Below are positions 1 to 64,000 of a stretch of 64,000 bases of DNA, in pieces. The stretch lies in assembly GCA_964016885.1 (NCBI GenBank), contig OZ024740.1:206026001-206090000 (forward strand), written 5' to 3'. Made by a program: the position numbers and the translations under genes. The notes under the pieces were generated by a model. That model was not told the DNA's origin. It saw only the letters and a list, made by a program, of their open reading frames with translations, and did not search any database. Source of the DNA: Eledone cirrhosa (taxonomy: Eukaryota). Numbering within the stretch: position 1 is the first letter of the stretch; every line of letters begins with the position of its first letter.

Positions 1-1673
1 GCAGGGTTTACATACATTATTGGGGTTGCTTCAGTGTGATAGTAAGGTTTACATACATTATTGGGGTCACTTCAGTGTAACAGTAGGGTTTACATACATT
101 ATTGGGGTCACTTCACTGTAATAGCAGGGTTTACATACATTATTGGGGTTGCTTCAGTGTGATAGTAAGGTTTACATACATTATTGGGGTTACTTCAGTG
201 TAACAGTAGGGTTTACATACATTATTGGGGTTACTTCAGTGTAACAGTAGGGTTTACATACATTATTGGGGTTGCTTCAGCGTAACAGTAGGGTTTACAT
301 ACATTATTGGGGTTACTTCAGTGTAATAGTAGGGTTTACATACATTATTAGGGTTACTTCAGTGTAACAGTAGGGTTTACATACATTATTGGGGTTACTT
401 CAGTGTAACAGTAGGGTTTACATACATTGTGGATTGGCAGTATCGGTAGAGGGTCGGACGCCATGCTTTCCAGCATAGTTACGTCCCTTTACGATCTGAG
501 TTCAAATCCTGCCGAGGTTGACTTTGCCTTTCATCCTTACGGGGTCAATAAAATAAAGTACCAGTAATGTACTGGGATAATCGCTGGCCTTGTGCCAAAA
601 GTAGAAACAATTATTTGGGTTACTTCACTGTAATAGCAGGGTTTACATACATTATTGGGGTTACTTCACTATAATAACAGGATTTACATATATTATTAGG
701 GTTACTTCACTACAATATCAGGGTTTCCATACATTATTTGGGTTGCTTCACTGTAATAGCAGGGTTTACATACATTATTTGGGTTACTTCACTGTAATAT
801 CAGGGTTTACATACATTATTGGGGTTGCTTCAGTGTGATAGTAAGGTTTACATACATTATTGGGGTTACTTCAGTGTAACAGTAGGGTTTACATACATTA
901 TTGGGGTTACTTCAGTGTGATAGTAGGGTTTACATACATTATTGGGGTTACTTCACTGTAATAGCAGGGTTTACATACATTATTGGGGTTACTTCAGTGT
1001 GATAGTAAGGTTTACATACATTATTGGGGTTACTTCAGTGTAACAGTAGGGTTTACATACATTATTGGGGTTACTTCAGTGTAACAGTAGGGTTTACATA
1101 CATTATTTGGGTTACTTCACTACAATATCAGGGGGTACATACATTATTGGGGTTGCTTCAGTGTGATAGTAAGGTTTACATACATTATTGGGGTTACTTC
1201 AGTGTAACAGTAGGGATTACATATATTATTGGGGTTACTTCAGTGTAACAGTAGGGTTTACATACATTATTGGGGTTACTTCACTGTAATAGCAGGGTTT
1301 ACATACTTTATTGGGGCTTCTTCTGTGTAACAGTAGGGTTTACATTCATTATTGGGGGTACTTCACTACAATAGCAGGGTTTACATACATTATGGGGGTT
1401 ACTTCAGTGTAACAGTAGGGTTTATATACATTATTGGGGTTACTTCACTATAATAGCAGGTTTACATACTTTATTGGGGCTACTTCAGTGTAACAGTAGG
1501 GTTTACATTCATTATTGGGGTTACTTCACTACAATAGCAGGGTTTACATACATTATTGGGGTCACTTCACTGTAACAGTAGGGTTTACATACATTATTGG
1601 GGTTACTTCACTACAATATCAGGGTTTACATACATTATTGGGGTTACTTCAGTGTAATAGTAGGGCTTACACA
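1..1673. repeat. 41-bp minisatellite (gggtttacatacattattggggttacttcagtgtaacagta)n, interrupted by a SINE
   Basis: Period of 41 directly visible; the array runs off the window start. Confidence 0.95.
429..615 (+). mobile_element. tRNA-derived SINE family A (A box tggcagtatcgg, B box gagttcaaatcc, core ctttgcctttcatccttacggggtcgataaaataaagtaccag, ATT tail)
   Basis: Near-identical copies at about 8175-8352, 13563-13670 (-), 17215-17312, 18861-19050, 31484-31670, 38856-39020 (-), 62238-62362, 62381-62570 and 62857-63058; several have clear target-site duplications. Confidence 0.9.
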
Positions 1674-2342
1674 CATATATCACTGCATGTCATAAGAGGC
1701 AACTAAAAGTGTTAATGTTGAGAATGACACCCACTGAACAATGTGGTGTGTGTATTTTATTGTGGCACTAGCATGTTTGCAACAAGACTCCAGACTCCTC
1801 TCTTCTCTACATCAATAGAGAAAAGATTTCATGGGAATTTTGAAGAATTGAAAAAGCTCTAGAATGGAATGAGGAAGAAACAAAAACTAAGTAATTACAA
1901 CAGCCATTGTAATCGACATAGATATTATATACAGGACTCTCTGTAAGGCTGGATCTTATAACATATTTATTGGTGTCAAATAACCAAGAGTACAAGTCTT
2001 TTTCTTGATCTGACATTGAGTCATTATAGGATTAAACCCCAGCTATTATTGGTATTTTTGTTCAGATGAGTTGACTAGAGCAATGTGAGATTGAGTGTCT
2101 TGCTCAAGAACATAATACACTGGCTGATCTGGGAATCAAACCCATGACTTTACAACAATAAGCCCAATACACTAACTACTAGGCCACATGCCTTCATGTA
2201 GCTGTGTTGAGGTTGTTTTTATAAAAGTTTAACTAAGGAACCTATTAGTCATAAGTAGTACAGTCAAGTAACTTTCTCTTTTCACTCAAAAGTTACCAGC
2301 AGCAAATATGGCCTTGGCATGTCAGGTTTTTTAGCATTGAAA

Positions 2343-2660
2343 TCATCATCATCATCGTTTAACATCCATTTTCCACTCTAGCATGGGTGAGATGGGTTGT
2401 CCCATTAGAGGCATGTCAGGTCAGGTGACTGTCTTGCTCATATAGAACTGTTTTTGGCTAGGTTTCTACAGCTGGATGCCCTTCCTAACGCCAACCACAT
2501 TTACAGTGTGGGCTGGGTGCTTTTTGTTGTGACACCTACATGACCACTTTACAGTGTGGGCTGGGTGCTTTTTGTTGTGACACCTACATAACCACTTTAC
2601 ATTGTGTTCTGGGTGCTTTTTGTCATGACATCTATACTAGTGGGCTGGGTGCTTTTTGTT
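2343..2660 (-). mobile_element. SINE-like family with (GAT)n tail, ggaagggcatccagctgtagaaacc core and internal ~40-bp tandem subrepeats, representative copy
   Basis: Related copies at about 5230-6100, 6235-6720, 13120-13290, 17870-18180, 37170-37590, 45240-45420, 45680-45985 and 63700-64000. Confidence 0.7.
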
Positions 2661-2771
2661 ACACGAATGTCATTGCTATATAACTTTATTAACAAACGAA
2701 ATGTTTGCAGTTTGCATTGAGTTCATGAAACTACATATATCCTTAAATTTATTTATCATTGTTAATTCCAG

Positions 2772-2873
2772 CGTTATTTAGGCTCCTCTCATCCTTACCA
2801 TCTTCAACTATGGGTTTCTCGCAACCGTGGTGAATTCAAACTGGCTCAATTCTGGCCCCAAATGAACAATATG
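2772..2873 (+). CDS. SORL1: SorLA exon (VPS10P domain), RYLGSSHPYHLQLWVSRNRGEFKLAQFWPQMNNM
   Basis: ttccag acceptor and gtaagt donor; 102 nt, phase 0-0; matches vertebrate SorLA QLWVS...AQF; joins in frame to the next exon. Confidence 0.9.
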
Positions 2874-3334
2874 GTAAGTCAAAGTTATTTTATTGCCTGA
2901 CAGACAATTTTAGAGAGGATTTGATACAAATGAACTGAAATCAGTTTAGCTATTACATCATGGAAAAGTCATTTTAGTCATTACCCCCTCCTTCAAACAC
3001 CAAATAATTAAACAAAATCTGTTAACTTCACTTTACTTTTATTCTTTATTTAAAAATTTTCATCACACTGTTTGCAACTTTGTCTCCAAGAAATAAATAA
3101 TAAATTTAATGTGAAGTTAACACTTTTGGGTTTCTTTTTTTTTTTTTTTTAATGGCCAAATGATTTTACCTTGATCTAATTACAGCTTTAATTTCAACAC
3201 AGGGCTACTTGTCAAATAAATATAGCTCTGAAATTAATTTAAACAAACATCAATCCTTCAACATTTTAAGATATATTTTTTAAATGTTTATTGTAGAATA
3301 CTGTCTTTATACCTGATAAAATTGATTGTGCATG

Positions 3335-3830
3335 TGCACAGTAATCAGATGGGAGGTAGGCGTAAAATCCTATCTTTAATTCCGTGTTCATGCCAACGCT
3401 TACCTATGGTCATGAATCTTGGGTAATGACCGAAAGAATATGATCGCGAATACAAGCGGCCGAAATGGGGTTCCTCCGAAGGGTCTTTGAAGTAACATTA
3501 CTCGATAGAGTGCATAGCTTGAAGATCAGAGAGTCACTTCAGGTAGAGCCACTACTTCTCTGAATTGAGAGATCACAGCTCCGATACTATGAGCATGTGG
3601 TTAGAATGTTTCAGGGAAAAATCACTAGACAGATTTTACGGGCAAAACCAACCAGCAAGAGACCCAGGAGTAGACCCCGAGCAAGATGGATAACATCCAT
3701 GAGCTTGGCTGGTCTCACTTTGGGATCCAGTCAGATCAGTTAGAGGCGGTTACTTCTGACAGGACCTGCTGGAAGGAATGTTTGAGGACTCTGCCCCACG
3801 ACCCTCTCAGGAATAAGAGAAGAGAAGAAA
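3335..3830 (+). mobile_element. RTE-clade LINE 3-prime fragment (degenerate)
   Basis: Translates to LTYGHESW...AAEMGFLRRV...RPRxRP with stops, followed by a GAA-rich tail; related copies at about 9436-9670 and 46628-47035. Confidence 0.8.
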
Positions 3831-3870
3831 ACACAATTTCACATTCAGACTCTTGAAAAATAAAGACAAA

Positions 3871-4733
3871 ATAGAAATAGAAAGCCCGGCGTTGCTCAGT
3901 AGCTGTGTTAATGTTACAATGTTAAGTTCCTTTCTTGGATTAAAAACTGTAGCGTCTACAGTGTAGACTTTCATGTGGTACTTTTGATTAATATTCCCTC
4001 AACCAACAGTATGTCTTATGAAGTTAAGAAAACAACCATAACCCAGGATGCTGGAGATAAAAACTGCACTGGTAATCTATTAACAAAAATCGAAAATGTA
4101 AACACTGCAACACTTGTCTCAGATAAAAACATCAGCGTAACCAAACTATCAGTTATTTTGAAACAAAGAAATTGGATGGACATGAAAAACAACAACAAAA
4201 AAAATGCGTCATCTGTCTGTCGTTTAAAATCATTGCTTCTAAATGAAAATCTCATAAGGCTTTATTCGAGATTATATATATAGATCAATGCTTCTTTTTA
4301 CAAAATATTTGCTTGTTTTACAGTGTATAGGCTTGTTTTCAAGTAAAAATATTGTTTTAAAAGACTTTTTAATGGAAATGAAGCAAAATGGAAGCTTAAT
4401 GTTGAAACTTCGAACTCATAAATTTTGCAGGTTAAAATTTTGCTGGCCCGAAAACTGTTCGTGTATTTTTTGTACTTTTGCACGCGTAGTTTGTTCGTAA
4501 CGTAAATAGATAAACAAATGACGCCATAAAAGGGAAATAACTCGTCTCTCACCTCTATTTATACATTTGAACTGAAAAAATCAATACATTACAAATTCGA
4601 TTTTTGCACTTGGCGTGGGTCAATTTGAAAATTTTTTTGACCGATGTCTCTGCCGGACCTTCATCTATAAGTGTAGCAATTTCACCGAAATTTGAAAGTA
4701 CGGTTTAGGAGGAGATGTGTGCCGACCGTTTTA

Positions 4734-4784
<51 letters not shown>

Positions 4785-4806
4785 ACCTCAGTTTTATATA
4801 TATAGA
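3871..4806 (-). mobile_element. Non-autonomous Helitron-like element with (GTCT)n microsatellite
   Basis: Minus strand begins A|TCTATATATATAAAA then (GTCT)n, and ends with a GC-rich hairpin remnant (gagcaacgccggg) and a CTAG-like end. Confidence 0.7.
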
Positions 4807-4849
4807 TAACAGTGAAATTCTTAACATTTCTGTATGGTTTAATCCTCAG

Positions 4850-5019
4850 GACTACTATATTGCTGATGCATCTGAAGACCAAGTTTTTGTGTGTGTGAAC
4901 CATCATAATTACCTAAGCAACTTATTTGTGTCTGATGTCAGTGGAATCAAGTTTTCTTTATCTCTTGAAAGAATTATATACTTCAAGCCTAAAGGTCCAA
5001 ATAAAGACACATGGCTAAG
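4850..5019 (+). CDS. SORL1: SorLA exon (VPS10P), [18 protein letters not shown]...[12 protein letters not shown]
   Basis: cctcag/gtattt; [15 protein letters not shown] and KFSLSLE are diagnostic SorLA motifs; phase 0-2. Confidence 0.96.
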
Positions 5020-5880
5020 GTATTTAACTGTTTTTTTTCCTCCTTCCTTACCACCCCTAGTACACCTGCTTCCTCCTTACCACACTTCCCCTTGTCTTTT
5101 TTTATTTCTTCATTCAAAATGGCTGGATAGAATATACTGGATTCAATACAACTTACTACACACTTAACATGCCCCAGTATTGTTTCATTAAATACTTGAT
5201 TTTATGCTTAAATGTTTTCAATTTAATGACATCATCATTGTCATCATTTGTTCACTTTTCTTGCAAGCAAGTATTGGATGGATCATCACAGACCAAGTCA
5301 GTACTTAATTGGAGCTATGGACCTCTCAGTTGTGCTTGGGGGCTTGTATCTTGTATATATTCCTACTCTCTAGAGTGCACTGGGTGCATTTTATTGTGGC
5401 AGAATTACTAGGGAGGTTGTTATGCCTTTGATACAACTGAAGAGTCCTCTCAACCTTTTGCGCATGGTTTCTACAGCTGAAAAAAATGAAAACAATATTG
5501 TTTCATCATTATCATCATCGATTTACATCTATCTTCCACGCTAGCTTGGGTTAGATGGGTTTGTCCCATTTAGAGACAAGTTGGATCGGGTGACCGTGTC
5601 TCGCTCATATAGGAGAGTTTCTTAACACCAACCACATTAACAATATGTGTTAGGTGCTTTTTGCCGTGTCTTTTACACGTCCACTTTACAGAGTGGGCTG
5701 CATGTTTTGGGGCTGGTTTTCTACAGCTGGATGCCATTCCTAACGCCAATGACATTTACAGTGTGTGCTGAGTGCTTTTTGCTATGTCTTTTACATGTGT
5801 GGGCTGGGTCCTTATTGTCGTGGCACCTACACGATCACTTTACAGTGTGGGCTGGATGTTTTGTGGTACCAGTATAATAT

Positions 5881-5913
<33 letters not shown>

Positions 5914-6897
5914 CACACATGCACATATCATGATAATGATATGCACATACATATATATATTTGTGTACATATACGGGGCAGATTTTGGCTTGGTTTCTAC
6001 AGCTGAGTGCCCTTCCTATCGCCAACAACATTTACAGTGTGTGCTGGGCACTGTTTGACGTGACACTTACATGACCGCTTTACCGTGTGGACTGGGCACT
6101 TTTATCTTTGGACTAGGGAGGGGGAGGAGGCTTGGGGGAAAATGTGGACAGGGTAGTAGGGGAGGTATGGTTACCGCTAAAGGAGGTGAATGAGAGGGGA
6201 TAGAAGGTTGAGGAAGGTATATATATATATATATCATTGTCATCATTATCATCACCACTGCTTTACATTTGTTTCCCATGTTAGTATGGGTTGAACGGGG
6301 TCTCATGATCTGCGACTAGACAAGTCAGTTGACCATGTACTGCTTTTATGTTCCATTTTGGTAGGGTTTCTATGGCTGGATATCCTTCCTAATGCCAACC
6401 TCATTTCAGCATGTACTTGGTGTACTTTAGCAGGGCACTTTGTAGAGTGGGCTGGGTGCATTTTATTGTGGCACCAGTACCATCACTTTGTAGAGTGGGC
6501 TGGGTGCATTTTATTGTTGCACCATCACTTTACTGAGTGGATTGACTGCATTTTATTGTGGCATCAACACCATCACTTTGTAGAGTGGACTGACTGCATT
6601 TTATTGTAACACCAGCACTATATAAAGCAGGCTGGGTGCATTTTATTGTGACACCAGTACCATCACTTTATAGAGCAGGCTGGGTGCATTTTATTGTAGC
6701 ACCAGCACTTGGGAAATCATTGTGTTCTCAGCCTGGCAAAGTGAGGAAAAGTGGGGGAGGGAGATGAGAGCATGATGGAAGAGTACTGTGGTGATGGGCA
6801 ATGGCAGCAGAGAGAGGGAAAGAGAGAAGGTGAGAACAAATACTGAGTAGTAGAAGTGGCACATATTTAAAAGAAATTATTCTTTACCATTTTCTAG

Positions 6898-7096
6898 TGT
6901 TTATGCAGATAAATCATTTGCTGACATCCACAAAGTGAAAGGAATACGCGGTGTTTACATTGCCTCCCAGTTTATGAACAACTCCTTCAATGTTGACAAC
7001 CAAATTAGTTTGATCACATTTAATAAAGGAGGTACATGGCGACCTCTATTGGCTCCTGAAAAAACCAAAGATGGAATGGTTTTAAATTGTTCTGTG
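6898..7096 (+). CDS. SORL1: SorLA exon (VPS10P), FADIHKVKGIRGVYIA...ITFNKGGTW...NCSV
   Basis: ttctag/gtaagt; Asp-box-like TFNKGGTW; phase 2-0. Confidence 0.95.
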
Positions 7097-7392
7097 GTAA
7101 GTAGGAATTCTCATTTTTATATTTTATTTATTGTGTGTAGCAAAAGAATATACCACATATATATGTGTCTAGAAGTTTTAGCTATTTTTTCTCTTGAAAA
7201 TATCCTTTGTAAAACCAGCATATAACTTATCTACTGGACCTACAAAGCCTGAATTTAAAATATATGGTGTTTTGTAAATGTTGTATGTAAAATGAAGGTG
7301 TGACTTATACATAAGTATATATATATATATATATATATAAACAAAGTGTTTTCTTGAAAAATCAAGTTGAGGTGTAAGTGTATTAGAATTTA

Positions 7393-7644
7393 TAGAATAT
7401 TGAGAAACTCGACACAAGGATAGCTGCCAAAACAGTAAAATGTTTTCGATGACGGCATTCGGTAAAAATCTGACCTCAAAGTACAGGAATAAACGGCTAG
7501 AAGTGTGTTGGTCCAGAGAAATTGTTGGTGCAGAGGAGTGCTTCTAGCCATTTTTGCCTGTCCTTTGAGGTAATATTTTACCCAACGCCATCATTGACAG
7601 CATTTTACTGTTTTGCCAGCAATCCTTGCGTTGATTTTCTCATT

Positions 7645-7650
<6 letters not shown>
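7393..7650. mobile_element. Foldback MITE with ~110-bp imperfect inverted arms, adjacent to (TA)n
   Basis: tagaatattgagaaactcgacacaaggatagctgccaaaacagtaaaatg pairs with cattttactgttttgccagcaatccttgcgttgattttctcattattcta. Confidence 0.8.
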
Positions 7651-7707
<57 letters not shown>

Positions 7708-7727
7708 TTAATACAAAGCATTGTGAG

Positions 7728-8172
7728 ATATGTAATAAAAGGCTGATCATTTTCAAAAAGCCAGTACAATGCTTTATAAAAATATAAAGGGCAAAAGATG
7801 ACAAATAAAATAAAACAATGTAATGTTTTACTCAATATATTTCAACATGTTATTTCAGGGCTTAGCCTCTTTTCAAATGTGGAGCTGAAACAGTTCAAAA
7901 CAAAATGAATGATCATTGTGTTCTTTCTTAACTGGCCTACATGTCTGAAATATGCATGTGTGAAGTCGTTATAGTAACCAGTTGGAGCGCACAGCACTCA
8001 CCGCCTGCTGCTCTTGTTCCTTCTCTGTAAGGATGATAGCCCTGAAATATCTTGTTGAAATATATTGGGTAAAACATTACTTTTTGTTTCGTTTTATTTG
8101 TCATCATTTGCCTTTTGTATTTTTCTACCACATTGTGCTGGCTTTTTGAAACTTATTGGTCTTTTATTATAT
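7728..8172. mobile_element. Foldback MITE with ~140-bp imperfect inverted arms
   Basis: ttcaaaaagccagtacaatg...atatatttcaacatg...tttcagggct pairs with agccctgaaa...tgttgaaatatat...cattgtgctggctttttgaa. Confidence 0.8.
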
Positions 8173-8348
8173 ATCAGTATCGGTAGAGGGTCGAACGCCA
8201 TGCTTTGACGCATAGTTACGGCCCTTGCCATTCTGAGTTCAAATTCCGCCGAGGTTAACTTTGCCTTTCATCCTTACGGGGTCGATAAAATAAAGTACCA
8301 GTAATGCACTGGGTAATTGCTGGCCTTGTGCCAAAAAGTAGAAACAAT

Positions 8349-8450
<102 letters not shown>

Positions 8451-10777
8451 CACACACACATCTATATGGGTTGTACCCTTTTTCCATGAAAATATGACAT
8501 GCAAAAGCAACAATTGATTTATTTACTGGATCTACAAAACCTCAAGTTTTTGTGTATCTAGTTTAACCTGTTGCTGTGCCAGATTTCTTTTCAGTAAAAT
8601 GACTATTTTTTTTAAAACAAACATTTATTAACAGCACAAGGCTTCAACATCATTCAAACTATATAGAAAAGCAGAAAAAACATCTTACCATTCAACTCAT
8701 ACGTGTTCAATAAGAATAACAATGACAAAAAAATCTCAAATGAGAAAAACCCATGCGTAATTTATTTGATAACCATATATCATATCTGAATGATCAATAA
8801 ACTAGTAACCCCATCTGGTTTTGAAGTTATGAACTGTTGGAAATGAGTTCAAACATTTTAGGACCAGTTATCTCATCTACGGCACTGAAAAGGTTAAAAG
8901 AGATACATCATATTTCTGTATGTCATATAAAGTGACTAAAAGGGTTGGCATCAGGAATGGCATCCAATTCTAAAGCTAGCCTTGAAAATGACCCTGTGAT
9001 TACTATGAATCTGTCATGGGGCCTCAGGGCTAAACTCTGCTTTAACAGTGAAAATGGCCTTAACATTTTTTTGATGTTGAATACTTGCATATAAGTCATA
9101 TCTTTTTCCATGAAAATCTGACGTGTAAAACTATAATTCAACTTATCAACTGGGCCTACAAAACCTTACCACAAAATATACAGTACATTGTAAATGTTGT
9201 ATATAAAATGAAGGTGCAACTTATACATGAATATATACAATAAATACTTTTAGCATAAAAACAGGCAGTAATGTTTAATTATATGTGACTTGAAAGAGAG
9301 GAGTATGTTGTGAAAAATGTCGCCCTATGAGAAAGACTCTGGAACATTGCTGTTGGTGGTTATTAGTTTATCAATGTGAATTGAAGAGGGATTTTGAATG
9401 ATTAGTTTTATAGTCCTGAACACGTCCCTTGTTAACTTGCTACTTCTCTGAATTGAGAGTCACAGCTCCGAATCTATGGGAATGTGGTTAGAATATCTCA
9501 GGAAAGAATCACTTGGCAGATTTTATGGGCAAAACCAACCAGCAGGAGACCCAGGGGTAGACCCCAAGCAAAATGGTCTTGCTTGGAGATACAGCTGGAT
9601 CAGTTGGAGATGGTTGCTTCTGACAGGACCTACTGGCAGGAATAAGTGGGAGAAGAAGAAGTAGAAGAATTGTTTACTGTTCAGTGTAGAATTGTGCAAT
9701 ATAGAATTCATTCTTTATTCTTCTTGTACTCAAGACTTGTTTTTCAAAATAGAGTTTTATACTTATTGTACTTTTCAAGAATGTCTTGTTAATATGGTTT
9801 CATGTGGTACAGGACATTGAATTAAATTACAAAACAAACAAACTAACTAAAACTTTTGTTATCTTTGTTTCAATGTTTTCTGTTTTAAATCACATTGAAT
9901 GTTGTCCCCCCCCCCCCCCACATACTTTAGTTCCTGTCGTTTTACTAGTTTCTCAGTTAATAGACCTTGTTTTCTGTGTTGTATCTTTTTTTTTTTAATA
10001 TATATATTTGGGGTGTCAATTACTGTGTTTCTGAATTTCCATTTTTTTAAAATTTAGTAGAAAGGTCATATTGAAAAGAGAAGGAAATAATTGTAATCTA
10101 CAGATTCAAAAATGTATCCCTGCAAAATTTCATTAAAAACATTTATCCTGTAATGATTGAGCAGAAAATATTTAAAAATGGATTTGTTTATCCAAATATT
10201 TATAGTATCTTTTCTAGTGGACAATAGGGATATTTGTCTGCTTCTACATCCACATTTGTGGGTCCCTATATATATATATATATATATCAACTAGAAATAG
10301 ATTGACATATATATATATATATAAAATAAATACATGAAACAATCACAGGGAATAATTTGTAAAGAATGTAGGCACACATAGCTAGGTAGGTAACTAATTA
10401 AAGTTTGACTAGAACTTCAAATATAAATACCTTTTAAAATGATTAATCTCCTTTGTATATATTTCTTTAAGTAAGAAATATATTTCACCTATTAATCCGT
10501 AAATCACAGTAGTTAAATTCTTGGATGTTCACCAAAGGAGAAGAAAAATAACCATCTGTGTTTACAAATCAAATGCAAATCTGCGAATGATTCGAACCAC
10601 GTGTTGCATTTTGTTAAAAATACACTCATTGAACAACGTCACCCCAGTGGCGTGAATAGGACCATCGACAGCCAGAAATAGCAGCCGAGCCTATTCAACT
10701 GAATTAGCTCAACAATCAAGGGGCCGTATATATATCCAAAATTAAAATTAAGGGTTGTCATGTCTGATATATATATA

Positions 10778-10913
10778 TATTAAAATAACAGATTAAAGTT
10801 TAAGCAAAGAATTGCTGCTTTCACCCTTAACGGGATCTTCTGAAGTTTCAGAAGATCTCGTTAAGGGTGAAAGCAGCGATTCTTTGCTTAAACTTTAATC
10901 TGTTATTTTAATA
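10778..10913. repeat. 136-bp palindrome (67-bp arms, 2-nt spacer, 2 mismatches)
   Basis: Arms compared base by base around the centre at 10845/10846. Confidence 0.95.
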
Positions 10914-11384
10914 AATATTTGCTCTACGGTTCTTATATATTTGATATATATCCTTATCGAGCCCTCTTTGTATTTTAGTCTTCAAATTTATTATTATTAC
11001 TATATATATATATATATACATTGTAAAAATGTGCATTATTAGAGTAAAGACTTGAATCTTTAATGTAATACAGTGATGGTGCTGTTTTGTACTTTTCAAT
11101 AATATCTTGCTTATGTGGTTTCATATGGTACAGGATATTAAGAGTTAGGGTTGAAGAAACAAAGTTAGGAGCAGGACACTAAACTGTGATTACACTTAGT
11201 TATTATGACCAAGATAATTATTATTACTTGTGTCATTATTACTACTTTCATTATTGTTAATAAATTAATAAACTTCACAGGTGAGTTTTTTTATAAGTAA
11301 ACATTATGCTGTAATAAAAAGACATTGCAATTATATAAATTACTCACTTTGCTTTCATCTTATTCTATTCGTTTCTTTGTGTAG

Positions 11385-11414
11385 TCATTTTACACTCACT
11401 GGTTTAGAAAGAAG
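11385..11414 (+). CDS. SORL1: Candidate 30-nt alternative microexon of SorLA (SFYTHWFRKK)
   Basis: Long pyrimidine tract plus tgtag acceptor, AAG|gtaatt donor, 10 sense codons in a phase-0 intron; TGCATG motifs downstream; no transcript evidence available. Confidence 0.6.
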
Positions 11415-11732
11415 GTAATTCTTTCCATTTAGATCACCTTTGCATGACAATAAACTCAGCAGCATGATTCCCTATCATTCAAAGTTATTTCAAAACTGTA
11501 TATAGATTATTATCATTATTATTAAAATGCAGTTGTAAATCTTAACAATCTATGCCAGTTAATATTTAAATTTGCTGCTAAAAACTTAGTTGATAGCATA
11601 TTTACAAAACATTAGTTTTGAATGTTCTATCTTTATGGTACATGAATATAGAATTTTTGTTGTATGCAAAATTCTGCATGTGTTTTGTTTAGCTCTTTAT
11701 TTTGTTTTTGTTTTGTTTTCCTCTCAGCTATA

Positions 11733-11947
11733 TTAACTCTTTAGCATTTAAACCGGCCATATCCAGCCAGAATTCTGCCACCTTTTTCTGTTCAAACTGG
11801 CTGCTCATACTGATGTTAAGGTATTGTTCTCAACATAAATAATATCAATCTCATAGATTTGATATTATGTGAGATAATTGTGAGGTAAAGCCTTTACCAT
11901 GAAAATATAATAGTAAATATAGAGTAATGTAAATGTTAAAGAGTTAA
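11733..11947 (+). mobile_element. piggyBac-type MITE (TTAA TSD, TIR ccctttagcattta, ~210 bp), representative copy
   Basis: Copies at 16788-17000, 29055-29240 (-), 31039-31254, 38296-38521 (-) and 62610-62827, all bounded by TTAA plus the TIR. Confidence 0.88.
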
Positions 11948-13679
11948 TATTGCCTGTTAGTTTATTTTGGAATATTGCACCAATGTCTCATTGATTATGT
12001 TTCATTGATCTGATTGATTTAATACTGTTAAGATCAATACTAGCAGTTGAAAACCACTATCTAAACATGCCATTATAAATCTTATTGCTTGTCTTGTTAT
12101 TTTATTGTTATTTTCCAAAACATGAGATTCATAATTCAAACTGAAAGCTTGAATGATAACTTGTTTGTTATTCTATATTGCTTTCAGTATATTTTATTTA
12201 CAAATAAAATCTCCTGCATGATTCTTTTCATTTCAATTTAAAACATTTTTCAAAAATGCCTTACAACATACATGATATCATCATCATTTTACATCCACTT
12301 TTCCTTGCTTACAAGGGTGGGACAATAAATGTTTATTTTCATAAGTTTTTACAAATAATTTTAGTAGAGCTTCCTTCACTGTTGTCAATAGAATTGGACT
12401 CACTAGACTGTAAAGTTCAGAATTATTGTGTAATTTTACTATTAACATTCTGTAATATCTTAGCAAAAAATACTTAAAAGAAAACAGATTTTCTCAATTC
12501 AAATGTTTGCAGTATCTATACTAGTGAACCAGTTATTGTGAAAATGTACAGTATTAGAGTAAAGACTTTGATTTTTCATGTGATGCAGTTATAGTGCTGT
12601 TTTGTAGTTTTTAAGGTTTGCTAATACAGTTTCATGTGGTTCAGGCATTGGGTTAATGGCTAACCTAGTTTAATGGTAGAGGTGCACAATCAAGGTTTTA
12701 GGGTCTTGGGTTCATAATCTTGAGGATGTGGTATTGATTTCTGGATGTTCCACATGTCTCCTTGAGCAAGACACTTCCCCACATGTTGCTTCACTCCACT
12801 CTGTTGAAAAACAATGAGTACCAACTCCAGTTAAGGGTTAATTAACTCTGCAATGAACTGGCATTCTGTTTTCTTCTCTCAGTCACTTAATGCTAACAAA
12901 ACCAGGATAAACTCTGCTTTAATGAACCTCGTAGTTCGGAATAGACATCAACTTTTTTTGGTGGTCTCTAAAGATTTTTTTTTTCTTAACCCATAACACC
13001 TGGTGGAGTTGTAGTGGAGCTGTCATGTCATACAGCATTTTAGGGGCATTTTTAAAACCTGCAAAGCCCATCCCCTCTCCAGGTCTAAATACAGCTGATT
13101 TCTTTCAGATAAGAGACATCATTATCATCATCATCATCATTTTACGTCCAGTTTTCCCTGCTTGCAAGGGTGGGACGGGAACTGATTCTGGCTTGATTTC
13201 TACAGCTGGATGCCCTTCCTAACACCAACCTCATTTACAGTGTGGGCTGGGTGCTTTTTTTGCCGTGGCACCTCCACGTCCACTTTGCAGTGGAATGATA
13301 TGGACCCCAGTCCCTATCATCTCATTTCTACAGCTGAGTAAACTGGAGCAATGTGAAATAAAGTGTCTTGCTCAAGGAAACAACACATCACCCGGTCTGA
13401 GAATTGAGACAATGAAAGAGAAAAATGAGAAAGAGATATTCTCTAAAGATTAGTTGTTGCTAATTCTAATTTTAACACAGACATGTCTTTTTCCATTAGA
13501 TGAGTCATCGTTAGAAACTCAACTGCTTAATGAAGATATTTTAATAGAAGTAACATATCTAATAATTGTTTCTACTTTTGGCACAAGGCCAGCAATTATC
13601 CCAGTGTATTACTGGTACTTTATTTTAACGACCCCGTAAGGATGAAAGGCAAAGTTAACCTGGGCGGGATATCTAATAA

Positions 13680-14767
13680 TGGCTAATCTTTCGTTTTAGG
13701 TACGTAAACAAAAAAAATCCAGAAAAACAAAAATTTATTTCAAAAGAAGCGAAATCTCACAGGAATATCTCACAAAGGATAATAACCCTAACCCTAACCC
13801 ATGATAATAACCCTAACCCTAACCCATGATAATAACCCTAACCCTAACCCATGATAATAACCCTAACCCTAACCCATGATAATAACCCTAACCCTAACCC
13901 ATGATAATAACCCTAACCCTAACCCATGATAATAACCCTAACCCTAACCCATGATAATAACCCTAACCCTAACCCATGATAATAACCCTAACCCTAACCC
14001 ATGATAATAACCCTAACCCTAACCCATGATAATAACCCTAACCCTAACCCATGATAATAACCCTAACCCTAACCCATGATAATAACCCTAACCCTAACCC
14101 ATGATAATAACCCTAACCCTAACCCATGATAATAACCCTAACCCTAACCCATGATAATAACCCTAACCCTAACCCATGATAATAACCCTAACCCTAACCC
14201 ATGATAATAACCCTAACCCTAACCCATGATAATAACCCTAACCCTAACCCATGATAATAACTCTAACCCTAACCCATGATAATAACCCTAACCCTAACCC
14301 ATGATAATAACCCTAACCCTAACCCATGATAATAACCCTAACCCTAACCCATGATAATAACTCTAACCCTAACCCATGATAATAACCCTAACCCTAACCC
14401 ATGATAATAACCCTAACCCTAACCCATGATAATAACTCTAACCCTAACCCATGATAATAACCCTAACCCTAACCCATGATAATAACTCTAACCCTAACCC
14501 ATGATAATAACCCTAACCCTAACCCATGATAATAACTCTAACCCTAACCCATGATAATAACTCTAACCCTAACCCATGATAATAACTCTAACCCTAACCC
14601 ATGATAATAACTCTAACCCTAACCCATGATAATAACTCTAACCCTAACCCATGATAATAACTCTAACCCTAACCCATGATATTTAAACTGACGGAAACCG
14701 AAACTTAGTGAAATTTAAACATATTCACAAAGTTTTATTTTACGTACCTAAAACGAAAGATTGCCCT
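13680..14767. mobile_element. TIR element (probable PIF/Harbinger-type MITE, TAA TSD) containing a telomere-like tandem array
   Basis: ~28-bp TIRs ggctaatctttcgttttaggtacgtaaa and tttacgtacctaaaacgaaagattgccc, with taa on both sides. Confidence 0.75.
13778..14680. repeat. 25-bp minisatellite (taaccctaaccctaacccatgataa)n, about 36 copies, each containing (TAACCC)3
   Basis: Directly visible; a taactc variant accumulates toward the 3-prime end. Confidence 0.97.
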
Positions 14768-14949
14768 AATAATGATTTCTTTTGAATATACAAAAATAGA
14801 TAGAGCATAAGAAATGAAATCAATCCCAGTATGTTACTGGTATTCAAACTATGAACAACAACTATCTTAAAAGTATTTGAAAGATAGACAACTATACAAA
14901 TGACTCATCGTCATCATCACCATCACCTTTTAACGTCCATTTTTCCATG

Positions 14950-15496
14950 GTGATCAGCCTGGTGCACTTTTGATCAGGTGTCAGAAGACCCACAGTGCAG
15001 AAACGTTCGCCATGCCAAATTCATTGTGCAGAATATTCTCAACTCTCTCACAAGATATGCTAATAGCATTGACTATTTGATTTATAGTCAATCGCCTGTC
15101 ATCCATCACCTTGTGGTGAACACAATCAATGTTCTCCTCGGTGGTAGCAGTTGCAGGATGTCCAGATCTTGGGTCATCGTCAAAACACTCACTTCCCCTC
15201 CTAAATTTAGTTCCCCACTTTTGCACTGTCGATAAAGCTGGAACGTCATCCCCTAATGTAACAACCATTTTCTGCAGGTACTTGATAACACCACAATGCC
15301 AAATTTTGTCCATTTTCAAGAGAAGTCACTACTAGTTACTTTTGAAGACTTCTTTGAACAGTCAGATGTCTGTTTACCTGGAAAGAAATAATGCAGTTAT
15401 TAATAAGAAAAGTTGAAATTAATGCATGCAAGATTTCACAGCTGTAGCATCACTCCTTCATAGTCAGATTATGAACTTTTCAGCCCACCATTGTAT
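14950..15496 (-). mobile_element. Mariner transposon 5-prime fragment (TIR plus N-terminal HTH transposase pseudogene)
   Basis: ORF 14981-15319 with KW..KF.RG..C.DDDPRSG.P, DRRLT and a degenerate WVP motif; a TIR-like tacaatggtgggctgaaaagtt lies at the right end. Confidence 0.85.
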
Positions 15497-17418
15497 GATA
15501 AACATTAATTGAAGCTTTCATGCTTGTAGCTTTCAACTGACCTAGAATTTAGAAGTTATATATAGCATAAGTATTTTTAAAATCTTTTTATTTTGTCAGT
15601 TAATAAATGCCAATGAATGAAGCAAAACAGAATTTTTTAATGAAATATAAGAAAGAAAAGATTTGTGAATTTAGGACTTGTAATTGTGAGAACACATCAG
15701 TTCAAAGTGAGATAAATATTTCAAAATAGGGCTTTATGATTTATAAATGAGAATAGCAATTTAAAAATTAGATTAATACAAAAATATTTGACGAGGATAT
15801 TTAAAAAGAGGAACGGAGCCAGAAATAACACTGTAACATCATTTGTAATGTCAATAATGTGAATTTGTCTGGTTAATAATTATAATTATTTATTTAGATA
15901 TTTAGCTATGTTTTCTATACAGAATTGTAATTTGATCCAACCAGCCTAACATTAGTTATGAAATCACCTGAGTTGGACACAAACCATCAACCTTGATTCA
16001 TAGAAGAAATATTATAAAACGTTTCTATATAAATGTTTTATAAATGTAACAGAATAAGATACTATTTAAGTTATTACTTAAGAAGCAAAGTTCAGATCCG
16101 ATGTCATTAATAATAAAACAAAAAATTCCTAACAAGGACTGAATATAATAGAATCAAATTCTCATTGTCACTGTTTCCGTCTCTCTCGCTCTTCCCATTT
16201 CTTATTTTTATAAGCAAATGGGGGTCCATAAGCTGGCCGCTCCTCGGCCCTGGTGGATAGAATAGAGAAGGCATTTCCCTGGAGGGTCAGTCCAGTAATG
16301 AGGCAAAAGCTTATCATCATTTAATGTCCATTTTCCCTGTAGTTGTAATATGTTTTCCGGTATATTTCAGGTGTAAGTATAAGAATGGCACTAATCTATG
16401 AGTATAACAATCTATGAGTTGACTACAAGCAACATTAGTCTCTTGTATCATTTTTTGTCAATGTTTACTTGATACTGTTTGTCTAGGCATTATAAAAAAC
16501 ACTGTTCAAAGCAAAGTTTAACTCTTAAATGGTTACATGTTGCATTGTGCCTAAAAAATGTTTGTGTAACGATTTTAGAAACTGCACACATCATCAGATT
16601 TTATCAATGCAATAATTCCATAGAAAACGAACTATTATGACTTTGATTAAAAAAGAGAGCTCTTTCTCTTTTGTTTTGTTTATAATATCATAATCTCCAA
16701 CAGATAAATCTTTCCTTGTTATAGTTTCTCTATGAGAAGATATATTATATATTCTTGGCTAATTCAATCAAGTAAGTTTATGTGTGTTTAACCTTTAGCA
16801 TTTAAACTGGCCATATCTGGCCTGAATTATCTCACCCCTTTCTGTTTAAACTGGCCATATTTGGCTGCTCATACTTATGTTAAGGTATTGTTCTCAAAAT
16901 AAATAATATCTAAATCTTGTAGATTCAATATTATGTGAGATAAAGTGTTTACTGTGAAAATGCAATAGTAAATATAGTGACGTAAATGCTAAAGAGTTAA
17001 GTGACATCCGCTCATTTTGAAATAACTTTTATCACATTGAAATGATATGGCCTACTCTGAAATAGTTACTTTTTTCTTTGAATTGATATATCCTCACTTA
17101 AAATTACAAATACTGTAAGGTCATTTTATTTTATGTGGTTCAACTAAAAAAACAAATAGTAGTTATTTTGTATTACAAAGCTCATATTATTTATATTATT
17201 TGAATTACAAAGCTTCAAATCCCTGCCTTTCAGCCTTACAGGGTTGATAAAATAAAGCACCAGTAGTGCACTGGGGTAATTGCTGACCTTGTGTCAAAAG
17301 TAGAAACAATTATTTGAATTAGAAAGCTCATATTTATATAAATTGTATTACAAAGCTCATATTATTTATATTATTTTGAATTACAAAGCTCATATTTCCA
17401 TTTTCTTGTATTTTACAG

Positions 17419-17607
17419 TGGCTTCACTGTTCTTTGCATGTAAGCCAAGAACTTGAACATCTTTACCCTAATAGCCATTTTGAGCCAATCCTCTCCAGAG
17501 AATCAGCACCAGGTCTTATTATTGCTTCTGGTACTATTGGTAGTCGTATTAAGCAATACAACCAAAATGTATTCCTATCTGTGGATGCTGGTCTTACTTG
17601 GCATGAG
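17419..17607 (+). CDS. SORL1: SorLA exon (VPS10P), WLHCSLH...PILSRESAPGLIIASG...SVDAGLTWHE
   Basis: ttacag/gtgaga; SAPGLIIA motif and Asp-box; phase 0-0. Confidence 0.96.
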
Positions 17608-18305
17608 GTGAGAAAATAATTTTATATTTCTTGCTTAACCTTTAACCCCCTGTAATGATTTTCCAGAAAATATCTAAAAATGGGTTTGTTGATTCAAATA
17701 TTTGCAGTAACTTTACTATTGGACAGATCATTGGAAAAATTTGCAATACAAGGACTTTAATTTTTAATGTGATGTTTTGTATCTTTCAAGGATGGTTTGA
17801 TGTGGTACAGGATATTAAATGTTAAAAAAACATTTTGAGTGCAATAAAAATATGATGAACATTTCTATTTTTTCCATGCTGGCAGGACTTGAATGGGTCA
17901 TTACAGACGAAGTCCTCCTAATTGGGCTGGGTAACTCTACCGTGTTCAAATATATTCCATGTTTTGGCATGGTTTCTATAGGTAGAAGTTCTTTCTAATA
18001 CCAACTATTTGACAGTATACTGGGTGTATTTTATTGTGGCACCACTAGTTGTCATATCACTGACATGATTGAAGAGTCCTTTGTAACCTTTTTGGCATGA
18101 TTTCTACAGTTGGATGCTCTTCCTAATATCAACTACTTTGCAAAGTCTACTGGGTACATTTTGTCATAGCACCAACACCAGAACCATTTTCTTGTCCTCT
18201 CTAGAATGAAATATGTGCAGTGTTTTATGAAACCATTGAAAATTCTGTTAAACAGTCTGTATGTTGTTTTTAGTGTTTACTAATCATGTATTGTTTTCTT
18301 TATAG

Positions 18306-18394
18306 ATCTTACTGGAAAAGCATTATTTCATCTTTGGTGACCATGGTGGTCTTATTGTGGCAATTAAGCAGTCGGTACTTACTGATACAATACT
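18306..18394 (+). CDS. SORL1: SorLA exon (VPS10P), ILLEKHYFIFGDHGGLIVAI
   Basis: ttatag/gtacgt; GDHGG motif; phase 0-2. Confidence 0.93.
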
Positions 18395-19159
18395 GTACGT
18401 AAACAACACTCTTTTCTAATATTTACATACTATTGTTGAATTTGGGCTCTGATTTGCTTAAAATAACTTAAATATCTTTATATAAATAGTCTCACTTTAA
18501 CTATACAAATAACTGATAAGGTGCAAGCATAGCTGTAGTGTTTGTTTCATAACTATGTGGCTTTGGTACCTTGGGCAAGTGTCTTCTGCGAAAATATTTC
18601 CAGTTGACAAATGCCTTGAGTAAAATTTGATAGGCAGAAAATGTGTGTGTATGTATGTGTGTGTGTATATATGGGTTTAGATCGATATCCAATGATTTTG
18701 ATCTTGTTGCTTACAATTTTCTCAACAAATCCATTTGGATCACACGCATAGGATCAATTGTAAGGCAACATTTCCAGCCAGAAGTATGAACTCTGACAAA
18801 CAACAAATAATTCCTAGAACAAATCATGCACACCACCAACCCATCCCTCCACACGACAGTAGTGGATTGGCAGTATCGGTAGAGAGTCGGACACCATGCT
18901 TTGAAGCATAGAGTTACGTCCTTTTATGATCTGAGTTCAAATCCCGCCGAGGTTAACTTTGCCTTTCATCCTTACGGGGTCGATAAAATAAAGTACCAGT
19001 AATGTACTGGGTAATTGCTGGCCTTGTGCCTAAAATAGAAACAATTATTAATATTACCTCCATCTTTATCATTATGTATCCTCTTAATAATGATAATAAT
19101 AAGGGAATCTATATAATAATAAAGATAGAGATAATAATAATAATAATTTCTGTCATATG

Positions 19160-20270
19160 GGGGATGAGTTGGTGGAGTGGTGGTGGTGTATATGGCTCAT
19201 TTTAGGAGGTTATTTGTTGTTTGTCAGAGTATATACTGTTTTACTGTCTATGGGAGTACAGGTGTGGTGATTGTGCACAAAGAAAAGTAAGTCACAAGTA
19301 TGCAACAGTGTCTCAGTTTAGGGTGTTAGCTTAGGTTTATGTTGAATGTTAGTGGAGAAAGTGTGTCTTCTAGAGTGTCTGCAGTTTACAATTATCTGGG
19401 ATTTCACGTTAATTACGTTGGTTTTTAATTTAATGATTTCTACTGATTCAGCAAGGCAGCAGCTGCAGTGGCTTTTTCCGACAGAGTAAGGGGCAGCTCA
19501 TCTACATATGGACCACATGATCTGGTAGATTCTCCTTTTATCTTTGAGGCCCCATATCAGGTCGGCCAGTCGTGTGTTGGAGCGCTTATTTCCGTTATTG
19601 AAGAGGCTTCTATGGTTGTATAGCCGCTCCTTAAACGTTGTTGAGGTGGCTCCTATATATGTGTACTTATTTGTGCTCGTCATCACATTGCACTTATATG
19701 CGATGTTCTTAGTGAGACACTCGTTTCCCAGTGGGCACTCCTTTCTGTGTATGCAGTTCCATTTATCATTCCTCGAGGTTGCCATATGTTGATGATGGTC
19801 TGTCTCATGTTGGTTGGTGTTGGTCTGTTGTGGTTTGTGGAGTGTGATTCTGTGGTGTGTTATGGAGTGGTTTCCATGTTTCATTGAACACTTTGAATTC
19901 TTTCCTATTTGTGTTTACTATGGTGAGTTGAAGCAGAGAATGAGAATTTGACAGCGTGCCTGTTGAATAGTTTGTGATATCTGTGTGTGGGTGGGAAGGA
20001 GTCATCCAGGGCCCTGAAGAAGATACCAGATACATTGGTTGCAATGTGTCTCAATACGGCGTGTTGTACCATGTCACTGTGTGTCTTCTGGCCCTGGTAT
20101 GTTTGGTGTGGCTATTAGAGTCTACTTTATTTCTGCTAGTGTTGTCAGGCTCAGTTCTGTGGTTTTGTTCAGTATGTGCTCAGTCACATTCATTATATTT
20201 CAGATCTCCGTCATTGGGTATTCTACTATTTATTATCTTATGGGTGTGTGTCTTAGGTAAGCTTGTATGA
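19160..20270 (-). mobile_element. Penelope-like retroelement fragment (GIY-YIG endonuclease), degenerate
   Basis: ORF 19498-19884: CPLGNECLTKNIAYKC...YIGATSTTFKERLYNH, typical of PLE GIY-YIG; a short inverted copy of the distal end lies at about 18790-18850. Confidence 0.85.
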
Positions 20271-20442
20271 TGGAAGGGTTTTAGATAAATATAAATACTT
20301 TAAAATAAGCAGTTTCATATCATAGGTCCAGGGGCAGCTTCTGGTAGGTTGGTATTTATAGGGTTAAAAACTATAGGCAATGTAATATGATAATGAAAGG
20401 GTTAGATTCATGAATTTATTTTATTTGTTTTTATATTATCAG

Positions 20443-20618
20443 CTATTCCTGGAACAACGGAGAAACCTGGACATCATTAAAATTTACTGAACGAAAGATC
20501 TGGGTATATGGTTTGTTAACAGAACCAGGTGAAAAAACGACAGTATTTTCAATATTTGGATCATATGCAGAGAAACATGAATGGTTAATTGTGCAAGTCA
20601 ACTTAAGCTCCATTTTTA
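20443..20618 (+). CDS. SORL1: SorLA exon (VPS10P), YSWNNGETW...[20 protein letters not shown]
   Basis: tatcag/gtaagt; GLLTEPGEK motif; phase 2-1. Confidence 0.96.
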
Positions 20619-20634
20619 GTAAGTGTAATCTTTG

Positions 20635-20945
20635 CCACTGTCACCATCACCACCGCCATCATCATCACTACTACCGCCATCATCATCACTACCACCGCCA
20701 TCATCATCATCACTACCACCGCCATCATCATCACTACTACCGCCATCATCATCACTACCACCACCACCATCATCATCACTACCACCACCATCATCATCAT
20801 CACCACCACCATCATCATCATCATCATCACTGCCACCATCATTACCACCACCATCATTACCACCACCATCATCATCACCACCACCACCACCATCACCACC
20901 AACACCATCGTTACCACCAACTCATCATCACCATCACCATCACTC
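20635..20945. repeat. (CAT/CAC)n compound microsatellite
   Basis: Directly visible just after an exon donor. Confidence 0.95.
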
Positions 20946-22423
20946 ACAGGATGAAGAATGTATTGCCCTGGAAGATGGTGAGGGAGACGGGCTGAAACAG
21001 CCACTCCACCTCGCGGGGCTCTCATCTGCGGGCGGCCAACTCTGCCCTGATGTCAGTGATTAGGGATGTGGTCTGGGGGCAAAGAACAGCGGAAGTCTCC
21101 ACTGCTACAGACTCTACCACAAACCTATCCGAGAGCGGCCAATACTTGGAGAGTTTGCCCTCTTCGGCTTGGCAGGCAGCAGAGCCTGGGCTGGTAGCCG
21201 AAAGCTTTTTGTTATGGAAAGAGCACTACCACCTAACAAGGTGAACTGGGTGTTTTTTGTCATGGTGCCTGCACTACAACCTTACAGAGCAGACTGGGTG
21301 CTTTTTTGGTGTGGAACCAGTACTTCCACCTTGCAAGGTAGACTATCATTGCGGTGGCAGCATTATCACCTTACCGCGATCTGTTATGCTTTCGTACGGT
21401 CTCATGTTCTACTGAGTGCACAGGAGAAGTTATGTCTTTGACACATCTCAAAGGTCCCACCCAATCCTTTGTTAGGCAAGCTTTCTATAGCTGAATGCTT
21501 TCCTTTCTAAGTCCACAACCAGTTATGTTGGGCATACTGGATTTAGCTACAAATCCATGATGTCCCACCTCTACTGGAAGTAATGTACACTACCATTCTC
21601 ATCCATAACACAATTCCCTAAATCCTTCATATTTTAGGTTTTTTTCATGCGTACTCTATATTCCCTTCTAGAAGCACTGTTAACTCAACAACCAGGATAT
21701 TATTTGTCAAGTAAGGCAGCTGCTGACTGGAGAATCTCAATGATTTTTACATCTTCTAATAGTATTGTTCCCTATAGCTGTGCTAAGCAGTTTTGATGTT
21801 AACAGGGAAAGGTATCACTCCCTGCATCATTGCCAAGCATTAATGATGCTACTGGAGAACAATAGTATTGATGCTACTTAAGTATGTCCAAGTTGTTTTG
21901 GTTCACAATATCTTCTTGTCAGTATTCTCTTTCACAAATACATCAAAGCTAAAGATGCAGGCAGTCTTCACTTTTGTATATATGCATGTATGTAAACACA
22001 TGTATATTCATGCAAATACTGACTTGTAAACATACACTCAATTGCAGATTTGTACAGAGACTCAGCTACATACATTCATGAATACACATCTCTCTCTCAC
22101 CACATACATCTATCAATATAGGTATGAGAAATTGTTGAATCGTATGCTGTCTCTGTAGAATATAAATCTATTTTATTTAATCGAGAAAATGTTTGATAGC
22201 CCCTTCAAAGTTTTGTCTTTCATAAGCCTCGTCAGCCAAAACTTCAAAGCCACTGTCAACCTTTTTCTTTGATAAATAAAATTCATACTTTACTTGTGTG
22301 TATTAAGTGCTTATTCTGTTAATGTTTGACTGTTTTTATGTCTGATTATACATTAAAAAAACAAAACATCCATTCATTTAATAATTTATAGAGTAATTAA
22401 ATATCTTTTAATTTCATTATCAG

Positions 22424-22625
22424 AATCTGTTTGCAGCAAGGAAGATTATAAACTGTGGTCTTTGTCTGATACTCTGAAAGAAACTGAAGGAATTAAGGGT
22501 TGCCTGTTAGGACGAAAAGATATACTTGAAAAACGTGTTCCACATGCAAAATGCTACAATGGAGAAGAGTACATACGACCAGTAATTATAAAGAACTGCA
22601 CTTGTACAAGGGAAGATTTTGAATG
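22424..22625 (+). CDS. SORL1: SorLA exon (10CC-a), CSKEDYKLW...CLLGRK...CYNGE...NCTCTREDFE
   Basis: tatcag/gtttgt; conserved 10CC cysteines; phase 1-2. Confidence 0.96.
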
Positions 22626-22841
22626 GTTTGTACACAGTTTGTGGTTATAAATGTCTTGATATGTACAAAACAACACCATGACTGCATCACATTAAAAATT
22701 GAACTCTTTAGTTTACTGCAATTTTTCACTAAAATGTCTCTACTAGTAAAGATACTATAAACATTTGAATTAACAAACCCATTTTTATATATTTTCTTCT
22801 AAATCATTATGAAATGTTAAATATGTAGCTAAGTATACATT

Positions 22842-23144
22842 ACACTGGTCAACACACTTTTTTGCTGACTTAGGTTTTGTTTTTAGCTAATTTTGAGGTG
22901 CTGATTTCAAATATGGCATCCATATTTTCCTAACACATCAGGTTTCCATGTTTGTCTTTCGCTCGGCTATCCTATAAACACAGGAAACGCGGATATTTTG
23001 TATGTCCTCCTTGTTGGCCAAGTGAAAACTTGACGGGATATAAAAAAAGTATTGTCATTTTTAAACTCAGCCACCCCAAACTATGCAAGAACAGGTCTTA
23101 AACTTAGGTCAGCAGCAAAAAACCAAAATTGTGTTGCCCAGTGT
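22842..23144. mobile_element. MITE with TIRs acactggtcaacaca / tgtgttgcccagtgt
   Basis: Terminal and subterminal (tttttgctgac / gtcagcagcaaaaa) inverted repeats. Confidence 0.65.
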
Positions 23145-23355
23145 TATCAATTGTCTAATTTCATTATTTCTTCCTTATTTGGTTCACAATAAACTCATTC
23201 TTTACCATCTATATTGTATATAGGGTGACAAATTAGCAGAGTTGTTAGGACAGCAAATAGAATCATCATCACTTTTATGTTTTCTTTTCCATGTTTGTAT
23301 GGCTTAGATGAGTTCTTTCCTATGTCATCTTTGTTATTTTTATTCCCACTTTCAG

Positions 23356-23481
23356 TGATTATGGCTTTAAATTAAGATCTCGACACAGTTTGACCTGTGA
23401 AACAGACTCCAATTCTGACCTTGATATACATAAAATACCGAGTCCTTGTTATCCTGGAACTTACTATTCTTACACTAAAGG
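23356..23481 (+). CDS. SORL1: SorLA exon (10CC-b), DYGFK...CYPGTYYSYTKG
   Basis: tttcag/gtttgt; CDYGF completed across the junction; phase 2-2. Confidence 0.93.
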
Positions 23482-24391
23482 GTTTGTATATAATACGTTT
23501 CTTTTAAATTTAATCATCATCATTTTTTCATTTGTTTTTTCATGGTTGCTTGGGTTGAACAAGATCTTTTTTTGGAAGGTTTTCTATGACAGGATACCCT
23601 TCCTGACACCATCTTATACCTTATTCTAAGTGTGGTGTATGCCACTGACATATGTCAAATTGCTACACTGCTGGATGTATTGTTTATGGAAGGTATAAAC
23701 AACTGTCACAACAGGATTTACAAACAGCGTCAATATATTTGCAGCGACTGAGACACCCACATACATGCATCATATGGCATTGAAATACCTCAAAATAATC
23801 TATTTTAACAAATATAGAATCTATTATGTTTGTATACGAGAATATTTGGATGTCATCATCATCTAATGTTCATTTTCCACGTTAGCATGGGTTGGACGGG
23901 CTGTCTCGTTGTGGGAGATCCAGGTTGGTTAAGACCCGTTTTTCAAAAGAAAGCAAATAGTACATGAAAAAGGGATCCTTTTGTATCTCTTACTTTTCTC
24001 AAGTTTTCACCCCTTAATTACACTGTACTGTTTTTTTTAAAAAACAATCCTAATCACAAATCTAATAGTTATGTACTCAGTCCACTCTGTAAAGTGGCAG
24101 AGCTGATGCCACGATAAAACACACAGTACATAGATGCTTGGTGTTAGGGAGGGCATCCAGTCATAGAAACCATGTCAAATATGTATGAGCAAGGTGTAGT
24201 CTAACCTCACGACCTGACAACCAGCCCAACAGTGTGGAAAGTTGTTGTTGTTTTGTTTGTCTTACTTTTCTCTAGTTTCCATTCCCTTATTTCTAAATTG
24301 CAATATACTTACTTTCTCAAAGCAATCTTAACTATATATTTCACAATGTTTCATATAAACTATACAGCTATATATACTTGTGTTTTGTCAG

Positions 24392-24474
24392 TTACCGTCG
24401 TATTGCTGGTGATAGCTGTAAAGGTGGAATGGAAGCAATGTATGCTCCACAAATGAATTCTTGTCCAGTCAAAG
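24392..24474 (+). CDS. SORL1: SorLA exon (10CC-b end), YRRIAGDSCKGG...SCPVK
   Basis: tgtcag/gtaata; GYRRIxGDxCxGG motif; phase 2-1. Confidence 0.94.
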
Positions 24475-25850
24475 GTAATACAGTTTTTATTTGTATTAAC
24501 CCTTTCAATACCAACCTGCCTGAACTGCTCCTTATTCTATGTTATAAAACATCCCTTCTAGAAGTATTTATACTCATATCAAAACCTTCAAGCATAATTT
24601 TAAGTTAATGTTCCAAATGTAAGCTCACTAATGAAAAAGTTAGTTATTTTATTAAATCCCTCAAAATTTTGTATTATTTTCACAATTAATTGAAACACAT
24701 TGGCAGTGTATTTCATTAGAAATTTGGCCACCAACGGGATATTTAATCATTACCTGCTGAAAAACATTTTGGTTTGCTGTTGCTGAATGGTCCTAATCCA
24801 CTTCATTTAGCAAGACATTTCACTTCACATTGTTCAAGTTCACTCAGCCAAAGTAATGAGTACCAGTGGCAGGTCGGAGTTAACCTTCCAATGGAGTGTC
24901 GTCCTGACAATCTTTTATTCTTAGTTACTTAATACTAATGAAACTGGAATAAGCTCCATCCTGATAAACCTTTAGGCTCAAGATAGATTTTAATTCTTTC
25001 ATTGTCATATTTCTAATGAAACACACTGCCTATGATTTTGAAATAATTAAAAAAAATAATCAAGAATTTTGAGGGATTTAGTAAAGCAACTAATTTTCAC
25101 ATTATTAAGATGGTATTTGGAATATAATTTAACATAGGTTCTTGCTTAAAATTATTGTGGACAGTCTTAATGGTTTTTAGATAAATATAAACACTTTAAA
25201 GTAAACAGTTTTATATTGTAGAACTAGAGGCAGTTTGAGGTTGCTTGGTATCAAAAGGTTTAACTAATGTACTAAGCTCAGTTCATGCTACCCAGTCACT
25301 TTTATCCTTCCTCAACACATGACCCAACCATCTTATTCCATGTCTCTTAACATTTATCACTGACTCAATTCCTGTCATCTACTGCAATTCATAGTAGTCT
25401 TCTCTCTCTGTTGATGACTAAACAGAGACAATTTAGGCTGAAAGGGGACTTATCAGACTGAATGAGCATGTAACAACTCCTCCTTAAACCCTATATTGTC
25501 TCTGTTTCATTGTAAACACTGAGAGAAGACAGTCAATGAATTGTAGAACAGAAGATGATTGGAATAGAGCCGGTAATGAATGTTGTGAAGAGAAATAGAA
25601 TGAGATGGTTGGGTCGTTTTGAGGAAGGATGAAAGTGACCAGGAGAAAGAATGATGGAAAACCATATAGAAGGAAGTAGAGGAAGGTGATGGCCAAAAGA
25701 GACATGGCTAAAGATGATAGAAGAGAAAATAAAAGCCAGGGTATTGGTGGTGGGGGTGCAGATGCTAGGGCATAATGGAAAAGCTTGTTATGAAGCCAGG
25801 AAGGCTAATCTCTGCTCTTAAAACACTTGCATTAATGTTTGTTGTTTCAG

Positions 25851-26023
25851 AAATTCCAGAATTCCTCTTGTATGCTCAACGGAAAATGATTCATCGATAT
25901 GAATTTGGTACTGAGAAAAATGACATCCTTGTACAAGGAGGCATTTATGATGCTGTAGTTTTTGATTTTGACAAAGCAGACAACTGTATCTACTGGGGAG
26001 ACCTGGCTTTGGACACAATAATG
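25851..26023 (+). CDS. SORL1: SorLA exon (YWTD propeller start), EFLLYAQRK...DFDKADNCIYWGDLALDTIM
   Basis: tttcag/gttagt; YWxD repeat; phase 1-0. Confidence 0.95.
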
Positions 26024-26859
26024 GTTAGTTGAAGTGTATTTCTCTCTTTCTCTCTTTCTTTCCCTCTTTCTATCTCTTTCTTTCCCCCTCTCTCTCTATA
26101 TATCTCTCTCTTTCTCTCTTGTTCTCTTTAATCCTTCTCTCATTCTCTCTATCTATTGCTATCTCTTTAGAAAAAAAATGGCTGTGTTCAGACCTAGATA
26201 ACGATGAGCTCTGCCAGGTTTAAATGCCCAAGACAATGTCTCTAGGACTTCATCACCACATCATTCTTATGACTGCGTCAATAGTTCCAGATCCATGGAT
26301 GGAGTCTTCTCAGAGTGTAAGACAATACCTTACAGTATTTGTTCTAGCTCTTTACATTCTGCAATCAAACCCAGCCGTGGCCTCTTGGATTGTTTAACAC
26401 CATCTGGTGGTTGCAGAATGAACAAATGGTTAAGGAATTCACTTCAAAAACATTAGGTCCCAGGTTCGATCTCACTGCGTGTCATTTACCATAGTCTTGA
26501 ATCAACCCAAGCCTGTGGATGAATTTGGTTGACAGAAACAGTTTGGAAGCCTGTTAGATGGACCTGTAATTCAAAGGGCCAACCTTGTCACACACTGTAT
26601 CATGATGAATCTTCCTGAGAATTACGTTAAATGTACTTGTGTCTGAGGAATGCTCAGCTACTTGCATGTTAATTTCACAAGCAGGCCATTCCATGAAACA
26701 ACTGGAACACTCATTGTTAAAACTGACACAGGTACATCCATCACTACCTGTCACAGTAAGAAATAAAACATCTCTTTTTATTTCATTCATTTCTTCACAT
26801 TCTTTGTTTCTCTCATTCTTTTGTGTTCTTCTTGGTCTCTTTCATCTTCTAGTGCTCTT

Positions 26860-27560
26860 CTTCATCTCTCATTCACTTTAGTTCTTCTTCACCTCTCTCA
26901 TTCTCTTTAGTTCTTCTTCATCTCTCTCATTCACTTTAGTTCTTCATCTCTCATTCACTTTAGCTCTTCTTCATCACTCATTCATTTTAGTTCTTCTTCA
27001 TCTCTCATTTATTTTTGTTCATTTTCATCTCTCATTCACTTTAGCTCTTCTTCATCTCTCATTCACTTTAGCTCTTCTTCATCTCTCATTCACTTTAGCT
27101 CTTCTTCATCTCTCATTCACTTTAGCTCTTCTTCATCTCTCATTCACTTTAGCTCTTCTTCATCTGTCAGTCACTTTAGTTCTTCTTCATCTCTCTCATT
27201 CACTTTAGCTCTTCTTCATCTCTCATTCACTTTAGCTCTTCTTCATCTCTCATTTACTTTAGCTCTTCTTCATCTCTCATTCACTTTAGCTCTTCTTCAT
27301 CTCTCATTCACTTTAGCTCTTCTTCATCTGTCAGTCACTTTAGTTCTTCTTCATCTCTCTCATTCACTTTAGCTCTTCTTCATCTCTCATTCACTTTAGC
27401 TCTTCTTCATCTGTCAGTCACTTTAGCTCTTCTTCATCTGTCAGTCACTTTAGCTCTTCTTCATCTGTCAGTCACTTTAGCTCTTCTTCATCTGTCAGTC
27501 ACTTTAGCTCTTCTTCATCTCTCTCATTCACTTAAGCTCTTTTTCATTGCTCATTCACTT
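26860..27560. repeat. 27-bp pyrimidine-rich minisatellite (cactttagctcttcttcatctctcatt)n
   Basis: Period of 27 visible (27064, 27091, 27118). Confidence 0.93.
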
Positions 27561-27737
27561 GTGTTATTACAATGAAGCTATTTAATCATTTCACTTCTCC
27601 CATTCCTCTCCTCCCACTACTCTTCCTCTTTCCACTTATCTCCCTCCACTTTTTTCTCCCACTTCTTTTCTCCTCTTACCCTATCTTCCTCTTCATCTAC
27701 ATCAAACTGGCTGACTTGAAACATACTTTACTTTCAG

Positions 27738-27964
27738 AGACTCTGTTTAGATGGAAATCACAGCAAAGAGATTATTATCGAAAAAGATGTATCTAGCATT
27801 GAAGGAATGGCTTTTGACTGGACTTCAGGCAATATCTATTGGATTGATTCTGTGGCTCGCAAACTGGAAGTGGTACATAAAACTGGTCGTTTCAGGAGAA
27901 CACTTCTCAGTGGAACTGAACACCTGGATAAACCTCGCTCTCTTGCCCTTAAACCACACTATGG
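27738..27964 (+). CDS. SORL1: SorLA exon (YWTD), RLCLDG...AFDWTSGNIYWID...LDKPRSLAL
   Basis: tttcag/gtacgt; LDLR class B repeats; phase 0-2. Confidence 0.95.
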
Positions 27965-28319
27965 GTACGTAAATTTACTGTTAATTTGAGGAACACCACA
28001 AGACCAAGGTTGTCACAGACTAAGTCAGTACATAATTGGGGTTACTGACCTCTCAGACAGGCCAGTGAGTGCATCTTTCTTACATACATTCCTGTACTCT
28101 ACAGAGGGTATTGGATACATTTTATTATGGTACCAACACTTGGCTGGTTGTTATGTCTTTGACATAATTGAAGAGTCTTCTCGGCCCTTTATTTGGCGAG
28201 TTATATGTGGTTAGATGCTCTTTACAAATTTTACTGGTTGTGTTTTATTGTGGCATCCTCACTAGAGAGGTTCTTATGTCTTTTATACAACTGAAAAGTC
28301 CTCTTGACCCTTTATGGAA

Positions 28320-28620
28320 CATTGGGTTTTGATGGGTTTACCCTTTTTCCTACATTCTTCTTCTAGCTTCTATTTAAGGGAGGCCTTCACTGGTCTGTTC
28401 ATGGATATGTGTAACACATGGTGAAGCCGCTTCTGCCATTGTACAGGGATGGTATTCCACACATTACTCAACCAGCTTCTTTCCATGACCTCCCGATTAG
28501 TGATATGGCTTCCTCAAGAAATCTTTGGAATGATCCTAAGGCAACGCCTTTGAAAGGCATCTATAGTTCTGTGGTTATTTTTTAGGTCTTTTTCCGTGTC
28601 TTGTTAGCATAAATGAAAGT
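28320..28620 (-). mobile_element. RTE-clade LINE fragment
   Basis: Minus strand translates to DAFQRRCLRII...HITNREVMER, typical of the RTE ORF C-terminus. Confidence 0.6.
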
Positions 28621-29317
28621 AATCTCTTCTGATAGGTCCACGTAGCATCAGAAAAAGAAAGTAATGTAGCTTGATATAGTGGAATGAGGGAAAAAAGTAC
28701 ATAGATTAATTTTCAGATACTTTCATTACCATACTTCTAATGAAAGATATTGCTTGTAATATTCAAATAATTTTGAAAATAATAACAAATTTCAAGGGAT
28801 TTAGTAATATAATTTTCTCATTATTAAGCTAGTATATGGAATGTAACTTAAAGGATATTACATAAAATTATGATGAAAGGTTTTCAAATAACCATTTAAA
28901 ACCAAATAACCATTTAAAACAAACAGCTTCGTATTACAGTACCAAGAGTGGTTTTAGGTGGTTTGGTATAAAAAAGGCTAAACATAAGAGTAAGGGAATG
29001 AGAATGATTGGAAGGTAGAGCATTTAAATAATTGAACATATATATCAGTACTGTTTAAATCTTTAGCATTTACATTACTTTATATTTACTATTGTATTTT
29101 CAAGCTATGAGATTTTAATATTATTTATTTTGAGAACAATACCTTAGCATCAGTATGAGTGGCCGGTTACAGCCAGTTTGAACAGAAACAGGTGAGAAAA
29201 TTCTGGCCAGATATGTCCGGTTTAAATGCTAAAGGGTTAAAGATCAAATCTGCTCATGAAAATCAGCAGTTGTTGATAGATAAACTAATAAATTCTTCTT
29301 ATTTAATTTTCTGACAG

Positions 29318-29582
29318 CTACTTGTATTGGACAGACTGGTCATCCTCTAACCCACGTATAGTGAAAGCCAGTATGGACTGTCGCAACATCAGCTATATAG
29401 TTGAGGGCAAAGATAATTTGGTTTGGCCGAATGGTATTACTATTGACCACCAGATGGGACGGTTATACTGGACAGATGCCTTTCTTGACCAAATTGTTTC
29501 ATCTGATTTAGATGGCAATGACCGAAAGATCATAGTAAAAGGCAATCAAATCCCCCATCCTTATGCTATTGTGGTACACAAG
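29318..29582 (+). CDS. SORL1: SorLA exon (YWTD), LYWTDW...WPNGITID...LYWTDA...PHPYAIVVHK
   Basis: tgacag/gtatgt; two YWTD motifs; phase 2-0. Confidence 0.96.
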
Positions 29583-30313
29583 GTATGTAACCATTGTGTT
29601 GTTGCTTCTATTTCTTGTTTCTTTTATAACTAATCATTGGATCAAATAATTGCTTTTTAGACAATTTTATCTCATAAACAACAATTCACCAGCAGCTTTA
29701 TGGCTATCTGTACAGATCTCTGTTCATTTAAGTAAATAGGTATCTGTTAAGTGACAGAGTACAAGACTCTTCCTCGGGATAGGCCGATGGTCTCTCACAG
29801 GGCTAATTTCTAGCTAATGCTAGTACTCAATGTTTCAGTTGAGCAACTTGAAATGAAGTGTTTGTACAAGGATGCAATGTGTCACCCAGTTTGGGATTTG
29901 AATACACAACTTTGCGAAAGTGAGATCAACACACTAACCATTTTGTGAAGCCATGCAGCCTAGTGTTTAGAATGTTGGGCTAATAATTACAAGGTCATGG
30001 ATTTGATTCCCAGATAAGGTGGCATTGCTCCAATTTACTCAGTTGAAAATAAGTACCAGATTAACCCTGCAATGAATTGGCATCCCACTTAGCAGGTGAG
30101 GGTAAGTCTTGTACTCTCAGTCCCTTAACACCAATGAAACTCAGCTAAGGTTCAAGAAAAAAACCCCCAAAAGCACCCCAAACTAAATTTTTTCCTCAGT
30201 TTTCCCATAAAGAAAGCAATGCCTCAAATTAATGTCTCTATAATTATCAGGATTCCTAGATTTGTTTTCATATCAAATTTGTTATACTTTGTCATTCAAT
30301 TAACTCTTTTTAG

Positions 30314-30452
30314 GAAAATATTTACTGGACTGATCTTACCAGACATGCATTATTAACTGCCAACAAAAATACAGGTTACGATCTGACTGCATTATTAACT
30401 AATGTGAGTGGTATAACTGATTTGAAAGTTGTACACCAACTGGCACAAAATA
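30314..30452 (+). CDS. SORL1: SorLA exon (last YWTD), ENIYWTD...ANKNTG...DLKVVH
   Basis: ttttag/gtaagt; YWTD; phase 0-1. Confidence 0.94.
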
Positions 30453-32038
30453 GTAAGTAGTATTTCGGATTTTGGTGTTTCTTTTTTATGGGGTTGAGGT
30501 TGCATTCTGCTATGTGTGGTCTTTATATTCTGTCTGAAAAACAACACTACTATTACTACTAGTTAGTGGTAGTAGTAGTAGTTTTGACAGGAATCGACAT
30601 CACTTTTACATGTTTTTTTTCATGCTTGCATAGGTAAGACGGCTCTCTTCTCCTTTGATTATGAACCTGCTTAACCCTCTTGCTACTGCATTTCTCATGA
30701 AAGACATTGCATATGTGTTTCAAATAATCAAAACTTTGGTCAAGAATTTTTAATATAACATTATCAAACCGATGTTTGGAACATAACTCAATAAAGGTTC
30801 TTACAAAGGATTATGCTGGAAAGTTTTTAGATAAATATAATCACTTTAAAATAAGTAGTTTTGTATCCAGGAACCAGGTGCAGTTTGATATCAAAAGGAT
30901 TAATCAGAACTGGCCTGGTACAACAACAACAACCATTCTGGCATGAGAAGCACTTTGCTATATTACCTGTCAAAACAGAACTGAGAGAAGTAGAGCAACA
31001 TAACAACCTACACCAGTTAACACAGGACTTGATATTATTTAACCCTTTAGCATTTAAATCGGCCATATCCAGCCAGAATTCTCACACCTCTTTCTGTTCA
31101 AACTGGCCTTAACCAGCTGCTCGTACTGATGTTAAGGTATTGTTCTCAAAATAAATAACATTAAAAATTCATAGATTCGATATTATGTGAGGTAAAGCTT
31201 TTACCATGAAAATACAATAGTAAATATAGAGTAATGTAAATGCTAAAGGGTTAAGCTATCAACTTGTGACAAAATTGTATCATTAAGCTGAGATTGACAA
31301 TGATTAATGAAGAAGAAACTCTTGCTATTCCAATAATTATGTGGTTTTGCCTAGATTTAAAGTTCAATTCCACACCAAGAATATATTTTAAACATATTAA
31401 TACACTTCTGTATATTAACTTTGTTAGTATTCAGTTTTACTTAATCAATTCTTATAATAAACATGTATTATATTAAAATACATTGGATTGGCAGTATTGG
31501 TAGAGGGTTGGACGCCATGCTTTGGAGCATAGAGTTACCTCCCTTTATGATCAGAGTTCAAATCCCGTCGAGGTTAACTTTACCTTTCATCCTTACAGGG
31601 TCGATAAAATAAAGTACCAGTAATGCACTGGGATAATTGCTGGCCTTGTGCCAAAAATAGAAACAATTATATTAAAATACAATGCACTCTGCTGCTGCTG
31701 ATCAAACTTTGTGGAGAGAGATATCACATGTTAATGCGTAGTCTGCAACTGGCGGAGTTTAGCGTCACAAGAAGACAATGCAACACACAACAGCGAGTCA
31801 TTTAAGACCATTTTCCTTGCTAAAGCAAAGATTAGACTTGTGGGACCCCATGACAAGTTTCTTTTGCATAGAGTTCTTTTTGAGGTAATGTTTTACTGCC
31901 AGATGCCTCTAGTTTTCATTCATGTATTTCTAATTTCCATTATACCAGCTTTCCCAAAACAATCCTAACCACATATCTCACAACACTTCATATAAACTAT
32001 ACTCCTTTATTATTATATATATATCTATTCTTTTATAG

Positions 32039-32239
32039 CTTTAAGTGCTTGCTCTTTCAAGAATGGGATGTGCTCTCAACTGTGTATACCTCGACCTCAC
32101 CATTTACATGTTGGACACAATAACAGAACTTGTCTCTGTCAAAACTATATTGGACATACTCTAAAACCTTCTGGAGATGAAGACTGTTTCTGTCCTGAAG
32201 GACAAACTTATCAAGAAGGGATTTGCAAACCAAACAACT
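32039..32239 (+). CDS. SORL1: SorLA exon (EGF-like domain), ACSFKNGMCSQLCIP...TCLC...PSGDEDCFCPEG...C
   Basis: ttatag/gtaaat; 8-Cys EGF of SorLA type with PSGD..C.CP.G; phase 1-1. Confidence 0.94.
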
Positions 32240-32908
32240 GTAAATATTATGTTTTCCTTAAACTTAACTTCTCTTTTACGCTTTATTTTTCATTCATTAT
32301 ATATTATTATTATCACATCAGATTTTCCCATGGTTTCAAGTTAAATTACAATGGATAAACTCGTTTTCCTCATGTAGAACCCATGCAAGCATGGAAAAAT
32401 GGATGCTAAATGGTGATGATGATGATGATGATGATGATGAGTGAAAACATGTGGTTAGGATGTTGAGTTTATGAATCGTAAGGCTGTAGGTTTGATTTCC
32501 AGACTGGGTGTCACATTGTGTCCTTGAGCAAAGAACTTCATTTCACATTGTTCTAGTTCCTTCAGCTGAAAATGAGTACCAGTAGCAACTGAGGGTTAGC
32601 TATGTGATGGACTGGTAGCCTGTCCAGCTGGGGAGCCTTTTACTCTTAGTTACTTAACACCCATGAAACCAAGATAAGCTCCAGTCTTTGTCCTACCTGT
32701 GCAAACATGGAAAAATGGACATAAAATAAATCAAACTCATTTCTCCTGTAAAATCCATCTTCTTCATTTTCAGTGTTTTACTGATTTGCATCATTATCAT
32801 TTTATGTTTGTTTTTTCATGCTTGTGTGGGTTAGATGAGTCCTCTCCACTTCAGTGCATCTACATGTTTCTTTCCTTTATATTTCCTTTGAGATAAGCTT
32901 TCACCACT

Positions 32909-33257
32909 TACTCTCGGGTCCCAAATAATAGTCGGGGTTGAAATAAGCAACGGGGTTGGACATTTGCTTAAATTCTTCTAAGCGGGGGGGTGTCGGTAAT
33001 TGTATATATACATTTGTAAATATGGGATTTCTTGTAATGTTCTTTTTTTGTCATATATAATGTTTTTTAATGTAAAATAAAATTATTAGATTCTCCAGCT
33101 GTTGTATCAGCATGAATTACTTACAATAAAATTTTGCCAAAGCTAGATTAACAAAATTTAATAAGCAGTGGGGTGGGGGATTGATAAAAGCAAGGAGGTT
33201 GGAAAAAATCTGAAAAATTAATAAGCAGTGGAGGCAATTATTCAAGACCTGAGAGTA
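32909..33257. mobile_element. MITE with TA ends and TIRs tactctcgggtcccaaataat / attattcaagacctgagagta
   Basis: Terminal inverted repeats and an internal repeated aattaataagcagtgg motif. Confidence 0.7.
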
Positions 33258-33965
33258 CCTCAGTAAAATAAGAAAGGATAATAAAGAAAATAAATAACAA
33301 ACTATCTCAAAGAAGGAAATAAAATGAAATTAGAAACAATTCATAGATTAAACTACATGGCAACTTTTTAACATTTTAGACCTCATTCTTGTAAGACTGT
33401 GGAACTGTTAAAAGTTATAAAGGAATTAGAAGATGTCTGTTTCTAAATAACTTTTAAATAGACCTATATTAAGAGTGTTCCAATTCAGCCAACAGAAGAA
33501 CCTACTCGTTAATGAGTTGCTGAGTATTCCACAGTCATGTGTACTCTTAACATAATTTTCAAGAAGACACTATATGAGACAAGGCTGGCCTTTTGAATTA
33601 TACATACAATCCATCTAATGGGGTTCCAAACAGTTTTTGTCTTCGCAGTTTCACTTATGTTTGGATTGACCTGAGTTTATGATAAATTAATTATGAAATA
33701 ATTAATTTCAGTAAATCTCACCAAATTTATCATTAATTGATTAAAATACATCATTAATCGATTAAAATGTATTTCATTAGAAATATGATAATAAAAGTGT
33801 TGAAACAAACGGTTTTGTATCGTAATACCGTAGGTACTTTCAGGCAGTTTTGTATTAAAAGGGTAACTTTATTTTCTTAACTGCTGTATATTTTTCTATG
33901 TAATCTCTATATAAATTCCTATATTGTGTTTTCTATCGTTGATGAATGATTTTCTTGTTTTCTAG

Positions 33966-34076
33966 ATACATGTGAAGCTCATCAGTTCCAATGTCACAAC
34001 AGCCAATGTATTTCAGCTGCTACCAAATGTGATCATGATCCTGACTGTGTTGATGGCAGTGATGAACTTAATTGTG
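33966..34076 (+). CDS. SORL1: SorLA exon, LDL-receptor class A repeat 1
   Basis: ttctag/gttagt; [36 protein letters not shown]; phase 1-1. Confidence 0.93.
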
Positions 34077-35130
34077 GTTAGTATTATCAATATATGAACA
34101 TTCCTTACATATTGATTACATAGAAATATGTAAACAATGTTACTTATATATTATATTATACAGTGTTGATGATTTACTTATATCATTTGTAAACATATAT
34201 TACAGTGTAGTTGTTCCAGCCTGTAGTCTATGGGTACCAAGACGTTCACAAATGTAGTACTGTCATGTTGTTCAATTATCTTTTGAATATGGCCACAGTG
34301 TTATCATTTATTGTTTGAGATGGCCATATTACCATCAATTACTTTTTTAATATGGTCACAGTGTCATCATCATGAAGCTGTGAAACCTAGTTGTTAGGGT
34401 GTTGGACCCATGATTGTAATATCATGGGTTTGATTCCTGGACCAGGTGGCATATTCTGTTCTTGAGCGAAACACTTCATATCACATTATTCCAGTTCACT
34501 TAACTGAAGGAAAGGATTACTAGCAACAGCAGCAGCATACAGTGGTTATCTCTTGGACAAAATTCTGTCTTGTACTTTCAGTTATTTAACTCCAAGGAAA
34601 CTGGGATAAGCTCTATTTATGTAATCACATAAATAGTTCACCACCAATCTTGCTTTGCTTTTATCTTTCTCAATAGCACCCACAGTCTAATCAATTGCAT
34701 TTTCTTTTATCTTGTAAATTACAGAATCTTATCAAAAGCTTTGTCCTGTTCCATTAACGCTATAGATTATAATCTGATATTGCACATAATTGATTTATTT
34801 CTTTGATACATGTCCAGGTTTATAAGTGGAGTTATAACCAATAGATAGAACCTGACTACTGCCTATTTTACCATTCTTGAACTTCATATCAACACTGATA
34901 AAATTAGAAATTGACTCATAAAAATAAAGAATGTTTCACTGGTAAAGACACATAAAAAACATGTTCCTTCTCAATAATGCAATATTCAATCTATCTGTAT
35001 ATGTATTTATGCATCAGATAAATATTGCTTCATGATCCCATCAGACAGAATAACAAATGTATTACCCCAGAGGGTAACAAGGAAAATATGTTGACAGAGC
35101 CAATCCAACTCACAGGGTTTGTTCTTGCAG

Positions 35131-35154
35131 ATGACCATCCCCATCCCAATCACA
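35131..35154 (+). CDS. SORL1: Candidate 24-nt alternative microexon of SorLA (DDHPHPNH linker)
   Basis: gtttgttcttgcag acceptor and perfect gtaagt donor; 24 nt, open in phase 1-1 like the flanking LA exons. Confidence 0.5.
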
Positions 35155-38038
35155 GTAAGTAGAGAGGTGGTTCAGGGATCCAGGAAGTCAGATGTTTCCA
35201 CCATTATGGATTTAACAATAAGTCTATTGGAGAGCAGCTGGTAATTTGTCAGCTTGCAATCTTCAATATGTTGGACAATAGAGCCTGAGTTTGATGCTGA
35301 GTAAAAATGATAATACATTTAGTCTTTCACATTTTTGTCATAGACATCTACACTGCCATAACAAACATATCAGTGTAATTTTGTTGGATGGTCAGTTAGC
35401 AGTTGAGTGTTTGTTTCTTTCACATATCTTAATATTCTATAATGGTTTAGCAGAAAATGTTTAAAAACAGGTTTGTAAATTCAAATATTTATAGTATCAT
35501 AAAAAATTGTACTATTAAACTAAAGACTAATTTTTAATGTGATGCAGTTGCTAGAGTGTTGTTTTGTACTTTTCAAAAATGTTTTGCTAATACAGTTTCA
35601 CATGGTACAAGGTGTTAAGAATTATGGTGTATTAAGGATATTCTAAAAGCATTAAAGTTTTTATTAAGATATAGGTTCAACCTGTCTATAAATTTTTTTC
35701 ATCTTGTATTCACATTAAAAAATAAATTTCTGTTCTGGAAAGTAGAATAATTTATAAAAAATGTTTTAGTAAAGGTGAGTTTTATATTAAATAATAATAA
35801 TATTTGATTTGTTTGCAAGCAAACAGCCTCATTACGCTATGTTTCAAATATTTTTATTCAATATAAAACTCATGAATACATTTACGTGTTTGCTATGTTG
35901 GAGCGAAAAAACAAACTCTAGAACTAGGAACCAAACTCTAATTTTGTTTTAATAAAGAATATTATCAAAATGTTAAGATTGCAATATTTATAGATTAAAT
36001 GAAATAACAGAACATGCTGTGTCCTCAGTCATCACACATTACTTTGTCTCAGAATATGTATATGAAAATATTTGCTACACTTGGAAGGTAGTAGCAAGGT
36101 GTGGTATCTGAACTGTCTTGTCTTGGATCATAATGACCTGTCCAACCCATGCCAACCTAAAAATACATGATGATGACTTACTGCACAATTTGTGTGATCA
36201 GCATTAGAAAAGGTTTCCAATTGTAGAAATTACTTTTTCAATAATTTCATCATCATCAACACCATTATCCTCATCATCATCACCACTACCACCACCACCA
36301 CCATCATCACCACCACCACCATCATCATCATCCTCCTCCATTTTCCCTGCTAAGGGTTGAACAGGTTGTCACATATCAAGTCAGTACTGACCAGACAGGT
36401 CAGAGCTGCAATTTGTGTATTTAAATTGTCAGAACATCCTGTGTATCGAGCATACCCCATAAAAAGATGAAAATAAGCCGAAGAAACTGAATGAGTAAAC
36501 ATTATCAAAGCTATTTTCTTAGTTTTGTTTTAAAAAGATAAATCGGATTATATTTTAAACGATATAGCAGGCTGTACTTCAACTCTTTTGCAGCCATATT
36601 TTTAAAGGAATACACTGTATTTCAATTAATTCATCAAAGAATTTGGAGTGATTTACTAAAATTATTAATTATTTCATTATTAAGATGGTATTTGTAACAT
36701 AACCTAGGAATAAGTTCTTACATCAAATTATTTTGGAAGGTTTTAGTATAAATAGGAACCTTTTAAAATGGGTGGTTTTGTTCCATTGAACCAGAGGCAG
36801 TTTTGGGTGGATAAGTGATAAAGCAAGTTAGACTTTAAATGAAACTACAAAAAAAAAAGGATTTTATGGTGCAAAAAATAAAAATGATGATGATATTATA
36901 TGAAGATAGTCTTTATTACTGATCTCTCCTTAGTAGTCATAACAATGGGGAATAGATTGTAGTCATAAACCTTTTAATCATATTTGGAATAAAAAGTGGC
37001 ATGGTGATAACCTACAATTAAAATAGATAAATTAATTTAGATATTAGGAAAATTATATTTCATTGTTTCTCTCTTAGATTTCCATTAGAAAACAAAATGA
37101 GCAGATTATACTTTTAACCTTTTTGTGACCATATATGGAATACATGGTATTCCAGTTAATTTCTTCAATTTCATCATCATTTAATGTCTACTTTCCCTGC
37201 TAACAAAGGTTGCATAGGTGATCGCAGACCAAGTTTGTAGCTAATTGGAGCCACTGAAATCTCAGGAGGACCAAGGACATGCCTCTTACTTACATATGTT
37301 CTTGCACTCTAATGAGTGCACTGGGTGTATTTTATTGTGTCACCAGAACCAGGGAGGTTGTCATGTCTCTGACACAACTAAAGATTCCTCCTGACTTTTT
37401 GTTTGGCAAATTTTCTACAGCTGGATATCTTTCCATTTTACAGTGTACTGGGTTCATTTATTGTTTCACCCACACTAGAGAGGGAGTTGTGCTCTTGACA
37501 CAATTGATGAGTTCTCTCGACTATGGTTTCTACAGTTGGAAGATATTCCTATCACCAACCATCTTACAGTGTTCCACTATCTTACAGTTTATTTATTTTT
37601 AATATTAGGAAAATTATATTTCTTTGATTTTGATATATTTGAGGAGGGTCATGTTGTCCTAATATTGCCAGAAAAATATAGTAAAACACACTCACTGTTT
37701 GGTTTAGTTTTCACTTAACAAAAATCTTGCGAAACAAATACATCACCGCTAGTTCTTTGATTCTTTCTTAGATTTCTTTATTTCATAGTAAAAATAATTC
37801 AGTTCAGTTCTACCTACCATTTTATTTGTTTTGTTTTGTTTCTCCCTTCTTTTTCTGACCAGCCTATTTACATTGCATGGAATGTAAAGCTAGTCAGAAA
37901 TATATTACACTTGGTCTGCAACTGAAAGGTTTGTTGTCAGCCAGTGTAACCATGTAGCCATCACGTTCTCATTTCACTGAGATTTCACATCACATCAGCT
38001 CATATCAGCTGCTCTATGTTAGTTTTGTTTCCCTACAG

Positions 38039-38155
38039 AATATCATCCATGTTCTGAAGGTAACTTCCGTTGTCCTAACATGCAGTGTATTCCACACCAC
38101 ATGCTCTGTAACCATGAAAATGACTGCAGTGATGGTTCTGATGAGAAAAATTGCA
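38039..38155 (+). CDS. SORL1: SorLA exon, LA repeat 2 (duplicate copy A1)
   Basis: ctacag/gtgagt; CSEGNFRCPNMQCIPHHMLCNHENDCSDGSDEKNC; phase 1-1. Confidence 0.9.
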
Positions 38156-40099
38156 GTGAGTATTTCTGTCTCATCTTCCTTAAATATTCCTGCGATTCTA
38201 TTTTTCTTTAGTATTTTAATTTGTTTTCTATTATTTTTCTTTTCACAACAGACTACGACAAGCATTTTAAGGCAATTTTCCCTACTAAAATAAAATTAAC
38301 CCTTTAGTATTACATTACTCTATATTTACTATTGTATTTTTACGGCAAAGGCTTTACTTCACATAATTATCTCATAATATTGAATCTATGAAATTTTGAT
38401 ATTATTTATTTTGAGAACAATACCGTAACATCAGTATGAATGGCCGGTTACGGCCAGTTTGAACAGAAAGAGGTGAGAGAATTTTGGCTGGATATGGACA
38501 GTTTAAATGCTAAAGGGTTAAGCCTTGTTGGCTCTATGATAATCTTCATACTCATCATGGGGTGCTTTTTGAGGCAATGTTTTATTATTGGATGCCCTTT
38601 TGGCACCAGCCTTTTTAGTCACCTCCTATGGCATGCAGAAATATAGTGTATCTATTTTAAAGTGGATTCATGCAGGAATCGTTTTTTAAATAGATTAGTG
38701 TAGAAAAATAGAAACACATACAGATTATTTACAACATATTTTTTAATGTTTCTTTTTCATTGGGAAATAGAAATAATGGGGTCAAAAATATTGGATGATT
38801 TTCTACTGGAAGAATTTTTGAGATTAAACTGAAATAATAATAATAATAATAATAATGGTTTCTGATTTAGGCACAAGGCCAACAATTTAGGAGGCAGAGA
38901 AAGTAGATTAAATCAACCCCAGTACATTACTGGTACTCTTTATTATCAACCCCCATAAGGATGAAAGGCAAAGCTAACCTTGGCGGGATTTGAAATCATA
39001 ACATAAAGGGCTGTAACTCTATAATAATAATAATAGTTCCCCAATATAACGGACAACAAATGCTGAGTGACAAGCAATCACCCCCGTATGTCTGTTGTTT
39101 TTTTACATGTTTAAAATGCTTGTTCTGAAATAATTATTGTTGCAAAGGGAACATAAGGCATCATCCTTTACTTTCAAGAAGTGAGACATCATAATATTTG
39201 GGCCTTTAGTCCAAATACTTAATTTTTATATTCTAAATTTGTGACCCAAAATTTTTTTACAAATGGAAACAAATATCCCCTCAGAACAGAACAGCCAAAA
39301 ATAATTGCAATGTTACCACCACTGCCACCACCACCAATCCCTCTAACAGTATGGCAGACATTACAAATACAGCCACATGATAATAATGATGATTTCTTTA
39401 TTTATTGATATTATCTATTGGCCACTATGGCCTACATATAGGGGACAATACAAAAAGACAAGGACAGTGGGGTTTACAATGAAATGGAGTAAAAAGAAAG
39501 AAGCTGAAGTTAGATGTCAACTTAGCTAGTAGCAATAACAACAGATTTATAATAGCCTACATACATACATATAACAACCGTAACACCCCACTCCATTGTT
39601 ATGGCTACAAAGTTTAACAAAATACAAAAACAGCAACAATAACAGCACTAGCAGCCCAAGTGGCTTCAAAAAGTAGACATCAATTTATTTATAGGAAAGA
39701 TAACCAAAAAAAGAAAGAGAAACAGCCATGAACATCAAACAATTACAATGACAACCATGCTGCCACCACCTCTACCACAGAAGCATTTGAAAAAGTAACA
39801 ATTTAAAAAAAATGATAATAATGACTTTATAAGCCACAGGGCTCACATTAAGAAAACATTAAAGACAGCAAAAAGATCTTTATTGGTAATAATGAGAGTA
39901 TGCATCATACACATTGTCTCAAATCCAGTGATGGTGTCATGTTAAAATCACTGGTGTTAGTGCAACCTTAAATTCCCTAATCTTCTAAATGAGTGCATAA
40001 ATGTTGAACCTAAATAGTTCAAATAATGGCAAAAAAGGAGGCTGGAACTTCATGTGAAGGACTCTCACTTAGCAAGTGCTCCTTGGCCCAGCAGCAGAG

Positions 40100-41480
40100 A
40101 TTTGGCTGTCATCCAAATACTGCTGTTGGAGGAAGAAGGAACAAGGCAAGAACCAACTGGACAAAGGAATTGAATAAAACTAATGAAATGTTATCTGAAA
40201 GGTGATCCCACTAAGAAAGGCTATAGGAAACAAATGCATAAAATCTGGAACAATATTGGTCTATTTAAATTAGGTGAACAAAAACTAGTGGGTCAAGCTC
40301 GTGTAATAAGAACTAATGAATGGATAAGTGAATTGGAATAACTCAGTAGAAAGATTAAGCTGGAAATGGAAAGTGGTGTTGATCAGGCAAATGAACCTGT
40401 ATAAAGCAGAGCGAATCAGGCAAATGGAATGTAAACAAGCAAAAAGAACTGGATTGATAGACAAGGAAATTAATGACTACCTACACTGTTTCATAAGAAG
40501 GGTGATGTTGGTAAAGTGTACTTAAGATCTGAAGGTGGAAGAGGTCTAATCAACATGGAGGACTGTGTTCAAATGGAGAAGTGTTATTAACATAAATATA
40601 TGTCTGAGAGTAACAAGCCAATGCTTGAGGCTGTATTGAAGGAGGAAATAATAGACCAGGGGATGTCCAATAAAGAAGTAACAACAAAGAGGAAGAACAA
40701 CCTGAATGACAAGGCCCTTCATAGCATCATTTTGAATAAAACAGAATTCAGAGATGAAACTGGTTAAAGAAAGGGGACCTTAAGAAAGCCACAGAAGGAA
40801 TGCTACTGGCTGCACAGGAGCAAGCCCTTAGAACGAAGTGGATAAAACATCATATTGACAAGGAGGAGGTTAGCCTGCTCTGTAAGATTTGTGGGGAGAG
40901 AGGGGAAACTGTGGCTCACATTGTATCCAAATGTAAACACCTAGCCCAGACTCATTATAAAGAATGGAAGCATATCATAGGAAATGTGATTCACTGGTAT
41001 TTATGCAAACTGAAGAAATTACCTCATTTTGAGAAGTGGTATAAGCATAAGCCAAAGTCAGGGATAGAAAATGATCATGTGAAGGTGCTGTGGGATTTCA
41101 GAATACAAATGGACAAAGAATTACAACACAATAGGGCTGACCTAGTGGTTTTTGACAAGGAAAATAGATCTTGCTTGATTATAGATGTGGCTTGCCTCTT
41201 TGATGCAAGAGTGTAAGAAAAGGGGAGGGAGAAAATTAACTGATACCAAGATTTATAGTGGAAACTGAAAAAGATTTGAGATTGTCATGAGATGAAGGTA
41301 ATTCCCATCATCATTGAAGCACTGGGTACTATCTTGAAGAGTTTCCAAGGCTGGTTAAAGAACATTAGCCCAGCCCCCTTTTTTGGAACACTCCAGAAGG
41401 CATGCCTACTAGGAACCGCAAAGACCCTCTGATATATCCTGAATATCTGAGGCTGCAACTAACGGCTTGATGTTCATTAG
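40100..41480 (+). mobile_element. R4/Dong-like non-LTR retrotransposon remnant (CCHC knuckle plus restriction-like endonuclease), internally deleted
   Basis: ORF 40800-41216: AAQEQAL.T, CKIC...ETVAHIVSKC, LWDF.IQ.D, NRADLVV, IIDVAC; continued with stops by IPIIIEALG and LQKACLLGTA. Confidence 0.85.
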
Positions 41481-41634
41481 GGCAAATTTTCTTGGTTGAT
41501 ATAAAACCAATGGAGGTTTTGTATCAAAAAGATTAATGATGTGGAAATATTTTTCTTTCATTTTTTTTATTTCAACATTGTCATTGAAAAGAATGCATCT
41601 CCAATATTGTTATATTTCCACTTCCATTTTACAG

Positions 41635-41757
41635 CTTATCCATCATGTTCCTCTTCTGAATTCACCTGCTCTAATGGCCGTTGTATTCCTCTCAACTGGA
41701 CCTGTGACTTTGATGATGATTGCCATGATTATTCCGATGAAGCTAACTGTAAAGATG
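41635..41757 (+). CDS. SORL1: SorLA exon, LA repeat 3 (duplicate copy B1)
   Basis: ttacag/gtaagt; [35 protein letters not shown]; phase 1-1. Confidence 0.93.
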
Positions 41758-42399
41758 GTAAGTTGTTTTAACAACTGCTTTCTCTTCACTTTATCTCATT
41801 GCTAAATTACATAGGAACTTTCCTCTCTTTATAAATGTGAAGTTGCATGATTTTAGTAGTTAGAAAGTTCAGCTCACGATTGTAAGATCAAGAATTCAAT
41901 TCTCAGTGGCGCATTGCACCCTTGAGCAAGAGACTTTATTTCACATTGCTCCAGTACATTTAGCTGGAGAAAAATGAGCTGTGCCTGTAATTCAAATGGG
42001 GAGAACTTTGTCACACAGTATCATACTGAATCTCCCTAGCAATTATGTTAAGGGTACATATCTGTGGAGTACTTAGCCATTTACATGTTAATTTCATGAG
42101 CAGACTGTTCCATTTGATCACATCAACTAGGATATTCATCATTGGAACTAATGGAGGTTCAATGCACGCACACATTTATATATAATCCCTCCTACCAGTC
42201 TTGAAAGCCATGAAAAGAGTCATCAGCACTGCTTTTCCCCCATGTCAACAACACAATAATCATTTTAAGGCTAAAGTAGGGATTAGCTTTGTGAACCCTA
42301 TGACAAGCTTCTCCATTTTGCCCTATCCCCTGCATCCCCATGCACCAACCTCTTAGCTTTCATTTCCCACTCCATTTTTACTCATGTCTTTTTTGGTCT

Positions 42400-43200
42400 T
42401 TCACTTCCTCTGCTTCATTTCAAATTCACTTCCATCACTCCTCTCACCTTGTCACTTTCATAATTCCTCACACATTCCATTTCTATTCACATTAATCACT
42501 AATTCTATTCCCATCACCCAGTCACATTTGTCCTTCTTCAACACATGACTCAACCATCTCATTTCATTTCATTTCACAACATTCATCACTAGCTTTATTC
42601 CCATCATCCTCAGTAATTCTTTGTTTATCTTCACCTCTCTGAGAAATACTCCATTCAGCTACCAAACCATTCTCATATCCATTTCTTCTAGCCTTCTCAG
42701 CTGCTCCACGTTCATCCATATCTCGCTCCCATAAACCATGGCACTTCTTATACCTTTCCCTTCAGTTTTAGTAACAGCCCCTCTTCATTACCATGCTCCT
42801 CAGTTTCCCAAACTTCTTCCATGCATATCTCACTCTAACCACAGCACCATGTCTGATCCACTCTCTTCATTTAACATGTTTGTAAGATAAAACGTTTTCA
42901 TATCTTTCACATTCATACTATTCTCTGGATCCAACTCAACACCCTCTCCACCTGCAGCTCCCTTCATACACACTTTACACATAAATATAGCTGCCACCTT
43001 ATTTAATAGTCCTCTCACACCACTATATTTTTGGTATACACACTCAGTGTATATCATACATTTAATGGATTTCACTCCAACACTCTTCTTGCACACTGCA
43101 CATGCCCACCTCCCTCTTCTCTCCACCTCAGCCCATGCTTTACCACTTTCCATTACCTTCATCTTTCTGATATTCTCTTTCATAACTTTTGCTTCCTTAC
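42400..43200 (-). mobile_element. LINE fragment (RTE-like, with degenerate PHD-type Cys cluster)
   Basis: ORF 42830-43183: WACAVCKKSVGVKSIKC...FMCKVC; downstream YGSE.W and EMDMRMVW-like remnants. Confidence 0.65.
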
Positions 43201-43756
43201 ATTCCTTCCACCTAATCTCCCCATAAAATAGTAAAAGAAAAATGTATAAGGCTATTTATTGCCATCATTATCATCATTTTTTTATGCCTGTTTTTTCATG
43301 CTTACATGGGTTGGACGGGTCTTCTAAGGCACAGCTTTCCTCCACTTGTGTTCCTTTGAGGTTCAATGTATTGAAATCACCTTTCACTATTTTTGCCCAG
43401 ATTTTCCTGAGTCTGCCTCTTCCATGATTTCCTTCCATTTGAAACTCCTAGCACTTCTTTATCCAATAATCATCATTCATGTACAATCTCCTCTCCTGCA
43501 CATTAGATCTGATTCCTCTTATGTCCAGTTTTTCTTTCAACACCTCCATGCTTTGCTGTTCATGCACACTAACATTACATATCGAACATGTTCAGTTCAT
43601 TTCTCTCCAGCCTTCACATCCTCTGCAATCACTGCATACCTCACTATCATGTAACATTGCACTTCACATAGGTATCATACAATCTACTCTTCGCTTGAAG
43701 AAAAAAACAACACATTTTCCTTGAACCAAAATCATATTTTTTTCCTTTCCCTACAG

Positions 43757-43873
43757 AATCTAATCAGTGTTCTGAAGGTAACTTTCATTGTCCTAACATG
43801 CAATGTATTCCACACCATTGGCTCTGTGACCATGAAAATGACTGCAGTGATGGTTCTGATGAGAGAAATTGCA
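43757..43873 (+). CDS. SORL1: SorLA exon, LA repeat 4 (duplicate copy A2)
   Basis: ctacag/gtgagt; CSEGNFHCPNMQCIPHHWLCDHENDCSDGSDERNC; phase 1-1. Confidence 0.93.
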
Positions 43874-44367
43874 GTGAGTATTTTTGTCCCATTTTCCTTA
43901 AATATTCTGCAATGCAGTTTAAATATTCATAGATACTATTTAACCCATTTGATACCAAACCACTTGAAACTGCCCTGGTTCTACAATACAACAGCTGTTT
44001 GTTTTAAAGTATTTATATTTATGTAATAACCGTACATCATAATTTTATGTAAACACCTTTGTTAATATGTTTCAAACACTAACTTTATGAGAAAGTCAGT
44101 CATATTACTATATCCTTCTAGATTCTTGATTATTTTCAAAATTTAACTGTAAATGTGTCTTTCATTAGAAATATGGTAACAAAGGAGTTTTAAAATTCAT
44201 AAATACTTTCTCCTTAAATATTCAGATACAATCTAACTTTTCCCTGAAAATTTTGATTTTTATCTATGTTATTACAATTTTTATTTTCTGAAAGAATTTT
44301 GGTAAAATAAATTGTACCCCACCCCACATACACTATCATGATTATTTACAATTTTATTTAACTCTCT

Positions 44368-44600
44368 GGAGGCATGTGGTCTAGTGGTTAGAGTGTTGAG
44401 CTTATGATCATACAATTGTGGGTTCAATTCCAAGACCATGTAGTGTTGTGTTTTTGAGTATAGCATCATATTTCACATTGCTCCAGCTCACTCAGCTGAA
44501 AGTGAGTACCAGTTACAGCTGGGGTTTAGCCTTGCAAAGAACCACCATCCCACCCTGTCCTCTTAGTCACTTAATGCTCATAAAATTTGGACAACTCCAA
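44368..44600 (+). mobile_element. tRNA-derived SINE family B (tggtctagtggttag...gggttcaattcc...gtccttgagcaagacact...tgagtaccag), representative copy
   Basis: Diverged copies at about 2020-2195 (-), 12690-12950, 13310-13410 (-), 24800-24990, 29750-29940 (-), 29950-30150, 32447-32690, 34375-34615, 41845-42160, 47830-48170 (-) and 49690-49925 (-). Confidence 0.8.
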
Positions 44601-44637
44601 ACATTGTTCAACCTGTGAAAGCAGGGAAACTCTTATT

Positions 44638-45198
44638 TAACTCTTTCAATACCAGTGATATTTTCTTATATTTTACTGCTCCAGGCTGGAATTACATGTT
44701 AAATTTAGAGTTTTTCAAAAAAAAAATGTTAAAAATTAGATGAGATGTAAACAGAATGGTTGACTTAAGAAGCACTGGAAAAATTTGAAATGTGCATGTC
44801 CCAATGCAAATGACCATAATAATAGTTGATCACTATAAATTATAACTGAAAAAATCAGGTTAAGTACTTTTGGAGAAAGAAAAAGGTAGACGGATGCACT
44901 TGTGAAAGATACAGTGTTTGATTCCTTGCAGGCACCTCTATTCCCTTTTTTAATCACCAGGGGCAATCTGCCCAATTTTCTAAACTATTATTTATAGTGA
45001 TTGACTATTATTATAATCATTTGCGTTAGGACATGCACACTTCAAATTTCAAAACAGATATTTTGTTAAAATTTGTTTTAATTACTTTGTCTGGACCTGT
45101 TCTTTACAAACTAAACTAAAATGTCTCACTACATCTTTGGAACTCAAGAGGTGGAAGGTAATTGGTTTACCAGTACATTTTCAATACTCAACGAGTTA
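44638..45198. mobile_element. TTAA-bounded foldback MITE with internal inverted repeats
   Basis: ttaactc...gagttaa ends; about 44780-44850 pairs with about 44975-45050. Confidence 0.6.
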
Positions 45199-45523
45199 AA
45201 AGTGAATGTTTTTCTTTATTGAGTGTTGGTGCCATGAAAAATATACTCTGTACACTCTGTAAGATGGTTAGCATTAAGAAGAGCATCCAGCCATAAAAAC
45301 CATGTCAAATAAGGAACACATGTGCAAGATGGGGTTGCTCTCATCTATCTAGTCTTGGACCGTGAGAACTTGTCCAACCCATGCTAGCATGGAAGACGAA
45401 CACAAAATGATGACGATGATGATTATTATCATTTTCTCTTAGTAATGTGCAAAATAATAAGAATGCTGATAATTCTTTTATCCATCAAAACCTATCTGCT
45501 GTATTTTCATTTCTATCTTCCAG

Positions 45524-45646
45524 CTTACCCATCATGCTCTTCTAATGAGTTTACCTGTGCCAATGGTCGCTGTATCAATTTAAACTGGACGTGTGATTTT
45601 GATGACGATTGCCATGATCACTCTGATGAAATTAACTGTAAAGATA
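45524..45646 (+). CDS. SORL1: SorLA exon, LA repeat 5 (duplicate copy B2)
   Basis: ttccag/gtaagt; [35 protein letters not shown]; phase 1-1. Confidence 0.93.
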
Positions 45647-47129
45647 GTAAGTTAGTTTAAAAATGACTTTCATCGAGAGTACTCTTCAGTTGTGTCAAGG
45701 GTACGACCACTGCTTTAGTGTCGGTGACATGATAAAATGCACCTAGTACACTCTGTAAAGTGGTTGCAGTAGGAAGGGTATCCAGCCAGAGAAAACCTGC
45801 CAAACAAAGGAGTGAAAGGGCTCTTCAGTTGTGTCAGAGGGTATGACGACCTCCCTAGTGCTGGGGCCACAAAAATGCACTTGAGGCACTCTGTTGAGAG
45901 AGAAAGAATGTCATAGCTCCAATTAAGTGCTGACTTCATCAAATCCTTGCTAGCAGGGAGAAAGGATGTTATATGATAATGATGATAATTCCCTATAACC
46001 ATAGATTGATATTTTCAATATGAATTGAAGTTCAAGTATCATTATTATTTGCTTTCATGTTTTATTCTTAAGTCTTTATTACATAATTAAAATATAATTT
46101 TATATGAATAATGCACTGCATGTTAAGACCTTCAACCAGAATGTAGATAATCTGAGAGCAATAAATGGCTCAAAGCTAAATGTAGTTGATAATAAAGCTG
46201 AATTTAGATGATACCGGGTACCTAGTAGGTTGGGTGAGCAGCTGTGATACTGATATTAAAATTAAGAAAGCTCTGGCATGGACAATGAGGCATAAACTGC
46301 AGAAAATATGGAAGTGATGACTGCCAAAATGAATCAAGATATGATTGTTTTTAGCCATTGTTGAGTCATTCTTGTAGGGTAAAACAAACAGAAAAACAGA
46401 AGGTTGCTAGACAAAGGTGCTACATGTGGCCCTTGAGGTGAAGTAGCAGCAGTGATGGCAAACAAATGCCAGTATGGAAACCTTCCAAAGTTAGTGAGAA
46501 GCATATGTTTGTTGAATGCTCAGCCACTTGCATGTTAATTTCACAAACAGGCTGTTTCATTGATCAAACAACTGAAACACTCATCATTAAAACTGACTGT
46601 GGTTCATTCCACATTTCATTCTAGTTTTAACGACCGAAAGAATACGATCACGAATATAAACGGTCGAAATGGGGTTCTTCCAAAGGGTCTTTGAAGTAAC
46701 GTTACGCAATAGAGTGCGTAGCTCAGAGATCAGAGAGTCACTCCAGGTAGAACCACTGCTTCTCCGAATTGAGAGTTCACAGCTCCCAAACTATGGGCAT
46801 GTTGTTAGAATGTCTCAGGAAAAATCGCTGGACAGATTTTACAGGCAAAACCAACTGGCAGGAGACCCAGGGGTAGACCCTGAGCAAGATAGTTGGATAA
46901 CATCCATGAGCTTGGCTGGTCTCACTTGGGATCCAGTTGGAGACAGTTGCTTCTGATGGGACCCACTGGAAGGAATTATTTGAGGACGCAGCCCCACAAC
47001 CCTCTCAGGAATAAATGGGGGGAAAATGAAGAAGCTAAAATAAAAAAAATTTTGTCAGTATTTTTTTAACTTATTGGCAGCATAAATTGTATTCATGTTT
47101 ATGTATTTTGGTTCTTTCCTTCCATTTAG

Positions 47130-47288
47130 TTCACAGAACTACAACTACTGTTTCAACTGCAACTAATTCAAGTTCCTTACCCAGGTGTAATGGTGCAGAG
47201 TTCCAGTGTGATAATGGCTTTTGTATTTTTGCCAATGAACGCTGTGATGGCATCAATGACTGTGATGATAACTCTGATGAAGAAAACT
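47130..47288 (+). CDS. SORL1: SorLA exon, Thr/Ser-rich linker plus LA repeat 6
   Basis: atttag/gtaagt; [52 protein letters not shown]; sixth Cys codon split T|GT with the next exon. Confidence 0.9.
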
Positions 47289-47643
47289 GTAAGTAACAAA
47301 TACTATATAGAACAGATGTTAAAGTTATAAGAATTAAAAACAAATGATACAGTATTTGGTAATCAAACAGAAACAATGTAGGGTCTGATAGGACTCTTCA
47401 ATTCATGTATATATGTCTGGGTCTTTTATTCCATGTCGCTCACAGAACTAAAACTTCTATTTATATATGTCTGGGTCTTTCATTTCATGTAAGCTATAAG
47501 AAAAATTAAACAAAACAAGTTTACATTTTTTTTTATATTTTATGATATTTTGGGGTTAGGACTTGTTTTACAAAAGAAAAGAAATGGTATGTGGAATATT
47601 TTTACCATATTGCTACTGTAACAATTTCATTTATCTCTTGAAG

Positions 47644-47778
47644 GTTTCCTCTCTCCTCCACCGCCAAGCTGTCAAGTTGATGAGTTCTGGTGCACTACTG
47701 ATAGAAAGTGTTTCTTAGCAAGGATGCTGTGTGATGGTCATGTAGACTGTTCTGATGGCAGTGATGAAGAACATTGTT
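47644..47778 (+). CDS. SORL1: SorLA exon, Pro-rich linker plus LA repeat 7
   Basis: ttgaag/gtaagt; FLSPPPPSCQVDEFWCTTDRKCFLARMLCDGHVDCSDGSDEEHC; phase 1-1; absent from the ORF track. Confidence 0.9.
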
Positions 47779-49896
47779 GTAAGTATCATACTTTTCTTCA
47801 ACCACTAACTTTTCACATGGATTAAAAACAGGGTAAAGACCCCCTTCGGTCACAAATGACCATGGGATTGTTTCTTAGAAAGTTCCCTCTCTGTGTCACA
47901 AGTCTAAGCAAGGTTGTTTATGCAAGACCAGCAGTCGCTCATGCATACCAGTCTCCCCTCGTCACACCTCCAATGATGTCCAAGGGAAAGGCAAAGGGTG
48001 ATACAGCTTGGCACAAGTGATGTCAACTTATTTCTACAGCAGAGTAAACTGGAGTAACGTGAAATAAAGTATTTTGCTCAAGAACACAACGCAAAGCTCG
48101 GTCCAAGAATCAAACTCACAACCTCATGATTGTAACCCCGACACTCTAACCACTAAGCCATGCACCTTCACATGGATTATATATATTTTATTCTCTTCTT
48201 TGAATGAGAAAATAGAAACTCAGCCTGTTTATCACTTGAAATGATGAGCATTCAGTTGTTCAATCAAGTGAACATCCAACTCGTGAATGTGTAAGTGGTT
48301 CAATATTCCATAGAAATGCGAACCACTAACATCATTTCTAATCCAAATTAGTGTGATACAATAAGGTCAGAATTACAAGTACAATTTATCCACTTGGTTT
48401 CCACAGAGTCTCTGTCTACCGACTTTCACTCACAAGGCTTGACTCAAGCTATGGCTGTGGTAAAGAACTTGCCCAACATTCCAAGTAGTGGGATCGAACA
48501 CAGGACCTCATGATTGTGAAGTGAACTTCTCAGCTACTCAACCATCTCTGCTGTAAAGACTAGCAGTACTAACAAATGTACAAGTATTTTGTTAGCTTGC
48601 AATACTACATTCAATTCTTCAATGGTAAAAAAGTAGTTTGATAGACTTGCATTCTATCCAGTGAGAGCTTTATCAAAGGGTTAATCTTAAGTTTAGATTT
48701 GTTTAAATAAGTTAATAAGTTACAACTACTATTTAGTTTAAAATGGATTATATGTTCATTTTAAAAGAATCTTGTCATTATGTGACTGAATGCAGATGAA
48801 CTATAATGATAGTGAAAATGCATTCACTGTTCTTACCTTGATGCTGAAGTAGCTTAAAATACTCACAGCAACACTATTCTACATAAATATATTGTATATG
48901 GATCCATGTTGTGTGAGTGTAATCTTTAAGTATAAAGTGTTCACATGTAAATTTATATCTTTTATCATAATTTTATATAAGAAAATTTGGTTTAGTTATA
49001 TTCCAAACATCAGCCTAAAAATGATAAAAAGTTATTTTTGTAAATCCTTCAGAACTTTGATTATTTTAAAAATTACTTAAAAAATCATATGTAGGCAGTG
49101 TATATATTTAGAAATATGCAAATGAAAGAGTTAATGTACACAATACAAAAAATATAGACTATATTTCCTTATTCAACAAATTTTTTCTTCACTCCTTCCA
49201 TACTTCATGTGTAATATTTCCTAATTTTTCAACCCTTCCTCAATCTATTATAACATCCTCTCTTTCTGTAACCATTCCTATAAACCATTAGGGATGTATA
49301 GTAAGTACATAAGTGGAGGTGCAGTTCTAATATTTATATTAATTATGTATAGATTGTATTGTTTAATATAATATATATTTCAATCTCTCTAATATTGAAA
49401 GACAATAACCGAACATGTCTGAGGTATTTGTGAAAATCCTGGGATAGGTTAAAAAGTCAGACAGAGAACAAGTTTGTGATTTCATCAATTTACTTTGACA
49501 TCTGGAAAGCTGAATTGTACCCATCCTTAAATACTAAAAATAAAATAGGAAATGCGGATGAAATTAATGAAACAGTATAAAATTTTGAGAGGAAAATGTA
49601 TTTGAAAAATGATGTTTAATCTTTTATCTAATAAAAAAATAAGTTAGAGATAGTTATAATTTTATGTCCATTGTTCTATATGTTTGAAAAACCCATAGCT
49701 TATCCCAGTTTCATGGATGCTAAATAACTGAGTGTACAGTAATTCTCTGTCTTGATATGATGTCAATCCACCACAGAGTTCACTCTTAGCTGTTGCTGGG
49801 ACACACTCTCAGCTGAGTGAAGTAGAATGTGAAATTAAGTGCCTTCTCAAGAACACAACGTATCTTCCAGTCTGGAAATTGAACCCACAAACGTAG

Positions 49897-52800
49897 GATT
49901 GTAAGCTCAACATCCTAAACACCTAGGCTATGATTGTAAGCCCAACATCCTAAACACCTAGGCTATGATTGTAAGCCCAACATCCTAAACACCTAGGCTA
50001 TGATTGTAAGCCCAACATCCTAAACACCTAGGCTATGATTGTAAGCCCAACATCCTAAAGACCTAGGCTATGATTGTAAGAACAACATCCTAAACGCCTA
50101 GGCTATGATTGTAAGCCCAACATCCTAAAGACCTAGGCTATGATTGTAAGAACAACATCCTAAACGCCTAGGCTATGATTGTAAGCCCAACATCCTAAAG
50201 ACCTAGGCTATGGTTGTAAGCCCAACATCCTAAACACCTAGGCTATGGTTGTAAGCCCAACATCCTAAACACCTAGGCTATGATTGTAAGCCCAACATCC
50301 TAAATGCCTAGGCTATGATTGTAAGCCAAACATCCAAATCACCTAGGCTATGATTGTAAGCCCAACATCCTAAACACCTAGGCTATGATTGTAAGCCCAA
50401 CATCCTAAACACCTAGGCTATGGTTGTAAGCCCAACATCCTAAACACCTAGGCTATGATTGTAAGCACAACACCCTAAACACCTAGGCTATGATTGTAAG
50501 CCCAACATCATAAACAGCTAGGCTATGATTGTAAGCCCAACATCGTAAACACCTACGCTATAATTGTAAGCCCAACATCCTAAACACCTAGGCTATGATT
50601 GTAAGCCAAACATCCAAATCACCTAGGCTATGATTGTAAGCCCAACATCCTAAACACCTAGGCTATGATTGTAAGCCCAACATCCTAAACACCTAGGCTA
50701 TGATTGTAAGCCCAACATCCTAAAAACCTAGGCTATGATTGTAAGCCCAACATCCTAAACACCTAGGCTATGGTTGTAAGCTCAACATCCTAAACGCCTA
50801 GGCTATGGTTGTAAGGCCAACATCCTAAACGCCTAGGCTATGGTTGTAAGGCCAACATCCTAAACGCCTAGGCTATGGTTGTAAGCCCAACATCCTAAAC
50901 ACCTAGGCTATGGTTGTAAGCCCAACATCCTAAACGCCTAGGCTATGGTTGTAAGGCCAACATCCTAAACGCCTAGGCTATGGTTGTAAGCCCAACATCC
51001 TAAACACCTAGGCTATGCTTGTAAGCCCAACATCCTAAATGCCTAGGCTATAATTGTAAGCCCAACATCCTAAACACCTAGGCTATGATTGTAAGCCCAA
51101 CATCCTAAACACCTAGGCTATGGTTGTAAGCCCAACATCCTAAACGCCTAGGCTATGGTTGCAAGGCCAACATCCTAAACACCTAGGCTATGATTGTAAG
51201 CCCAACATCCTAAACACCTAGGCTATGATTGTAAGCCCAACATCCTAAATGCCTAGGCTATAATTGTAAGCCCAACATCCTAAACACCTAGGCTATGGTT
51301 GTAAGCCCAACATCCTAAACACCTAGGCTATGGTTGTAAGCTCAACATCCTAAACACCTAGGCTATGATTGTAAGCCCAACATCCTAAACACCTAGGCTA
51401 TGGTTGTAAGCTCAACATCCTAAAAACCTAGGCTATGATTGTAAGCCCAACATCCTAAACACCTAGGCTATGATTGTAAGCCCAACATCCTAAATGCCTA
51501 GGCTATGGTTGTAAGCTCAACATCCTAAACACCTAGGCTATGATTGTAAGCCCAACATCCTAAACACCTAGGCTATGATTGTAAGCCCAACATCCTAAAC
51601 ACCTAGGCTATGGTTGTAAGCCCAAAATCCTAAACGCCTAGGCTATGGTTGTAAGCCCAACATCCTAAACACCTAGGCTATGGTTGTAAGCCCAACATCC
51701 TAAACACCTAGGCTATGGTTGTAAGCCCAACATCCTAAACGCCTAGGCTATGGTTGTAAGCCCAACATCCTAAACACCTAGGCTATGGTTGTAAGCCCAA
51801 CATCCTAAACGCCTAGGCTATGGTTGTAAGCCCAACATCCTAAACACCTAGGCTATAATTGTAAGCCCAACATCCTAAACACCTAGGCTATGATTGTAAG
51901 CCCAACATCCTAAACACCTAGGCTATGGTTGTAAGCCCAACATCCTAAACACCTAGGCTATGGTTGTAAGCCCAACATCCTAAACGCCTAGGCTATGGTT
52001 GTAAGCCCAACATCCTAAACACCTAGGCTATGGTTGTAAGCCCAACATCCTAAATGCCTAGGCTATGGTTGTAAGCCCAACATCCTAAACGCCTAGGCTA
52101 TGGTTGTAAGCCCAACATCCTAAACACCTAGGCTATGGTTGTAAGGCCAACATCCTAAACACCTAGGCTATGGTTGTAAGCCCAACATCCTAAACACCTA
52201 GGCTATGGTTGTAAGCCCAACATCCTAAACACCTAGGCTATGGTTGTAAGCCCAACATCCTAAACGCCTAGGCTATGGTTGTAAGGCCAACATCCTAAAC
52301 ACCTAGGCTATGGTTGTAAGGCCAACATCCTAAACACCTAGGCTATGGTTGTAAGCCCAACATCCTAAACACCTAGGCTATGGTTGTAAGCCCAACATCC
52401 TAAACGCCTAGGCTATGGTTGTAAGCCCAACATCCTAAACACCTAGGCTATGGTTGTAAGCCCAACATCCTAAACGCCTAGGCTATGGTTGTAAGCCCAA
52501 CATCCTAAATGCCTAGGCTATGGTTGTAAGCCCAACATCCTAAACACCTAGGCTATGGTTGTAAGCCCAACATCCTAAACGCCTAGGCTATGGTTGTAAG
52601 GCCAACATCCTAAACACCTAGGCTATGGTTGTAAGGCCAACATCCTAAACACCTAGGCTATGGTTGTAAGGCCAACATCCTAAACACCTAGGCTATGGTT
52701 GTAAGCCCAACATCCTAAACACCTAGGCTATGGTTGTAAGCCCAACATCCTAAACACCTAGGCTATGGTTGTAAGCCCAACATCCTAAACGCCTAGGCTA

Positions 52801-55800
52801 TGGTTGTAAGGCCAACATCCTAAACACCTAGGCTATGGTTGTAAGGCCAACATCCTAAACACCTAGGCTATGGTTGTAAGCCCAACATCCTAAACACCTA
52901 GGCTATGGTTGTAAGCCCAACATCCTAAACGCCTAGGCTATGGTTGTAAGCCCAACATCCTAAACACCTAGGCTATGGTTGTAAGCCCAACATCCTAAAC
53001 GCCTAGGCTATGGTTGTAAGCCCAACATCCTAAATGCCTAGGCTATGGTTGTAAGCCCAACATCCTAAACACCTAGGCTATGGTTGTAAGCCCAACATCC
53101 TAAACGCCTAGGCTATGGTTGTAAGGCCAACATCCTAAACACCTAGGCTATGGTTGTAAGCCCAACATCCTAAACACCTAGGCTATGGTTGTAAGCCCAA
53201 AATCCTAAACGCCTAGGCTATGGTTGTAAGCCCAACATCCTAAACACCTAGGCTATGGTTGTAAGCCCAACATCCTAAACGCCTAGGCTATGGTTGTAAG
53301 CCCAACATCCTAAATGCCTAGGCTATGGTTGTAAGCCCAACATCCTAAACACCTAGGCTATGGTTGTAAGCCCAACATCCTAAACGCCTAGGCTATGGTT
53401 GTAAGGCCAACATCCTAAACACCTAGGCTATGGTTGTAAGGCCAACATCCTAAACACCTAGGCTATGGTTGTAAGGCCAACATCCTAAACACCTAGGCTA
53501 TGGTTGTAAGCCCAACATCCTAAACACCTAGGCTATGGTTGTAAGCCCAACATCCTAAACACCTAGGCTATGGTTGTAAGCCCAACATCCTAAACGCCTA
53601 GGCTATGGTTGTAAGGCCAACATCCTAAACACCTAGGCTATGGTTGTAAGGCCAACATCCTAAACACCTAGGCTATGGTTGTAAGCCCAACATCCTAAAC
53701 ACCTAGGCTATGGTTGTAAGCCCAACATCCTAAACGCCTAGGCTATGGTTGTAAGCCCAACATCCTAAACACCTAGGCTATGGTTGTAAGCCCAACATCC
53801 TAAACGCCTAGGCTATGGTTGTAAGCCCAACATCCTAAATGCCTAGGCTATGGTTGTAAGCCCAACATCCTAAACACCTAGGCTATGGTTGTAAGCCCAA
53901 CATCCTAAACGCCTAGGCTATGGTTGTAAGGCCAACATCCTAAACACCTAGGCTATGGTTGTAAGCCCAACATCCTAAACACCTAGGCTATGGTTGTAAG
54001 CCCAAAATCCTAAACGCCTAGGCTATGGTTGTAAGCCCAACATCCTAAACACCTAGGCTATGGTTGTAAGCCCAACATCCTAAACGCCTAGGCTATGGTT
54101 GTAAGCCCAACATCCTAAACGCCTAGGCTATGGTTGTAAGCCCAACATCCTAAACACCTAGGCTATGGTTGTAAGCCCAACATCCTAAACACCTAGGCTA
54201 TGGTTGTAAGCCCAACATCCTAAACACCTAGGCTATGGTTGTAAGCCCAACATCCTAAACACCTAGGCTATGGTTGTAAGCCCAACATCCTAAACGCCTA
54301 GGCTATGGTTGTAAGCCCAACATCCTAAACGCCTAGGCTATGGTTGTAAGCCCAACATCCTAAACGCCTAGGCTATGGTTGTAAGCCCAACATCCTAAAC
54401 ACCTAGGCTATGGTTGTAAGCCCAACATCCTAAACGCCTAGGCTATGGTTGTAAGCCCAACATCCTAAACACCTAGGCTATGGTTGTAAGCCCAACATCC
54501 TAAACACCTAGGCTATGGTTGTAAGCCCAACATCCTAAACACCTAGGCTATGGTTGTAAGCCCAACATCCTAAACGCCTAGGCTATGGTTGTAAGCCCAA
54601 CATCCTAAACACCTAGGCTATGGTTGTAAGCCCAACATCCTAAACACCTAGGCTATGGTTGTAAGCCCAACATCCTAAACACCTAGGCTATGGTTGTAAG
54701 CCCAACATCCTAAACGCCTAGGCTATGGTTGTAAGCCCAACATCCTAAACACCTAGGCTATGGTTGTAAGCCCAACATCCTAAACACCTAGGCTATGGTT
54801 GTAAGCCCAACATCCTAAACACCTAGGCTATGGTTGTAAGGCCAACATCCTAAACACCTAGGCTATGGTTGTAAGCCCAACATCCTAAACGCCTAGGCTA
54901 TGGTTGTAAGGCCAACATCCTAAACACCTAGGCTATGATTGTAAGCCCAACATCCTAAATGCCTAGGCTATGGTTGTAAGCCCAACATCCTAAACACCTA
55001 GGCTATGATTGTAAGGCCAACATCCTAAACACCTAGGCTATGGTTGTAAGGCCAACATCCTAAACACCTAGGCTATGGTTGTAAGCCCAACATCCTAAAC
55101 GCCTAGGCTATGGTTGTAAGCCCAACATCCTAAACACCTAGGCTATGGTTGTAAGCCCAACATCCTAAACGCCTCGGCTATGGTTGTAAGGCCAACATCC
55201 TAAACACCTAGGCTATGGTTGTAAGGCCAACATCCTAAACACCTAGGCTATGGTTGTAAGCCCAACATCCTAAACGCCTAGGCTATGGTTGTAAGGCCAA
55301 CATCCTAAACACCTAGGCTATGGTTGTAAGCCCAACATCCTAAACACCTAGGCTATGGTTGTAAGGCCAACATCCTAAACACCTAGGCTATGGTTGTAAG
55401 GCCAACATCCTAAATGCCTAGGCTATGGTTGTAAGCCCAACATCCTAAACACCTAGGCTATGGTTGTAAGGCCAACATCCTAAACACCTAGGCTATGGTT
55501 GTAAGGCCAACATCCTAAATGCCTAGGCTATGATTGTAAGCCCAACATCCTAAATGCCTAGGCTATGGTTGTAAGCCCAACATCCTAAACACCTAGGCTA
55601 TGGTTGTAAGCCCAACATCCTAAATGCCTAGGCTATGGTTGTAAGGCCAACATCCTAAACACCTAGGCTATGGTTGTAAGGCCAACATCCTAAACACCTA
55701 GGCTATGGTTGTAAGGCCAACATCCTAAACACCTAGGCTATGGTTGTAAGCCCAACATCCTAAACACCTAGGCTATGGTTGTAAGGCCAACATCCTAAAC

Positions 55801-58800
55801 ACCTAGGCTATGGTTGTAAGGCCAACATCCTAAATGCCTAGGCTATGGTTGTAAGCCCAACATCCTAAACACCTAGGCTATGGTTGTAAGGCCAACATCC
55901 TAAACACCTAGGCTATGGTTGTAAGGCCAACATCCTAAATGCCTAGGCTATGATTGTAAGCCCAACATCCTAAATGCCTAGGCTATGGTTGTAAGCCCAA
56001 CATCCTAAACACCTAGGCTATGGTTGTAAGCCCAACATCCTAAATGCCTAGGCTATGGTTGTAAGGCCAACATCCTAAATGCCTAGGCTATGGTTGTAAG
56101 CCCAACATCCTAAACACCTAGGCTATGGTTGTAAGGCCAACATCCTAAACACCTAGGCTATGGTTGTAAGGCCAACATCCTAAATGCCTAGGCTATGATT
56201 GTAAGCCCAACATCCTAAATGCCTAGGCTATGGTTGTAAGCCCAACATCCTAAACACCTAGGCTATGGTTGTAAGCCCAACATCCTAAATGCCTAGGCTA
56301 TGGTTGTAAGGCCAACATCCTAAACACCTAGGCTATGGTTGTAAGCCCAACATCCTAAACGCCTAGGCTATGGTTGTAAGCCCAACATCCTAAACGCCTA
56401 GGCTATGGTTGTAAGGCCAACATCCTAAACACCTAGGCTATGGTTGTAAGCCCAACATCCTAAACACCTAGTCTATGGTTGTAAGCTCAACATCCTAAAC
56501 GCCTAGGCTATGGTTGTAAGCCCAACATCCTAAACACCTAGGCTATGGTTGTAAGGCCAACATCCTAAACACCTAGTCTATGGTTGTAAGCTCAACATCC
56601 TAAACGCCTAGGCTATGGTTGTAAGCCCAACATCCTAAACGCCTAGGCTATGGTTGTAAGCCCAACATCCTAAACGCCTAGGCTATGGTTGTAAGGCCAA
56701 CATCCTAAACGCCTAGGCTATGGTTGTAAGCCCAACATCCTAAACACCTAGTCTATGGTTGTAAGCTCAACATCCTAAACGCCTAGGCTATGGTTGTAAG
56801 CCCAACATCCTAAACACCTAGGCTATGGTTGTAAGGCCAACATCCTAAACACCTAGTCTATGGTTGTAAGCTCAACATCCTAAACGCCTAGGCTATGGTT
56901 GTAAGCCCAACATCCTAAACACCTAGGCTATGGTTGTAAGCCCAACATCCTAAACACCTAGTCTATGGTTGTAAGCTCAACATCCTAAACGCCTAGGCTA
57001 TGGTTGTAAGCCCAACATCCTAAACACCTAGGCTATGGTTGTAAGCCCAACATCCTAAACACCTAGGCTATGGTTGTAAGCCCAACATCCTAAACACCTA
57101 GGCTATGGTTGTAAGCCCAACATCCTAAACACCTAGGCTATGGTTGTAAGCCCAACATCCTAAACGCCTAGGCTATGGTTGTAAGCCCAACATCCTAAAC
57201 ACCTAGGCTATGGTTGTAAGCCCAACATCCTAAACACCTAGGCTATGGTTGTAAGCCCAACATCCTAAACACCTAGGCTATGGTTGTAAGCCCAACATCC
57301 TAAACGCCTAGGCTATGGTTGTAAGCCCAACATCCTAAACACCTAGGCTATGGTTGTAAGCCCAACATCCTAAACACCTAGGCTATGGTTGTAAGGCCAA
57401 CATCCTAAACACCTAGGCTATGGTTGTAAGCCCAACATCCTAAACGCCTAGGCTATGGTTGTAAGGCCAACATCCTAAACACCTAGGCTATGATTGTAAG
57501 CCCAACATCCTAAATGCCTAGGCTATGGTTGTAAGCCCAACATCCTAAACACCTAGGCTATGATTGTAAGGCCAACATCCTAAACACCTAGGCTATGGTT
57601 GTAAGGCCAACATCCTAAACACCTAGGCTATGGTTGTAAGCCCAACATCCTAAACGCCTAGGCTATGGTTGTAAGCCCAACATCCTAAACACCTAGGCTA
57701 TGGTTGTAAGCCCAACATCCTAAACGCCTAGGCTATGGTTGTAAGGCCAACATCCTAAACACCTAGGCTATGGTTGTAAGGCCAACATCCTAAACACCTA
57801 GGCTATGGTTGTAAGCCCAACATCCTAAACGCCTAGGCTATGGTTGTAAGGCCAACATCCTAAACACCTAGGCTATGGTTGTAAGGCCAACATCCTAAAC
57901 ACCTAGGCTATGGTTGTAAGCCCAACATCCTAAACACCTAGGCTATGGTTGTAAGCCCAAAATCCTAAACGCCTAGGCTATGGTTGTAAGCCCAACATCC
58001 TAAACACCTAGGCTATGGTTGTAAGCCCAACATCCTAAACGCCTAGGCTATGGTTGTAAGGCCAACATCCTAAACACCTAGGCTATGGTTGTAAGCCCAA
58101 CATCCTAAACACCTAGGCTATGGTTGTAAGGCCAACATCCTAAACACCTAGGCTATGGTTGTAAGGCCAACATCCTAAATGCCTAGGCTATGGTTGTAAG
58201 CCCAACATCCTAAACACCTAGGCTATGGTTGTAAGGCCAACATCCTAAACACCTAGGCTATGGTTGTAAGGCCAACATCCTAAATGCCTAGGCTATGATT
58301 GTAAGCCCAACATCCTAAATGCCTAGGCTATGGTTGTAAGCCCAACATCCTAAACACCTAGGCTATGGTTGTAAGCCCAACATCCTAAATGCCTAGGCTA
58401 TGGTTGTAAGGCCAACATCCTAAACACCTAGGCTATGGTTGTAAGGCCAACATCCTAAACACCTAGGCTATGGTTGTAAGGCCAACATCCTAAACACCTA
58501 GGCTATGGTTGTAAGCCCAACATCCTAAACACCTAGGCTATGGTTGTAAGGCCAACATCCTAAACACCTAGGCTATGGTTGTAAGGCCAACATCCTAAAT
58601 GCCTAGGCTATGGTTGTAAGCCCAACATCCTAAACACCTAGGCTATGGTTGTAAGGCCAACATCCTAAACACCTAGGCTATGGTTGTAAGGCCAACATCC
58701 TAAATGCCTAGGCTATGATTGTAAGCCCAACATCCTAAATGCCTAGGCTATGGTTGTAAGCCCAACATCCTAAACACCTAGGCTATGGTTGTAAGCCCAA

Positions 58801-60733
58801 CATCCTAAATGCCTAGGCTATGGTTGTAAGGCCAACATCCTAAATGCCTAGGCTATGGTTGTAAGCCCAACATCCTAAACACCTAGGCTATGGTTGTAAG
58901 GCCAACATCCTAAACACCTAGGCTATGGTTGTAAGGCCAACATCCTAAATGCCTAGGCTATGATTGTAAGCCCAACATCCTAAATGCCTAGGCTATGGTT
59001 GTAAGCCCAACATCCTAAACACCTAGGCTATGGTTGTAAGCCCAACATCCTAAATGCCTAGGCTATGGTTGTAAGGCCAACATCCTAAACACCTAGGCTA
59101 TGGTTGTAAGCCCAACATCCTAAACGCCTAGGCTATGGTTGTAAGCCCAACATCCTAAACGCCTAGGCTATGGTTGTAAGGCCAACATCCTAAACACCTA
59201 GGCTATGGTTGTAAGCCCAACATCCTAAACACCTAGTCTATGGTTGTAAGCTCAACATCCTAAACGCCTAGGCTATGGTTGTAAGCCCAACATCCTAAAC
59301 ACCTAGGCTATGGTTGTAAGGCCAACATCCTAAACACCTAGTCTATGGTTGTAAGCTCAACATCCTAAACGCCTAGGCTATGGTTGTAAGCCCAACATCC
59401 TAAACGCCTAGGCTATGGTTGTAAGCCCAACATCCTAAACGCCTAGGCTATGGTTGTAAGGCCAACATCCTAAACGCCTAGGCTATGGTTGTAAGCCCAA
59501 CATCCTAAACACCTAGTCTATGGTTGTAAGCTCAACATCCTAAACGCCTAGGCTATGGTTGTAAGCCCAACATCCTAAACACCTAGGCTATGGTTGTAAG
59601 GCCAACATCCTAAACACCTAGTCTATGGTTGTAAGCTCAACATCCTAAACGCCTAGGCTATGGTTGTAAGCCCAACATCCTAAACACCTAGGCTATGGTT
59701 GTAAGCCCAACATCCTAAACACCTAGTCTATGGTTGTAAGCTCAACATCCTAAACGCCTAGGCTATGGTTGTAAGCCCAACATCCTAAACACCTAGGCTA
59801 TGGTTGTAAGGCCAACATCCTAAACACCTAGTCTATGGTTGTAAGCTCAACATCCTAAACGCCTAGGCTATGGTTGTAAGCCCAACATCCTAAACGCCTA
59901 GGCTATGGTTGTAAGCCCAACATCCTAAACGCCTAGGCTATGGTTGTAAGCCCAACATCCTAAACGCCTAGGCTATGGTTGTAAGGCCAACATCCTAAAC
60001 ACCTAGGCTATGGTTGTAAGCCCAACATCCTAAACGCCTAGGCTATGGTTGTAAGGCCAACATCCTAAACACCTAGGCTATGGTTGTAAGCCCAACATCC
60101 TAAACACCTAGTCTATGGTTGTAAGCTCAACATCCTAAACGCCTAGGCTATGGTTGTAAGCCCAACATCCTAAAGACCTAGGCTATGGTTGTAAGGCCAA
60201 CATCCTAAACACCTAGTCTATGGTTGTAAGCTCAACATCCTAAATGCCTAGGCTATGGTTGTAAGCCCAACATCCTAAACACCTAGGCTATGGTTGTAAG
60301 GCCAACATCCTAAACACCTAGTCTATGGTTGTAAGCTCAACATCCTAAACACCTAGGCTATGGTTGTAAGCCCAACATCCTAAACGCCTAGGCTATGGTT
60401 GTAAGGCCAACATCCTAAACACCTAGGCCATGGTTGTAAGCCCAACATCCTAAACGCCTAGGCTATGGTTGTAAGGCCAACATCCTAAACACCTAGGCTA
60501 TGGTTGTAAGCCCAACATCGTAAACACCTACGCTATAATTGTAAGCCCAACATCCTAAACACCTAGGCTATGGTTGTAAGCCCAACATCCTAAATGCCTA
60601 GGCTATGATTGTAAGCCCAACATCCTAAACACCTAGGCTATGGTTGTAAGCCCAACATCCTAAACACCTAGGCTATGGTTGTAAGCCCAACATCCTAAAC
60701 ACCTAGGCTATGATTGTTAGCCCAACATCCTAA
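49897..60733. repeat. 35-bp satellite (acctaggctatggttgtaagcccaacatcctaaac)n, about 310 copies, derived from a SINE head
   Basis: Period of 35 throughout; continuous with a minus-strand SINE family B copy at its left edge. Confidence 0.98.
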
Positions 60734-61355
60734 GTAGATATGTCACACTGTAGATACAGGTATATATGTCACACATGGTAGATATAAATAATGTCACACA
60801 TGGTAGATATAGGTAGATAATGTCACACATGGTAGATATAGGTAGATAATGTCACACATGGTAGATATAGGTAGATAATATGTCACACATGGTAGATATA
60901 GGTAGAAAATATGTCACACATGGTAGATATAGGTAGATAATGTCACACATGGTAGATATAGGTAGATATGTCACACTGTAGGTACAGGTAGATATGTCAC
61001 ACATGATAGATGTAGGTAGATAATGTCACACATGGTAGATATAGGTAGATAATATGTCACACATTGTAAATATAGGTAGATATGTCACACTGTAGATACA
61101 GGTAGATATGTCACACATGGTAGATATAGGTAGATATGTCACACATGGTAGATATAGGTAGATAATATGTCACACATGGTAGATATAGGTAGATAATATG
61201 TCACACATGGTAGATATAGGTAGATAATATGTCACACATGGTAGATATAGGTAGATATGTCACACGTGGTAGATATAGGTAGATATGTCACACATGGTAG
61301 ATATAGGTAGATAATATGTCGCACATGGTAGATATAGGTAGATAATATGTCACTC
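60734..61355. repeat. ~27-30-bp minisatellite (atgtcacacatggtagatataggtagat[aat])n
   Basis: Directly visible, abutting the 35-bp array. Confidence 0.93.
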
Positions 61356-61688
61356 ACACATGAAATACATGCTAGAAATACAAAATCTTTAAAAAGTTTA
61401 CTATATGTTTTCTGATAGCAAACTGCTTGAAACCACCCCTGATTCTATGATACAAAGCAGTTTGTTTTAACCCATTTGATACCCTAAGTTCTGCAATATA
61501 AATCTCTTCATTTTAAGGTGTTTTTTTATTTATTTAAAAACCTTCAATCACAATTTTAACTAAAAACAGTTATGTCCCAAATATGAGATTCATAATGAGA
61601 TGGTTAGTTAAATTACTAAAACCTTCCAAATACTTGATTATTCTCGGTATGATTTGTAAATTATCAGCAGTAACATTTATTAGAAATA

Positions 61689-62176
61689 CTAGCAGAAAAA
61701 CCACCCTTTGGGTGGTTTTCTGCTAGCATGTGTAGTGTGCATATTGATATTATACGCAAGTATATATACATGTAGATATGATACATCAAATAAAATCGTA
61801 ATTGACAATATACACAGAAATTGAACTAAGATTGCGTTACACTGTCTTATGTAATCAGTAGCGTAATCCATGATACATTAAAAAAAAACGATATGATATA
61901 TAAACTGCATTAGGAGAAAATTAGTGATGGAAATATATAAATGTTTAATTAAATGATCGCTAACCGGAAGTGTTTACATTTAAAAATTTTAAAGAAGTGA
62001 ATCTTAAAATAAGCAACAAAATTATTTATATTTAATCAAGAATAAAGAAGTTTAGTAGATAAATTATGTAATATTCATCCATTATTTATTCAAAGTAATC
62101 CAACTTATTTTACAAACGGGATAAAAAAATATATTCTGGACGCAGTCCTGCATTCCTTACTTTATTATAGTTTAGA
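61689..62176 (-). mobile_element. Non-autonomous Helitron inserted into an older TTAA-type MITE
   Basis: Minus strand has a 5-prime TC, a 3-prime hairpin (tagcagaaaaccacc/ggtggtttttctgcta) and a CTAG end; removing it restores attagaaata|tggta as seen in the intact copy at about 44165. Confidence 0.8.
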
Positions 62177-62380
62177 TGGTATCAAAAAGGTTAAATACTC
62201 TTTGGTTAAAGTGTTCATATTTATCTTAAAACCTTCCATTACGATCTGAGTTCAAATCCCACCGAGGTTGACTTTGCCTTTCATCCTTACGGGGTCAATA
62301 AAATAAAGTGCCAGTAATGCACTGGGTATTTGCTGGCCTTGTGCCTAAAGTAGAAACGATTATAATTTTATGTAAGAAAA

Positions 62381-62570
62381 GGGCGGTGGATTGGCAGTAT
62401 CGGTAGAGGGCCGGACACCATGCTTTGACGCATAGAGTTACGGTCCTTGCCATTCTGAGTTCAAATCCCGACGAGGTTAACTTTGCTTTCATCCTTACGG
62501 GGTCGATAAAATAAAGTACCAGTAATGCACTGGGTAATTGCTGGCCTTGTGCCAAAAGTAGAAACAATTA
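62381..62570 (+). mobile_element. Full-length SINE family A copy with about 22-bp TSD, inserted at the tail of a truncated copy
   Basis: attataattttatgtaagaaaag flanks both ends. Confidence 0.9.
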
Positions 62571-62856
62571 TAATTTTATGTAAGAAAAGTTTATACTTGA
62601 AACATCTACTTAACCCTTTAGCATTTCAACTGGCTGTATCCGGCCAGAATTTTCTTACCTCTTTCTGTTTAAACCAGTCATAACCAGCTGTTCATACTTA
62701 TGTTAAGGTGTTATTCTCAAAATAAATAATATCAAAATATCATAGATTCAATATTATGTGAAATAAAGTGTTTACCATGAAAATACAATAGTATATATAT
62801 AGGGTAATGTAAATGTTAAAGAGTTAAAAAATTAGTTGTATTATTAAGTCCCTACA

Positions 62857-63058
62857 GGGCGGTGGATTGGCAATATCGGTAGACAGTCGGACACCATGCT
62901 TTGCAGCATAGAATTACAGCCCTTTGCGGTCTGAGTTCAAATTCCGCCGAGGTTAACTTTGCCTTTCATCCTTAAAATAAAGCACCAGTAACGTATTGAG
63001 GTCGATTTAATCGACTTTTCCACCCCACTGACCTTGTGCCTATCCTAGAAATCATTAT
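62857..63058 (+). mobile_element. SINE family A variant with TSD attattaagtccctaca
   Basis: A and B boxes present; 17-bp direct repeat on both sides. Confidence 0.88.
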
Positions 63059-63239
63059 TAAGTCCCTACAAAATTTTATTTTCAAAACTAATTGAAATCT
63101 TGAAAACTAATTGAAAATCTTAAAAACTAATTGAAAATCTTCGACAGTGTATTATATTAGCAATAAGATAATGAAAGGCTTAACATGACTGGCTAAAATT
63201 TCAATTTCTCCTAATTTGTTCTTTTTCTTGATTACACAG

Positions 63240-63509
63240 CAGCACCCAATGAACATACATGTGAAGCGTTTTCATTCCTCTGCACAAATGGTGGTTGTAT
63301 TCACATGTCATGGACTTGTGATGGAGAGGATGACTGCAACGATAATTCTGATGAAGAAAATTGTCCAACAATAGAAACATGTGGAGAAGGAATGTTCCAC
63401 TGTGTGCAATCTCCTGGCTGTATTCCACAAAGTTCTATTTGTAATGGTGTCAATGATTGTGTTGATCATTCTGATGAAATTGGTTGTTACTACAACCACA
63501 CAAGTAGAA
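63240..63509 (+). CDS. SORL1: SorLA exon, LA repeats 8 and 9
   Basis: acacag acceptor (CAGCAG tandem) and gtgagt donor; two complete 6-Cys LA repeats with DCxDxSDE; phase 1-1. Confidence 0.93.
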
Positions 63510-64000
63510 GTGAGTATTTTATCTTGGGGTTGTCACAGGTAAAACAACTGATTTATATTTCATCTTGGGGTTGTTACTACAACCACACAACTAGAGGTCA
63601 GTATTTTATCTTAGGTTGTAACAAAACAACTGATTTATCTCAACATCTAGAAATTATCATGGTTTGAGACTTTTGGAGAATTAGAGAGTTGTAATGATGG
63701 CAACATGACAAGAAGCACCCAGCCCACTCTGTAAAGTGGTCATATAGGTATCCCGACAAAAAGCACCCAGTACTCACTGTAAAGTGGTAGTGTATGAGAT
63801 ACAGCAAAAATTACCCAGCCCACACTGTAAAGTGATCCTGTAGGTGTCACGACAAAAAGCACCCAGTACTCACTGTAAATGAGGTTAGCGCTAGGAAGAG
63901 CATCCAGCTGTAGAAACCAAGCTAAAATCAGTTCTGTACGAGCAAGACATGGTCACCTGACCTGGCATTGCTCACAACAGGATAACCCATGCTAATGTGG

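Follow-up and report, generated by a model that had tools for sequence, protein, structure and literature searches.

The 64,000-nt window analyzed here, the whole stretch taken from contig OZ024740.1 of Eledone cirrhosa, raises the question of whether a long intron in the gene for SorLA holds an exon of only 30 nt, and if so when that exon is used and what it does to the protein. The original prediction placed such a microexon, encoding SFYTHWFRKK, in a disulfide loop of the VPS10P domain. We find that positions 11385-11414 are a real, optional, frame-preserving exon in that loop. In octopods this cassette exon is probably used mainly in neurons, where it would alter cargo choice or cargo release by the VPS10P tunnel.

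The host intron (7097-17418) is 10,322 nt in length. The upstream exon (6898-7096, plus strand) ends in phase 0 at a gtaagt donor, two residues past the first cysteine of loop L2, and the second cysteine of L2 is the fourth residue encoded by the downstream exon (17419-17607, plus strand). Human SorLA is matched by both the upstream (E 1e-14) and the downstream exon (E 1e-10), and residues 321-1494 of Octopus bimaculoides SorLA are collinear with the window at approximately 86-87% amino acid identity in tblastn hits. These matches and the fold described below identify the gene as SorLA/SORL1, a receptor built of a VPS10P propeller and 10CC followed by a YWTD propeller, EGF, LDLa repeats and Fn3, with the Fn3 part of the protein lying beyond the window. 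The Atlas family search returned VPS10 families alone. Single-exon protein searches, limited to targets of at most 2,000 amino acids, gave no matches and carry no evidence, as SorLA is longer than that limit. In the 3.0-Gb genome the region 11300-11500 has a single match, which rules out a repeat origin for it, and the upstream exon has one close match. A weaker match to the upstream exon (48%; locus L004, C15:17897580-17897708) probably belongs to another gene of the VPS10P family. Two satellites lie in introns of the SorLA gene: a 25-nt repeat with a TAACCC-like core downstream of the microexon in the same intron (13778-14681, approximately 900 nt, 36 copies), and a 35-nt repeat covering 10.8 kb (49899-60733, 310 copies, 95% matches).

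The microexon (11385-11414, plus strand) is free of stop codons, begins and ends in phase 0, and is flanked by AG and GT, consistent with the usual description of a cassette microexon as frame-preserving and no longer than 51 nt. Its acceptor is tgtag, with the last base at 11384, and its donor is gtaatt following AAG. On the same strand, a sequence scan delimits a 61-nt zone upstream of the acceptor that contains no AG (11322-11382) and includes both a predicted branch-point-like tactcac (11341-11347) and the pyrimidine tract; a TGC (11350-11352) lies upstream of the tract. Downstream are two proximal RBFOX-type motifs, TGCATG at 11441 and GCATG at 11462 (together 11441-11466), a distal TGCATG (11675-11680), and a further TGCATG (12215-12220), found by motif scan, 800 nt from the exon. 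Exon borders, splice sites and motifs all lie exactly where the original prediction had placed them.

Scored with matrices trained on the same gene (18 acceptors and 16 donors), the acceptor is weak (1.3 bits) and the donor typical (7.5 bits). The summed score is equalled or exceeded by 237 AG..GT pairs on the plus strand of the window, and splice-site scores by themselves do not single out the microexon among these pairs. Its combination of features is more distinctive. The 3' splice-site region is 79% pyrimidine, and its 61-nt AG-free zone compares with zones of 5-60 nt at the 18 constitutive acceptors. On the two strands together, 2,947 YAG..GT pairs enclose 3-51 nt in frame and without a stop; the microexon is the sole survivor among them when a donor of at least 6 bits, an AG-free zone of at least 40 nt and at least 75% pyrimidines are demanded together, with thresholds chosen with the candidate in view. 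An AG within the exon would also permit a 7-nt, frameshifting version (11408-11414), the acceptor of which scores higher (4.8 bits) than the true one.

Evidence that the exon is optional comes from transcripts and from protein models. The downstream exon was found in six sequencing runs, none catalogued as RNA, and five of these were aligned. Run X4 from E. cirrhosa, for which no tissue is on record, proved on alignment to be spliced RNA and yielded a 3,519-nt contig in which position 7096 is joined to 17419 with no differences; it spans 17418-17607, with the tail of the upstream exon ahead of this stretch and the exon at 18306 after it. The inclusion junction was not seen in this single run of E. 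cirrhosa RNA. No alignment from runs X4 and X5 covers the microexon, which carries no evidence, as sequences of only 30 nt can escape alignment and assembled contigs drop minor forms. Inclusion is documented in relatives. The identical peptide is present in five of the eleven proteins of the Octopus cluster and absent from the other six, and the insert of the O. bimaculoides X1 isoform maps onto 11385-11414 at all ten residues. Isoforms X1 and X2 differ solely by these ten residues in both O. bimaculoides and O. sinensis, and both forms are also found in O. vulgaris. The original prediction held that gene predictors would miss the exon. This was mistaken, since the exon is present, unlabelled, in the RefSeq X1 models of O. 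bimaculoides (XP_014768390.1) and O. sinensis (XP_029636779.1). Among 1.84 billion protein representatives, a profile-free search returned a full-length Argonauta SorLA that does not have the insert.

The exon is also found in decapods. In a cuttlefish-type (Acanthosepion pharaonis) cluster, four of eleven proteins, on 17 contigs, have an insert identical at seven of ten residues; six do not have it (five Logan proteins on 20 contigs and one gene model), and the remaining one is a fragment that does not reach the loop. The Logan proteins, both with and without the insert, derive from contigs of approximately 7 kb, a length from which we infer spliced RNA. Either form can be the one assembled, which fits switching between samples. 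Because the cuttlefish-type proteins share the insert, the exon predates the split of octopods and decapods, which took place some 250-300 million years ago.

We compared the region with DNA of a relative, designated organism C (run X6), which aligns over 11217-11424 and 11551-11681. Between zero and two changes fall in the 53 nt at 11372-11424, compared with 32 substitutions in 242 flanking nt (binomial P between 0.0005 and 0.022). The range reflects the first aligned piece, in which 19 listed substitutions all lie within 11250-11371 and two unlisted ones are necessarily near one of the ends of the piece. Thus the exon core is kept in organism C and the peptide is kept fully in Octopus and largely in the cuttlefish type, which is the conservation among relatives that the original prediction had named as its check. 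The putative regulatory motifs change from one species to another. Organism C has TGA in place of the TGC at 11350-11352, and 27 unrelated nucleotides stand where 11425-11550, including the motifs at 11441 and 11462, would be. One base of the branch-point-like tactcac also differs there. The distal TGCATG is probably kept; it ends one nucleotide before the aligned piece does (11681), and differences near the ends of pieces are not listed.

These comparisons leave little room for the view that in E. cirrhosa 11385-11414 is merely a pseudo-exon or a product of noisy splicing. The weak acceptor, and RNA from this species that showed skipping alone, could be read in that way. However, a peptide identical at ten of ten positions in three Octopus species, where the aligned exons are only about 86-87% identical in protein, and an exon core that is more conserved in organism C than its intron both argue against noise, which we consider very improbable. 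The microexon is almost certainly used in E. cirrhosa.

Optional inserts at the same site are found here for the first time in a scallop and a limpet. The X1 and X2 isoforms of Pecten maximus differ at the microexon site alone, by nine amino acids, and isoforms of Patella caerulea differ there alone by eight; these were two of ten further isoform pairs compared. Isoform pairs from oysters, shrimp, Lineus and Lingula differ elsewhere or by something other than an insert. Oysters have a different optional insert of nine amino acids near residue 1312 (P0194-P0197, P0203, P0205), Penaeus has one of two or ten amino acids near 1232 (P0106, P0209, P0210), and Lineus has one of four amino acids at 354 (P0153, P0176). 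The loop could be parsed in 44 of 53 representatives of at least 480 amino acids, 28 of which have five residues between the cysteines. A fifteen-residue loop occurs in three representatives, all of them gastropods (Gigantopelta, Haliotis and Aplysia), Pinctada has ten residues between the cysteines, and oysters have a seven-residue loop in all nine proteins where the loop was found. Gigantopelta, Haliotis, Aplysia and Pinctada are each represented by one isoform, as protein only. When cut at the cephalopod borders, each of the eight mollusc inserts has K, Q or E as its last residue, as encoded at the end of a phase-0 exon terminating in AG. The insert ends fit exon status, of which they are the sole sign in the four single-isoform species.

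Whether these inserts descend from one exon is less clear than their shared position. Insert sequences have diverged widely from one mollusc class to another, yet positional similarity across all eight inserts exceeds that of shuffled sequences (P = 0.003 left-aligned, 0.0006 right-aligned), with the common last residue being partly a splice-site effect. Of three subsets, the two that omit Gigantopelta and the cuttlefish type show no similarity above shuffles (P 0.08-0.38). Alternatively, a single intron tolerant of new exons may have gained inserts separately in cephalopods, gastropods and bivalves (type I convergence). The differing lengths (5, 8, 9 and 10 amino acids) and the weak likeness between inserts suit that account, as does a report that neural exons often converge at the same position (10.64898/2026.09.05.749416). 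However, the length of ten residues is shared by cephalopods and three gastropods, tryptophan is at position 6 in four of five such inserts, F2, F7 and K9 are common to Octopus and Pecten, and the isoform sets of Lingula, Lineus and Penaeus have no insert at the site. Separate gains are a serious possibility to which we give somewhat less than even weight, and one old, diverged exon is the likelier origin. Separate gains would bear on origin alone and are compatible with a neural or cargo-related function.

The consequence for the protein depends on loop L2. Skipping leaves the Cys-X5-Cys arrangement of human SorLA, as the original prediction had noted for vertebrates, and inclusion lengthens the disulfide-closed part of L2 from five to fifteen residues. 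In 3wsx the counterparts of the two cysteines are chain positions 439 and 445, which a 28-residue offset would equate with human C467 and C473. According to PMC12667055, C467 and C473 are located in loop L2 of SORL1, which presses the ligand onto the tunnel wall; L1 and L2, found in SORL1 alone, bind ligand and let it go at low pH. Among the variants seen in Alzheimer's cases, the same source includes C467Y and C473S. For the O. bimaculoides inclusion form alone, an AlphaFold2 model built from 40 sequences has a pLDDT of 88.6 and most closely matches human SorLA (3wsy, TM 0.90). The insert (384-393) is the sole internal segment below 50, and its place relative to the tunnel is not confidently set by the model. 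The propeller is thus predicted to fold normally and to tolerate the insert as a flexible surface segment. We consider it an even chance that the aromatic and basic insert changes the grip of L2 on cargo or partly covers the mouth of the tunnel.

The ligand-binding region appears to vary in a second way: Octopus isoforms lacking exactly 80 amino acids, corresponding to two LDLa repeats, are found in O. sinensis (X3) and O. vulgaris. In the window, LDLa exons at 38039-38155, 41635-41757, 43757-43873 and 45524-45646 form a tandem-duplicated pair with 90% and 79% nucleotide identity.

A neural program of inclusion is suggested by the 3' splice-site region. Targets of the eMIC domain in flies and mammals are described in two sources as having a weak acceptor, a long AG-free zone and a distant branch point (10.1101/2021.02.24.432780, 10.1101/2024.09.17.613571), and the microexon has this layout (1.3 bits, 61 nt, 79% pyrimidine). 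The weak acceptor and distant branch point would favor skipping by default; in neurons, inclusion would be turned on by Srrm234-eMIC as activator, with RBFOX as a possible helper. The genome contains an exon matching SRRM_C, the eMIC-type end of Srrm234 (29.3 bits, cut-off 27; locus L002, C22:28167743-28167880, minus strand). A family search for Fox-1_C returned no match, which is not proof of absence. The UGC signature put forward in the original prediction is weakened: a single TGC is present 33-35 nt upstream of the exon, but it is ahead of the tract rather than between the tract and the AG, and is lost in organism C. In one of these sources, UGC is found in 79% and 74% of SRRM3/4 targets, leaving about a quarter without it (10.1101/2024.09.17.613571). 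The RBFOX signature fared similarly. Three GCATG within 300 nt downstream are an enrichment at the rate of the window (Poisson P approximately 0.001), but organism C lacks two near motifs and probably keeps the third. By analogy with eMIC targets, we judge neural inclusion to be the probable mode of regulation.

Two other readings accept the exon as real and differ over where it is used or what the insert does. The switch could be non-neural, with inclusion in muscle or heart, where RBFOX also acts, or at middling levels across many tissues. The cluster of RBFOX-type motifs, the atypical and unconserved UGC, and a Snap23 microexon described as controlled by RBFOX2 in striated muscle (PMC12064062) are in keeping with such a switch. 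We nonetheless think it unlikely, as the 3' splice-site layout fits eMIC targets, some of which do without UGC, and organism C keeps the exon while losing the proximal RBFOX motifs. Alternatively, a regulated insert could have its role away from the tunnel: it might offer a new surface to which partners, membranes or glycans bind, affect receptor dimerization, or form a protease-sensitive loop. An insert that is predicted to be flexible and exposed, that is aromatic and basic, and that varies between classes in length (5-10 amino acids) and in sequence would suit a spacer better than a fixed motif. Set against this are its position within L2, the very loop said to push ligand onto the wall of the tunnel (PMC12667055), and the lack of fit to two specific activities. 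Furin cuts after the consensus R-X-K/R-R. The insert ends in F-R-K-K before W, with no arginine at P1, and in F-L-K-K in the cuttlefish type, which eliminates the furin or proprotein convertase site and leaves the basic cleavage site of the original prediction unsupported. No amphipathic helix signal was found in the insert, its hydrophobic moment being reached by 36-44% of shuffles. Action outside the tunnel is, in our assessment, quite unlikely.

Neuronal use with an effect on tunnel cargo remains our preferred reading, and the isoform pair has value as a tool. SorLA is an Alzheimer's risk gene in which L2, specific to its VPS10P domain, governs the grip on ligand and its release (PMC12667055), and a natural pair of isoforms that differ by ten L2 residues alone is a ready test of loop function. 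The exon also offers a clean marker of how cephalopod nervous systems regulate microexons, as well as a test case for deep conservation versus repeated gain at one intron. More speculatively, and with considerable doubt, molluscs may have kept a neuron-specific L2 switch since before cephalopods, snails and bivalves split, giving neurons a different cargo range or release pH. If true, this would be a natural experiment on a loop in which human Alzheimer's cases carry cysteine substitutions.

The exon belongs to a well-known splicing class but is itself apparently undescribed. The RefSeq Octopus X1 models, which belong to other octopods, have the identical ten-residue insert at the same site, but they were generated automatically and say nothing about the exon, how it is regulated or what it does. 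We found no paper on it in the openly accessible literature on SORL1/SorLA splicing, cephalopod microexons and mollusc SorLA. It resembles eMIC neural microexons in its short in-frame length, its weak acceptor with a distant branch point, its long AG-free zone and its surface insert, and in a genome that also has a regulator-type SRRM_C exon. It differs in its atypical and unconserved UGC and, depending on the definition used, in its length: 30 nt exceeds a limit of 3-27 nt and falls within limits of 30 or 51 nt. Human SORL1 is also alternatively spliced (delta-2, delta-19, 38b and SORL1-B/F), and delta-2 likewise changes VPS10P. However, as far as the accessible text of PMC2776013 and PMC7306921 goes, those variants remove exons or truncate the protein, whereas the mollusc exon is an insertion; when the 46 internal exons were all scanned by PCR in human brain, skipping of exons 2 and 19 alone was reported, and an in-frame L2 insert is unmentioned there. 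The closest structural counterpart is L2 of the human SorLA VPS10P domain (3WSX, 3WSY, 3WSZ), which has the same fold and the Cys-X5-Cys spacing of the mollusc skipped form, and in which loss of either cysteine is found in Alzheimer's cases (PMC12667055). In contrast to the human loop, that of molluscs can be stretched to X10-X15 by splicing.
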